The notes: generated by a model from the letters alone, not told the origin. A stretch of DNA of 49,511 nucleotides from Dehalococcoidia bacterium (GCA_041494685.1 JBGQBE010000005.1:62001-111511); one strand, 5' to 3'. Positions 1 through 49,511 are shown, counted from the first letter of the stretch. Made by a program: numbers and translations.

Positions 1-520
1 TCTGGCGCTCGCGTCGGCGGCGATAGCCCTCGACGTCGACGGTGAAGGAGATGTGCTGGCCGAGCTGGCGGCTGGCCATGAGGTTGAGCAGGTACTGGAG
101 CGAGGCGAGCGTCTCGCCGCGGCGGCCGATGAGCAGCCCCAGGTCGTCGCCCTCGATGTCGAGCACAGCCTTCGCCATGCCGAGGCCGTCGCCGGGCGTC
201 TCGGCGTCGCGGATCGAGACGTCGGCGGCGACGCCCATGAGTTCGAGCAGGTGGTCCAGCATCTGCGCGGCGAACTCCGCCTCGTCCTCGATGAACTCGG
301 TCTCCTCGATCTGCGTGGTGCCGGCATCCTCGCCATCGCGGTCATCGTCGCTAAGCAGGCGGACGCGCACGCGCGCCTCCGTGCCGCCGACGCCGAGCAC
401 GCCGCTGCGGCCCTCGCTCAGCACCTCGACTTCGACGGCATCGCGCGCGACGCCGAGCTCCGCCAGCGCGTTCTCGACGGCTTCTTCAACAGACTTGCCG
501 CTTGCTTCCACGCCTGCCAT
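1..520 (-). CDS. jag: RNA-binding protein Jag/EloR (KhpB), 5' part; runs off the window edge
   Basis: Read manually from ATG at 520: MAGVEASGKSVEEAVENALAELGVARDAVEVEVLSEGRSGVLGVGG, the Jag N-terminal domain. Lies directly downstream of yidC. Confidence 0.9.
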   Translation of the reverse strand, partial: MAGVEASGKSVEEAVENALAELGVARDAVEVEVLSEGRSGVLGVGGTEARVRVRLLSDDDRDGEDAGTTQIEETEFIEDEAEFAAQMLDHLLELMGVAADVSIRDAETPGDGLGMAKAVLDIEGDDLGLLIGRRGETLASLQYLLNLMASRQLGQHISFTVDVEGYRRRRERQ

Positions 521-586
521 GGCTGCACCCCTTGCGCTTCGCAACGGCGCCCGCCGGGGCGCCAACGCCTGATCTCGAAGATTACC

Positions 587-1498
587 CTAGCGCCGCTTCT
601 TGCCGCCGCGCTTCGGGCGGCCGCCGCCGTCGCCGGTCTGCTCCGTACTCTCGCCCGCTGGGCGGTCCAGACGCGCGGGGCGGGCTTCTGCGCGGGCCTT
701 GCCCGACTGCACCGCGGTCGCCGGCGGGGCGGGGCTCAGCGACAGCATGTACTTCCAGTCGAACGTGCGGCCCATGAACAGGTACTGCAGGACCACACCG
801 CTGATGTTGGACACGGCCCAGTAGAGCGCCAGGCCGGCGGGCACGTTGAGACTGATGAAGCCGAACATCAACGGCATCATCCACGACATCATCTGGGTGG
901 TCTGCTGCTGCTGCTGCGCTTGCGGCGTGATCGCCGCCACTGTCGGGCGCGGCGTCATCATCTTCTGCTGCACGTACATGCTCGCCATGACGACGAACAC
1001 CAGCATGTACGACGAATCGGGCTGGCCCAGGTTCCAGAACAGCAACTGGTTGCTGAGCGGGACGGCGCTGTGCACGAAGGGGATCGGATACAGGCGCTGC
1101 GACAGCGTGATCAGACCCTCCGGCGCGTCGCCGAGCGTCAGGCGGATCGACTGGTAGAGGGCGATCCAGATGGGCATCTGGGCGACCATCGGGAAGATGC
1201 AGCCGAGCGGGTTGACGCCGGCTTCCTTGTAGAGCGCCATCTGCTCCGTCTGGAGCTTCTTGGGGTCCTTGCCCTTGTACTTCTTCTGGATCTCCTGCAT
1301 GCGGGGCTGGATCGCCTGCATGGCGCGGCTCTGGCGATACTGGCTCATCGTCAGCGGCCAGGTGATCACCTTCATGAGGAGCGTGAAGGCGATGATCGCG
1401 AGGCCGTAGTTGCCGCCCAGGATGCGGGCGAGCATGACGAGCAGGTTCGTCGTGGGGTCCACGAAGACGAGGTGGAAGATGAAGCTGACGTAGTCCAT
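587..1498 (-). CDS. yidC: Membrane protein insertase YidC/Oxa1 (short, Gram-positive type)
   Basis: Motifs YGLAIIAFTLLMK, MQAIQPRMQEIQKKY, LYKEAGVNPLGC..QMPIWIALY and PAGLALYWAVSN; operon context. Confidence 0.95.
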   Translation of the reverse strand: MDYVSFIFHLVFVDPTTNLLVMLARILGGNYGLAIIAFTLLMKVITWPLTMSQYRQSRAMQAIQPRMQEIQKKYKGKDPKKLQTEQMALYKEAGVNPLGCIFPMVAQMPIWIALYQSIRLTLGDAPEGLITLSQRLYPIPFVHSAVPLSNQLLFWNLGQPDSSYMLVFVVMASMYVQQKMMTPRPTVAAITPQAQQQQQTTQMMSWMMPLMFGFISLNVPAGLALYWAVSNISGVVLQYLFMGRTFDWKYMLSLSPAPPATAVQSGKARAEARPARLDRPAGESTEQTGDGGGRPKRGGKKRR

Positions 1499-1510
1499 CA
1501 GACGATCCTG

Positions 1511-2935
1511 CTATTGGGGAAGCGGCGTGCTGCCGGGTGTGCCCAGCTTGCCCGTCGCGTCGATTTCATAGAGCGTCGCGGTCGACGGGACGACGTACAC
1601 TGACTCCCCCGTCGCCGTCTTCACCAGGTCCGCCAGCACCTCGACGCCGGGCAGCACCAGGGTGCCGCCATCATCGGACGTGCCGGACGCCAGGTCCAGT
1701 TTGAATATATGGCCGTTGCGGCCCGCTACGAGCAACCCGCCGCCCGCGATCACGGGACCGGAGCGGATGGCCGAGCCGACCGTGAACGGGTGCGCCCATT
1801 TCGACGTCCCCGTCCTGGCGTCAACAGCGTACACCTTGCCGTCCAGGTTCGCAGCGTACAGCACGCTGTCCTGAAAGACCGGCGTCGCCCAGAACCAGTT
1901 ACCGCCCTTCAGCGACCACTTCTCCGTGCCGTCCGCGGTGCTGACCGCGTAGAGCTTGTTGTCGAAGGCGCCGATGTAGACGAAGTCGCCGGCGACCACC
2001 GGCCGCGCGCCGATGCCGGAGCTGACGCCGCGGAAGACCCACTTCTGCTTGCCGGACTTGTCGAGCGCGTAGAGCGAGCCATCCAACGACGAGACGTAGA
2101 TCGTGTCGCCATCGATCGTGGGCGTATCCCAGACCTGGCCCTTGGCATCGAATTGCCAGTTCCGCTCGCCGGTCGTCGCATCGACCGCGAAGACGTGCTT
2201 GCCCTTGGTGCCGAAGTAGAGCGTGTTGCCATCGACCGCGATGCCGCCGACGACTTGGTCGCCGGAGTCGCGCACCCAGCGCGTGTGACCGGTGCTGACA
2301 TCGAGGGCGAAGATGATGCCGCGGAACGGTACGACAAAGACCGTCTTGCCGTCGCTGGAGAGGCCGAAATCGCCGTAGAAGGCCTGCAGCTTGTCCAGCG
2401 CCCCCTTCTCGAAGCTCGTGGCTGCGTCGGTGGCGGTCTTCAGGTCGTCCTGCTGCTTCTTGAAGGCGGCGGCGTCCCCGCCCGGCGCCTGCACCAGCGC
2501 GTCGACCGCGTCCTTGAGCCCCGTGATCGTGGCGCCGTTCACCGTGAGGTCGGCGACCTTCTGCTTCAGCTTCGTCTTGTCGGCGTCGGCGACCGGCAAC
2601 GCGTCGACGAGTGTGTTGAGGCGGTCGCGGGTCTGCTCGCTGACTGGGTAAACGTCCTTGGTCTTGGGCGGGAACTGCCACAACTCGTTGCTGGAGCCTT
2701 CGGGCAGCGCGTAGAGGTTGGCCTTGTGGGCGACGAGCACGACGTTCTTTCCGGCGACCGTCAGCGGGCGGGCGCTGGCCCAGCCCGAGGGCGATGCCGG
2801 CTTGCTGCAGGCGGCCGCGAAGAGAGCGAACAGCGCGAGCGCCGCGACGGCAGCCAGCGCGAACCTGCGCCGCGATGTTTCACGTGAAACAGGCGCTGAC
2901 GGGCCGGGCTGAGAGGTCGGGGCGGGTGAGATCAT
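1511..2935 (-). CDS. PQQ-like (BamB-type) beta-propeller lipoprotein
   Basis: Signal peptide and lipobox RRRFALAAVAALALFALFAAA-C; repeated blades (YALDxxG..W, GxxDxKLYAV). Start is ATG 2935 or GTG 2956 (overlapping the yidD stop). The ORF-track start at 3265 runs through yidD and is not credible. Confidence 0.85.
   Translation of the reverse strand: MISPAPTSQPGPSAPVSRETSRRRFALAAVAALALFALFAAACSKPASPSGWASARPLTVAGKNVVLVAHKANLYALPEGSSNELWQFPPKTKDVYPVSEQTRDRLNTLVDALPVADADKTKLKQKVADLTVNGATITGLKDAVDALVQAPGGDAAAFKKQQDDLKTATDAATSFEKGALDKLQAFYGDFGLSSDGKTVFVVPFRGIIFALDVSTGHTRWVRDSGDQVVGGIAVDGNTLYFGTKGKHVFAVDATTGERNWQFDAKGQVWDTPTIDGDTIYVSSLDGSLYALDKSGKQKWVFRGVSSGIGARPVVAGDFVYIGAFDNKLYAVSTADGTEKWSLKGGNWFWATPVFQDSVLYAANLDGKVYAVDARTGTSKWAHPFTVGSAIRSGPVIAGGGLLVAGRNGHIFKLDLASGTSDDGGTLVLPGVEVLADLVKTATGESVYVVPSTATLYEIDATGKLGTPGSTPLPQ
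2876..2891. promoter_or_regulatory. parS site (ParB binding), copy 1
   Basis: Perfect 16-bp palindrome TGTTTCACGTGAAACA, the canonical parS consensus. Confidence 0.92.
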
Positions 2936-2951
2936 TGTTTCACGTGAAACA
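2936..2951. promoter_or_regulatory. parS site (ParB binding), copy 2
   Basis: Second perfect TGTTTCACGTGAAACA, 60 bp from copy 1. Confidence 0.92.
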
Positions 2952-2952
2952 T

Positions 2953-3219
2953 TCACGCCCGCGAGTGTCCGTGGCCGGACTGCTCGCCGTCGCGGATGTC
3001 GTTGCGGCGTTCCGGGACCGGGTCCAGGCCGCCGTCGTTGAGCGGATTGCAGCGCAGGATGCGCCAGACGGCCATCGCGCCGCCGCGCAGCGCGCCGTAC
3101 GTCTCGATCGCCTCGTAGGCGTACTCGGAGCAGGTCGGCAGGAATCTGCAGGCCGGCGGTCTGCCCGGCGACAGTCGGCGCTGGTAGAAGCGGATGGCCG
3201 CGAGGGCGGGCCTCTTCAC
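2953..3219 (-). CDS. yidD: Membrane protein insertion efficiency factor YidD
   Basis: [40 protein letters not shown] signature. Confidence 0.95.
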
Positions 3220-3581
3220 GAGTTCTCCTGGCCGCGCGGCGCGGGCGGCGTCTCCGCCAGCGCACCGGCGCGCTTCATCAATGATATCAGCGCCGTCCGC
3301 AGCGCCTGGAATTCGGCCGTCGCGGCGGGCTTCCGCGCGCCGACCACGATATCCAGCCCCGGGCGGACCGCGGCGCCGCGCGCAATCTCGCGCAGGCGGC
3401 GCTTGGTGCGATTGCGGACGACCGCCCCGCCGACGATCTTCCCGGCGACGAACCCGAAGCGGGTAACGCCGCTATCGTTTGCCAGTACCCGGATCACGAG
3501 GAGCTGGTTGCTCTGGACGCGGCCCTTGCGATACGCCGTCGCGAAGTCCTGGCGCCGCCGCAGCCGCTGTTCTCTACGCAT
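3216..3581 (-). CDS. rnpA: Ribonuclease P protein component
   Basis: [33 protein letters not shown] (RNR motif); GAGG upstream of ATG 3581. Confidence 0.95.
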
Positions 3582-3614
3582 GCGCGGCACCTCGCGGCGC
3601 GGCCGCGGGCGTGG

Positions 3615-3755
3615 CTAGACGACGACCAGCCGCTTCCGGCCCCTGAGCCGGCGCGCGCGCAGCACGTTGCGCCCGGCGGCCGTGGCCATCCGGTGCAGGA
3701 AGCCGTGCCGCCGCTTCCGCGGGATCTTCTTGGGCTGATAGGTGCGCTTCGGCAC
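3615..3755 (-). CDS. rpmH: 50S ribosomal protein L34
   Basis: GTG start at 3755 after AAAGGAGG; (M)[40 protein letters not shown]. Confidence 0.97.
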
Positions 3756-3896
3756 GCCCCCTCCTTTACACGATAAGGCCCCTCTGAAGGGGCGAGCCCC
3801 AGTATATGTGCCAGCCCCCCGGCGAAACAAGGATCCGAATAAGCGCTCCGCCCCGCGCCGCGCCAGGGCGAGCGCTCGCACCCGAGACGAGAGCGA

Positions 3897-4133
3897 ATGA
3901 ACCCGCTGGAGACGGCCCACTACAGCGAGCGGTTCAGTCCGTTCGCGTATCGGTCAGACGAGTGGAAGCAGGTCTACAACAAGCGCGTGGCGGTTAAGCG
4001 CGTGTTCAGCAGGCTCAAGACCTACCGCAAGCGAACAGCATCAGGACGCGGCGGATGCCGAAGCAGCCTTCTTGCGATGATCGTGGCTGCTCTTGGAGTC
4101 GAGAGCCCCAGCGATATGCGGCGATGTGTCTAA
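3897..4133 (+). pseudogene. Decayed C-terminal fragment of a DDE transposase (IS4/IS5-superfamily-like)
   Basis: YNKRVAVKRVFSRLK fits the Y-2-R-3-E-6-K signature with the catalytic E replaced by K. NSIRTRRMPK is readable in a shifted frame just after it. No N-terminal part is present. Confidence 0.6.
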
Positions 4134-4134
4134 C

Positions 4135-4461
4135 CTAGGCCCGACGATTCTCCCGGAGATAGATCATAACGACTTTTTCGAGATCCTCATTCACGACGTA
4201 TACCGGGGCGTACTCCGGGAAGAAATCGCCCGTGAAGACGAACACAACTTCCCCGGAGATGCTCGTGTCCTGAGCGATCTCGTAGACCCAAGTTCGCATC
4301 GGAAATCCGAGTATGGGAATGAGGCGATCGACGTAGAGACCGAACCGCGGATATGGATTGATGACTATCTCAGCGAGACAGGCCTTCCAAGACTTGAGTA
4401 CGTGATCGGAGAAATTCGCAACCTCGGCGGCGACCTTAGCCGAATCGACCGTGTATGCCAC
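4135..4461 (-). CDS. Atypical RelE/ParE-like small protein, putative toxin (module A)
   Basis: 108 aa. N-terminal YTV strand, two helices, then NPY. C-terminal EYAPVYVVNEDLEKVVMIYLR resembles the last RelE strands. Overlaps the upstream gene by 26 nt. Confidence 0.55.
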   Translation of the reverse strand: MAYTVDSAKVAAEVANFSDHVLKSWKACLAEIVINPYPRFGLYVDRLIPILGFPMRTWVYEIAQDTSISGEVVFVFTGDFFPEYAPVYVVNEDLEKVVMIYLRENRRA

Positions 4462-4687
4462 CTCTGCTTGCGTCCCTCCTGCGTAGCTCGGGATGCGCAG
4501 CGAGAACTTCCTGCAAGGCGCGCTCGACGTTCGGGTCCTTTGCGGCCCTTTGCTGAAGTTCTCGTCTCTCAGCCGTGCTCATTTGACGGCGGGGCGTGAG
4601 GTTCTTCCTCGCGTCTGTCAGGAATCGCATGACACCCTCAATGAGCCCTCTGCGCATCTTGTCCTGAGTGGAAAGTGACGGAGACAC
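4436..4687 (-). CDS. Small helical protein, putative antitoxin (module A)
   Basis: 83 aa, or 73 aa from ATG 4657. Shares LTPR and RRxxxxxAxxDPxxxxALxE with the 11078-11434 product. Confidence 0.5.
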   Translation of the reverse strand: MSPSLSTQDKMRRGLIEGVMRFLTDARKNLTPRRQMSTAERRELQQRAAKDPNVERALQEVLAAHPELRRRDASRGGIHGRFG

Positions 4688-4877
4688 AGATCATACCTTC
4701 GCGATGGCGGACTGTCGAGGCACCACCATGATCAGCGCATACCGACGAAATGTCGATCCTCTGCCGATAGAAAGATCAGATCGCTCTCACACGATCCATA
4801 GGCGAGATCGATCAACAGCTTCGGGGAGTTTCGCACCATCCTCTTGTAGCCTCTAGCGAAACTCCCGACCCGGCGAA

Positions 4878-5123
4878 TTAGCCTGCCCCAGAGATCCCGC
4901 AGGGGCGAATCTGACCATCGTCGAGAATGAGGTAGAAGATGGTATAGCCGTTGTTGAGTTTGGCGATGTAAATGCCATCGACCATCGGGAACATGTAGGG
5001 GTTCAGGGAAATCACTTCGCGAAAGAGCGGCTCGAATTCAGTACGCCAAGCGTCCAGTCCGATAGTGGCGTCAACCCGGGCGATGAAGTCCTGCCGAAGA
5101 TCGAGCCTAACTATGTGCCTCAT
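4878..5123 (-). CDS. RelE/ParE-like putative toxin paired with Panacea antitoxin
   Basis: 81 aa with ISLNPYMFP..IYIAK..YTIFYLI; ATG lies 2 nt after the Panacea gene stop. Confidence 0.55.
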   Translation of the reverse strand: MRHIVRLDLRQDFIARVDATIGLDAWRTEFEPLFREVISLNPYMFPMVDGIYIAKLNNGYTIFYLILDDGQIRPCGISGAG

Positions 5124-5125
5124 CG

Positions 5126-5668
5126 CTACTGCTCCATCGCAAGCATCCTTGCGTATTCAACCTCCTCTTGTGTCGGAGGTTCGGGAGAGAGCCACGCCGC
5201 CCGATACGGTATGTCCTCGTTCTCCGCAGTGAGTTTCCAGCCCCACTCCCGGTGCGAAAGCTCGGTCGCTTCGCTGGCATCCTTCTCCCACAAATATTCG
5301 ATCGCTGCGGCGAGAATTGCAACCTCATCCCCGGAGAATAGCGTCAGCTGCGCTTTGCGTTTCGAGACTGGACGCTTCTGTTTGCGGTTGAAGTACGTCC
5401 TGTTCTCCATGACCAGTGCGTGGTCATCCTCCAACTCCGCACGACACGAGAGCATCTCTTTCGGTGCGGGACCCTCCGAGAGATGCCTGTAGGTAGCGCC
5501 AGTGATCGACCAACCGAGTTGCGTGTAGGCACGGAAGTCTGCATAGAACAGAATCTTGTTCAATTTCACGGAGCCGAACCTCGGGTCTGACTCGCTCTTC
5601 TCGCAGATGTAGACGATGGCTTCTTTGAATTTGCGCGCGTCGAAGTCAGGGGTCGCACATAGACTCAT
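5126..5668 (-). CDS. Panacea-domain (DUF4065/SocA-like) antitoxin
   Basis: KLNKILFYADF..G.SITGATY..GPAP and A.ELSELSH-like (ATELSHRE.GW)..IPY motifs typical of DUF4065. Confidence 0.85.
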   Translation of the reverse strand: MSLCATPDFDARKFKEAIVYICEKSESDPRFGSVKLNKILFYADFRAYTQLGWSITGATYRHLSEGPAPKEMLSCRAELEDDHALVMENRTYFNRKQKRPVSKRKAQLTLFSGDEVAILAAAIEYLWEKDASEATELSHREWGWKLTAENEDIPYRAAWLSPEPPTQEEVEYARMLAMEQ

Positions 5669-6045
5669 GGCCTCTTGCTCCTGGGGCTACGGAACTAACC
5701 GACGCGGCGGGGAAGCTCTTGACAAATGCAACAGCCAGACCTACCCTGACCGCAACCCGAGGGCTGCCACCCGCCGGGGATCAGAGAAGGCCTAGAGGCC
5801 GCCAGCTGTGAACAAGCGGGCGGTTCTTTGTTTTCCGAGAGTATGCCACATCTGTGCGCAGCACGGTCGGATCGTTATGCAACGCAACGTCGGATCTTCC
5901 CACGATCGGCAGCGTTCACTACGGCGTTTGCGTTCATCGTGAGCAGGCTCAGCGCCACGTGCAGCCATACCTTTGGCATAGCTCAAGGGCAAACGGCGGA
6001 GCCATTAGAGATCGTTCTGGCCTTCGGAGTTTCGCTAGAGGCTAC

Positions 6046-6080
6046 TTGACACCCCCCAACCGCTATCGTATATTTCCGAT
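6046..6080 (+). promoter_or_regulatory. sigma70 promoter and operator of arsR
   Basis: TTGACA (6046-6051), 17 bp, TATATT (6069-6074), with the GTG start 6 nt further on. Overlapping inverted repeat ATCG-N8-CGAT (6065-6080). Confidence 0.75.
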
Positions 6081-6383
6081 GTGAAAACGATCGAGGCCAC
6101 CGAGTCCGAGATGCGCACCGTCGCTATGCTGCGGGCGATCGCCCACCCCGCCCGCTTCCGCATCGTCAAGCTGCTGGCGGCGCGCCAGGCCTGCGTCTGC
6201 GGCGACATCGTCGACGAGCTGCCGCTGGCGCAGTCGACGGTCTCCGAGCACCTGAAGGTGCTGAAGGACGCCGGCATCGTCCGCGGCACGATCGACGGTC
6301 CGAACACGTGCTACTGCCTGGAGCCGGAGGCGATCGAATGGTTGAAGCGTGAGTTTGGCGCGATCGGCGCCGCGTGCTGCTGA
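6081..6383 (+). CDS. arsR: ArsR/SmtB family transcriptional repressor
   Basis: AIAHPARFRIV..CVCGDIV..LAQSTVSEHLKVLKDAGIV winged HTH with Cys box; C-terminal CC. Confidence 0.92.
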   Translation: MKTIEATESEMRTVAMLRAIAHPARFRIVKLLAARQACVCGDIVDELPLAQSTVSEHLKVLKDAGIVRGTIDGPNTCYCLEPEAIEWLKREFGAIGAACC

Positions 6384-6407
6384 GGCGGCTTTTTTCTTGC
6401 GACAGGC

Positions 6408-6423
6408 ATCGGCTATTTCCGAT
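6408..6423. promoter_or_regulatory. Second ArsR-type operator copy upstream of arsM
   Basis: ATCGGCTATTTCCGAT, 14/16 identical to ATCGTATATTTCCGAT at 6065-6080. Confidence 0.65.
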
Positions 6424-6444
6424 GGTAGTAGGGAGGACAGCGAC

Positions 6445-7179
6445 ATGACCCGGACAGCGGACGAAATCAAGGAAGCGGTGAAGGAGCACTACGGCGAGCG
6501 CGCCAAGAAGGCGTCGGAGTGTTGCGGCACCGACAGCCACCGCGAGCAGCTCTACCTCGTCGATGACGTGGCGGAGCTGCCGGAGACGGTGACCTCGTAC
6601 GGCTGCGGCAACCCGACGGCGATCGCGGGCCTGCGGCCGGGCGAGGTGGTGCTGGACCTGGGCTCAGGGCCGGGGCTGGACTGCTTCCTCGCGGCGAAGC
6701 AGGTGGGCGAGACGGGCAGCGTCATCGGCCTGGACATGACGCAGGACATGCTGGACCTCGCGAACGCCAACCGCGACAAGCTGGGCGCGAAGAACGTCGA
6801 GTTCCGCAAGGGCGAGATGGAGTCGATGCCGGTCGCCGACGCGACGGTGAACGTGATCATCTCAAACTGCGTGATCAACCTGTCGCCCGACAAGGACGCG
6901 GTGTTCCGCGAGGCCTTCCGCGTGCTGGCGCCGGGCGGCCGCTTCCACGTCAGCGACGTGGTGCTGTCGCGCGACCTCACCGGCGAGGAGAAGGACGACC
7001 TGGCGTCGTGGGCCGGCTGCCGCGCCGGCGCGCTGCTGGAATCCGACTACCTGGCGCGGCTCGGCGCGGCCGGCTTCATCGGTGCGCGTGTGGACAGCCG
7101 CGCGAAGGTCGGCGACAACCCGTGGTACAGCGCGACGATCTCGGCATTCAAGGACGCCCCGCGTACGTCGTGCTGCTAG
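6445..7179 (+). CDS. arsM: Arsenite S-adenosylmethionine methyltransferase
   Basis: SYGCGNP, VLDLGSGPGLDC, ISNCVINLSPDK and WAGC motifs; GGGAGG RBS; downstream of arsR. Confidence 0.9.
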   Translation: MTRTADEIKEAVKEHYGERAKKASECCGTDSHREQLYLVDDVAELPETVTSYGCGNPTAIAGLRPGEVVLDLGSGPGLDCFLAAKQVGETGSVIGLDMTQDMLDLANANRDKLGAKNVEFRKGEMESMPVADATVNVIISNCVINLSPDKDAVFREAFRVLAPGGRFHVSDVVLSRDLTGEEKDDLASWAGCRAGALLESDYLARLGAAGFIGARVDSRAKVGDNPWYSATISAFKDAPRTSCC

Positions 7180-7189
7180 CATGGCGGTG

Positions 7190-7441
7190 ATGACGATCCG
7201 CGTGCGTCTCTTCGCCGGACTCCAGGGCCTCGTCGGCAGCCGCGATCTTGAGGTCGCGCTGCCGGCGGGCGCCACCGTGGGCGCGCTGCGCGAGCATCTC
7301 GTGCAGGCGTATCCCGTGCTGGACGCGTTCATGAACACGCTGGTCTGCGCCGTCGATGAAGAAGTGCAGCCGGCGGAGCGCGTGCTGCGCGACGGCGAAC
7401 TGGTGGACGTGATCCCGCCGATCAGCGGCGGCGCGCGGTAA
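7190..7441 (+). CDS. moaD: MoaD/ThiS family sulfur carrier protein
   Basis: IRVRLFA..ATVGAL..LRDGELVDVIPPISGG followed by AR. Start is ATG 7190 (alternative 7181). Confidence 0.85.
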   Translation: MTIRVRLFAGLQGLVGSRDLEVALPAGATVGALREHLVQAYPVLDAFMNTLVCAVDEEVQPAERVLRDGELVDVIPPISGGAR

Positions 7442-7464
7442 GCACGCGGCCGGCCAGAACGTAA

Positions 7465-7500
7465 CAGCAAGGGACGGGTCTTCGGACCCGCCCCTTGCTG
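7465..7500. terminator. Hairpin between convergent moaD and purA
   Basis: CAGCAAGGG-A-CGGGTC-TTCG-GACCCG-C-CCCTTGCTG. Confidence 0.7.
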
Positions 7501-7525
7501 TCTCTATCGCAACTGATGCCAGAAC

Positions 7526-8842
7526 CTAGCTTCGCGGCTTCACCTTGAGCACGTCGTGGACGATGATCGCCTGGTCGCGCTCGGGGCCGACGGAGACGAT
7601 GTCGATCGGCGTCTTCAGCAGCGACTCGATCTTGCGGATGTAGTCGCGGGCCTTCGGCGGCAGCGAATCCCAGGAGCGGCAGCCGGAGGTCGGCGCGCGC
7701 CAGCCCTCGACTTCCTCGTACACGGGGCGCACCTTGCCGAGCACCACGGAGCTCGCGGGCATCGACGTGAGGATCGTGCCATCCTCGGTTTCGTACGCGG
7801 TGCAGATCTTGATCGACGGGAAGTTATCCAGCACGTCGAGCCGCGTCAGCACGCCGCTCGTGACGCCGTTGACCATCGCGCTATAGCGCGACGCCACGGC
7901 GTCGAACCAGCCGGTGCGGCGGGGGCGGCCCGTGTTTACGCCGATCTCCGGCCGCGGCCCCTCGATCTGCAGGATCTTGCCGGTCTCATCGAGCAGCTCT
8001 GTGGGCATCGGCCCGTTGCCGACGCGCGTCATGTACGCCTTGTAGATGCCGACCACCTGGTGGATCACCGTCGGCCCGATGCCGATGCCGATGCCTGCGC
8101 CACCCGCTGACGACGACGGCACCGACGACGTGACGTACTCGTACGTGCCGGCGTCGAGATCGAGCAAGCAGCCCTGCGCGCCCTCGAGCAGCACGGTCTC
8201 GCCGCGGTCCAGCGCGTCGTGCACGATCTGCGCCGTGTCGCGCACGAACGGGCGCAGCCGCTCGCCGAGCGCGGTGTAGGTGGCGAAGACCTCATCAAAG
8301 TTGAGCGGCGCGACGCCGTAGAGCTTCTCCAGCACGGCGTTCTTGTACGGCAGGACGAAGTCCAGGCGCGCGCGGAACGCTTCCGGGTCGATGAGATCGC
8401 CGACGCGGATGCCGAGGCGCGCGACCTTGTCGGTGAAGCACGGGCCGACGCCGCGGCCCGTCGTGCCGATGGCGGCCGCGCCGCGCATCGTCTCGTCGGC
8501 GACGTCGATCAGCGGGTGCCACGGCATCACGACGTGGCAGCGGTCGCTGACGAAGAGGTTGCCGACGCTGACGCCACGTGAGGCGAGCGTCTCGATCTCC
8601 TTGAGCAGTGGCCCCGGGTCGATGGCGACGCCGTTGCCGACGATGCAGGTCTTGTCGCGGTAGAAGATGCCGGCGGGCACGAGGTTCAGCTTGAACTCGC
8701 CCATGTCGTTGATGACGGTGTGGCCGGCGTTGTTGCCGGCGGAGTAGCGCGCCACCACGGACGCGCCCTGCGCTACCAGGTCGACAATGCGACCCTTGCC
8801 TTCGTCTCCCCACTGGCCACCGATAACAACTACTGCTGGCAT
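7526..8842 (-). CDS. purA: Adenylosuccinate synthetase
   Basis: GQWGDEGKG, GNNAGHT, IGTTGRGVGP, EGAQG and TGRPRRTGWFD motifs. Confidence 0.98.
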   Translation of the reverse strand: MPAVVVIGGQWGDEGKGRIVDLVAQGASVVARYSAGNNAGHTVINDMGEFKLNLVPAGIFYRDKTCIVGNGVAIDPGPLLKEIETLASRGVSVGNLFVSDRCHVVMPWHPLIDVADETMRGAAAIGTTGRGVGPCFTDKVARLGIRVGDLIDPEAFRARLDFVLPYKNAVLEKLYGVAPLNFDEVFATYTALGERLRPFVRDTAQIVHDALDRGETVLLEGAQGCLLDLDAGTYEYVTSSVPSSSAGGAGIGIGIGPTVIHQVVGIYKAYMTRVGNGPMPTELLDETGKILQIEGPRPEIGVNTGRPRRTGWFDAVASRYSAMVNGVTSGVLTRLDVLDNFPSIKICTAYETEDGTILTSMPASSVVLGKVRPVYEEVEGWRAPTSGCRSWDSLPPKARDYIRKIESLLKTPIDIVSVGPERDQAIIVHDVLKVKPRS

Positions 8843-9087
8843 AAAATTCGGCCGCTCCCGCGTCTTGCAGGCGGCCGCTCCCTTTCACGCGACGTGAACG
8901 CGCCGGAGCGGCGCGTTCCGCAACACTATACCAAAAGGGACGCTCCTGGATGGTAGCCGGCAAGCCGCGACATGCGGGTTTGCCCGGCGTGTCCGGGGCC
9001 ACGGAAGCCGCTACGCTGTGGTACCGCATGCACACGCCGGGGCGGCGCCCCATCGGGCGCGCCGGGCGCATCCTGGAGGAGACACGT

Positions 9088-9819
9088 ATGAGCAAGCTGT
9101 CCGACAAGATCCGCAAGGTCACGCGGCTGCAATCCGGCCCGCTGGGCTTCGGCGCCGCCAGGGCCGTCTCCGAGCCGACGATGGTGCTGGCCGCGCGCGC
9201 CGCCGACCCGGCGGGCGCCGCCGACCTGGCGCGGCGCGGCGCCGATATCGTGATCGTCGACCTTCACCGGGGGGTGGCGCCGGCTTCGGCCGACGTGCCG
9301 CTCGGCGCGGCGATCGCGGGCAAGACGGCGGCCGAATCGACGGCGGCGCGCGAGGCGGGGTACGACTTCGTGGTCTTCGACCCGGACGAGGCGACGGCGA
9401 CGGCGCTGCTGGACGACCAGATCGGCTACGTCCTGGCGCTGCCGAAGGACCTGGGCGACAACGAGACGCGCACGCTGGAAAGCTTCCAGCTCGACGCGAT
9501 CGACGTCGGCGAGATCAAGGGCGCGCTGACGGTTCGGCGGCAGATCGAGCTGCGGCGGATCGTCGGCATGGCGCGGAAGCCGCTGATGGCCACGGTCAGC
9601 GCCGACATCTCCAGCGCGGAGCTCCAGGCGCTGCGCGACACGAACGTCGTCGTGGTGGTAGCGCCGGATGCGGCGGGCGTCGACAAGCTGCGCAAGACGA
9701 TCGACGCGCTGCCGGCGCGGCGCGCGCGCAAGGACGGCGAGGACCGGCCGACGCCGCTCGTGCCGGTATCGGCGTCGGTAGGCGACGGCGACGAGCCGGA
9801 GCACGACCACGACGAATAA
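9088..9819 (+). CDS. Hypothetical protein, possibly a degenerate TIM-barrel (HpcH aldolase-like)
   Basis: GGAGG RBS before ATG 9088, host-like codon usage, alternating beta/alpha pattern (GADIVIVD, GYDFVVFD). Confidence 0.6.
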   Translation: MSKLSDKIRKVTRLQSGPLGFGAARAVSEPTMVLAARAADPAGAADLARRGADIVIVDLHRGVAPASADVPLGAAIAGKTAAESTAAREAGYDFVVFDPDEATATALLDDQIGYVLALPKDLGDNETRTLESFQLDAIDVGEIKGALTVRRQIELRRIVGMARKPLMATVSADISSAELQALRDTNVVVVVAPDAAGVDKLRKTIDALPARRARKDGEDRPTPLVPVSASVGDGDEPEHDHDE

Positions 9820-9844
9820 CGCGGGCGGAGCAGGAGTAGAGGCG

Positions 9845-10585
9845 ATGACGGCGGAGACGGGGCAGAACGCCGAGACGGTGGTCTACGGCGACTTCGCGGA
9901 CATCCTGAAGCCCGAGAGCAAGTGGGTGATCGGCGGCTTCCCGGGGTGGGAGTACCGCGAGCCCGATGCCGTCGTCGTGGTGCAGAGCGGCACGCTGCGC
10001 GTGACGGTGATGCCGCTGACGCGTGGACACAACTCCGTCCAGATCCTCGACAACGCCAAGCACATGTACTTCTCGAAGGAGACGTTCCAGGTGCCGCCGG
10101 GCGGTGAGATCTCGGTGGCGCTGGACATCCGCGCGCAGAAGTTCAACGGCGCGCCCAATGACTTCTACGACGGCTTCGTGTCGCTCAACCTGCTGGACTT
10201 TTCGACCGGGCTGGCGGTGGACTTCTTCGTCTCGAACGAGTGCTACGCCACCGTGTACGCGCGGCTGCCGTTCCCTGGGACGTCGGTCGAGGACGACGGG
10301 CAGAAGTACTTCGCGCTCTTCAAGGAGCAGCCGCTGCCGAAGGGCGAGCAGCAGCGGCACCGCTACAACATCACCTACGATCAGGGCGCGGACGAACTGC
10401 GCTTCTACGTCGAGGGCGCGCTGGTGAACCGCGAGGTGAACGTGCCGAAGATGGCCTCGTTCATCGCGGCGCTGGGCGTGATGACGGAGAAGGACATCGT
10501 GGACGGGAAGAGCGTGTCGTGCCACGGCCAGGGCATGGACGCGCAGTGGAGCCCGCTGACGATCACGCGCCGCTTCGCGCGCTGA
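9845..10585 (+). CDS. Hypothetical beta-sandwich protein (DUF6081-like)
   Basis: Host-like codon usage with RBS; beta-rich pattern including HRYNITYD..LRFYVEG. Family assignment is tentative. Confidence 0.6.
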   Translation: MTAETGQNAETVVYGDFADILKPESKWVIGGFPGWEYREPDAVVVVQSGTLRVTVMPLTRGHNSVQILDNAKHMYFSKETFQVPPGGEISVALDIRAQKFNGAPNDFYDGFVSLNLLDFSTGLAVDFFVSNECYATVYARLPFPGTSVEDDGQKYFALFKEQPLPKGEQQRHRYNITYDQGADELRFYVEGALVNREVNVPKMASFIAALGVMTEKDIVDGKSVSCHGQGMDAQWSPLTITRRFAR

Positions 10586-10610
10586 CCGCGCGCCGCGCTA
10601 CCATACCGCC

Positions 10611-10805
10611 ATGCCAGACCAATCGGACGCGCTACGGCCGGCGGGCGGAAGCGGACGCAGCTTCCTGGGCGTGCGGCGGATGACGCCGGAGGACGACGGC
10701 GTGCACCTGTACGACGATGCCGGCGCCGAAGTCGGCATCGTGCAATACGGCGAGCGCGTCTACGTCAACGGGCGCGTGATCTCGTTCACGGCGGCGAAGG
10801 GCTGA
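10611..10805 (+). CDS. Small hypothetical protein
   Basis: 64 aa, host-like codons, TACCAT -10 element 6 nt before the ATG. Confidence 0.55.
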   Translation: MPDQSDALRPAGGSGRSFLGVRRMTPEDDGVHLYDDAGAEVGIVQYGERVYVNGRVISFTAAKG

Positions 10806-10833
10806 GCGCGGCGGCCGCACCGCGAACAACTGG

Positions 10834-11124
10834 TCACCACCACGGCTTCTCGGCTCTGGTAATGGGCACGTAGCCCGTGTGCCCGCCCACCTCGTCCTCC
10901 CCTGATGGATAGACGCGATACGTGAATACCAGCGGAATCACGCCGTCGTAGTATTGATAGAAGACGCGGCCGTCCCCGTCTGTGTTCTTCTGAATGACGT
11001 CCCGGAAGTGGTAAGGGTTCTCGGAGAGGATCGAGCAGACTTGCTTGAAGAATTCTTGTTGTGCCGGGGAGCAGGAACTAACGGCGCGAAGGACCTCGGG
11101 TGATGGAGCGACTGTGAAGCTCAC
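10834..11124 (-). CDS. Atypical RelE/ParE-like small protein, putative toxin (module B)
   Basis: MSFTVAPSPEV..FKQVCSILSENPY aligns by eye with the N-terminus of 4135-4461. Overlaps the upstream gene by 47 nt. Confidence 0.55.
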   Translation of the reverse strand: MSFTVAPSPEVLRAVSSCSPAQQEFFKQVCSILSENPYHFRDVIQKNTDGDGRVFYQYYDGVIPLVFTYRVYPSGEDEVGGHTGYVPITRAEKPWW

Positions 11125-11434
11125 CCGATCCCAAGCCTTTCACGCGCTGCTCATAGGCGTGATCCGCCTCATCAAGGGCAGCCCGCATCCCTGGATCGGA
11201 GCCAGCGTTTACAAGTGCTTTCCGCCGCTGTTCAGGGGTGATCGTACTGGAATCTATCGCCGCTTCGTAGCGTTCGCGCGGGGTGAGGCCCGGCTTGGGC
11301 TTGAAGCCGAGTCTTGTAAGGGCATTCTTCAGCACGTGGCGTAGACGATCCACTGATGAAGTGTCGGCAGGCTGGGAGCCAGAGACCACCTTCATGACGC
11401 ACATCCGTCCTGCCGAGTCCGCTATCTCGACCAC
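11078..11434 (-). CDS. Small helical protein, putative antitoxin (module B)
   Basis: Contains LTPR and QRRKALVNAGSDPGMRAALDE, matching 4436-4687. Start uncertain (11395, 11404 or 11434). Confidence 0.5.
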   Translation of the reverse strand: MVEIADSAGRMCVMKVVSGSQPADTSSVDRLRHVLKNALTRLGFKPKPGLTPRERYEAAIDSSTITPEQRRKALVNAGSDPGMRAALDEADHAYEQRVKGLGSGELHSRSITRGPSRR

Positions 11435-11706
11435 GACACCTGGAGAGTGCCCTCGGGCGCTCCCTCCACAAGTACTCAGTCAGACTCTACTTGATGCCGT
11501 CTCAGCGGAGCAACGTTGATACGCCTTGGCCCATATCGGCGCTCGCCGGAGCCACGCTATGTTTCCGGGGACATAACGCTTTTACGAAGCGGCTGGCTTA
11601 TAATCTCCCCGCGAGCCGCTGGACTCCGTACAGCGGCGCTTTGTATCTCCGTGGAATGACGCGGCCACCCCGGCCGCTCGCGATCCTGGAAGGGAGCCTG
11701 GTCTCA

Positions 11707-13728
11707 ATGCTCAACGGCGCACTGAACGGCAAGATGCTCAACGTCCGGCTGCACGCCGGCACGGTCGAGGTGGAACAGATCCCGGAAGCGACCTACCGTA
11801 AGTACCTGGGCGGCTACGGCATCGGTTCGCGGCTGATGTTCGACCGGATCCCGGCAGGGGCGGACCCGTTGGGACCGGACAACGTGCTGGGCCTGTTCCC
11901 CGGGCTGCTGACAGGCACGCCGTTCTTCGGCATCCGCTACCAGGCGGTGGCGAAGTCGCCGAAGACAGGCGGCTGGGGCGACGCGAACGCCGGCGGTGAC
12001 TTCGGCCCGTACCTGAAGAATGCCGGCTGGGACGGCATCATGCTGTACGAGAAGTCCAGCAAGCCCGTGTACGTCTACATCGATGACGACAAGGCGGAGA
12101 TCCGCGACGCGAGCGACCTTTGGGGCATGCAGGCGATCGACGTGGAGATGAAGCTCAAGGAGCGGCACGGCAAGAAGGCCAGCGTGGCGTGCATCGGCCC
12201 GGCGGGCGAGAAGCTCTCGCTCATGGCGGGCATCTGCAACGAGCGCGGCCGGCTTGCGGCGCGCAGCGGCCTGGGCGCGGTGATGGGCTCGAAGAACGTG
12301 AAGGCGATCGTCGTCAACGCGTCGAAGAACATCATCGGCTCAAGCCCGGAGATCATGAAGCAGGTCCGCGTCTCGCTGGACGAGTTCGCGAAGCCGATCA
12401 CGAACTTCTTCCGCACCTACGGCACCACGGGCATCACGAACGGCTCCGCGATGTCGGGCGACGCACCGGTGAAGAACTGGGGCGGCGCCGGTATGGTGGA
12501 CTTCCCGCAGGGCATGGTGCTCTCGGGCGACGCCTTCAACAAGCGGATGGACAAGAAGTACGCCTGCTGGCACTGCCCCGTCGCCTGCGGCGGCGAGTCG
12601 TACGCGTGGGACGAGCAGGAAAACCAGTCCAGGCTGCGCATCGCGAAGCGCGAGACGGACGCCAACGCGCTGAAAGCGGAACTGGCCGGCGCGGCGGACG
12701 ATCGCAAGCAACAGATCGAGGCGCTGCTGAAGAAGATCGAGACGGACAGCGCCGCCGACGGCCAGATCAAGAACGACCCGCGCTTTCCGTACCCGCACCA
12801 CACGCACCGCGCCGAGTACGAGACGACGACCGCGTTCGGCGCGATGATGCTGAACAACGACATCAACTCCCTGCAATACGCCAACCACCTGTGCAACCAG
12901 TACGGCCTGGACACGATCGCCGCCGGGGCGACGCTGGCGTTCGCGATGGAGTGCTTCGAGAACGGCCTGATCACGAAGGAAGACACCGACGGCATCGACC
13001 TTCGCTGGGGCAACAGCGAGGCCATCATGGCCGCGCTGCACAAGATCGGCACGAAGGAAGGGCCGCTAGGCGAACTCTTCGGCGACGGCGTGAAGGCGGC
13101 CTCAGCGAAGATCGGACCGAAGTCGCTGGAGTTCGCGATGGAGGTCGGCGGCGAAGAGTTGCCGATGCACGACTCGAAGCTGCAGCCGGAGTACTACACG
13201 ACCTACAAGCTCGACGCCACGCCCGCGCGCCACACGCAGTACGAGGCCGCGCCCCGGCCGCAGTGGAACCTCGCGAAGCCGCCCCAGGACCGCAAGCAGG
13301 CGACCGAGCGCGGCCAGCACCACAAGGACGCTGCCGAGTACATGCACGTCGTCAACTCGGCCGGCATGTGCATGTTCATCATGATGGGTGCGCCCAACAA
13401 CCGCATCCCGGAGTGGATCAACATTGAGACGGGCTGGGACACGTCGATGGACGAGTTGAAGCAGGTCGGCGAGCGGATCGCCAACCTGCGGATGGCGTTC
13501 AACGTCCGCGAGGGCGACATCGTCACGAAGCGGCGGGTGCCCGACCGGCTGTGGGGCGGCCGCCCGCTCGAGGCCGGCCCGCACAAGGACGTCGTGCTCG
13601 ACACGAAGACGCTGGAGCAGGACTACCTCGCGGCGTGCGACTGGGACGCCGCGACGGCCGCGCCGAGCAAGCGAAAGCTGGAGTCGCTGGGCCTCGCGGA
13701 CGTGGCCGAGGCGATCAAGGCACGCTAG
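11707..13728 (+). CDS. Aldehyde:ferredoxin oxidoreductase (AOR/WOR tungstoenzyme family)
   Basis: YLGGYGIG, KSPKTGGWGDANAGG, CIGPAGE, AARSGLGAVMGSKNVKAI, CxxCxxxC, EYET and YGLDTI motifs; GGGAG RBS. Confidence 0.93.
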   Translation: MLNGALNGKMLNVRLHAGTVEVEQIPEATYRKYLGGYGIGSRLMFDRIPAGADPLGPDNVLGLFPGLLTGTPFFGIRYQAVAKSPKTGGWGDANAGGDFGPYLKNAGWDGIMLYEKSSKPVYVYIDDDKAEIRDASDLWGMQAIDVEMKLKERHGKKASVACIGPAGEKLSLMAGICNERGRLAARSGLGAVMGSKNVKAIVVNASKNIIGSSPEIMKQVRVSLDEFAKPITNFFRTYGTTGITNGSAMSGDAPVKNWGGAGMVDFPQGMVLSGDAFNKRMDKKYACWHCPVACGGESYAWDEQENQSRLRIAKRETDANALKAELAGAADDRKQQIEALLKKIETDSAADGQIKNDPRFPYPHHTHRAEYETTTAFGAMMLNNDINSLQYANHLCNQYGLDTIAAGATLAFAMECFENGLITKEDTDGIDLRWGNSEAIMAALHKIGTKEGPLGELFGDGVKAASAKIGPKSLEFAMEVGGEELPMHDSKLQPEYYTTYKLDATPARHTQYEAAPRPQWNLAKPPQDRKQATERGQHHKDAAEYMHVVNSAGMCMFIMMGAPNNRIPEWINIETGWDTSMDELKQVGERIANLRMAFNVREGDIVTKRRVPDRLWGGRPLEAGPHKDVVLDTKTLEQDYLAACDWDAATAAPSKRKLESLGLADVAEAIKAR

Positions 13729-13752
13729 CGATACCACGCACACCGTACGTAA

Positions 13753-13782
13753 CAGCGGAGGCCCCTTCGGGGGCCTTCGCTG
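13753..13782 (+). terminator. Hairpin downstream of the AOR gene
   Basis: CAGCGGAGGCCCC-TTCG-GGGGCCTTCGCTG. Confidence 0.65.
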
Positions 13783-13954
13783 CGTGTCCCGGCGACAGTC
13801 GGCGCGGCGGGCGCAGCGGGCCACGCCCCTACCCGGGACCTCTCGCTCAGGCCAGGCGGGCGCGACCCATCCATCATCGGCGGATACCTTCCCCGACCAT
13901 CATTTGTCTCCATCTGTGGACAACGTTGTCCCGCGCGCGACGTGCGGACAAACA

Positions 13955-13984
13955 GAACGGCCCCGCATGCATACGGGGCCGTTC
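13955..13984 (-). terminator. Intrinsic terminator of the 14011-14292 gene
   Basis: GAACGGCCCCG..CGGGGCCGTTC stem followed by TGTTTGT on the minus strand. Confidence 0.7.
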
Positions 13985-14010
13985 GTGCGTTCGGACGGAA
14001 CGTCTGGAGA

Positions 14011-14292
14011 CTACGCCGCACTCTCCTCGCGGATTTCGTCCTTCTGGATGAGGGCGGGCGCCGTCTCTTCGCGCGCGGCGGGCGCGAAGTCGATGCTGCT
14101 GAACATCCTTGCAATGGGGCCGGCGGCCACGAGGGTCAAGAAGCCGGCCACGCGGGCGGCGGCACCCTCTGCCACTCCGGAAACGGGCGATTGCGCCCCG
14201 AGGCCGAAGGGATCGAGCCAGCGGCTCCATTCCTGCTGAAAGTAGGCCGTCCAAAGGTCCGTGTTGGCGACCGTAGCTTCGTGCGAGTTCAC
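14011..14292 (-). CDS. Small hypothetical protein (93 aa)
   Basis: AAGGAG RBS before GTG 14292, TACACT -10 at 14331-14336, and its own terminator. Confidence 0.6.
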   Translation of the reverse strand: MNSHEATVANTDLWTAYFQQEWSRWLDPFGLGAQSPVSGVAEGAAARVAGFLTLVAAGPIARMFSSIDFAPAAREETAPALIQKDEIREESAA

Positions 14293-14595
14293 GAGAGTTG
14301 ACTCCTTCGTGTAGTGCATGTCACACGCCCAGTGTAGGCGCACGGCATAACGCCGGCGTTAAGCGCCCGTTAATTCGCAGTGAACAGGCAGTGGTGTTGG
14401 AGAACGGTGGAATGCCACGATGTCACTAACATCGGCACCGCAGGTCCGTTCCCGAAGAGCCTACCGGACGCCCGTCCACAAATCAATCTTGGGTAAATCG
14501 CGGCCGCGGTGGTATAGGGAGTTTCCCGCCATCCCGTGATCGATCCCGCGACTGTTTGCCTCCGGTGAAGCCTGGACGCGCGAGCCTGCCGCTCG

Positions 14596-15300
14596 CTACG
14601 ACCGGCCGTCGCCCTCACCGGCGCCGTGCTCCATGCGGCTGAAGTAATCCTGCAGCGTGCGGCCCGGCTCGTCGGCGAAGCGCTCGGGCAGCGTACGCAG
14701 CTCGCGGATGCGGTCGAGCCGGAAGCTGCGGAAGTCCGTCCGCAGCTCGCACCAGGCGGCGAGCGACCAGCCGTACCCCCAGAAGAAGAGCCCAAGCGGC
14801 CGCACGGTGCGGTCCGTCGCATCGCCGCCGGCGGCGGTGTAGGCCAGGTGCACCGCCCGCCGCTGGTCGATCGCGCGCCGCAACGACGCCAGCCGCTCGA
14901 CGACGGCCGCGGGCACGTGGAAGCCGGGCGCGAAGAGCGGCGTCCCGTTGAGGCGGCTCTTCAGCCGCTCGGGCAGCACCGCCTCCACGCGCGCCAGCGC
15001 CTCCGCCGCCGCCTTGGCGAGGCCCGCGTCGCCCCAACTGGTGACGACGCGGGCGCCCAGCACCATCGCCTCGATCTCGGCCTCGCTGAACATCAACGGC
15101 GGCAGGTCGAAGCCGCGGCGCAGCACGTAGCCGACGCCAGCCTCGCCTTCGATCGGCACGCCCGAGAGCATGAGGTCGCGTACGTCGCGGTAGACCGTAC
15201 GCTCCGACACCTCCAGCTCGCGCGCCAGCCACGCCGCCGTCGCCACGTTGCGCCGCCGCAGCAACTGGATCAGCTGGAACAGGCGGTCAGCCCGCCGCAC
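14596..15300 (-). CDS. YafY-family HTH-WYL transcriptional regulator
   Basis: RRADRLFQLIQLL..LEVSERTVYRD..GEAGVGY HTH; R.V.PLGL..WSLAAWCELRTDFRSFRLDRI WYL domain. Confidence 0.93.
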   Translation of the reverse strand: MRRADRLFQLIQLLRRRNVATAAWLARELEVSERTVYRDVRDLMLSGVPIEGEAGVGYVLRRGFDLPPLMFSEAEIEAMVLGARVVTSWGDAGLAKAAAEALARVEAVLPERLKSRLNGTPLFAPGFHVPAAVVERLASLRRAIDQRRAVHLAYTAAGGDATDRTVRPLGLFFWGYGWSLAAWCELRTDFRSFRLDRIRELRTLPERFADEPGRTLQDYFSRMEHGAGEGDGRS

Positions 15301-15306
15301 GTCGCA

Positions 15307-15666
15307 TCACTGGCCCTTGAACTCGATCAGTTGCAGGTAGTTGCCGTCCGGGTCGGTGAACGTTGAGATGACGCCGCCCCACTCCTCGCGGCCGGCGTTG
15401 CGGATGCACGGCACGCCCGCCGCCTCGAGCGGCTTCTGGGCCGCGGCGAGGTCATCGACGAAGAGGTTGATCAGCACGCGCTGCGGCTCCTTCGCGGGGC
15501 CCTTTGTGTCGCTGTGGCCATCGACGAAGATCGTCGACGGCCCGACGGCGAACGCCCCGTCGCCCATCTCGGCCCGGCGCTCCAGGCCTACGGTGGTGCC
15601 GTAGAAGGCCTTGAGCCGGTCCGGGTTGTCGCTGGTCAGGTTGATGGCGAACATGTTGATCTGCAC
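15307..15666 (-). CDS. VOC/glyoxalase family protein
   Basis: LKAFYGTTVGL..LFVDDL..WGG..FTDPDGNYLQLIE; AAGGAGG RBS. Confidence 0.9.
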   Translation of the reverse strand: MQINMFAINLTSDNPDRLKAFYGTTVGLERRAEMGDGAFAVGPSTIFVDGHSDTKGPAKEPQRVLINLFVDDLAAAQKPLEAAGVPCIRNAGREEWGGVISTFTDPDGNYLQLIEFKGQ

Positions 15667-15714
15667 GATGATCCTCCTTGCTGCGTGACTGGTAGAGCGC
15701 CATCGTAGATCGGC

Positions 15715-15783
15715 CCTGCTGACAGCATTCTGTCAGGAGTACGGCGTCGGCGTCGAGTCCTGGTGACACGTGTCTGTCAGGAG
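15715..15783. promoter_or_regulatory. Tandem palindromic operators, putative WYL regulator sites
   Basis: Two 25-bp copies of CCTG(C/G)TGACA-N6-TGTCAGGAG at 15715-15739 and 15759-15783; TACGAT -10 at 15702-15707 on the minus strand. Confidence 0.7.
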
Positions 15784-15790
15784 CGCGGCG

Positions 15791-16588
15791 TCAGGAGTCT
15801 CGCTTCGCCTTCACGTGGTGCAGGAAGCGCAGGCGGATGAGGTCGCGGAAGACCTCCCACGCCTGTTGCGGGCGCACGCGCAGGCGCGAGCCCTCGACAT
15901 GATGCCAGCTGACCGGGACGGAGACGACCCGGTAGCCGAGCGACCGCGCGATGTAGAGCACCTCGGCGTCGAAGATCCAGCCGCTGAGCTGCTGCTGCCG
16001 GAAGATGTCCTTCGCGGCTGAGTGCTCGAAGCCCTTCATCGGGCACTGCGTGTCGTCGATGTCCGGCAGGACGCGCATGCCCTTCCGCATCATCGTGAAG
16101 AGGCGGCCGACCATGCGGCGCTGCGTCGGCTGGCTCGCGCGCATGTCGCTGCCGTCCGGCTGGATGCGGCTGCCGATGGCGACCGGCGCACCGTCCTTCA
16201 GCCTGTCCAGCAGCCGCAGCGCGTCGTCGGGCGGCGTGGCGAGATCGGCGTCCATGAAGAAGACATAGCGGCCGCGCGCCTCCATGATGCCGGTGCGGAT
16301 CGCCGCGCCTTTGCCGCGGTTGTGCTGGTGGCGCACGGTGCGCAGCGTGACGCGGGGCGGCAGCCCGGCGGCGATGCGGGCGCGAATGATCTCAGGCGTG
16401 GCATCGCGGCTGCCGTCGTCGGCGATCACGATCTCGCTGTCGAAGGGCTGCTGCGCGAGGAACTCGATCACGCGGTCGAGGCTCGCCGGCAGACGCGCCT
16501 CTTCGTCGTACGCGGGCAGCACGAACGAGGCGTACGGGGCGCCGGCGTCAGGCGTCTGCTGCGCGTCCGTGGCGGCGGGGCCGCTCAC
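15791..16588 (-). CDS. GT2 glycosyltransferase (dolichyl-phosphate beta-glucosyltransferase-like)
   Basis: LPAYDEE, DDGSRDAT, NRGKGAAIRTG, FMDADL, DTQC and FDAEVL motifs. Confidence 0.9.
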   Translation of the reverse strand: MSGPAATDAQQTPDAGAPYASFVLPAYDEEARLPASLDRVIEFLAQQPFDSEIVIADDGSRDATPEIIRARIAAGLPPRVTLRTVRHQHNRGKGAAIRTGIMEARGRYVFFMDADLATPPDDALRLLDRLKDGAPVAIGSRIQPDGSDMRASQPTQRRMVGRLFTMMRKGMRVLPDIDDTQCPMKGFEHSAAKDIFRQQQLSGWIFDAEVLYIARSLGYRVVSVPVSWHHVEGSRLRVRPQQAWEVFRDLIRLRFLHHVKAKRDS

Positions 16589-17223
16589 GCGTCCGCCTCG
16601 GCGTCGCCGGCGCGGCGCTTGGGGCGGCGGACGATCTCCGGCGCGATCAGCGGCTTGCCGGTCATCTCGGCGATCGCGTCGGCGACCTTGCGCACTTCGT
16701 CCAGCCCTTCCCTCACCATGGAGCGCGCGACGATGATGTCGCCCACGCGCAGCCGCTTGCCGCTTACCTTGACCAGCACGATCTCCAGTTGCGCCAGATC
16801 CTGCACCTGGCCCTGCGGGCGGTCGCGCGTCACCTCTTCGATGCGGATCTGGTCGATCTTCCAGAACGGGACCAGCTCCGTGGTGCCAACGCCCATGCCC
16901 AGGAACCCCTGCTGCCAGAGGCCGCTCTGCTTCTGCCGCTCGAACACGACGTTCGCGCCGGCGATCGTATAGACGAAGCCGATGCCGGCGAGCGGGATGC
17001 TGAACAGCGCCACGACGAGCAGCAGCAGGACCAGCACGAACGGGAGCCGGTCCAGCCAGAGGATGATCGACACAAAGGCGCCGATTCCCAAGAGGAGGCC
17101 GAATAGAGGGAAGATGGCGGCCGCCAGCGCCGGGCGGACATTGATCTTGTCAGGTTCGATGAACGCCACCCGCCGGTTCAGGTATACGATCTGCTTCGGC
17201 TTCGCGGGTTCCTGACCTGTCAT
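16585..17223 (-). CDS. Hypothetical membrane protein (2 TM segments plus soluble domain)
   Basis: Two long hydrophobic stretches; 4-nt overlap with the GT2 gene; TATAAT upstream of ATG 17223. Confidence 0.7.
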   Translation of the reverse strand: MTGQEPAKPKQIVYLNRRVAFIEPDKINVRPALAAAIFPLFGLLLGIGAFVSIILWLDRLPFVLVLLLLVVALFSIPLAGIGFVYTIAGANVVFERQKQSGLWQQGFLGMGVGTTELVPFWKIDQIRIEEVTRDRPQGQVQDLAQLEIVLVKVSGKRLRVGDIIVARSMVREGLDEVRKVADAIAEMTGKPLIAPEIVRRPKRRAGDAEADA

Positions 17224-17367
17224 ATTGAGGGGATTATAGGGGACGGGGCGGCCGAGGGCCGCACAACGGGCAACGGCCGGGCCGTACAACAGACAACAGG
17301 CAACAGAGGGCCGCGGGAATTACTTGCGGCAGCGCGCAGCAGTCGCAACCGGTAACCTGCCAACGCG

Positions 17368-18042
17368 ATGCGACACGCTATTGACGAACGGGACGCGCGG
17401 CGGTTGCTGGGCGGCGGGCCGGTGGCGCTGATCTCCACCTCCTGGCACGGCGCGCAGAACGTCATGCCGTGCGCGTTCATCACGCCGCTCAGTATCGACC
17501 CGCCGCTGATCGGCGTCGCCGTCCACCCCGGGCGGCACACGCACGACATGATCCGCTTCAGCGAGGAGTTCGCGATCAACATCCCCACGCGGGCGCTGCT
17601 GCACCACGTGCAGTACCTGGGAAGCGTGACGGGCTCGGAGCTGAACAAGCTGGAGCTGACGCGGCTGCCGACGTTCCGCGCGCGTCGCATCGACGCGCCG
17701 CTCCTCGAGGGATGCGTCGGCTGGATCGAGTGCGGCGTGCACGACGCCTACCGGGTCGGCGACCACACGCTGTTCGTCGGCAAGGTGGTGGCCGCGCAGG
17801 CGGAGAAGGATGCGTTCGACGACGGACTGTGGCTGCTTGGGGATCCCGATGAGCGCCCGTTGCACTACCTGGGCGTCAACGCCTACGCCATCCTCGGCGA
17901 CCGCATGGAGGCCCGCATCCCCGCGGCATCCGACATCAAACGCGACGTGGATGCGGGCGCGGCGGAGCTGACCGACGAGGAAGAAGCGGCGCAGCGCAAA
18001 GAGCAGCACGAGCGCGACGAGGAGCAGCAGCAGCGCGGCTGA
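17368..18042 (+). CDS. Flavin reductase / flavoredoxin family protein
   Basis: GPVALIST..NVM..PLS.DPPLIGV, EFAINIP, WIEC and GDHTLFVGKV motifs. Confidence 0.9.
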   Translation: MRHAIDERDARRLLGGGPVALISTSWHGAQNVMPCAFITPLSIDPPLIGVAVHPGRHTHDMIRFSEEFAINIPTRALLHHVQYLGSVTGSELNKLELTRLPTFRARRIDAPLLEGCVGWIECGVHDAYRVGDHTLFVGKVVAAQAEKDAFDDGLWLLGDPDERPLHYLGVNAYAILGDRMEARIPAASDIKRDVDAGAAELTDEEEAAQRKEQHERDEEQQQRG

Positions 18043-18253
18043 CGCGCGACACGCGGGCGCCGGGCGCCGGGCGCCGGGCGCCGATCGCGCAAGACGCGAG
18101 AGAGGCCGGACACCCCGCTTTGTCCGGCCCCTCTACCATCCGGCAATGCGAAGTACCCGCCCCGCCGTCTGGTCCGTATTCGGGAGAGTCGCCTCTCAGG
18201 CACGAGGATAGGACGCGCAGGTTAACGGTGGATTGTCGCCGGTTAACGTTGCG

Positions 18254-19468
18254 TCAGCGCTCGGGCGTGAACTTCACCGGCATGTGCTTGATGCCGTTGA
18301 TGAAGTTGCTGCGCAGTCGCTGTACCCGACCGTCCAGCTCCATATCCGGCAGGCGGCGCAACAGCTCCTCGAACATCACTCGGATCTCCAGCCGCGCGAG
18401 GCTGGCGCCCAGGCAGAAGTGCGGGCCGCCGCCGCCGAACGCCATGTGCGGGTTCGGCGAGCGCCCCACATCGAAGCTGCCTGCGCCTTCGAAGATCGCC
18501 TCGTCCCGGTTCGCGGACGGGTAGTACATCACCACCTTGTCGCCTTCCCGCATCTGCTGGCCGCCCACGACGACGTCGCGCTGGAGCGTGCGCCGGAAGT
18601 AGATCAGCGGCGACACCCAGCGCAGGAACTCCTCGGCGGCGACGGGCAGCAGCCCTGGATCGGCGATCAGCCGGGCGCGCTGCTCCGGGTGTTCGATCAG
18701 CGCGAGCATGGCGCCCGAGATCAGGTTTCGCGTGGTCTCGTTGCCGGCGACGGAGAGCAGGATGAAGAAGCCGTCGAACTCCGCTTCGGAGAGGACTTCG
18801 CCATCGACTTCCGACGACATGAGGATGCTGACGAGATCGACGGCCGGCGCGGCTTTGCGCTGCGTGGCGAGACCGTGCGCGTACATGAACATCTCGGTCG
18901 CGGCCACCTGCCCGTCTTCGGGCGACGTGTGATACTCCGGGTCGTCGAAGCCGACGAGGCGGTTGCTCCAGTTGAAGATGCGCTCGTGGTCCTCCTCCGG
19001 CACGCCGATCAGATCGCAGATCACGCCGAGCGGCAGCAGCGCGGCGACGTCCGTCACGAAGTCGCAGGAGCCGCGCTTCGCGACCGCGGCGACGATGCGG
19101 CGCGTGCGCTCGCGCACGTGAGGCTCGAGCTGCGCCACCATCTTCGGCGTGAAGCCGGCGCTGACGAGGCGGCGGTACTTCGTGTGCTGCGGCGGGTCCA
19201 TGTTGATCAACAGCGTGCGGATCATCGCCATGGCGTCGGGCGGCATATCCTCGATGTTCGTGCCGCCGCGCGACGACGAGAAGAGCGTGTTGTCGTTCGA
19301 CACGGTGACGATGTCCTCGTAACGCGCCAGCGCCCAGTAGCCGGGGCCGTCGGGCTCGGCGTGACGGTAGGCCGGCGACTCGCGGCGCAGCATGGCGAAC
19401 GCTTCATGCGGAATGCCCTGGACGTACGTTTCGGGGCTGTAGAGGTCGAACGATGTCGCCGTGGTCAT
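18254..19468 (-). CDS. Cytochrome P450 (CYP124/125-like)
   Basis: MDPPQH, AGNETT, EEFLR and FGGGGPHFCLG heme motif. Start ATG 19468 overlaps the TetR stop. Confidence 0.95.
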   Translation of the reverse strand: MTTATSFDLYSPETYVQGIPHEAFAMLRRESPAYRHAEPDGPGYWALARYEDIVTVSNDNTLFSSSRGGTNIEDMPPDAMAMIRTLLINMDPPQHTKYRRLVSAGFTPKMVAQLEPHVRERTRRIVAAVAKRGSCDFVTDVAALLPLGVICDLIGVPEEDHERIFNWSNRLVGFDDPEYHTSPEDGQVAATEMFMYAHGLATQRKAAPAVDLVSILMSSEVDGEVLSEAEFDGFFILLSVAGNETTRNLISGAMLALIEHPEQRARLIADPGLLPVAAEEFLRWVSPLIYFRRTLQRDVVVGGQQMREGDKVVMYYPSANRDEAIFEGAGSFDVGRSPNPHMAFGGGGPHFCLGASLARLEIRVMFEELLRRLPDMELDGRVQRLRSNFINGIKHMPVKFTPER

Positions 19469-20157
19469 GCCCGGTGTGACTCCTTGCCCGCGCCGAGCAT
19501 CGTGCCTGGCGCGGCAACTGGCGCGGCCGCGCCGATGAGCAACGCGACCGCCTTCCTGATGAACAGCCGCTGGCGTGCTACCGCCGGCGCGCTGCGCGGA
19601 TCTTCCGGCAGCAGCGCTTGCAGCAGCGACGCGTCCGCGAAGTAGCCGAAGATGAGGTGGTAGAGCGCCGCCGCGAGGTGCGGCAGCTCGGACGGCTGCC
19701 ACGGCCCGCCGGCGTCCTGCAGGATCCGCACGCCGAGCGCGTAGAGCGGCTGCAGCATGCGGGGCATGGCGTCGCGCGCGTACGGGCTGTCGTCCAGCGC
19801 CGCACGGTGCATCAGGCGCGCCAGGTGCGGGCGCGCGATCAGCACGTCGAACACGCCGTCCAGGTAGGGGGACGCCGCGGCCGGATCGCCGCGCAGCGAT
19901 CCTGCGCGCTCGCTGGCGGCGACAAGCTCGGTGATCGCGTCGATACCGCGCGCGAGGACGGCGGCGTAGATCGCCTGCTTGCCGCCGGGAAAGTGGTGGT
20001 AGAGGCTGGCCTGGTTCTTCAGCCCGGCGTCCGCGGCGATCTCGCGCACGGAGACGCCGTCGAAGCCGGCGCCGGCGAAGCGGGCCTCGGCGGCGTCGAG
20101 GATCGCGTCGCGCATCGATACGGGCGTCTGTGGCAGCGGAGCGGCGACGGCTGACAT
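19465..20157 (-). CDS. TetR/AcrR family transcriptional regulator
   Basis: ILDAAEARFA..GFDGVSVREIA..ASLYHHFPGGK HTH. Confidence 0.92.
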   Translation of the reverse strand: MSAVAAPLPQTPVSMRDAILDAAEARFAGAGFDGVSVREIAADAGLKNQASLYHHFPGGKQAIYAAVLARGIDAITELVAASERAGSLRGDPAAASPYLDGVFDVLIARPHLARLMHRAALDDSPYARDAMPRMLQPLYALGVRILQDAGGPWQPSELPHLAAALYHLIFGYFADASLLQALLPEDPRSAPAVARQRLFIRKAVALLIGAAAPVAAPGTMLGAGKESHRA

Positions 20158-20164
20158 GGCGGGG

Positions 20165-20194
20165 ATCGTACTCAAACAAACGTTTGTTTGTCAA
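20165..20194 (-). promoter_or_regulatory. tetR-P450 promoter with perfect palindromic operator
   Basis: TTGACA (20189-20194), 18 bp, TACGAT (20165-20170). The perfect palindrome CAAACAAACGTTTGTTTG (20173-20190) fills the spacer. Confidence 0.85.
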
Positions 20195-20275
20195 GAGCCG
20201 CCGGCGGGGCAACGCGACTACTTCAGCTTGAACGACCCGCTGAACGCACCGGACAGCGACTGGTGCCTGGGCGGG

Positions 20276-21934
20276 TCACTGCTCCTCGTGCAGGGTGACC
20301 GTGCCCGCCGCACCGTCGACGGTGACGCGCTGGCCGTCGCGGATGCGACGCGTGGCGCCGCTGGCACCGCAGACGCACGGGATGCCGTACTCGCGCGCGA
20401 CGATCGCGCTGTGCGACAGCATGCCGCCGGAGTCCGTCACGACGCCCGCGGCGACCGCGAAGAGCGGCGTCCACGCGGGCATCGTCATCTCGCAGACCAG
20501 GATGTCGCCCGGGCGCAGGCGGTCCGTCTCGTCGAGCGTGCTGACGACGCAGGCCGGGCCGGTGACCGTGCCACGGCTTGCGGCGGTGCCGCGCAGCACG
20601 TTGCTGTGCTCGTCCTGCTCCACCACCTCGCCGAAGAAGCGGTTGAAGCCGCCCAGCGCCGGCTCGTCCAGCATCTCTTGCGGCCAGGGCGTGCCGAGCG
20701 TCGCCGGCGGGCGCGTCCGCGCCTGCTCCTGTCGCAACGCCGCGCGCTCCGCGACGATCTCGGCCCAGTCGCGCGACGCGGGAGCGCGCAGCGCGTCCTT
20801 CACCTCGTCGACGGTGAGGTGGAAGACGTCCTCCGCCACGGCGAGCGCGTCGGCGGCGGCGAGGCGGCGGCCCGCCTCGAGCGGGGGCAGGCGCATGAGC
20901 ACGGTGGTCATCTGGTCGATGTAGAAGTTGTGGTCCTCCTGCACGGGCAGGTACTGCTGGCACGCCGCGATCAGCAGCCGCAGCATCGGGCCGGCCGGAT
21001 GCGCGTCGATCTCCGGTCCGAGGCGGTCGAGCAGTGCCTCCCGCTCGCGCGCCGCCTGCGCGGTGCGGAGCGCGGGGTCCATGTGCTCGGGCTGCGACAG
21101 GAAGTCGCGCAGGGTGGCCAGGGGCATCGTGGGATCTTCGATCTGCGGCGGGTCCGCGTACTCGAACGCGCCGGTGCGCCAGCCGTACTCGCCCAGGTAC
21201 GCGTCGAGCTTCGCCTTGAACCCCAGCCCGTCCTCCGTGGTGCCGAGCAGCGGCACGATGCGCTTCACCGGCGTGCCTGCGATCAGTTTCGCGACCGAGG
21301 GCGCCGCAAGCGCCTCGCGGCTCAGCTTCCAGAGCGCGGCGCCGGCCTCGACGGTCTTGTTCGGGTGCCCCGTGAACAGCAGCGCCGACTCGTCACGCCG
21401 ATCCTCGCCGAAGGCGGCGCCCCACACGTTCGCCAGCTCGTTCGCCGCGAAGAGCACGGGGATGACGACCTGCATATGCACGTCCCAGAGCCGCTCACGG
21501 ATGCGCAGCGACTCGTCGATCTGCGCGATCAGCGCGTCGGTGGACGCGGCGGCGTAATCGAAGTCGCGGAGGCGGGCGTTGTGCTCCATCACCTCGGGCA
21601 GGAAGGTGGCGTGCCATTCGTCGAGCAGGCCGTTGAGGCGGTTGAGCACCGCCGCCTGCACGTTCGGCAGCCAGGCGGCGACGTCGGTGTCGTCGAACTC
21701 GACGGCGTTGTAGTTGTAACCGTTGAAGTTGGCCAGCAGGTACGAGACGGGGATACCGTACGAGCGGAACCCCGCGGACGCGCCGCGGCTCATCGCCGGG
21801 ACTTCGACGCTGACCGTGTACGCGCACATGGGGCGCGGGAAGTGCATCTGGTCCCATATCCACCACAGCCGCTCGGCGTCCGCGCCGATGCCCTCCGCGC
21901 CTGTCGCCGCTCCAGGTGATGCCTGCTCAGTCAC
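20276..21934 (-). CDS. PEP-utilizing phosphohistidine-domain protein (rifampin-phosphotransferase-like, no ATP-grasp domain)
   Basis: C-terminal GDILVC..T.PAWTPLF..VTDSGGMLSHSAIVAREYGIP swivel domain preceded by a long helical region. Confidence 0.8.
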   Translation of the reverse strand: MTEQASPGAATGAEGIGADAERLWWIWDQMHFPRPMCAYTVSVEVPAMSRGASAGFRSYGIPVSYLLANFNGYNYNAVEFDDTDVAAWLPNVQAAVLNRLNGLLDEWHATFLPEVMEHNARLRDFDYAAASTDALIAQIDESLRIRERLWDVHMQVVIPVLFAANELANVWGAAFGEDRRDESALLFTGHPNKTVEAGAALWKLSREALAAPSVAKLIAGTPVKRIVPLLGTTEDGLGFKAKLDAYLGEYGWRTGAFEYADPPQIEDPTMPLATLRDFLSQPEHMDPALRTAQAAREREALLDRLGPEIDAHPAGPMLRLLIAACQQYLPVQEDHNFYIDQMTTVLMRLPPLEAGRRLAAADALAVAEDVFHLTVDEVKDALRAPASRDWAEIVAERAALRQEQARTRPPATLGTPWPQEMLDEPALGGFNRFFGEVVEQDEHSNVLRGTAASRGTVTGPACVVSTLDETDRLRPGDILVCEMTMPAWTPLFAVAAGVVTDSGGMLSHSAIVAREYGIPCVCGASGATRRIRDGQRVTVDGAAGTVTLHEEQ

Positions 21935-22466
21935 CCGCGCCCTCCCCCGTATGCTTCGCGCGCTCCGCGTCCTGCAATCCGACGATCGTCTCCGCGCTGC
22001 GGCCGTAGATGTCCGGCACGTCCCAACCGTTGATGCCGGCGTAGGTATCGATCTGGCTGCGGTGATGGATGTCGTGCTCCAGCATCATCATCAGTACGCG
22101 CCAGCCGCTCAGCACGCCGCCGCTGTCGATCATCTCGACCTTGCGGCGCAGCCACGCGTCCGGCGCGCCCGCAAGCGCGGCGTGCAGTTGGCGAGCGCTC
22201 TGCTCCAGGGCAGGCAGCCAGAGCGCGCGCGACGACACATCCGGCGGGCGCGGGCTGATCCAGCCCTCGCCGCGATACGCGCTGGCGAAATAGAGCCGTG
22301 AGCCGGCCATGTGGCCGACGAGCGTGTTGATGCTCCACGCGCCCTCGCCCGCGCCCGCAGCGGGCGTCCAGCCATCGGCGGCTGGAGGGAGCGCGCCGAC
22401 ATCGCGCAGCGCGCGGCGGTGCACGGCGTCGAAGTAGCGCAGGAAGTCCGCGATGGTCGTGATCAT
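21927..22466 (-). CDS. DinB family protein
   Basis: WSINTLVGHM and EHDIHHRSQI His motifs; overlaps the next gene. Confidence 0.85.
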   Translation of the reverse strand: MITTIADFLRYFDAVHRRALRDVGALPPAADGWTPAAGAGEGAWSINTLVGHMAGSRLYFASAYRGEGWISPRPPDVSSRALWLPALEQSARQLHAALAGAPDAWLRRKVEMIDSGGVLSGWRVLMMMLEHDIHHRSQIDTYAGINGWDVPDIYGRSAETIVGLQDAERAKHTGEGAGD

Positions 22467-22541
22467 CAGTGCACCCGAAGTGACGAGCGGTCTGCGTCAC
22501 ATGGTGCCGTCACCGGGCGCTACGAACAACCGCGGGGACGG

Positions 22542-23372
22542 TCACCGCAGGATCTCGTCGACAGTCTCGAAGGCGTAGCCCTGCGCGCGCAGCGCGGCGA
22601 TGACGCGCGGCAGCGCCTCGGCGTCGTGCGACTCGGCGCCGACGTGCATCTCGTAGATTGCGCCGGGCGCGGCGCCCGCGATGCAACGCGCCAAGATATC
22701 GTCCGCGGACGCGCCCTGCCAGCCGAGCGTATCGACGCTCCACATGACGACCGTGCCAAAGCCCGCCGTCGCCGCGTCGCGGAGGACGCTGTCATCGAGG
22801 TCGCCGTAGGGCGGCCGGAAATAGGGGCGCGTGCTGCGCTGCGTCAGGTGGTAGACGGTGGTCTCGGTGCGCGAGAGCTCCAGCGCGCGCTGCTCCGCGG
22901 TGAGCGGCGCCGTGTTCGTCGACCGGCCGGTGAAGGACGCGTGGTGGTATGTGTGGTTGATCAACTGGTGGCCGTCGGCGGCGATGGACAGGGCGAGGTC
23001 GCGGTGCTGCTCCACCCACAACCCCGTGACGCCGAACGTCGCGCGTATGCCCTCGCCGCGGAGCGTCGCCAGGATCGCGAGGGTGTTGCCGGCATCGGCG
23101 CCCGCGTCGAACGTCAGTGCGACGGCGCGGCGGGAGGTGACGCCGTGGTACACGGCGGTCGCCGGCCCGGCGGACGGCACGGTAGGGGGCAGGATGGGCC
23201 GTACGGTAGATGTGGCCAAGGGCGTGAGCGTCAGAATGAGGGGCGGCGTCGCCGAAGCAGCCGCGACGGATGTCGGCGTGAGCGACGGCGGAGCCGCCGA
23301 TCTGCACGCGGCGGCAGCGAGTACGAGCGCGCAGAGGAGGGCGATGGCGGAGGACGGGCGGGCCGGTCGCAT
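22542..23372 (-). CDS. Polysaccharide deacetylase (CE4/NodB) lipoprotein
   Basis: Lipobox LAAAAC; ALTFDAG, NHTYHH, FRPPYG, WSVDTLGW and MHVG motifs. Start at 23372 or 23381. Confidence 0.88.
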   Translation of the reverse strand: MRPARPSSAIALLCALVLAAAACRSAAPPSLTPTSVAAASATPPLILTLTPLATSTVRPILPPTVPSAGPATAVYHGVTSRRAVALTFDAGADAGNTLAILATLRGEGIRATFGVTGLWVEQHRDLALSIAADGHQLINHTYHHASFTGRSTNTAPLTAEQRALELSRTETTVYHLTQRSTRPYFRPPYGDLDDSVLRDAATAGFGTVVMWSVDTLGWQGASADDILARCIAGAAPGAIYEMHVGAESHDAEALPRVIAALRAQGYAFETVDEILR

Positions 23373-23530
23373 CGAGGACATTGTCACAGACCGCGCCGGC
23401 ACGTGGTGGGCACACACGACCCCATGACGGCAGAGCGTATCGCGATCAGGCCGCGGACCTGCGGGAAAACCCGTACGGCGCGCCGATCGCGGGTGCGCTA
23501 TCTTCGAGACGAACAGGAGGCAGCCCCGCG

Positions 23531-24535
23531 ATGGCAGACGACATCTTCGACCTGACGATCATCGGCGCCGGCCCGACAGGGCTGTTCGCCGCCTTCTACG
23601 CCGGCCTGCGCGAGATGAAGACCAAGGTCATCGAGGCGCTGCCGGAGCCCGGCGGCCAGCTGGCGGTGCTGTACCCGGAGAAGATGATCTACGACGTGCC
23701 GGGCCACCCGAAGATCCTGGCGCAGGACCTGGTGAAGCTGCTGATGGCGCAGGTGGCGCTTTTCGAGCCGACGTTCGTCTACGGCACGCGCATCGAGACG
23801 CTGACGCGCGCGATGGCCGGCAGCGAGGAGGTGTGGCGGCTGGGCACCGAGACGGAGGCGCACCTCAGCCGCACGGTGCTGATCAGCGGCGGCATCGGCG
23901 CGTTCCAGCCGACGAAGATCGACAAGCCCGGCGTGTCCGACTACGAGGGACACGGGGTGTTTTACTTCGTGAAGGACAAGCGGCCGTTCCGCGGCAAGCG
24001 GATCCTGGTCGTGGGCGGCGGCGACACCGCGGTGGACTGGTGTCTCAACCTGAAGGACTGGGCGAAGGAGATCACGCTGATCCACCGCCGCGAACAGTTC
24101 CGCGCGCACGAGGCCAACCTGGCGGCGCTCCGCGCGAGCGGCATCCCCGTGCACACCTACCACGAGGTGAAGCGCGTCTATGGCGAGAGCGAGGTGCAGG
24201 GCGCCACGATCTTCGACAACCGCACGGGCGAAGAGCAGGAGCTGCAGGTAGACGCCGTGCTGGTGAACATCGGCTTCAAGGCCGCGCTGGGGCCGATCGA
24301 GAAATGGGGGCTGGAGCTTGCGGACAACCGCCACATCCGCACCGACGGCTTCATGAAGACGAACCTGAAGGACGTCTTCGCCGCCGGCGACATCGCCGCT
24401 GTTGACGGATCGGAGCCGCTGAACCTGATCGTGACCGGGTTCGGCCAGGCGGCCGTCGCGGCCAACGCCGCGCGCCGCGCCGTCTCGCCGGACGCGCGCC
24501 TGTTCCCCGGCCACTCCAGCGAATTGAAGCTATAA
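23531..24535 (+). CDS. Ferredoxin--NADP(+) reductase, TrxR-like (YumC type)
   Basis: IGAGPTGLFAAFYAGLR, GGQL..LYPEK.IYD, GGGDTAVDW and C-terminal GHSS; no CxxC; AGGAGG RBS. Confidence 0.88.
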   Translation: MADDIFDLTIIGAGPTGLFAAFYAGLREMKTKVIEALPEPGGQLAVLYPEKMIYDVPGHPKILAQDLVKLLMAQVALFEPTFVYGTRIETLTRAMAGSEEVWRLGTETEAHLSRTVLISGGIGAFQPTKIDKPGVSDYEGHGVFYFVKDKRPFRGKRILVVGGGDTAVDWCLNLKDWAKEITLIHRREQFRAHEANLAALRASGIPVHTYHEVKRVYGESEVQGATIFDNRTGEEQELQVDAVLVNIGFKAALGPIEKWGLELADNRHIRTDGFMKTNLKDVFAAGDIAAVDGSEPLNLIVTGFGQAAVAANAARRAVSPDARLFPGHSSELKL

Positions 24536-24564
24536 CGCCGCCAATCGGCGACGAAACGCGAACG

Positions 24565-25371
24565 CTACGCGTCTGGATCGGGCGCGGTGAAGATCGCCTG
24601 AAAGCGCGACGGATCGAGGCGGAGGAGCGCGGCGTAGCGGCGCGCGGTCGCCAGGTCGCCATCATCGCCGGTCTCGCGATAGCGGTTGAACGCATCCAGC
24701 ATCTTGTCGCCGATCAGCTCCATGTCGAAGCCCATGATGTAACGGGCGCTCATCTCGTTGAGCGCGTCGGCGTAGACCTCGAAGTGCTCCGCGAGCTTCG
24801 CGAGCGTGTCGCGCTGCGGCTGCTCCGCTTCACGCCGGTCCGCCGCCATGCGATACATCGTCTTGCCCGTGCTGACGTAGTAGCCGCGATCGACCGACGG
24901 GGCGTCGCGTCGGCGCAGGTGTGTGTCCGCGGCACGGCGCCGCGGCCGCAAGCTCTCCGGGAAGACGCCGGCCAGGAAGAGCGCGCCATCCGCGTACTGC
25001 CGGTACGCCTCGAAGACGTTGTCGCAGCCAGGCGGCAGCGATTCACCGCTCAGCATGTCGGAGAAGTAGAGGCGGCGAGGGCGCCCCCGTTCGTCGGGCG
25101 GGAAGAGGCGCCGGGCGTCGAGCTGCGAGTCGAGCAGCGCACCCAGGTAGTCGATGACGCCGGCGTGGCAGCTGTGCCGGCCGACGTACAGCACCTTGAT
25201 CACAAAGAGGTCGAAGAGCGCGCGCGTCGGCAGGTCACACACCTCACCGATACCGTCATAGATCTCGCTGACGAGTTCATCGACCGCCCGCGCGAAGCGT
25301 GCATCGGCGGCGTTCCGGCCGTCGTTGCCGGCGATGATCTGCTTCAGCTCGTTGACGCGCTGCTCAAGCAT
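24565..25371 (-). CDS. Hypothetical all-helical protein
   Basis: 268 aa, host-like codons, conserved-looking ADGALFLAGVFPE and YYVSTGKTMY segments. Confidence 0.7.
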   Translation of the reverse strand: MLEQRVNELKQIIAGNDGRNAADARFARAVDELVSEIYDGIGEVCDLPTRALFDLFVIKVLYVGRHSCHAGVIDYLGALLDSQLDARRLFPPDERGRPRRLYFSDMLSGESLPPGCDNVFEAYRQYADGALFLAGVFPESLRPRRRAADTHLRRRDAPSVDRGYYVSTGKTMYRMAADRREAEQPQRDTLAKLAEHFEVYADALNEMSARYIMGFDMELIGDKMLDAFNRYRETGDDGDLATARRYAALLRLDPSRFQAIFTAPDPDA

Positions 25372-25525
25372 CGCTTCTTGATTCTAGCGGGATCAGGGGC
25401 GCCCGGCGGCACGGGCGTGACCATTCCGCTACAGAGATGCTCGGCAAGGCGCTGCCAAAGGTGGTGCGGGGTTTCCCTGAGAGGCGGCACGGTTCCCGCA
25501 CGCGCCGCGAGCCCCAGGCCCGCGA

Positions 25526-26641
25526 TCACGGCGCGAGCGCCGCGCTGGCCGCCTCGACGCGATCGAGGATCTGCGCCGCCTCGGCCGGATCGGCAAGGCG
25601 CGGCTGGTACTGGCCGTAGATGTGCACCGGCAGGAAGCGCGTCGCCGTCAGGTGCGTGCCGCTGAAGGTGACGTCGAGCAGGGCGCCCTGCTGCGTCTCC
25701 AGCGACCAGTCCTGGTCGAAGACGAAGTTGCCGAGCGCGTACGCGACGAAGGTAGCGCCGATCCGCTCGTGCGCCTGCACCCAGTGCGGATGGTTGCCCA
25801 CGACCAGGTCCGCCCCCGCCGCCGCCGCCGCGCGTGCGAACGCCCGCTGCCGCTCCGACGGCCAGGCGGTGTACTCGATGCCCCAGTGCGGGATGACGAT
25901 CACGACGTCCGCGACTCTGCGCGCCGCGGCCACGTCCTCGGCGATCGTGTCAGGATCGAGCGGCGCGGAGCCGGGGCTGTCGGCGGTGGCGTGGTAGTAG
26001 TCGGCGATGTCGTCGTACGCGAGGAACGCGAACGCCACGCCGTTGCGCCTGACGACGACCGGAGCGCGCGCCTCGGCCAGGTTGCGACCGCTGCCGACGG
26101 GCTCGATGCCAGCCGCGCGCAGGTTCGCGTCCGTCTCCAGCATCGCCCGGTCGCCGCACGACGCGGTACCGCAGTCCTTGATGTGGTTCGCGGCGTGCGA
26201 GATCACGTCGTAGCCGGCATAAGCGAACCCCCGCACCGCCGCCGCCGGCGCCATCAGCGAGAACGTCGCGACGCAGCCGTACGGCGTGCCCGCGTCCGAC
26301 GCGGTAGCGTCGAGCGTGCCGATGGTGATGTCCGCGGCGGTCAGCAGGTCGTGCAGCGGCTGGAACGGCAACGTGAAGTCCCCGCCAAGATTACGGATCT
26401 TCGCCAGCGTGCACCGCGCCGGGATGAGATCGCCAGTGAACAGCAGTCGCGTGACCTGCTCCACCGTCGCCGCCGCCGTCGGTATCGGTATCGTCGTTGG
26501 CGTCGCCGCAGCCGTCGCCGACACCACCGGCACCGCCGCAGTCGGCATGCGAGCCCCCGAACCCGCCAAGCACCCCGCCGCCACCACCGCCAGCATCAGC
26601 GCCGCGACGAAGCAGAACGGGAGTCGGGCGCGCGCTGCCAT
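25526..26641 (-). CDS. CapA/PGA_cap family metallophosphatase-like lipoprotein
   Basis: Lipobox VAAGC; TGDL, AANHIKD, PHWGIEY, GNHPHWVQ and YALGNFVFDQ motifs. Confidence 0.9.
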   Translation of the reverse strand: MAARARLPFCFVAALMLAVVAAGCLAGSGARMPTAAVPVVSATAAATPTTIPIPTAAATVEQVTRLLFTGDLIPARCTLAKIRNLGGDFTLPFQPLHDLLTAADITIGTLDATASDAGTPYGCVATFSLMAPAAAVRGFAYAGYDVISHAANHIKDCGTASCGDRAMLETDANLRAAGIEPVGSGRNLAEARAPVVVRRNGVAFAFLAYDDIADYYHATADSPGSAPLDPDTIAEDVAAARRVADVVIVIPHWGIEYTAWPSERQRAFARAAAAAGADLVVGNHPHWVQAHERIGATFVAYALGNFVFDQDWSLETQQGALLDVTFSGTHLTATRFLPVHIYGQYQPRLADPAEAAQILDRVEAASAALAP

Positions 26642-26705
26642 CGCCCGCAGTGTATCGCCGCCCGCTGTGCTCCAGACGTAGCGCAGCAGTCAAAACGGCC
26701 TACAG

Positions 26706-27614
26706 TCATCGCAACTTCCGAGCCGGCCGGGCCGTCGCCGGCCTTATCGGTGGCGGTTCGTACGAGCGGAGGAAGTCGATCGCGGTTGACTTGTCCGCGA
26801 AGTTCCCGTCTATGCGATCGCCGTTGTTGTACCGGACCAGTACCTCGTACCGAACCGTCGGCCCTCCGCCTCCCGAACTCGCGTACTCTTCGATGAAGTC
26901 GATTGCCTCAGCAACCGACGTGCATTCGACGGTGGACCCGTGCAGAGGGAGTACGTGCACTCCCTCAACTGTTCGCCCGATCGACGCCGCTAAGGACTCC
27001 ATGAAGTGGCCGACTTCGGTCTCATTTATCTTGAGTAGCGCACGGGCGATGTGGTTCCGATCCTTGAGCGAGAGAGCGTCCCAAGCGGCTACCTTCATTG
27101 CCAGATCCGCGTCCGGCGTCGACTCGTTGGACGTGGCATCGATACCGCGAGTCTTGAACGCTTTGATCACCGTCTCGGACGGAAAGTACAGGACTTTGAA
27201 CTCAAGCGACTTCAACTGAGCGAGAGCGTTGGCCGTGAAGACTCCAGCGAGAATCGCACCCATGAACGGAGCCGAGTGCTGATGCGTCGCCACGAGTGGC
27301 AAGATTGCCCCCTGGATCTCTTGGGCCTTGTTGCGCGAATGCTTCGTGTACCGGCGCCACGCGGTCTCGATGAACGCCACCGGCGTTCCAATCACTTCCG
27401 GAGTCCCACCCCTCTCAAACACGTAGTCTAAGTCATGGGCATTTCCGTACACGTCGATCCATGTGCACTTGGACCCGCGCCGAGCGGGTCTCACGCCCTT
27501 CTTATCGAGATACACGCCGTGGCTGTCAGCGAACTCACGTAAGAGCGGCTCAATCGATGCTTCGAGGAGATCGCCGATGATCTGCCCGAAGCGATGAGAG
27601 GGCGATCTTGCCAA
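26706..27614 (-). CDS. Putative type II restriction endonuclease
   Basis: Starts 4 nt after the MTase stop (TTG start). PD-(D/E)xK-like layout LLE..HDLDYV..FIETAW. Lower GC than flanks. Confidence 0.7.
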   Translation of the reverse strand: MARSPSHRFGQIIGDLLEASIEPLLREFADSHGVYLDKKGVRPARRGSKCTWIDVYGNAHDLDYVFERGGTPEVIGTPVAFIETAWRRYTKHSRNKAQEIQGAILPLVATHQHSAPFMGAILAGVFTANALAQLKSLEFKVLYFPSETVIKAFKTRGIDATSNESTPDADLAMKVAAWDALSLKDRNHIARALLKINETEVGHFMESLAASIGRTVEGVHVLPLHGSTVECTSVAEAIDFIEEYASSGGGGPTVRYEVLVRYNNGDRIDGNFADKSTAIDFLRSYEPPPIRPATARPARKLR

Positions 27615-27618
27615 CGGA

Positions 27619-28890
27619 CTATCCTTCGACCCAGAGTCGCCCCTCGTGGAGCGGTACTCGGTGCTTTCGATTCCGCCACTTCACGTTGCGATCCCGCGTC
27701 TTCTGGAACTGGTAGCTCTGGAACCCTGCCGCCACGGCTAGCTCGCCGAGCCATTGATCGACCGCAACATGGACACCATACGGAGCCGAATCACCGATGA
27801 CGAAGCACACGCGTCCGCCGTCGGCCGTCACTCGGCGCAGCGCCTTCCAAACCCGCGCAAGATCGGCGAAGTATGCCGCAACTAGAAGGTGATAGGACTT
27901 CTTTCCGCCGTGCGTCAGTCGTTCTTCAGCCAACCGATCACACGCCAACCTAATGTCCGGTGCGATCGGGCGCAGGTTCTCATCATCGAGCAGCACTTCA
28001 AGGTCCGATTTGTCCGCGTCTAGATGCTGCGTGCACGAACGCATAAGGCGTGTTCGCACCTTCGCGTGCAAGTCGCCCCAACTCCGTATGTCACCCCAGA
28101 ATGACATCTCTAGCCGAGTCGCGTCGGCGTAGTCGTAGTTGTTCATGTACGGTGGCGATGTCAGGACCAGATTCGCCCATCCGTCGGGAACGGATGCGCA
28201 TGAGCGCGCATCTTCGCAAAGCGGCGTGGCAACGGCGCTATCCCCGTCCATCTGACGAATGCGGATGTCCTTCGACATCAACTCGATCTGTACCCGAAAC
28301 GCCTCGTAGGGCCGCAGCGTCCTGGCCTTGCTCTTGTTCGGGAGAACGTACTGCCATTGCGCCGTCCCGACGGGCGAACAAGATCGCAGAACAGCCGTTA
28401 TCGCCAACCAAACTAATTCCGACGCTGAACTCTCGTCCGCCAGTTCCATCCAGGCCTGCTTGAGTGCATCCAACTCCGCCAGCACATCTGGAGGAAAGCA
28501 TTTGACAATGAGTGCCGGATGGGAACCATCCACGGTCCGTTGGCTAGCCTTTGCTCGCTCGATGACTTCCCCTGCCATCTCGCAGAATTGATCGACGGGA
28601 ACCCGCCACGCCAGTTTCGCACTCGCGATGCGTGCTACGAACGGGTGCGCCTCGACTCCAAACGCTGCGGCTCCGAGTCGCTCAGCCTCTACAAGCACGG
28701 TTCCCGCGCCAGAGAAGGGATCGAGGACCCTCACGGGGCCGCTCCTCGCCATCTGTTCGACTTCGCGCGCGACCCAGTTCGCCGAGAAGCCCGCCGAATA
28801 CCTGAACCACCGGTGGATCGGCAGACTCAGATTATCGGCGAAGGTCGAACTTCGGTCTGGCGGGGCTACGAGCACTCCCTGCTCAACCAT
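27619..28890 (-). CDS. DNA amino-methyltransferase, probably N4-cytosine (alpha-class motif order)
   Basis: HRWFRYSAGFS; motif I DPFSGAGT precedes motif IV TSPPY; VIGDS. Confidence 0.9.
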   Translation of the reverse strand: MVEQGVLVAPPDRSSTFADNLSLPIHRWFRYSAGFSANWVAREVEQMARSGPVRVLDPFSGAGTVLVEAERLGAAAFGVEAHPFVARIASAKLAWRVPVDQFCEMAGEVIERAKASQRTVDGSHPALIVKCFPPDVLAELDALKQAWMELADESSASELVWLAITAVLRSCSPVGTAQWQYVLPNKSKARTLRPYEAFRVQIELMSKDIRIRQMDGDSAVATPLCEDARSCASVPDGWANLVLTSPPYMNNYDYADATRLEMSFWGDIRSWGDLHAKVRTRLMRSCTQHLDADKSDLEVLLDDENLRPIAPDIRLACDRLAEERLTHGGKKSYHLLVAAYFADLARVWKALRRVTADGGRVCFVIGDSAPYGVHVAVDQWLGELAVAAGFQSYQFQKTRDRNVKWRNRKHRVPLHEGRLWVEG

Positions 28891-29059
28891 CTGGGGTAAC
28901 TCAATTCGCTATGCAACCCGATTCAGAAAGAATGTACGACTTCCTGGCCTGCGTGAACAGGATCGGCCGCTCGGCGCCAAGCTCGGTTGGCCTATTCAGG
29001 CTCAACCGACCTCACGCCGCCGCATCTCCCGGGCGCCCGCCTCGCTCGCTCCTCGCCCG

Positions 29060-29190
29060 TTTGATTGTCCGGACCGCCATTCAATCAAAGGCAATCAAAG
29101 CCAATCAATCCGCGGCCCCCGCGCAGCTTCGCCAGTGCCCCGAAACCGCCCGGAAAACGAAAAACGCGAACATACAAAAGGCAATCAAAC
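29060..29190. repeat. CAATCAA(A) repeat cluster
   Basis: Three tandem 10-bp units at 29081-29110, a fourth at 29181-29190, and an inverted copy at 29060-29067. Confidence 0.7.
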
Positions 29191-29197
29191 GCGGCCG

Positions 29198-32100
29198 TCA
29201 GGCCGGCGCGGCGGCCCGCATCATCGCCCCGGCTTCCGCCATGAACTCCGCGTCCACGCCCACGCTCCGTTCGATGCCCGGCCGCGCGTACAGGAAGACC
29301 ACCTCGCGCACCGGCAGGCCGGTGGCCTCGTGCGCCGCCCAGGCGTAGGTCAGCGCCTGCGCCCGGTACTCCTCCGTGCGCGCGTCCACGTCCGCCGCGG
29401 TCACGTTGTCCGTCTTGAAGTCGACGATGACGATGCCGCTGTCCTCCTGGAACAGCAGATCGATGCGCCCCTCGGCAACGCCGCCTTCACCCACGTCGGA
29501 GAGCGGCAGCGGCGCCGCGAACGCGACCTCCCGCAGCCTGCGCGGCGAACGCAACGCTCGCGCGATCACCGCACTCGCGAGCGCCGTGCGCGCGACGGTC
29601 GCCATCTCGTCCACGCGGTCGGCCATGCCGTGCTCCGCCGCCGCGATCTCGGCGTGCCGCGGCACGTCGTCCGGCTGCGCGAGGTCCACGCGCTCCAGCA
29701 CGCTGTGCACGGCCGTGCCGAAGTCCGCCGCCCGCGCGCGGCGCACGACGTCGGACGCGCCGGGGCGCTCCCACGTCGCGTCGTCCTTCAGCGAGGTCGC
29801 GGTGACGACGCGGAGCGCAGCGGCCGCGCCGTCGATCAGCACGTCGTCGTGCCAGGCCTTCCAGGCACGAGCTTCCTCGATCACGCGGTCGGTATCTTGC
29901 TCCGGCGCTTCAAGCGGGGCGCGGCGCCACACCGGGACCTCGGCGTCCAGCGGCGAAATGTCCGCCGCGCTCATCGTCGGCACGTCGTAGCCGACCGCGG
30001 CGTTGCGCAGGCGGTCGTTGAGCGCCTCCTTGCCGGCCGGACCCTTCGTAATGAACGGCACTACCAGCAAGTCCTTCGCGCGCGTCGCCGCGACGTAGAG
30101 CAGGCGCATGTCCTCCGCGTCTGCGTGCAGGCGCTCGGCGGCGTCGGCCGCCTCGAAGCCCGGCGTCAGGAAGGCGTTCTCCTTCTTGCCGAGCTGCACG
30201 TGCAGGCCGCCCGTCCCGGTGCGATCCGCGATCACCTTCGTCCAGTTGCGGCGGGCGGTGTTCATGTTGGCGAAGAGCACGATAGGGAACTCCAACCCCT
30301 TCGACATGTGGATCGTGACGATGCGCACGACGTCGTCGGTCTCCTCGCTGATCGCGGCGTCGGTCTCGTCAGTGGTGCGGGCGATGTTCTCTTTCAGCCA
30401 GCGCACGAAGCCGCGCAGGCCGCCGCCGCTCGCCGCGGCGAAGGCGCGCGCCTGGTCGATCATCTTCAGCAGGTTCGCCGCCACCTGGTCGCCCTGCGGC
30501 TGGAGCATCGCGAACTCCACCAGCCGCATCTCGTCGAGGACGGCGCGCACCAGTTCGGGCAGCGAGCCCACGAGCAACGGATTCGCGTGCTGCCGCTCGT
30601 GCCGGCAACTGGAAAGCTCGGCCAGCTTGCGGAGCGCCGCCGCCGCCGGGCCGGTGTCGCCGTCGCGCACGCGCTGGTGGTCGAACCCGCCGCCTGCTGC
30701 CTTGTGCAGCAGCAGATCCTCGTCGGAGCAGCCGAACGCCGACGAGCGCAGTGCCGCGATCGCGGCCACCGCGTCGGAAGGGTCATCGATCGCGCGCAGG
30801 ATGGCCACGAGTTCGCGCACCTCCTGGCGCTGGAAGAACGTGCGGCCGCCCTCGTGCCGGTAGGGAACGCCGGCGCGCGTGCAGGCCTCCTCGTAGATCT
30901 GCAGGTCCGTACGCGACGGGATCAGCACCGCCACGTCGCGGTAGCGAGCCGGGCGCGCGCCGCCGTCGCCGTCGCGCACGCGCCACTCGCCGCTGTCGAT
31001 GGAGCCGCGGATCAGCGACGCCAGGGCGTTCGCCTCGGCCGTCCGCGTCGCGCTTGCGTTCGAGCCGGACTCTTCGCCGCGCAGCACCACCACCGGACGC
31101 GCGACGGCGTCGGGCAGGTCGGGGCGCGGCTCCAGGTCGATGTACCGCGGCTGGCGGCCGGGCGCCTCGGTGATGAGATCGCGGAAGACGTTGTTCACCC
31201 AGTCGACGATCTTCGGGTGGCTGCGGAAGTTCTGGGTGATCGCGCGCACCTCGCCGCTGAAGACGCGCTGCTTGACCGCGTCGTACATGGCGATGTCGGC
31301 GCGGCGGAAGCGGTAGATCGACTGCTTGGGGTCGCCTACAACGAACAGGCTGCCGGGCCGCAGCACGACATCGCGCCAGTCGACGGCGCGTGCACCATCC
31401 TCGCACAGGTAGACGACCAGCTCCACCTGGAGCGGGTCGGTGTCCTGGAACTCGTCGATGAAGATGCGCTGGTACTTCGCTTGGAAGTAGGAGCGGACGT
31501 CCGCGCGCTCGCGCACGAGGCGGCGCGCCCAGATCAGCAGGTCCTGGAAGTCGGCCTTGCCGGCGGCGCGGCGGCGCAGCTCGTACCACGAGACGAAGTC
31601 TTGCAGCCACGCCAGCAGCCGGGCGGTAGCGGCGGCGCGCATGGCGTCGCGCGCTCCGTGCAACAGGCCGACGACCTCGGTGACGGCGGCCTTCACATCT
31701 TTGCAGTACTGCTTGCTGTGCCAGTTGTTCTGGTTGCCCTTCTGCGGCGACGGGATGTCCGCGGTCGCGACGGCGCGGCGGAGCACGTCGGGCCGGGTGC
31801 GCAGCAGCTCCAGCTGGTCGCGCAGCTCGCAGGCGGCGACCAGCGCCTCGTGCGCCCGGTCCTTGACGCCGTCGAGCGGCCTGAGATCGCGCACCGGCGT
31901 CAGCTGGGCATCGATGTCAGCGAGTAGCCGCGGGAGATCGACGGGCTCCTCCTGGTACGCGGGCAGCGGCAGCAGGTCGCGCTGCTCGTGCAGCGTATGC
32001 GCCGCCTCGCGCACGAGCCCGAACTCCAGGCCAAGGTTGAGGGCGTCGATCACGGCATCCGGCGGCGGCTCGGCGGCGAGCGCGGCGGTGAGCCACTCGT

Positions 32101-32539
32101 CGTACGCCTCCTCGAACTCGAGTTGCGCCGGCAGGTCCACCAGCACGTCGAAGCCCGGGTCGAGGTCCGCCTCGATCGGGCGCTCGCGCAGCAGGCCGGC
32201 GGCGAAGGCGTGGATCGTCTCGATATGGGCGAGGTTGAGGCCGCGGATCGCCTCGTCGATCGCGGCGCGCTCCGCGGCGGGCGTGGCGGCATCCTGTAGC
32301 GCGCGGTCGAGGCCGTCGCGGACGCGGGCGGCCAGCTCAGCGGCGGCTTTCTCGGTGAACGTGATCACCGCGACGTTCTGCACCTTCGTCTGCCCACGCC
32401 GCAGCACCTCGACGATGCGGTCGACGAGCACGGTCGTCTTGCCGGTGCCGGCGCCGGCCTCGACGCAGAGGTTCACGTCGATGTCGACGCGGATGCTGTC
32501 GCGGACGTCCTGGTCGCGGGGGGTAAAGGTCGCGCTCAC
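29198..32539 (-). CDS. addA: ATP-dependent helicase/nuclease subunit A (AddA/UvrD-like)
   Basis: AGAGTGKT, TFTEKAA, IDEFQDT, VGDPKQSIYRFR, TIHMSKGLEFP and YVAATRA helicase motifs; C-terminal GRIDL..DFKT nuclease. GTG start overlaps the addB stop. Confidence 0.92.
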   Translation of the reverse strand: MSATFTPRDQDVRDSIRVDIDVNLCVEAGAGTGKTTVLVDRIVEVLRRGQTKVQNVAVITFTEKAAAELAARVRDGLDRALQDAATPAAERAAIDEAIRGLNLAHIETIHAFAAGLLRERPIEADLDPGFDVLVDLPAQLEFEEAYDEWLTAALAAEPPPDAVIDALNLGLEFGLVREAAHTLHEQRDLLPLPAYQEEPVDLPRLLADIDAQLTPVRDLRPLDGVKDRAHEALVAACELRDQLELLRTRPDVLRRAVATADIPSPQKGNQNNWHSKQYCKDVKAAVTEVVGLLHGARDAMRAAATARLLAWLQDFVSWYELRRRAAGKADFQDLLIWARRLVRERADVRSYFQAKYQRIFIDEFQDTDPLQVELVVYLCEDGARAVDWRDVVLRPGSLFVVGDPKQSIYRFRRADIAMYDAVKQRVFSGEVRAITQNFRSHPKIVDWVNNVFRDLITEAPGRQPRYIDLEPRPDLPDAVARPVVVLRGEESGSNASATRTAEANALASLIRGSIDSGEWRVRDGDGGARPARYRDVAVLIPSRTDLQIYEEACTRAGVPYRHEGGRTFFQRQEVRELVAILRAIDDPSDAVAAIAALRSSAFGCSDEDLLLHKAAGGGFDHQRVRDGDTGPAAAALRKLAELSSCRHERQHANPLLVGSLPELVRAVLDEMRLVEFAMLQPQGDQVAANLLKMIDQARAFAAASGGGLRGFVRWLKENIARTTDETDAAISEETDDVVRIVTIHMSKGLEFPIVLFANMNTARRNWTKVIADRTGTGGLHVQLGKKENAFLTPGFEAADAAERLHADAEDMRLLYVAATRAKDLLVVPFITKGPAGKEALNDRLRNAAVGYDVPTMSAADISPLDAEVPVWRRAPLEAPEQDTDRVIEEARAWKAWHDDVLIDGAAAALRVVTATSLKDDATWERPGASDVVRRARAADFGTAVHSVLERVDLAQPDDVPRHAEIAAAEHGMADRVDEMATVARTALASAVIARALRSPRRLREVAFAAPLPLSDVGEGGVAEGRIDLLFQEDSGIVIVDFKTDNVTAADVDARTEEYRAQALTYAWAAHEATGLPVREVVFLYARPGIERSVGVDAEFMAEAGAMMRAAAPA

Positions 32540-35500
32540 TTGATCTCCCCCATGGCGCGGTACGCGGCGGCGCGCGGGTCGTCCCGCTTGCGCTGCATGA
32601 CCGTGTCGATGCGCGCATCGCAGACGGCGCGGTAGTCGCACCACCGGCAGATCGTGTTCGGCTCCGGCGCGGGCGCGAACATGCCTTCGTCCACACCGTC
32701 GGCGATCGTCTCCAGCACCTGCCCGAACTCATCAGCGCGGTCTTCCAGATCCGGTCCGGTGAGGGTGCGGCGCACGAAGTTGCCGCGGCTGCTGACGTAG
32801 AAGTACTGCGCCTCGCCGCGCAGGTGGCCGATGCCAAGCAGTTCCGCCGCCGCGCGCAGGTAGATCGGCAGCTGGAGCGCCCTGCCCCGGTCGAACGCCG
32901 CCTTGTCGCGCGCCTGCCCCGTCTTGTAGTCGACGACGCGGAAGATCCGCCGGTCGTCGTCCCAGTCGACACGGTCGATGCGGCCCTGGAAGAGCAGCTC
33001 GCGCGCGCCCGCCACCAGGCGCAGCGGCTCGTCGCTGGACAGCGGGTCGTCCGTGCCGTAGCCGGCGCCGCCGGGGCCGAAGCGCACTTCCAGCGCGCCC
33101 GGCAGCAGCCCGCCGCCTTCGCGCACCTCCGCGTCGTACCAGCGCACCAGGTCCTCGGAGATCTGGCGGCGGTCCATCTCCCAGATCAGCGGCCGGCCGG
33201 TGACGCCGCGCGCGACGCGCTCCGCGCACTCGACCTCGAACGCGTCGTGCAGCATCGCCAGGTGCGCCTCGCGGCGCGCGGCCGAGGGCGGATCCTCGCG
33301 GCCGATCGTGCGCAGGAACCGTTCGAGAATCGCGTGGATGAGGCTGCCGCGCTCCAGCGCATCGATGCGCTCGACCTTCTCCGGCTCCTCCACCGGCTGG
33401 ATGCGCAGCGCGTACTTGAGGAAAAACTGGTACGGGCAGGTGGCGTACGTCTCCATGCGGCTGGGCGACACCGGCCGCCCCGCCGCGAAGTCCGAGCGCC
33501 CGCGCGCAGCGGCCACGGCGTCATCGGAGATCATGACGCCGTCGTGCGCGGTGAGCGTGTCGCCCCAGCGCTGGCGGCGGGCATCGATGGCGCGCGCGAA
33601 CGTCGCGGTCGTGCGCATCAGCGCGGCGACGCCGGCGGGCTCCGCGCCTTCAAGCGCGGCGCGGACAAGGCCGCGGTCGTACTCGGCGTGGGTGACGGCA
33701 GCTTCGAGGTCGTCGCTCGCCAGGCGGCCCGCGGCGATCCGGCGCAGGACGCCGCTGCTCTCGATCTCGCCCAGGTCGATGCGGCGGCCGGCCAGCGCGT
33801 CGGCTACGGCGCGGAAGAAGTACGACGGCAGGTGCTTGCCGCTGCCGCCGGAGTCGGAGCGCGCGTACGACACGGCGAGCTGCTCGCGCGCGGCCTGCAG
33901 GTTGAGCCAGAACTCCAGCGGCTGGTCGTCGGGCTCCGTGCGCAGCGGCAGCGTACCGGCGCCGGCAGCGTTGACGGCGCGGCGCTCGTTTTCCAGCAGA
34001 AGCGGATCGGGGCGGCGGGGCGGCGGCCACGCCCGCTCCGCCACGCCGAGCATGTACATGGCGCGGAAGCGCAGGTGCCGCAGCGACAACGCGTCCATCA
34101 CGGCGACGCCGCGGCGGCCGAACAGGCGGATCGGCTCCTTCAGCACGGCCGTCGAGTCGCGCGACTCCAGGTCGTCGCGCACGGCACGGCAGAAGACGGC
34201 GAACGTTGCGCGCGGCGTCACCTGCTTGAGCGTGGCCAGGTCGCGCAGCGCCTCGATCAGCGGCTCCGTGCCGCGCGCGTACGTCGCCGCAATGCGCGCG
34301 AGCCAGTCGATGTGGGTGTCCCACGTGGCCTCGTCGGCGCGCAATGTCAGCGCGGCGTGGAACTCGGCGACGAACGCGCGGAGCTGGTCGACGCGGTCGG
34401 CGTGGCCGCGCAGCCACTCGTAGCCCTCGGCGTGCGCAGCGTCGCGCTTCTCGCTGGCAAGGCGCGACAGGCGCTCGTCCCACTGGTCATGGCCTTCGAC
34501 GACGCCCGCCTCGCGCGTGTAGGTCTCCCATTCCGACGGGCTGAAGCCATGCGCGGCGACCGCCTCGTCCGAGATGCGGGTCTCGGTGAGGAACTCCATC
34601 ACCTTCGCCCGGGAGAACGTCGCATCGACGGCCAGGTCGAGCAGCGCGAGCAGGCGGCGGCCCAGCGGGTGATCCGACAGCAGGCGTCCGTCGTGGAGGT
34701 ACGTCTCGATGCCGGCCTCGGAGAAGATCTCGTCCACTAGCGCGCGGTAGGGTTCGCGGTTGCGGTAGACGACGGCTACCTCGTGAAAGCGCATGCCGCC
34801 GCGCGCCCAGCGCAGGCAGGCCCGCGCCGCCTCCCACACTTCGCGCACCGTGTCGGGCGCGCTCACGAGCGCGACTTCCTCCGCCTCGACACGCGGCTGG
34901 CCCGGGCCGCGGAAGATCGCGCGGGCGACGCGCTCGGCCGGTGCGGGCGCATCGCCCGGCGGCAGATCGATGACGCGCGCGCCGGCGGCGGTCAGCCGCT
35001 CGCGCAGGGGCGCGACCGGGTCGTCCGCGGCGATGTCGGCGCGCGGCAGGAACGCGGTGACCTCCGCGGCGGCGGCGAGGCGCTCGATCATGCGGAGTTG
35101 GAGCTCCGGCGGCGACCAGAGGCCGTACACCAGCAGGGGGCCTTCTAGGCGCGCCGGGTCGGCGTCCTCGAAGCGCTCGGCGTGCGTGGCGAAGGGCGCG
35201 CGGCGGCGCTGGTAGTCGCCGTAGAGGCGCGCCAGCTCGTTCAGCTTCGCGGCGTTCGCACCGGGGCGCTGTGACACGTCTGCGGCGGTGCGCGCGAAGC
35301 CGACGGCAGAGAAGCCGCCCAGCTCCAGCTCGCGGAAGAGCCGTCCCAGCGCGTCGGAGAAGCCCTCTCGCACAGCGACGCCGCCGAAGTAGCCCTGCGC
35401 CGACGCGGCGATCTCGCGGACGAGCAGCCGGTTCGCGCCGGGCGACAGCGCCTGGCGCGGCGCCGCGCCGGCCGGCGCCAGCTGCTCCGCCAGCTCGTGC

Positions 35501-35697
35501 GGCTGCACGAAGTTGACGTTGAGCTGGGCGATGCCGCGCGCGGCGAGCATGCGGCGCAGGTACGGGCGCAGCAGCACGTGGCCGACCAGCACGGTCACGG
35601 GCGCCAGCGGGTCGGCGGCGCGTGCACGCTGCACGGCGTCCGCGAGCGCGTCCTCGATCTGCGCGAGAGCGCCGGTTACGATTTGAGCAGGTGGCAT
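32536..35697 (-). CDS. addB: Helicase/nuclease subunit B (AddB-like, PD-(D/E)xK with Fe-S staple)
   Basis: Degenerate helicase N-terminus; SPSRMETYATCPY, GRIDRVD, VDYKTG, LQLPIY and CRWCDYRAVC motifs. Confidence 0.88.
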   Translation of the reverse strand: MPPAQIVTGALAQIEDALADAVQRARAADPLAPVTVLVGHVLLRPYLRRMLAARGIAQLNVNFVQPHELAEQLAPAGAAPRQALSPGANRLLVREIAASAQGYFGGVAVREGFSDALGRLFRELELGGFSAVGFARTAADVSQRPGANAAKLNELARLYGDYQRRRAPFATHAERFEDADPARLEGPLLVYGLWSPPELQLRMIERLAAAAEVTAFLPRADIAADDPVAPLRERLTAAGARVIDLPPGDAPAPAERVARAIFRGPGQPRVEAEEVALVSAPDTVREVWEAARACLRWARGGMRFHEVAVVYRNREPYRALVDEIFSEAGIETYLHDGRLLSDHPLGRRLLALLDLAVDATFSRAKVMEFLTETRISDEAVAAHGFSPSEWETYTREAGVVEGHDQWDERLSRLASEKRDAAHAEGYEWLRGHADRVDQLRAFVAEFHAALTLRADEATWDTHIDWLARIAATYARGTEPLIEALRDLATLKQVTPRATFAVFCRAVRDDLESRDSTAVLKEPIRLFGRRGVAVMDALSLRHLRFRAMYMLGVAERAWPPPRRPDPLLLENERRAVNAAGAGTLPLRTEPDDQPLEFWLNLQAAREQLAVSYARSDSGGSGKHLPSYFFRAVADALAGRRIDLGEIESSGVLRRIAAGRLASDDLEAAVTHAEYDRGLVRAALEGAEPAGVAALMRTTATFARAIDARRQRWGDTLTAHDGVMISDDAVAAARGRSDFAAGRPVSPSRMETYATCPYQFFLKYALRIQPVEEPEKVERIDALERGSLIHAILERFLRTIGREDPPSAARREAHLAMLHDAFEVECAERVARGVTGRPLIWEMDRRQISEDLVRWYDAEVREGGGLLPGALEVRFGPGGAGYGTDDPLSSDEPLRLVAGARELLFQGRIDRVDWDDDRRIFRVVDYKTGQARDKAAFDRGRALQLPIYLRAAAELLGIGHLRGEAQYFYVSSRGNFVRRTLTGPDLEDRADEFGQVLETIADGVDEGMFAPAPEPNTICRWCDYRAVCDARIDTVMQRKRDDPRAAAYRAMGEIK

Positions 35698-35782
35698 CGT
35701 GGCGCAAGTATACTCCCGGCCATGCGACAATCAGTGTCGCGCGACGCCGCGATCCGCCCGCGATCACACGAAGGGATGCGCA

Positions 35783-36226
35783 ATGCCGCACTACCAGAGG
35801 CCGGACGCCTTCACGAAGCACCTGTTCAACCCGCTCGTCGCCTTCCTCACGAAGATCGGGCTGCCGCTGCGCGGCTCGCGTGTGCTGGCGGTGCGCGGCC
35901 GCAAGAGCGGCGAATGGCGTACGACGCCGGTCAACCCGCTCAGCTACAACGGCGCGCGCTACCTCGTGGCGCCGCGTGGGGAGACGCAGTGGGTGCGCAA
36001 CATTCGCGTCACTGGCACGGCGGAGCTGCGCGGCGGCCGCAAGCCGACCGAGATGATCCGCGTGGCGGAGCTGAGCAACGACGAAAAGCCGGGGCTGCTC
36101 CGCGCCTACCTGCAGCACTGGGCATGGGAGACGAACCAGTTCTTCGGCGGCGTCGGCGCGAAAGCGCCGGAAGAGGAACTGCGCCGCATCGCGCCGGACC
36201 ACCCGGTGTTCCGCATCGTGGAGTGA
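35783..36226 (+). CDS. Deazaflavin (F420)-dependent nitroreductase family oxidoreductase
   Basis: L.VRGRKSGEWRTTPV..G.TQWVRNIR..HPVFRI. Confidence 0.85.
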   Translation: MPHYQRPDAFTKHLFNPLVAFLTKIGLPLRGSRVLAVRGRKSGEWRTTPVNPLSYNGARYLVAPRGETQWVRNIRVTGTAELRGGRKPTEMIRVAELSNDEKPGLLRAYLQHWAWETNQFFGGVGAKAPEEELRRIAPDHPVFRIVE

Positions 36227-36508
36227 ACGCGGGCGGACGGGATCCACAGATTGCGCAGATGACACAGATGGATGGGGTGGTGCGGGCGTCACGCAGCGGG
36301 CGCTCGCGGAGCCTGTGGCGGGGGAGGGCATATGCGTTGGGGGTGGTCGCAGGCGTGGGGACTGGGCCGGCTGGCACGCAATTGGGGTAATCGGCCGGAG
36401 TTGCAGAAGCCCGACCAGGAGGACGGAACTGCCGGATTCGGAGCTGCCTGCATCGGATGAGCGTGCCGCGATCGAGCGGGAGCGCGCGCGGCGCGAGCAG
36501 GGCCGCCG

Positions 36509-37144
36509 CTAGGCGCGTACGCCCGCGACGCGGCGTTGCAGCTCGTCGTCGATGTATAGGCTGCCGTCTTCGAGCGTGTAGAAGAGGCGCTTGAAGGGCA
36601 CGCCGATCTCGCGGAACTTCCTGCCGCCGCCCTCGTGGCGCTCGACGACCGTCATCACCAGGACCACGTCGCACCCCTCGTCCTGCGCGGCGCGCGTCGC
36701 CTGCATCGCCGCGCCGCCCTGCGTCACCGCATCTTCGACGATAGCGACGCGGCGGCCGGGGCGGATGAGCGGCGAGCCGTCTTCGGTGGCGGACGCGCGC
36801 ATCTTCGCCTTCTCCTGCGGCCCGTGATCCTTCGCCTCGGCGCGCCCGAAGAACGTCGGCAGCAGGTGGCCCGTGTCGAGCGCGGCGCGCGCGACAGCGT
36901 CGGCGATGGGGATGCAGCCCGCCGCGAGCCCGCCGACCGCCTCGGCGCCGGAGTCGAGCACGGCGGGCGCCATCAGCTCGCCGACGATCCTGGCGTAGCG
37001 CGGGTGCAGCGTGACGCCCTTGAGGTCGCAATAGTAGTTGCTGAAACCGCCGGAGTTGAGCCGCACGGGCTCGGCGTGGCGCGTGATGCAGTGCCGCTCA
37101 ATCGCGGCTTTCAGTGCGAGTACGTCGTCGTTCGGGGAGGTCAT
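36509..37144 (-). CDS. pyrE: Orotate phosphoribosyltransferase
   Basis: LNSGGFSNYYCD, R.EAKDHG and IVEDAVTQGG PRPP-binding motif. Confidence 0.85.
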   Translation of the reverse strand: MTSPNDDVLALKAAIERHCITRHAEPVRLNSGGFSNYYCDLKGVTLHPRYARIVGELMAPAVLDSGAEAVGGLAAGCIPIADAVARAALDTGHLLPTFFGRAEAKDHGPQEKAKMRASATEDGSPLIRPGRRVAIVEDAVTQGGAAMQATRAAQDEGCDVVLVMTVVERHEGGGRKFREIGVPFKRLFYTLEDGSLYIDDELQRRVAGVRA

Positions 37145-37203
37145 CGAGCGTCATTCTACCGGCGCCGACTTCCCGCGACCAATAGGAACCGCCGATCGCG
37201 CTC

Positions 37204-38253
37204 CTACTCGAAGAGCGTGCGCTGCGGCGTGGGGGCTGCGGCTGGCGGCGCGATGCCCAGGTGCTCGTAGGCGAGACGGGTGGCCTGACGGCCGCGCGGC
37301 GTGCGCTGCAAGAAGCCGCACTGCATCAGGTACGGCTCGTACACGTCCATGATCGTGTCGGCCTCCTCGCTGATCGAGGCGGCGATCGTCTCCAGGCCCA
37401 CGGGACCGCCGTCGAACTTCTCGATGATCGTGCGGAGGACGCGATAGTCGACGCTGTCGAGTCCGAGATGGTCGATCTCCAGCCGGGCCAGCGCCTCGGC
37501 CGCAACGCTCTCCGTGATCACGCCGTCGGCCTTCACCTGCGCGTAGTCGCGCACGCGGCGCAGCAGGCGGTTAGCGACGCGCGGCGTGCCGCGCGCCCGG
37601 CGGGCGATCGCGAGCGTGCCGGCTTCGTCGATCTCGACGCCGAGGATCGACGCGGAGCGGCGGATGATCTGCGAGAGCGCGTCGACGTGGTGGAAGTCGA
37701 GGCGGTACACGGCGCCGAAGCGGTCGCGCAGCGGCGGCGACATCATGGCGTAGCGCGTGGTGGCGCCGATCAGCGTGAACGGCTTGAGGGCAAGGCGGAT
37801 GCTGCGGGCGCCGGGCCCCTTGCCCGTGACCCAGTCGATGGCGGAATCCTCCAGCGCGGGGTAGAGGAACTCCTCGACGACGCGGGAGAGGCGGTGGATC
37901 TCGTCCACGAAGAGGATATCGCCGGCGTTGAGGCTGGTGAGGATCGCGGCAAGGTCCCCGATGCGCTCGATAGCGGGGCCGGAGGTGACGCGGATGCTCA
38001 CCTGCATCTCGGCGGCGATGATGTACGCCAGGGTGGTCTTGCCGAGGCCGGGCGGGCCGTACAGCAGCACATGGTCCAGCGGCTCGCCGCGGCCACGGGC
38101 GGCGGCGATGCTGATGCTGATGTTGTCCTTGACCTTCTCCTGGTTGATGTACTCGTCGATGCGGCGCGGCCGCAGCGACGTGTCAGCCTGGATATCGCCT
38201 TCCAGCGGTTCGCCGGTGACGACGCGTTCGGATTCGGACTGCGGCTTCGCCAT
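37204..38253 (-). CDS. ruvB: Holliday junction branch migration helicase RuvB
   Basis: [44 protein letters not shown] and RTPRGR motifs. Confidence 0.98.
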
Positions 38254-38339
38254 CGAGGCATGATAGCGCATCTTCCGAACATCTGAGCGGGTTTGCGGTA
38301 GCTTCGGCCTCGCCCGCGGATAGCGTAGAGTTCCCCTCG

Positions 38340-39077
38340 ATGACGCCAGAGCAGATCGCGGCGCGGGAGAAGCAGCTGTTGGGATCGCCGTTGCGGCGGT
38401 TCATGCAGTCGGTGGCGGGACAGATCCTGTCGACGACGCCGGTGTACAGCCTGCCTCGCGAGATGCTGATGCAGGCGGACCACCGCGTGCTCGAAGTGGG
38501 GTGCGGCGCCGGCAGCCGCCTGCTGCTGTTCGACCAGAAGCTGCGCTTCCAGCACGCGCCCGTCGCCGGCGTCGAGCCATCGCCGCGGCTGGCCGCGCGC
38601 GCGGAGGCCGCGTTCCGGCGCGGCGCACGGCCACTCAACGCGGTGCTGGCGGATCCGGGCGCGCTCCCGTTCGCCGACGGCGTCTTCGACGTGGCGTTCT
38701 GCGATGACCTGCTGCGCTTCCTGGACGTCCGCGGCGCGCAGGCCGCGCTGCGCGAGATCGCGCGCGTGCTGCGGCCCGGGTCACTGCTGCTGGCATGGGA
38801 GCTTGCGCCGGCGGACGGGCGCTTCCGCTGGTGGCAGCGATGGTGGCTACGGGGCTACGGCGGGCGCATCGCCAGCGAGAAGAGCCTGATGTCGCTGGCG
38901 GAGCGGAGCGGCTTCGCCTACACGCGGGAGGCGCGGTTGCGGCCGTGGCTCTGGCCGCCGGTGCCGCGCGCGTCGTTCGTCGCCGGCACGCTGGCACCCG
39001 GCTGGCGCCGCGAGGGCGACAACCTGATCCCGCCCGACGAAGAGGGCGGCGAAGGTCAGCCGCCAGAGGCCGGCTGA
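38340..39077 (+). CDS. Class I SAM-dependent methyltransferase
   Basis: [18 protein letters not shown] and EIARVLRPG motifs. Confidence 0.85.
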
Positions 39078-39084
39078 CCTTGCT

Positions 39085-39681
39085 CTATCGCTGAGCGTGA
39101 TACAAGCCGTGCTTGGTGATGTACTCCGCGACGGCGTCCGGGACCTGGTAGCGGACGCTGCGGCCTGCTGCGACACGGGCGCGGATCTCGGTCGACGAGA
39201 TCTCGATCCTCGGCGCGGCGAAGCGGCGGATGCGGTCGGCGATGCCGGGGATGGCCACCGAAGCAACGTCCGTGTCACGGCCGCCGCGCGGCGCCACCGC
39301 CAGCAGCGCGTGCGCGACGATGCGTTGCGGCTCGTGCCACTGCGGCAGATCCGCCAGCGCGTCCGCCCCGACGATGAAGTAGAACTCGTCGTCCAGGCGC
39401 TCGCCGGCCAGGGCTTCGAGCGTGTCGGCGGTATACGTGGGTCCCGAACGTCGCAGTTCGATGTCGCTGATGCCGAAGTCCTCGTTGCCGGCGATCGCCA
39501 GCTCCAGCAAGGCAAGGCGGTGCTCCGCCGGCGTGATGACGCGGTGGCTCTTCCGCCACGGCTCGCGCGCCGGCACGAACAGCACCTCGTCCAGCGACAA
39601 CTCCTCGCGCGCGCACTCCGCCAGCAGCAGGTGCCCGAGGTGCACCGGGTCGAACGTGCCCCCGAGAATACCTACTCGCAC
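39085..39681 (-). CDS. nadD: Nicotinate-nucleotide adenylyltransferase
   Basis: GGTFDPVHLGH, YTADT, FIVGADA and ISSTEIR motifs. Start GTG 39681 (alternative 39714). Confidence 0.95.
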   Translation of the reverse strand: MRVGILGGTFDPVHLGHLLLAECAREELSLDEVLFVPAREPWRKSHRVITPAEHRLALLELAIAGNEDFGISDIELRRSGPTYTADTLEALAGERLDDEFYFIVGADALADLPQWHEPQRIVAHALLAVAPRGGRDTDVASVAIPGIADRIRRFAAPRIEISSTEIRARVAAGRSVRYQVPDAVAEYITKHGLYHAQR

Positions 39682-39716
39682 GCCGGCTGCCGCTTTGGGG
39701 GGCGCGCTGAACACGT

Positions 39717-39798
39717 GGAACAGACAACAGAGAGCAGACAGCAGGACGCTGCACGCGCCGGCGTCCTGCTGTTGTCTGTTGTCTGTTGTCTGTTGTCC
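39717..39798. repeat. Inverted heptamer-repeat (ACAACAG/ACAGCAG) hairpin element
   Basis: Four heptamers, then GACGC..GCGTC, then complementary CTGCTGT/CTGTTGT units; lies between obgE and nadD. Confidence 0.75.
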
Positions 39799-39802
39799 AC
39801 CG

Positions 39803-41071
39803 TCACTCCTGCCACTTCAGTTCGATGTCGCCGAAGCGCACCGGGTCGCCTTCGCGGGCGCCGGCGCGACGCAGAGCGGCGACGACGCCCATGCGGCCGA
39901 GTCGGCGCATCGCCTCGGCGCGCGACTCGTCGGACTGGAGCGCCATCATCTCGACCAGCACGACGGGCTGGTCGCCCACGACCCGGTACGCGTCATCCTC
40001 GCGCTCGATGCGGAAGCGGGCGCCGCGGGGCTCCGGCCGAAGGACGGCTACGCCCTCCGCCTCGGGCGTGGGCTGAGGCTGCTCCTCGCGGATGCGTTCC
40101 AGCTTCTCGAAGGCTATCTTCGCCAGCTCGGCCGTGCCCTGCCGCGCGGCGGCGGACATGAACACGCAGGGGCGACCCAGCCGGTCCGCGATCACGATCA
40201 GCTCACCGCGCCGTGCCTCCGCCTCCGGGATATCCATCTTGTTGAAGGCGATGATCTGCGGCCGCGTGCCCAGCTCGGGCGCGTACGAGCGCAGTTCCTC
40301 GTCGATGACGGCGATGTCGTGGGCCGGGTTCGGCTGCGACGCGTCGACGACATGCACAAGCAGCCGCGTGCGCTCGACGTGGCGGAGGAACTGCTGACCG
40401 AGACCGTGGCCCAGGTGCGCGCCCTCGATCAGTCCCGGGATGTCGGCCATGACGTACGAGTCGTAGCCCACCTCGACGACGCCGAGGTTCGGCTCGAGCG
40501 TGGTGAACGGGTAGTCCGCGATCTTCGGCGTCGCGCGAGAAACGGCCGCGAGCAGCGTCGATTTGCCGGCGTTGGGCAGGCCGACGAGGCCGACGTCCGA
40601 CAGGAGTTTGAGTTCCAGCTCGACGCGAAGCTCCTCGCCGCGCTGCCCGGTCTCCGAGATGTGGGGCGCCTGGTTGCTCGGTGAGGCGAAGTGCTGGTTG
40701 CCGCGGCCGCCGCGCCCCCCTTCCGCCACGGTGACGCGCTCGCCCTCTTCGATCAGCTCGGCGATCACGTCACCGGTAGCCGCGTTGCGCGCGATGGTGC
40801 CCGGCGGCACCCGCAGTTCCAGATCCGCTCCGTTGCGGCCGTGCTTCTTACTCGCAGCGCCGTTGCCACCGCGCTCCGCCTTGTATTGCTTCTGGTAGCG
40901 GAACTGGCCCAGACCGTTCACCGCGCGGTCCGCGATGAGCACAACATCGCCGCCGCGGCCGCCATCACCGCCGTCGGGACCGCCGCGAGTCACGAATTTC
41001 TCACGGTGAAAACTGATGAGCCCATGCCCACCATCTCCAGCTTTCAGATGGATTTCAGCGCGATCAATCAA
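39803..41071 (-). CDS. obgE: GTPase ObgE/CgtA
   Basis: GGPDGGDGG Obg fold, GLPNAGKS, YPFTT, DIPG and NKMD motifs; C-terminal OCT domain; TTG start. Confidence 0.97.
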   Translation of the reverse strand: MIDRAEIHLKAGDGGHGLISFHREKFVTRGGPDGGDGGRGGDVVLIADRAVNGLGQFRYQKQYKAERGGNGAASKKHGRNGADLELRVPPGTIARNAATGDVIAELIEEGERVTVAEGGRGGRGNQHFASPSNQAPHISETGQRGEELRVELELKLLSDVGLVGLPNAGKSTLLAAVSRATPKIADYPFTTLEPNLGVVEVGYDSYVMADIPGLIEGAHLGHGLGQQFLRHVERTRLLVHVVDASQPNPAHDIAVIDEELRSYAPELGTRPQIIAFNKMDIPEAEARRGELIVIADRLGRPCVFMSAAARQGTAELAKIAFEKLERIREEQPQPTPEAEGVAVLRPEPRGARFRIEREDDAYRVVGDQPVVLVEMMALQSDESRAEAMRRLGRMGVVAALRRAGAREGDPVRFGDIELKWQE

Positions 41072-41333
41072 AGTGCAGGCCTTCGGATCGAGAATCTCTC
41101 ATCGATCAGTATAAGGGTGTTGGAAGGGTGGGATCGGGGGAAAGTGAATCTGGGGATATGCGGGTAACCACTCAACAGTACACAATATGTAAAGCCGATA
41201 CTACTGTCGGGTTTGACAGTGTGGGGTAGAATAACCCCAGTACCGCGCAGGGCGTGGTCATCGGGCCCACTGATCGGTGGGCCTTCTGTTGGTCGGCGAC
41301 GGGCAGAGCGCCGGATAGTAGGAGTAGGGGAGC

Positions 41334-42578
41334 ATCAGGGGCACGCTCAGCCCGCGCTCGTTCCGAGATTCTCGAGCGCGTTTCCCACGCAGCAGGACAG
41401 CTGTTCCCACCGCGCATGAGGCGCGGAAGAAGCACAGGCCCTTCACGCACGGCCTGGTACTGGCCGCTATCTTTCTCGCAGTCGCATACGCGTCGCTGAC
41501 CGGCGGCGCATTCCGCAGCCATACGTCGGCATTCGCGGCGCCTGTCACCGGGCTATCGCTGCCAGGCGTGAGTTCCAGCATCCCCACTACCGACCAGACC
41601 GTCCTCCGCCCGGCGGCGATCAACAAGACGTTGCGTGCGGAGCAGCCGGTCCCCCAGAAGCAACAGGAAGTGGCGCAGCAACTGGCGACGCTGTACGCCA
41701 CGCCAACATCGCAGCCGCCGTCGACGCAAGACGACGCGGTGCTGCGCGCGGCGGCGGTGGCACGCACGCCGGACCTGCCCCCGTACCAGGTCTACAAGGT
41801 GGAAGACGGCGACACCGTCTCCTCCATCGCGGCGAAGTTCAGTGTCAGCGCCGACTACATCACGGCGAACAACGCCGAGATCCAGAACGCCGACCTGCTG
41901 ACCCTGGGCCAGTCGATCATCATCCCGGCGGGCAACGGGATCCTGCATGAGGTGCGCTACGGCGAGACGCTGAGCGACATCGCGACGCAGTACGGCGTCA
42001 AGGTCGACGAGATCACCGGCTTCGGGCCGAACCATATCAGCACCCCGGACCAGATCACCGAGACGCAGCTGGTCTTCGTGCCAAACGGCAAGGTCGCGCC
42101 GCCGCCGCCCGCGCCAGCGGCGCAGCCCGCTCCGGGTGCCGGCGGCGGCTCCGCGACGCCGGTACCCAGCGGTGGTGGCGAGCTGGCCACGGGCCCGAAG
42201 TCCGGCCAGGGACTCATGTGGCCGTTCCAGGGGCCGATCTCCAGCTACTACGGCCCGTCGCACCCGCTGGGCATCGACATCGACGGCTTCCACAACCCAA
42301 CGGGATCGGTGGTCGCGGCGACAAGCGGCACGGTGGTCTTCGCCGGCGGCAACGCCTGCTGCTCGTACGGCCTCTACGTCGTGGTCATGAGCCCGAGCGG
42401 CATCGAGACGCTGTATGGGCACCTCAGCTCGATCAGCGTGTCCCAGGGCGAGACGGTGTCGCAGGGCGAGACGGTCGGGGTGATCGGCAGCACAGGCTAC
42501 TCGACAGGCACGCACCTGCACTTCGAGGTGATCGACAACGGCGTACGGCAGAACCCGCTCAATTATCTCCCTGGCTGA
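41334..42578 (+). CDS. LysM x2 plus M23 family peptidoglycan peptidase
   Basis: YKVEDGDTV and HEVRYGETL LysM repeats; HPLGIDI, YGHL and GPHLH-like GTHLHFEV M23 motifs. First canonical start is GTG 41568, but the frame is open to 41328 and encodes a TM segment; ATC 41334 is proposed. Confidence 0.88.
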   Translation: MRGTLSPRSFRDSRARFPRSRTAVPTAHEARKKHRPFTHGLVLAAIFLAVAYASLTGGAFRSHTSAFAAPVTGLSLPGVSSSIPTTDQTVLRPAAINKTLRAEQPVPQKQQEVAQQLATLYATPTSQPPSTQDDAVLRAAAVARTPDLPPYQVYKVEDGDTVSSIAAKFSVSADYITANNAEIQNADLLTLGQSIIIPAGNGILHEVRYGETLSDIATQYGVKVDEITGFGPNHISTPDQITETQLVFVPNGKVAPPPPAPAAQPAPGAGGGSATPVPSGGGELATGPKSGQGLMWPFQGPISSYYGPSHPLGIDIDGFHNPTGSVVAATSGTVVFAGGNACCSYGLYVVVMSPSGIETLYGHLSSISVSQGETVSQGETVGVIGSTGYSTGTHLHFEVIDNGVRQNPLNYLPG

Positions 42579-42595
42579 CCGCTGGTGGCTGGAAC

Positions 42596-42628
42596 AAGAA
42601 GGCCCGGGCGATTCGCCCGGGCCTTCTT
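42596..42628. terminator. Bidirectional intrinsic terminator
   Basis: Perfect 15-bp stem AAGAAGGCCCGGGCG-ATT-CGCCCGGGCCTTCTT between convergent genes. Confidence 0.85.
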
Positions 42629-42658
42629 TGATTCGCGTCGACGGCGGAAGCCTAACCG

Positions 42659-43297
42659 CTAGCGCTTGTAGTCCATCACCATCAGCTGCATCTCTTCCGG
42701 CAGCGAGCTGCGGGTGACGCTGAGCTTCTGGTGCTGGTCCGCGGACTTGGCGCCCATCTCCTTCAGGAAGCGATCCACCGGGTCGAGCTTCGACTTCTCG
42801 GCGTCGGTCTTGAAGTGCATGGGGACGACCAGTTTCGGCTCGATCAGGCTGATCGCCTCGGCGGCGGACGGCGCGTCGAACGCGTCACCGCCCCCGACGG
42901 GCACGAAGAGGATGTCCGCCGCGCCGATCTGCTCGAGCTGGTCGGACGTCGGGACGACGCCGATGCCGCCCAGGTGGCACAGCCGGATGTCTTCGAGTTC
43001 GATGACGTAGGCGATGTTGCGGGGCCCGGCGGCCTTCTGTTCCTTGTCGCGCCAGGTTGCGACGCCCACGACCGACGCGCCGGCGATCTCGAACTCGCCC
43101 GGGCCGTCGATGACGCGCGGCGTGCCGGCGACGGCGTCTACGGCGTTGTGCCCGCGGTCGTCGAAGCTGACGGTGACGAGATCCGCGCTGGGGCGTCCGA
43201 GGCTGTAGCCGGTCGCCTTATCGCACGGGTCGGTGATGACCGTCGCCTCCTTCGCGCGGATGCGAAAGCACGAGTGTCCCAGCCATGTGATCTCCAT
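42659..43297 (-). CDS. MBL-fold metallo-hydrolase (UlaG/Lactamase_B_3-like)
   Basis: ITWLGHSCF, TDP, PGEFEI, FVPVGG and PMH motifs. Confidence 0.85.
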   Translation of the reverse strand: MEITWLGHSCFRIRAKEATVITDPCDKATGYSLGRPSADLVTVSFDDRGHNAVDAVAGTPRVIDGPGEFEIAGASVVGVATWRDKEQKAAGPRNIAYVIELEDIRLCHLGGIGVVPTSDQLEQIGAADILFVPVGGGDAFDAPSAAEAISLIEPKLVVPMHFKTDAEKSKLDPVDRFLKEMGAKSADQHQKLSVTRSSLPEEMQLMVMDYKR

Positions 43298-43454
43298 GGC
43301 GACAGGGTAGCGGCCGGGAATGATCCGCGCGAGTGATCGGCGGCACCAGCCGGCCGCCGCAGAAGCAGAAGCGGCGGGCCTGCCCGGCGCGTTGGCTTAG
43401 GTTGCGCGATCGGCTAGATTAGACGCCGTACCCCGGATGGCCTGAGGTGAGTGG

Positions 43455-45020
43455 ATGAATACCGCCGAATTCCTGCAGATCAGCTCGATGGTCGTGCCCG
43501 ATCGCACGGCGCTTGTGGCCGGCGGCCAGCGCGTTACGTTCATGGAGATGGCGGACCGCGTCAACCGCCTGGCGAACTGGCTGCAGAGCGTCGGCGCGGG
43601 GCCGGATCACCCGGTCGGCGCCATGTCGGTCAACGGCAGCGAGTACATCGAGACGTACTACGCGGCCGCGAAGATCGGCGCCACGTTTGTGCCGCTGAAC
43701 TACCGCGCGAAGCACGAAGAGCTGACGTACATGATCAACACGTCGGACGTGCACGTGTTGTTCGTGGGAGACCGCTACCTGGACCTCGTGGCGGCGCTCC
43801 GCCCAACGCTGACGACGGTGAAGTACTTCGCGTGCTACGAGCGCGCGGTCGAGGACATGCCCGCGTTCGCCGACATCCTGGCGGGCGCCGATCCGGACGA
43901 GCCGTTCGTCGAGGTCGACGAGAGCCGGCCGACGGTGCTGATCTACACGTCCGGCACGACGTCACAGCCGAAAGGCGTGGCGCTGTCGTACCTGAACCTC
44001 TCCGTCTACGTGACCAACACCATGTCTCCCGCCGACCCCTCCGCTGAGGGCGAGGTGACACTGCTCTCCGTGCCGATCTTCCACGTGGCCGGCGTCACGC
44101 CGATCATGTCGTCGGTCTGGGGCGGGCGGACGCTGGTGATCCTGCCCCAGTTCGACCCGAAGCTCTGGCTGGAGGCGGTGCAGAGCGAGCGCGTGACGCA
44201 CAGCTTCGTCGTGCCGACGATGCTGAAGCGGATCATGGACCACCCGGATTTCGCGAAGTACGACCTCAGCTCGTTGAAGCTGATCACGTACGGCGCGGCG
44301 CCGATGCCGTTCGAGGTCGTCAGCAAGGCGGTCGACGTCTTCGACTGCGGCCTGATGAACGCCTATGGCCAGACGGAGAGCACCTCGACGCTCACGTTCC
44401 TGGGGCCGGAGGATCACCAGATCCCGCGCGAGCCGGGGCCGGAGCGAGAGAAGAAGCTGCACCGTCTGCGCTCGGTCGGACGGGGCATGGACGACGTGGT
44501 GATCACGATCCAGGACGAGCAGAACCAGATCCTGGACGCCGGGCACGAGGGCGAGATCTGCGTCATGGGCCCGCGCGTGATGGCCGAGTACCACAAGCAG
44601 GCGGAGGCGACGGCCGCGGCGATCCACGACGGTTGGCTGCACACGGGCGACGTCGGCTACCTGGACGACGAGGGCTATCTGTTCATCACGGGCCGCAAGA
44701 AGGACCTGATCATCCGCGGCGGCGAGAACATCTCCCCCGGCGAGATCGAGGCGGCGCTGGACGAGCACCCGCAGGTGGAGGAGTCCGCGATCATCGGCGT
44801 GCCGGACGTCGAGTGGGGCGAGGTGATCAAGGCGATCATCGTGCCGAAGCCGGGTCCGAAGCCGGATCCTGCCGAAGTCACGCAGTACGTGAAGAAGCAC
44901 CTGGCGAGCTACAAGGCGCCGACGTACTACGCCTTCGTGGGCGAGTTGCCGCGCAACCCGATGGGCAAGGTGCTGAAGACGGAGCTGCGGAAGCTCTACG
45001 GCAAGCCGGGCAACGAGTAG
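43455..45020 (+). CDS. Long-chain-fatty-acid--CoA ligase (ANL family)
   Basis: YTSGTTSQPKG, YGQTE, GWLHTGD, GRKKDLIIRGGENI and LPRNPMGK motifs. Confidence 0.93.
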   Translation: MNTAEFLQISSMVVPDRTALVAGGQRVTFMEMADRVNRLANWLQSVGAGPDHPVGAMSVNGSEYIETYYAAAKIGATFVPLNYRAKHEELTYMINTSDVHVLFVGDRYLDLVAALRPTLTTVKYFACYERAVEDMPAFADILAGADPDEPFVEVDESRPTVLIYTSGTTSQPKGVALSYLNLSVYVTNTMSPADPSAEGEVTLLSVPIFHVAGVTPIMSSVWGGRTLVILPQFDPKLWLEAVQSERVTHSFVVPTMLKRIMDHPDFAKYDLSSLKLITYGAAPMPFEVVSKAVDVFDCGLMNAYGQTESTSTLTFLGPEDHQIPREPGPEREKKLHRLRSVGRGMDDVVITIQDEQNQILDAGHEGEICVMGPRVMAEYHKQAEATAAAIHDGWLHTGDVGYLDDEGYLFITGRKKDLIIRGGENISPGEIEAALDEHPQVEESAIIGVPDVEWGEVIKAIIVPKPGPKPDPAEVTQYVKKHLASYKAPTYYAFVGELPRNPMGKVLKTELRKLYGKPGNE

Positions 45021-45052
45021 CGTCGGTCGCGATACGGGCTGGCACAAGAGAG

Positions 45053-45082
45053 AGAAGGCGGACAGGTCTGTGTCCGCCTTCT
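45053..45082. terminator. Terminator hairpin between convergent genes
   Basis: AGAAGGCGGACA-N6-TGTCCGCCTTCT. Confidence 0.75.
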
Positions 45083-45121
45083 TCTGTAGGCGCGAAATGG
45101 TTGCGCTGCGCTGCCTGCGGC

Positions 45122-46066
45122 CTACTCCTTCTTCGTGATCGCGTCTACCTGCGCCACTTCCTCCGGCGTCAGCCGCCACGACGCGGCGGCGACGTTCGCC
45201 TGCACCTGCTCCGGCTTCGTCGCGCCGGCGATTACGCTGGAGATCTCGCCGTGGCTGGCCAGCCAGCCGATCGCCAGATCCAGCATCGTGTGGCCGCGCT
45301 CCGTGGCGAAGGCTTCGAGCTGCGTGAGCACGCTGAAGTTCTGGTCGTTCAGCATCGACGCGGCGCGCGGGCCCATCGCGGCCAGGCGTGTGCCCTCGGC
45401 CGGCGCCTCGCCCGGTCGGTACTTGCCGGTGAGGAAGCCGCTGGCGAGCGGGAAGTAGGGCAGGACGCCCAGGCCGTACTTCTTCGCGGCGGGCATCAGC
45501 TCGCGCTCGATGCGGCGGTCCAGCAGGTTGTACTGGTTCTGCGCTGAGACGAACTGCGTGAGGCTGCCGCTGCGCGCGACCCACTGCGACTCCACGACCT
45601 GCCAGCCGGTGAAGTTGCTGCAACCGATGTAGCGCACCTTGCCGGCGCGGACGACGTCGTCGAGCGCGCGCATCGTCTCCTCGATCGGCGTCTTCACGTC
45701 GGGAAAGTGCACCTGGTAGAGGTCGATGTAGTCGGTGCCGAGGCGGCGGAGGCTCGCTTCGACCGCTTCGAAGACGTAGCGGCGGGAGGCGCCGGTCCAG
45801 AGCGGGCCGTCGCCCATGGGGCCGGCGAACTTGGTGGCGATGATGACGTTGCGGCGCTGCTCCTTGAGCGCGGCGCCCAGGTACTCCTCCGAGACGCCGC
45901 GGCCGCCGTAGATGTCCGCCGTGTCGAAGAAGTTGATGCCGGCTTCCAGCGCGGCGGCGATCACCGCGTCGGAGGCGGCGCGGTCGCAGCGCATGCCGAA
46001 GTTGTTGCAGCCGAGGCCCGCGACCGAGACCTGCAGGCCCGAATTGCCGAGATTCCTGTACTCCAT
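45122..46066 (-). CDS. Aldo/keto reductase
   Basis: LG.SGL.VS..GLGC, FDTADIYG, IATK, TDYIDLYQVH and GCSN motifs; AAGGAG RBS. Confidence 0.93.
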   Translation of the reverse strand: MEYRNLGNSGLQVSVAGLGCNNFGMRCDRAASDAVIAAALEAGINFFDTADIYGGRGVSEEYLGAALKEQRRNVIIATKFAGPMGDGPLWTGASRRYVFEAVEASLRRLGTDYIDLYQVHFPDVKTPIEETMRALDDVVRAGKVRYIGCSNFTGWQVVESQWVARSGSLTQFVSAQNQYNLLDRRIERELMPAAKKYGLGVLPYFPLASGFLTGKYRPGEAPAEGTRLAAMGPRAASMLNDQNFSVLTQLEAFATERGHTMLDLAIGWLASHGEISSVIAGATKPEQVQANVAAASWRLTPEEVAQVDAITKKE

Positions 46067-46144
46067 GTCGTCCGCTCCTTCTGGCGGACCACCCCGGCCC
46101 GCGATCGATCCTATGGAACGCGGCCCGCGGGGGCAACCGGGGAA

Positions 46145-46208
46145 ACAACAGACAGCAGACAACAGTGGGCCAGTGAGCGTCTGTTCTCTGTTCGCTGCTG
46201 TCTGTTGT
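46145..46208. repeat. Inverted heptamer-repeat hairpin element
   Basis: ACAACAGACAGCAG..CTGCTGTCTGTTGT, a perfect 14-bp inverted repeat, plus extra units. Confidence 0.7.
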
Positions 46209-46364
46209 ACGGCCGGCACGGCCGTTCGGCCATTGCCCTAAGACTGACCCTCCCGTACGATGCCGATCGCTGTCCGAACCCCCGTCCGAGGGCGGCATCG
46301 GCACGGCGCTGTGGGGCCGCGCAGAGACTCCCCGAGTACGCACCATCCTGAAGGAGGCTTCATC

Positions 46365-47300
46365 GTGGGTAACAGGCTTGAGGGCAAAGTAGCGATCGTC
46401 ACCGGCGGCGGCCGCGGCATCGGCCGTGGCGAGGCCCTGGCGCTCGCGCGCGAAGGCGCGCGCGTCATCATCAACGACTTCGGCGGCAGCGCGGCTGGTA
46501 CGGGCGGCGAGAAGGGCCCGGCGGATCAGGTCGTCGCCGAGATCAAGGCGCTGGGTAGCGATGCAGCGGCGAACTACGACAACGTCGCCGACTTCGAGTC
46601 GGGCAACCGCATGGTGCAGCAGGCGATGGACACGTTCGGCCGCCTGGACATCGTGATCAACAACGCCGGCATCCTCCGCGACAAGATGATCTTCAACATG
46701 TCGGAGGAGGAGTGGGACATCGTGCTGGCGGTGCACTTGAAGGGCCACTTCAACCTGAGCAAGCACGCGTCGGTGGTGTTCCGCCAGCAGCGCAGCGGCG
46801 TCTTCGTGCACACGGCGTCGGAGTCGGGCCTGGGCAACCGCGGTCAGGGCAACTACGCCGCGGCGAAGGAAGGCATCGTCGGCCTGTCCCGCACGATCGC
46901 GCGCGACATGGGCGGCTACGGCGTGCGGTCCAACGCCATCCGGCCGCGCGCGGGCACGCGCCTGGTGATCAGCGACGAAATGCGCGCGGCGGCCTCGCGC
47001 GGGGGCGCGGCCGGCATGGGCATGGCCGGGCTGGAGGCCTTCGAGAAGGCGAACCCGCCCGATGGCGTCGGGCCGTTCGTCGTGTGGCTGTGCACCGACG
47101 CCGCGAGCAACGTCAACGGCCGCGACTTCTTGGTGAGCGGCAGCGTCATCGGCCTGTACAGCCTGCCGGAGATCGTCAAGCAGGTGGCGAACACCAGCGG
47201 CAACATCTGGACGCTGGACGAGCTCGACAAGCTCATCCCGGAGCAGGTGACCGGCGACCTGAAGAACATGTGGCCGAAGAAGGAAGAGAAGCCCGCGTAA
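46365..47300 (+). CDS. SDR family oxidoreductase (3-hydroxyacyl-CoA dehydrogenase-like)
   Basis: TGGGRGIG, NNAGILRD and YAAAK motifs; AAGGAGG RBS before GTG. Confidence 0.92.
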   Translation: MGNRLEGKVAIVTGGGRGIGRGEALALAREGARVIINDFGGSAAGTGGEKGPADQVVAEIKALGSDAAANYDNVADFESGNRMVQQAMDTFGRLDIVINNAGILRDKMIFNMSEEEWDIVLAVHLKGHFNLSKHASVVFRQQRSGVFVHTASESGLGNRGQGNYAAAKEGIVGLSRTIARDMGGYGVRSNAIRPRAGTRLVISDEMRAAASRGGAAGMGMAGLEAFEKANPPDGVGPFVVWLCTDAASNVNGRDFLVSGSVIGLYSLPEIVKQVANTSGNIWTLDELDKLIPEQVTGDLKNMWPKKEEKPA

Positions 47301-47327
47301 GTCCGCTGGGCGCCTTCGCTCTCGAGA

Positions 47328-47357
47328 AGAGGCTCCCGCCGTGCGGCGGGAGCCTCT
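47328..47357 (+). terminator. Intrinsic terminator after the SDR gene
   Basis: AGAGGCTCCCGCC-GTGC-GGCGGGAGCCTCT followed by GTTGTTGT. Confidence 0.8.
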
Positions 47358-47525
47358 GTTGTTGTGGCGCGGTGCGGGCAAGCGGGCCGTCGCCCGTCTC
47401 GCCCGGGCGTGGGTGATTCGATACGATAGGCTGCGCCGCGCGCCCTGGGCACGCGGCGGCTTCGCCGAGCGGCACGGATGCCGCCCGGCGCCTTGCACGC
47501 CGGCACGAGGCCCCCGGAGAACAGC

Positions 47526-48758
47526 ATGGCACTGGTCGTACAGAAGTACGGCGGCAGTTCCGTCGCGAACGCCGCGAAGATCAAGAACGTCGCCGCGCGC
47601 ATCAAGAAGCGCGCGGATGCCGGCGACCAGGTGGTGGCCGTGGTGAGCGCCATGGGCGACACGACGGACGACCTGATCGCGCTGGCGCAGCAGATCACGG
47701 ACCGCCCGGAAGCGCGCGAGATGGACGTGCTGCTCAGCACGGGCGAGACGCAGTCCAGCGCGCTGATGGTGATGGCGCTGCACGCGCTGGGCGCCGACGC
47801 GATCAGCCTCTCCGGCGCGCAGGCCGGCATGCGCACGGACTCCGTCCACCGCAACGCGCGCATCCTGGCGATCGAGCCGCAGCGCGTGCGCGAGGAGGTG
47901 GAGCGTGGGCGCGTGGTGATCGTCGCCGGGTTCCAGGGGCTGACGGCGGAGGCGGACATCGCGACGATCGGCCGCGGCGGCTCCGACACGACGGCGGTGG
48001 CGTTCGCGGCGGCGCTGGGCGCGGGCTGCGAGATCTACACCGATGTGGACGGCGTCTACACGGCCGACCCGCGGGTGGTGCCGGAGGCGCGCAAGCTGCG
48101 CGACATTTCGTACGAGGAGATGCTGGAGCTGGCGAGCAAGGGCGCGAAGGTGATGGCGCCGCGCGCGGTGGAACTGGGCTCCGTCTACAACATCCCGATC
48201 TTGGTAGCATCCAGCTTCACGGACGAGCCGGGCACGCTGATCCATGGAGGCGTCGATATGGAAGGGTTCAACCGGGTACGCGGCATCGCGCACGACCTGG
48301 ACGTGGCGAAGATCACCGTGCGGCACGTGCCGGACCGCCCGGGCGTGGCAGCGGAGCTGTTCGCGCCGCTGGCGGAGGCGCACCTGAGCGTCGACACGAT
48401 CGTCCAGAACGCCAGCGAGGAGCAGCTGACGGACATCACGTTCACGCTCGCGAAGGCGGACCTGGCGCGGGCGCTGCCGCAGGTGCGCGCGATAGCGGCG
48501 CGGATCGGCGCGCGCGACGTGGTGGCGGACGAGCGTATGGGCAAGGTGAGCATCGTCGGCACGGGCATCCAGAGCGCGCCCGGCTATGCCGCGCGGATGT
48601 TCCGCACGCTGTCGGACGCGGGGATCAACATCGAGATCATCAGCACGAGCGAGATCCGGATCACGTGCATCGTGCCGGAGGACAGCGTGCCGGCGGCGGT
48701 GCGGGCGCTGCACGCGGCGTTCGAGCTGGAGAAGGCGGAGACGCGCGACCTGGGGTAG
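47526..48758 (+). CDS. lysC: Aspartate kinase (alpha subunit; beta from internal start 48258)
   Basis: VQKYGGSS, VVSAMG, GRGGSDTTA and YTDVDG..DPR motifs, two ACT domains, STSEI. Confidence 0.96.
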   Translation: MALVVQKYGGSSVANAAKIKNVAARIKKRADAGDQVVAVVSAMGDTTDDLIALAQQITDRPEAREMDVLLSTGETQSSALMVMALHALGADAISLSGAQAGMRTDSVHRNARILAIEPQRVREEVERGRVVIVAGFQGLTAEADIATIGRGGSDTTAVAFAAALGAGCEIYTDVDGVYTADPRVVPEARKLRDISYEEMLELASKGAKVMAPRAVELGSVYNIPILVASSFTDEPGTLIHGGVDMEGFNRVRGIAHDLDVAKITVRHVPDRPGVAAELFAPLAEAHLSVDTIVQNASEEQLTDITFTLAKADLARALPQVRAIAARIGARDVVADERMGKVSIVGTGIQSAPGYAARMFRTLSDAGINIEIISTSEIRITCIVPEDSVPAAVRALHAAFELEKAETRDLG

Positions 48759-48830
48759 TCCGGCGGACGGCCAAGAACGGGCAGCAGACAGCAGAAGCGA
48801 ATGGCCGCGCTGCGGCTTCCGGGCAACGGC

Positions 48831-48852
48831 AAACCCCGCGTGAGCGGGGTTT
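48831..48852. terminator. Hairpin downstream of lysC, potentially bidirectional
   Basis: AAACCCCGC-GTGA-GCGGGGTTT. Confidence 0.75.
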
Positions 48853-48859
48853 CTGCTTC

Positions 48860-49070
48860 GTGTTCGGTTGTGTTCTGGCGCCCTTCGTCTTGACTCGCTA
48901 CCGGTTCATTACGAACCGAGGGGGCGTCGCCGCATCCAGTTCCCTGGATGGGATCTCCGCCCGCAATCCGCGCCTTCGAGCGTTACCTTTTCAGCGAGTT
49001 ACGGGTCGGGGCGCCGGGCCTGCCTGCGGCTCCACACCGCGTATCCTTCAGGCTGCTCGTACCTCCTTCC
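48860..49070. ncRNA. Candidate structured ncRNA (6S/Ms1-like rod); strand unresolved
   Basis: Nested complementary blocks GGCGCCC/GGGCGCC and ACTCGCT/AGCGAGT, two internal hairpins, a minus-strand extended -10 (TGGTAAAAT), and no credible CDS. Confidence 0.45.
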
Positions 49071-49181
49071 ACTGCTATTTTACCATCGCTGTCAAGCGGC
49101 AGCGGCGCGTCGCCATGCGGTGACGGAGGCTGCGGGGACGCAAAGACGCACGCCGCGGGGCGTGCGTCCTGGTGTGCGAAG

Positions 49182-49256
49182 TGGAGCCGGCGATGGGATT
49201 CGAACCCGTGACCTGCTGTTTACGAAACAGCTGCTCTACCGCTGAGCTACGCCGGC
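49182..49256 (-). tRNA. tRNA-Thr (CGT)
   Basis: GCCGGCGTAGCTCAGCGGTAGAGCA-GCTGT-TTCGTAA-ACAGC-AGGTCACGGGTTCGAATCCCATCGCCGGCTCCA: cloverleaf with encoded CCA. TATAAT upstream (49328-49333) and a hairpin downstream (49145-49168). Confidence 0.98.
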
Positions 49257-49511
49257 ATCGATTTGAATCTGGCTACACCAGATAACTGCGGTATCACGCA
49301 TAGCACAGCGCTCTGTGTGATTGGCGCATTATAGCGAACGCACACGGGACTGCCATCGGCGCGCTCTTAGCCTGCCGGCTGGCTCTCGTTCGCCATCTCG
49401 GCGGTGGCGTACCATGGCAAGATGAACGAGAGCGGAAGGCATCCGGTGGCCACGCGACCCAGCCGAATCGTGCCAAAGGCGCGCGCGGGGCGCATCGGCG
49501 TTGCGGTTGTC

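Follow-up and report, generated by a model that had tools for sequence, protein, structure and literature searches.

Two diverged, paralogous gene pairs in a Dehalococcoidia genome as probable type II toxin–antitoxin operons with acidic RelE/ParE-fold toxins

What is encoded by two pairs of small, overlapping genes that lie a few kilobases apart in the genome of a Dehalococcoidia bacterium? Both pairs are found in a single stretch of 49,511 nt (GCA_041494685.1, JBGQBE010000005.1:62001-111511), referred to here as the window, and all coordinates are counted from its first letter. The initial annotation had described the pair at 4135..4687 as one module of a duplicated and divergent toxin–antitoxin (TA) system with a toxin of the RelE/ParE fold, and this description agrees with the predicted fold, with the strict linkage of the two genes and with the one-sided decay of the toxin gene that are reported below. 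We consider it probable that both loci are type II TA operons of the RelE/ParE (BECR-fold) superfamily. What is novel here is the sequence family of the toxin, the family of the antitoxin and an inversion of charge; its fold and operon logic were already known.

All four genes are located on the minus strand. In module A, the upstream gene, called antitoxin A here (4436..4687), is an ORF of 83 aa that opens at GTG 4687 and encodes a small, arginine-rich, basic protein (pI 11.6); ATG 4657 and ATG 4630 are alternative starts, and one homologue begins at the residue matching 4630. It is followed, with an out-of-frame overlap of 26 nt, by the ORF of toxin A (4135..4461), which encodes an acidic protein of 108 aa (pI 4.9) with a predicted RelE/ParE fold, and whose GTG start at 4461 lies within the final codons of the antitoxin gene. 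Module B has the same gene order and strand: antitoxin B (11078..11434; 118 aa from GTG 11434, with ATG 11403 or 11394 as alternatives; pI 10.0) precedes toxin B (10834..11124; 96 aa; acidic, pI 5.2; RelE/ParE fold also predicted), and the two ORFs overlap, again out of frame, by 47 nt. The starts of toxins A and B are 6663 nt apart. The short strings on which the first description was based (LTPR, ERR..DP..AL.E, MAYTV/MSFTV, NPY and EYAPVY) are all present in these ORFs. Pfam gave no match for two further short ORFs, at 3897-4133 and 10611-10805.

The sequence around module A also contains candidate expression signals. A putative ribosome-binding site of toxin A, AGGAGG (4475..4480, minus strand), can be read 13 nt ahead of GTG 4461, where it forms two arginine codons of antitoxin A (R70-R71); the position of both this motif and the GTG within the antitoxin codons suggests translational coupling. 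Directly upstream of antitoxin A is a sigma-70-like, promoter-like site (TCGACA-17-TATGAT, 4690..4718, minus strand), recognised by its match to the consensus only, in a scan that returned three sites in the region against 0.8 expected. This site is overlapped by the palindrome CCTTCGCGATGG (4696-4707), which is, by the same kind of match, a candidate operator. A look through the listed sequencing runs turned up no RNA run.

The relationship between the two modules is most evident in the upstream proteins, whose similarity had been proposed initially and is beyond chance. Antitoxins A and B align by BLASTP with an E-value of 1e-5 and 28% identity, and their Smith-Waterman score of 70 compares with 28 ± 5.3 for shuffled sequences (z 8.0), none of 2000 shuffles equalling it. 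The core of antitoxin B is that of antitoxin A (LTPRER..TPEQRRKALVNAGSDPGMRAALDEA) with an insertion of nine residues. When the whole genome was searched with the antitoxin profile, antitoxin B was the only other match (E 2e-11); a search of the same genome with the single sequence of antitoxin A did not recover it.

For the downstream proteins, the proposed similarity fails with single sequences but holds at the level of families. Toxins A and B give a BLASTP E-value of 0.3, and the score of the whole proteins is reached by 398 of 2000 shuffles; for the first 40 residues, which is the stretch aligned in the initial annotation, the score is reached by 28 of 2000 shuffles in what is a post hoc test. 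Narrow family profiles align in hhalign with an E-value of 0.0023 and a probability of 12.6%, and broad profiles (A6 vs A7) with 92.5% and an E-value of 4.9e-7 over 71 columns. In addition, a toxin of a third subfamily, L017, matches the A-family profile A6 with a probability of 94.7% and the B profile A2, of which L017 is not a member, with 95.6%. The broad-profile match, together with this linking subfamily, shows that modules A and B are ancient paralogues. One difference between the two toxins is a segment of ~19 residues (residues 41-59 of toxin A) that is missing from toxin B.

The modules are, as judged from these alignments, two old and diverged paralogous copies, and the idea of a duplication therefore stands in so far as there are two paralogues. 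It does not stand as a recent event, given the low identity of the antitoxins, the toxins that cannot be recognised pairwise, and the position of purA between the modules. Between modules A and B lie purA, an ArsR-methyltransferase pair and further genes, housekeeping genes among them, which makes these separate loci and argues against a tandem or recent duplication. A third TA-like pair is also found beside the two paralogous copies in the same genome, and the 81-aa gene that adjoins the Panacea gene showed no relationship to either toxin family.

The fold of the toxins was predicted with AF2. The two models are of moderate confidence and were built on shallow alignments (toxin A, pLDDT 73.6, 21 sequences; toxin B, pLDDT 64.7, 15 sequences). 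In the model of toxin A, a strand (E2-5) and two helices (H7-15 and H19-34) are followed by five strands, and the order of elements in toxin B is the same, so that the beta-alpha-alpha pattern followed by a sheet, as first read from the sequence, is seen in both models. Foldseek placed RelE, aRelE, YoeB and HigB2 on top for toxin A, with probabilities of 0.96-1.00 and weak E-values (from 6e-3), and for toxin B it returned 1wmi_A with a probability of 0.99, a TM of 0.65/0.70 and a weak E-value (6e-2).

Similarly, structural comparison by VIA gave toxin A its best match with the archaeal RelE 1wmi_A (Z 11.2, rmsd 3.2, 86/88 residues aligned), followed by 9g12_A (RelE1, 10.6) and 4fxe_F (E. coli RelE, 10.5) and, further down, by 6n90_B (YoeB/ParE toxin, 10.2) and 6xrw_A (ParE, 9.5). 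The first 46 entries listed are RelE/ParE-type TA toxins with the exception of one insecticidal toxin, after which Z falls below 5. [quoted passage not shown] For toxin B, 1wmi_A was matched with a Z of 8.6, and the list opens with 44 entries that are all RelE/ParE-fold proteins. The assignment of a RelE/ParE (BECR) fold to both modelled toxins is sound, and the guess made initially for the downstream proteins was correct to this extent.

At the sequence level, searches of Pfam, NCBIfam, PADLOC and PHROGs gave nothing above noise for any of the four proteins. For toxin A, Pfam returned no match at E<=1; for toxin B, the sole matches were NETI and DUF3177 (E about 0.2), and the toxin A profile returned only noise from PDB sequences. 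None of 29 A-family toxins reaches the cut-off of the Pfam RelE/ParE families, and weak, sub-threshold matches to PF05016 (ParE_toxin) are seen in two of the 29 (best E 0.033). Database searches recovered 21 homologous proteins for toxin A and 15 for toxin B, and when 1.84 billion cluster representatives were scanned with HMMER, 46 proteins were returned at E<=1e-3, one of which, the TPS/YDG-repeat protein P0066 (2854 aa), was rejected as spurious. By sequence, the toxin forms a new family within the RelE/ParE superfamily, which is itself known, and it is not wholly new by fold; the proposal of a new family is retained for the sequence family, which the Pfam and NCBIfam models leave unmatched, but not for the fold.

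The antitoxins lead to a simpler result. Six database homologues were found for antitoxin A, and for antitoxin B there are the relatives L015 and L016. The conserved core of antitoxin A reads VMRFLTDAKKNL..PRRxMSTAERRxLQRxAAKDPxVERALQExLAAxPELRRxD, and the core that it has in common with antitoxin B and the partners of the third subfamily (alignments A3-A5) reads T..ERR......A.DP.V..AL.E.LA..PE.RR. Comparison of 19 family members with Pfam gave no consistent family, the ESM Atlas had no usable match for either antitoxin, and the best match of the antitoxin profile among PDB sequences had an E-value of 0.22 and concerned unrelated proteins, ParD and PaaA2 not being matched. In a sequence-level comparison, no signature of the ribbon-helix-helix (RHH) RelB/ParD/DinJ, Phd/YefM, HTH HigA/Xre, PaaA2 or Panacea groups was detected. 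The partner had been described initially as lacking an RHH, HTH or Phd signature and as belonging to a family that could not be named, and this remains so across Pfam, NCBIfam, PADLOC, PHROGs, PDB sequences and the ESM Atlas. By sequence, the antitoxin family is unnamed and without recognisable relatives; the proteins are presumably helical.

The charge of the two proteins is the second unusual feature of the modules. Median pI is 4.9 in the toxin A family (n=21), 5.2 in the toxin B family (n=15) and 11.4 in the antitoxins (n=19), and charge polarity is inverted relative to RelBE, with an acidic toxin and a very basic antitoxin. In a control set of 25 canonical PF05016 toxins of relatives, the median pI is 10.1, which indicates that the acidity of the toxins is not a proteome-wide bias. 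Seven of these 25 are acidic, and all seven belong to a 12-member, 103-aa ParE-like subgroup; the 13 RelE-like (86-aa) toxins have pI values of 9.85-11.74. A literature search for acidic RelE/ParE toxins with basic antitoxins found nothing relevant.

The alignment of 29 A-family members contains no invariant polar residue, whether basic, His or Tyr. Arginine is frequent at positions 39, 46, 56 and 103, the last of these being located on the last strand, on which RelE carries a catalytic arginine. The toxin ends five residues past the last strand, and the C-terminal tyrosine-bearing tail (TY) that is present in nearly all canonical RelE-like sequences of relatives is absent. The initial statement that the basic residues of RelE are missing was therefore roughly right: the toxins are acidic and no polar residue is invariant, but arginine is common at the four positions named. 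The absence of an invariant polar residue in the 29 members would also agree with a protein that has ceased to be toxic.

Whether the two genes function together as toxin and antidote can be judged from their distribution. In relatives, an antitoxin-like ORF lies directly upstream of the toxin in 7/7 A-type loci and in 4/5 loci of the B or third type, both genes being degraded in the fifth (L018); the same holds for 3/3 distinct true metagenome loci. No intact toxin without an upstream antitoxin was seen among the relatives and metagenome loci examined, and the genes evidently co-occur elsewhere, as would be supposed of the system first described. One metagenome locus, L059, was set aside as a false match to a low-complexity peptidase. 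Two viral-contig matches were also judged spurious, with only a short FFPEY-type stretch in a 188-aa, cysteine-rich protein (L060, one locus read), and the viral-contig matches gave no evidence for a phage location of the module.

The toxin A profile was detected in 7/35 genomes of the same Dehalococcoidia family, the toxin B profile in 4/35 and the antitoxin profile in 13/35 (G021 included). In 25 genomes drawn from four sister families all three profiles were absent, and 400 other genomes of the phylum gave no match to the toxin A profile. Both protein families were found in one Dehalococcoidia family only, with a patchy, lineage-restricted distribution. One of the relatives is an uncultured Dehalococcoidia MAG.

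The decay of the modules is strongly one-sided. Among 17 antitoxin-bearing places in relatives (two more, in G021, were left out of the count), the toxin is intact in nine and broken or gone in eight, and the antitoxin is open. The eight comprise an in-frame TGA at a conserved Cys (L010), four frameshifts (L016, L019, L073 and L077), two deletions in which the first 8-14 codons remain (L075 and L069), and one locus with no trace of the toxin (L071). The opposite case, an intact toxin whose antitoxin has been lost, did not occur in the loci of relatives that were read. Frameshifts in MAGs may be assembly errors, but the three deletions cannot be. Five antitoxin matches were flagged with internal stops; in all five the ORF that carries the conserved core is open, and the flagged stops are taken to fall towards the N-terminus of the antitoxin profile, where conservation is poor. 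A toxin and its antidote would be expected to decay in just this one-sided way, and the fact that the antitoxin is kept and never the reverse argues both against a reversal of the two roles and against a cooperative function outside TA systems.

The second of these alternatives would make the pair a conserved operon of a basic, nucleic-acid-binding protein and a domesticated, non-toxic protein of the RelE fold, for example with a regulatory role. It would account for an acidic RelE-fold protein without an invariant catalytic residue, for the absence of a PADLOC match, and for the location of the module, which adjoins arsR not only in the window but also in no fewer than four other loci (L007/L022, L008, L058 and L069); a chromosomal place shared in this way looks vertically inherited rather than mobile. 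However, cooperative function predicts something other than a downstream gene that is lost or broken in 8/17 places with the upstream gene open. The operon is also very patchy among close relatives, one genome carries two paralogous copies with a third TA-like pair beside them, and overlapping small genes are the classic architecture of type II systems. On balance, we hold this explanation to be very unlikely.

In the other alternative, toxicity would reside in the small basic upstream protein, with the acidic RelE-fold protein as its antidote. The charges are indeed opposite to those of RelBE (pI 11.4 upstream and 4.9 downstream), and toxin-first gene orders occur in the RelE/ParE superfamily, HigBA being an example. 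A toxin gene would not, however, be expected to survive the loss of its antidote, and the upstream gene survives alone in eight loci; moreover, in all solved pairs that were matched, the toxin is the protein with the RelE fold. Reversed roles are accordingly regarded as extremely improbable, and the probable reading is retained, in which the upstream gene encodes the antitoxin and the downstream gene the toxin.

If the downstream protein is the toxin, the question becomes how it would act. An acidic toxin without an invariant catalytic residue would be compatible with the suggestion, made in the initial annotation, of a toxin that is not an RNase. The toxin is given about an even chance of acting as ParE does, without catalysis and on a protein such as DNA gyrase. 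We lean to this reading on account of the acidity of the toxin, the lack of an invariant catalytic residue, and the restriction of acidic PF05016 toxins to the ParE-like subgroup; this lean is weakened by the fact that, in structure and in profile, the toxin lies closest to RelE-type proteins.

These neighbours form the main support for a different reading of the same TA pair, in which the toxin would be a RelE-like RNase that cleaves RNA, either after entering the ribosome or by acting on rRNA. Structurally, RelE and YoeB come closest, with Z of 11.2-10.2 against 9.5 for the best ParE, and the wide search gave the same order, but this gap between RelE and ParE neighbours amounts to less than two Z units. 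The sole profile signal to canonical toxins is also to the RelE-like group: hhalign aligned the A family with the RelE-like canonical PF05016 toxins of relatives with a probability of 48.6% (E 1.8e-4, N-terminal 38 columns) and with the ParE-like group with 3.5%, the two canonical groups aligning with each other at 98.7%. Arginine is common at positions 56 and 103, and TA families of the BECR fold are mostly RNases (PMC11980606). Against these points stand the acidic pI of the toxin families (4.9 and 5.2), to be compared with 9.85-11.74 in the 13 RelE-like PF05016 toxins of relatives, the 29 members without an invariant basic, His or Tyr residue, and the missing C-terminal TY tail. An RNase is therefore a possibility to be taken seriously, but a doubtful one.

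Two further readings carry less weight. It is unlikely, but conceivable, that the acidic toxin makes no contact with RNA and instead binds a basic target (gyrase, for example, or a protein that binds DNA or belongs to the ribosome), perhaps as a mimic of nucleic acid; the antitoxin would then be a new fold that neutralises the toxin as a mimic of this target and also serves as a DNA-binding repressor, and at least four subfamilies would have arisen within one uncultured Dehalococcoidia family. Some other target, or a toxin that is no longer toxic, is likewise unlikely.

For the preferred reading, that of a TA operon, the following mechanism may be proposed. A single promoter would drive the antitoxin gene and then the overlapping, out-of-frame toxin gene, whose ribosome-binding site and GTG start, placed within the last antitoxin codons, would probably couple the production of the two proteins. 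The antitoxin would use its conserved helices, in the centre and at the C-terminus, to bind the acidic toxin and hold it inactive, and it would probably act as a repressor of the operon as well. Loss or degradation of the antitoxin would release the toxin, which would then stop growth.

More generally, the RelE/ParE toxins gain a sequence family that current Pfam and NCBIfam models do not detect, together with an antitoxin family without recognisable relatives; annotation pipelines would call all four genes hypothetical. The reversed charge polarity offers a clean test of how the BECR fold is neutralised, and also of whether acidity predicts a non-RNase, ParE-like target. In addition, the loci in which the toxin has decayed and the antitoxin has survived document the death of modules in a slow-growing, uncultured lineage.

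Among known systems, RelBE provides the best structural matches: the structures of this group, which include archaeal aRelE-aRelB (1wmi), E. coli RelBE (4fxe) and M. tuberculosis RelBE1/2 (9g12 and 3g5o), align with toxin A at Z 11.2, 10.6, 10.5 and 10.4, and with toxin B at 8.6, 7.6, 7.4 and 7.0. The modules resemble RelBE in their antitoxin-first operon and overlapping small genes. They differ from it in toxins that are acidic, lack sequence-level membership and have no invariant catalytic residues, in an antitoxin that is strongly basic and has neither a ribbon-helix-helix signature nor a Pfam match, and in the extra segment of ~19 residues in toxin A.

The likeness to ParDE and PaaA2-ParE2 (6xrw, 8c24, 8c26 and 5czf) lies in a RelE/ParE fold without conserved RNase residues, with which toxin A aligns at Z 9.5-8.7, and in acidic pI, which is found in 7/12 ParE-like PF05016 toxins of related genomes. 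PaaA2 may be a further parallel, as a small antitoxin of helical structure that is not known to carry a DNA-binding domain. However, the profile alignment with the ParE-like group remains at 3.5%, sub-threshold PF05016 matches are limited to 2/29 members, and the antitoxin profile matches neither ParD nor PaaA2 in PDB sequences.

A survey of the BECR fold lists 13 Pfam toxin families, 11 of which cleave RNA, and describes new toxins of this fold as hard to assign to mRNases or gyrase inhibitors (Gerdes, 2025; PMC11980606). The toxins of modules A and B have the fold class and the type II operon logic in common with these 13 families, but reach none of their models, and would make up an additional sequence family beside them.

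The RelS-RelI system of M. tuberculosis is also close in kind. [quoted passage not shown] RelS is BrnT-like; it cleaves 16S rRNA and has a catalytic His that is conserved, and RelI neutralises it through the acidic residues D8 and D12, which contact basic residues of the toxin (PMC13284704). PDB 9SDC was absent from the matches of the structural comparisons with toxin A and of the PDB sequence searches with the antitoxin and toxin A profiles, in a collection that may not contain it. The modules described here are like RelS-RelI in the pairing of an atypical RelE/ParE-like toxin with an antitoxin of no known family, but their charge polarity is the opposite one, with an acidic toxin and a basic partner.

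The chromosomal site of module A, the minus-strand pair of antitoxin A and toxin A, is conserved in this lineage, since the gene for an ArsR-family regulator that neighbors it in the window (6081–6383, plus strand) is likewise next to the A-type module at four or more further loci (among them L007/L022, L008, L058, and L069). In the window, this regulator is accompanied by a SAM methyltransferase gene (6349–7179, plus strand), and a third toxin–antitoxin-like pair (4878–5668, minus strand) is inserted between these two genes and module A, immediately upstream of the latter. The first gene of the pair encodes a SocA/Panacea-domain protein of 180 aa (5126–5668, minus strand; PF13274, E = 3.4e-12), and the second an 81-aa protein assigned to no family (4878–5123, minus strand), for which no relation was found to toxin A or to toxin B of the diverged paralogous module B. 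A perfect inverted repeat of 11 nt lies beyond the stop codon of this second gene (4824–4866). Across 4–6 kb of the window, G+C content is 0.56–0.58, lower than the ~0.68 of the flanks.

A second low-G+C patch (0.59–0.60) is found at 26706–28890 on the minus strand. It contains a 423-aa DNA methylase (27619–28890, minus strand; PF01555 N6_N4_Mtase, E = 1.1e-10) and an adjoining 302-aa protein without a Pfam match (26706–27614, minus strand), which may together form a restriction–modification pair.

Just downstream of module A (2953–3920, minus strand), ORF translations read by eye resemble rnpA, yidD, and rpmH, which suggests that the window may be located close to the chromosomal replication origin.

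Two further module subtypes were retrieved with the profile of the antitoxin family. The toxin of the first (L076, G004:C77) is intact, 107 aa long and acidic (pI 5.3), and scores 84% against the toxin A family in hhalign; that of the second (L077, G026:C1) is more distant and is disrupted by an early frameshift. Among the canonical ParE-like PF05016 toxins of 103 aa in related genomes (L024–L038), 7 of 12 are acidic (pI 4.5–6.1), and upstream of the 103-aa toxins lies a conserved antitoxin-like ORF, ~65–70 aa long, with the motif MKTAKQE..LPDDVS...L.FKASV.RGL....RGE.
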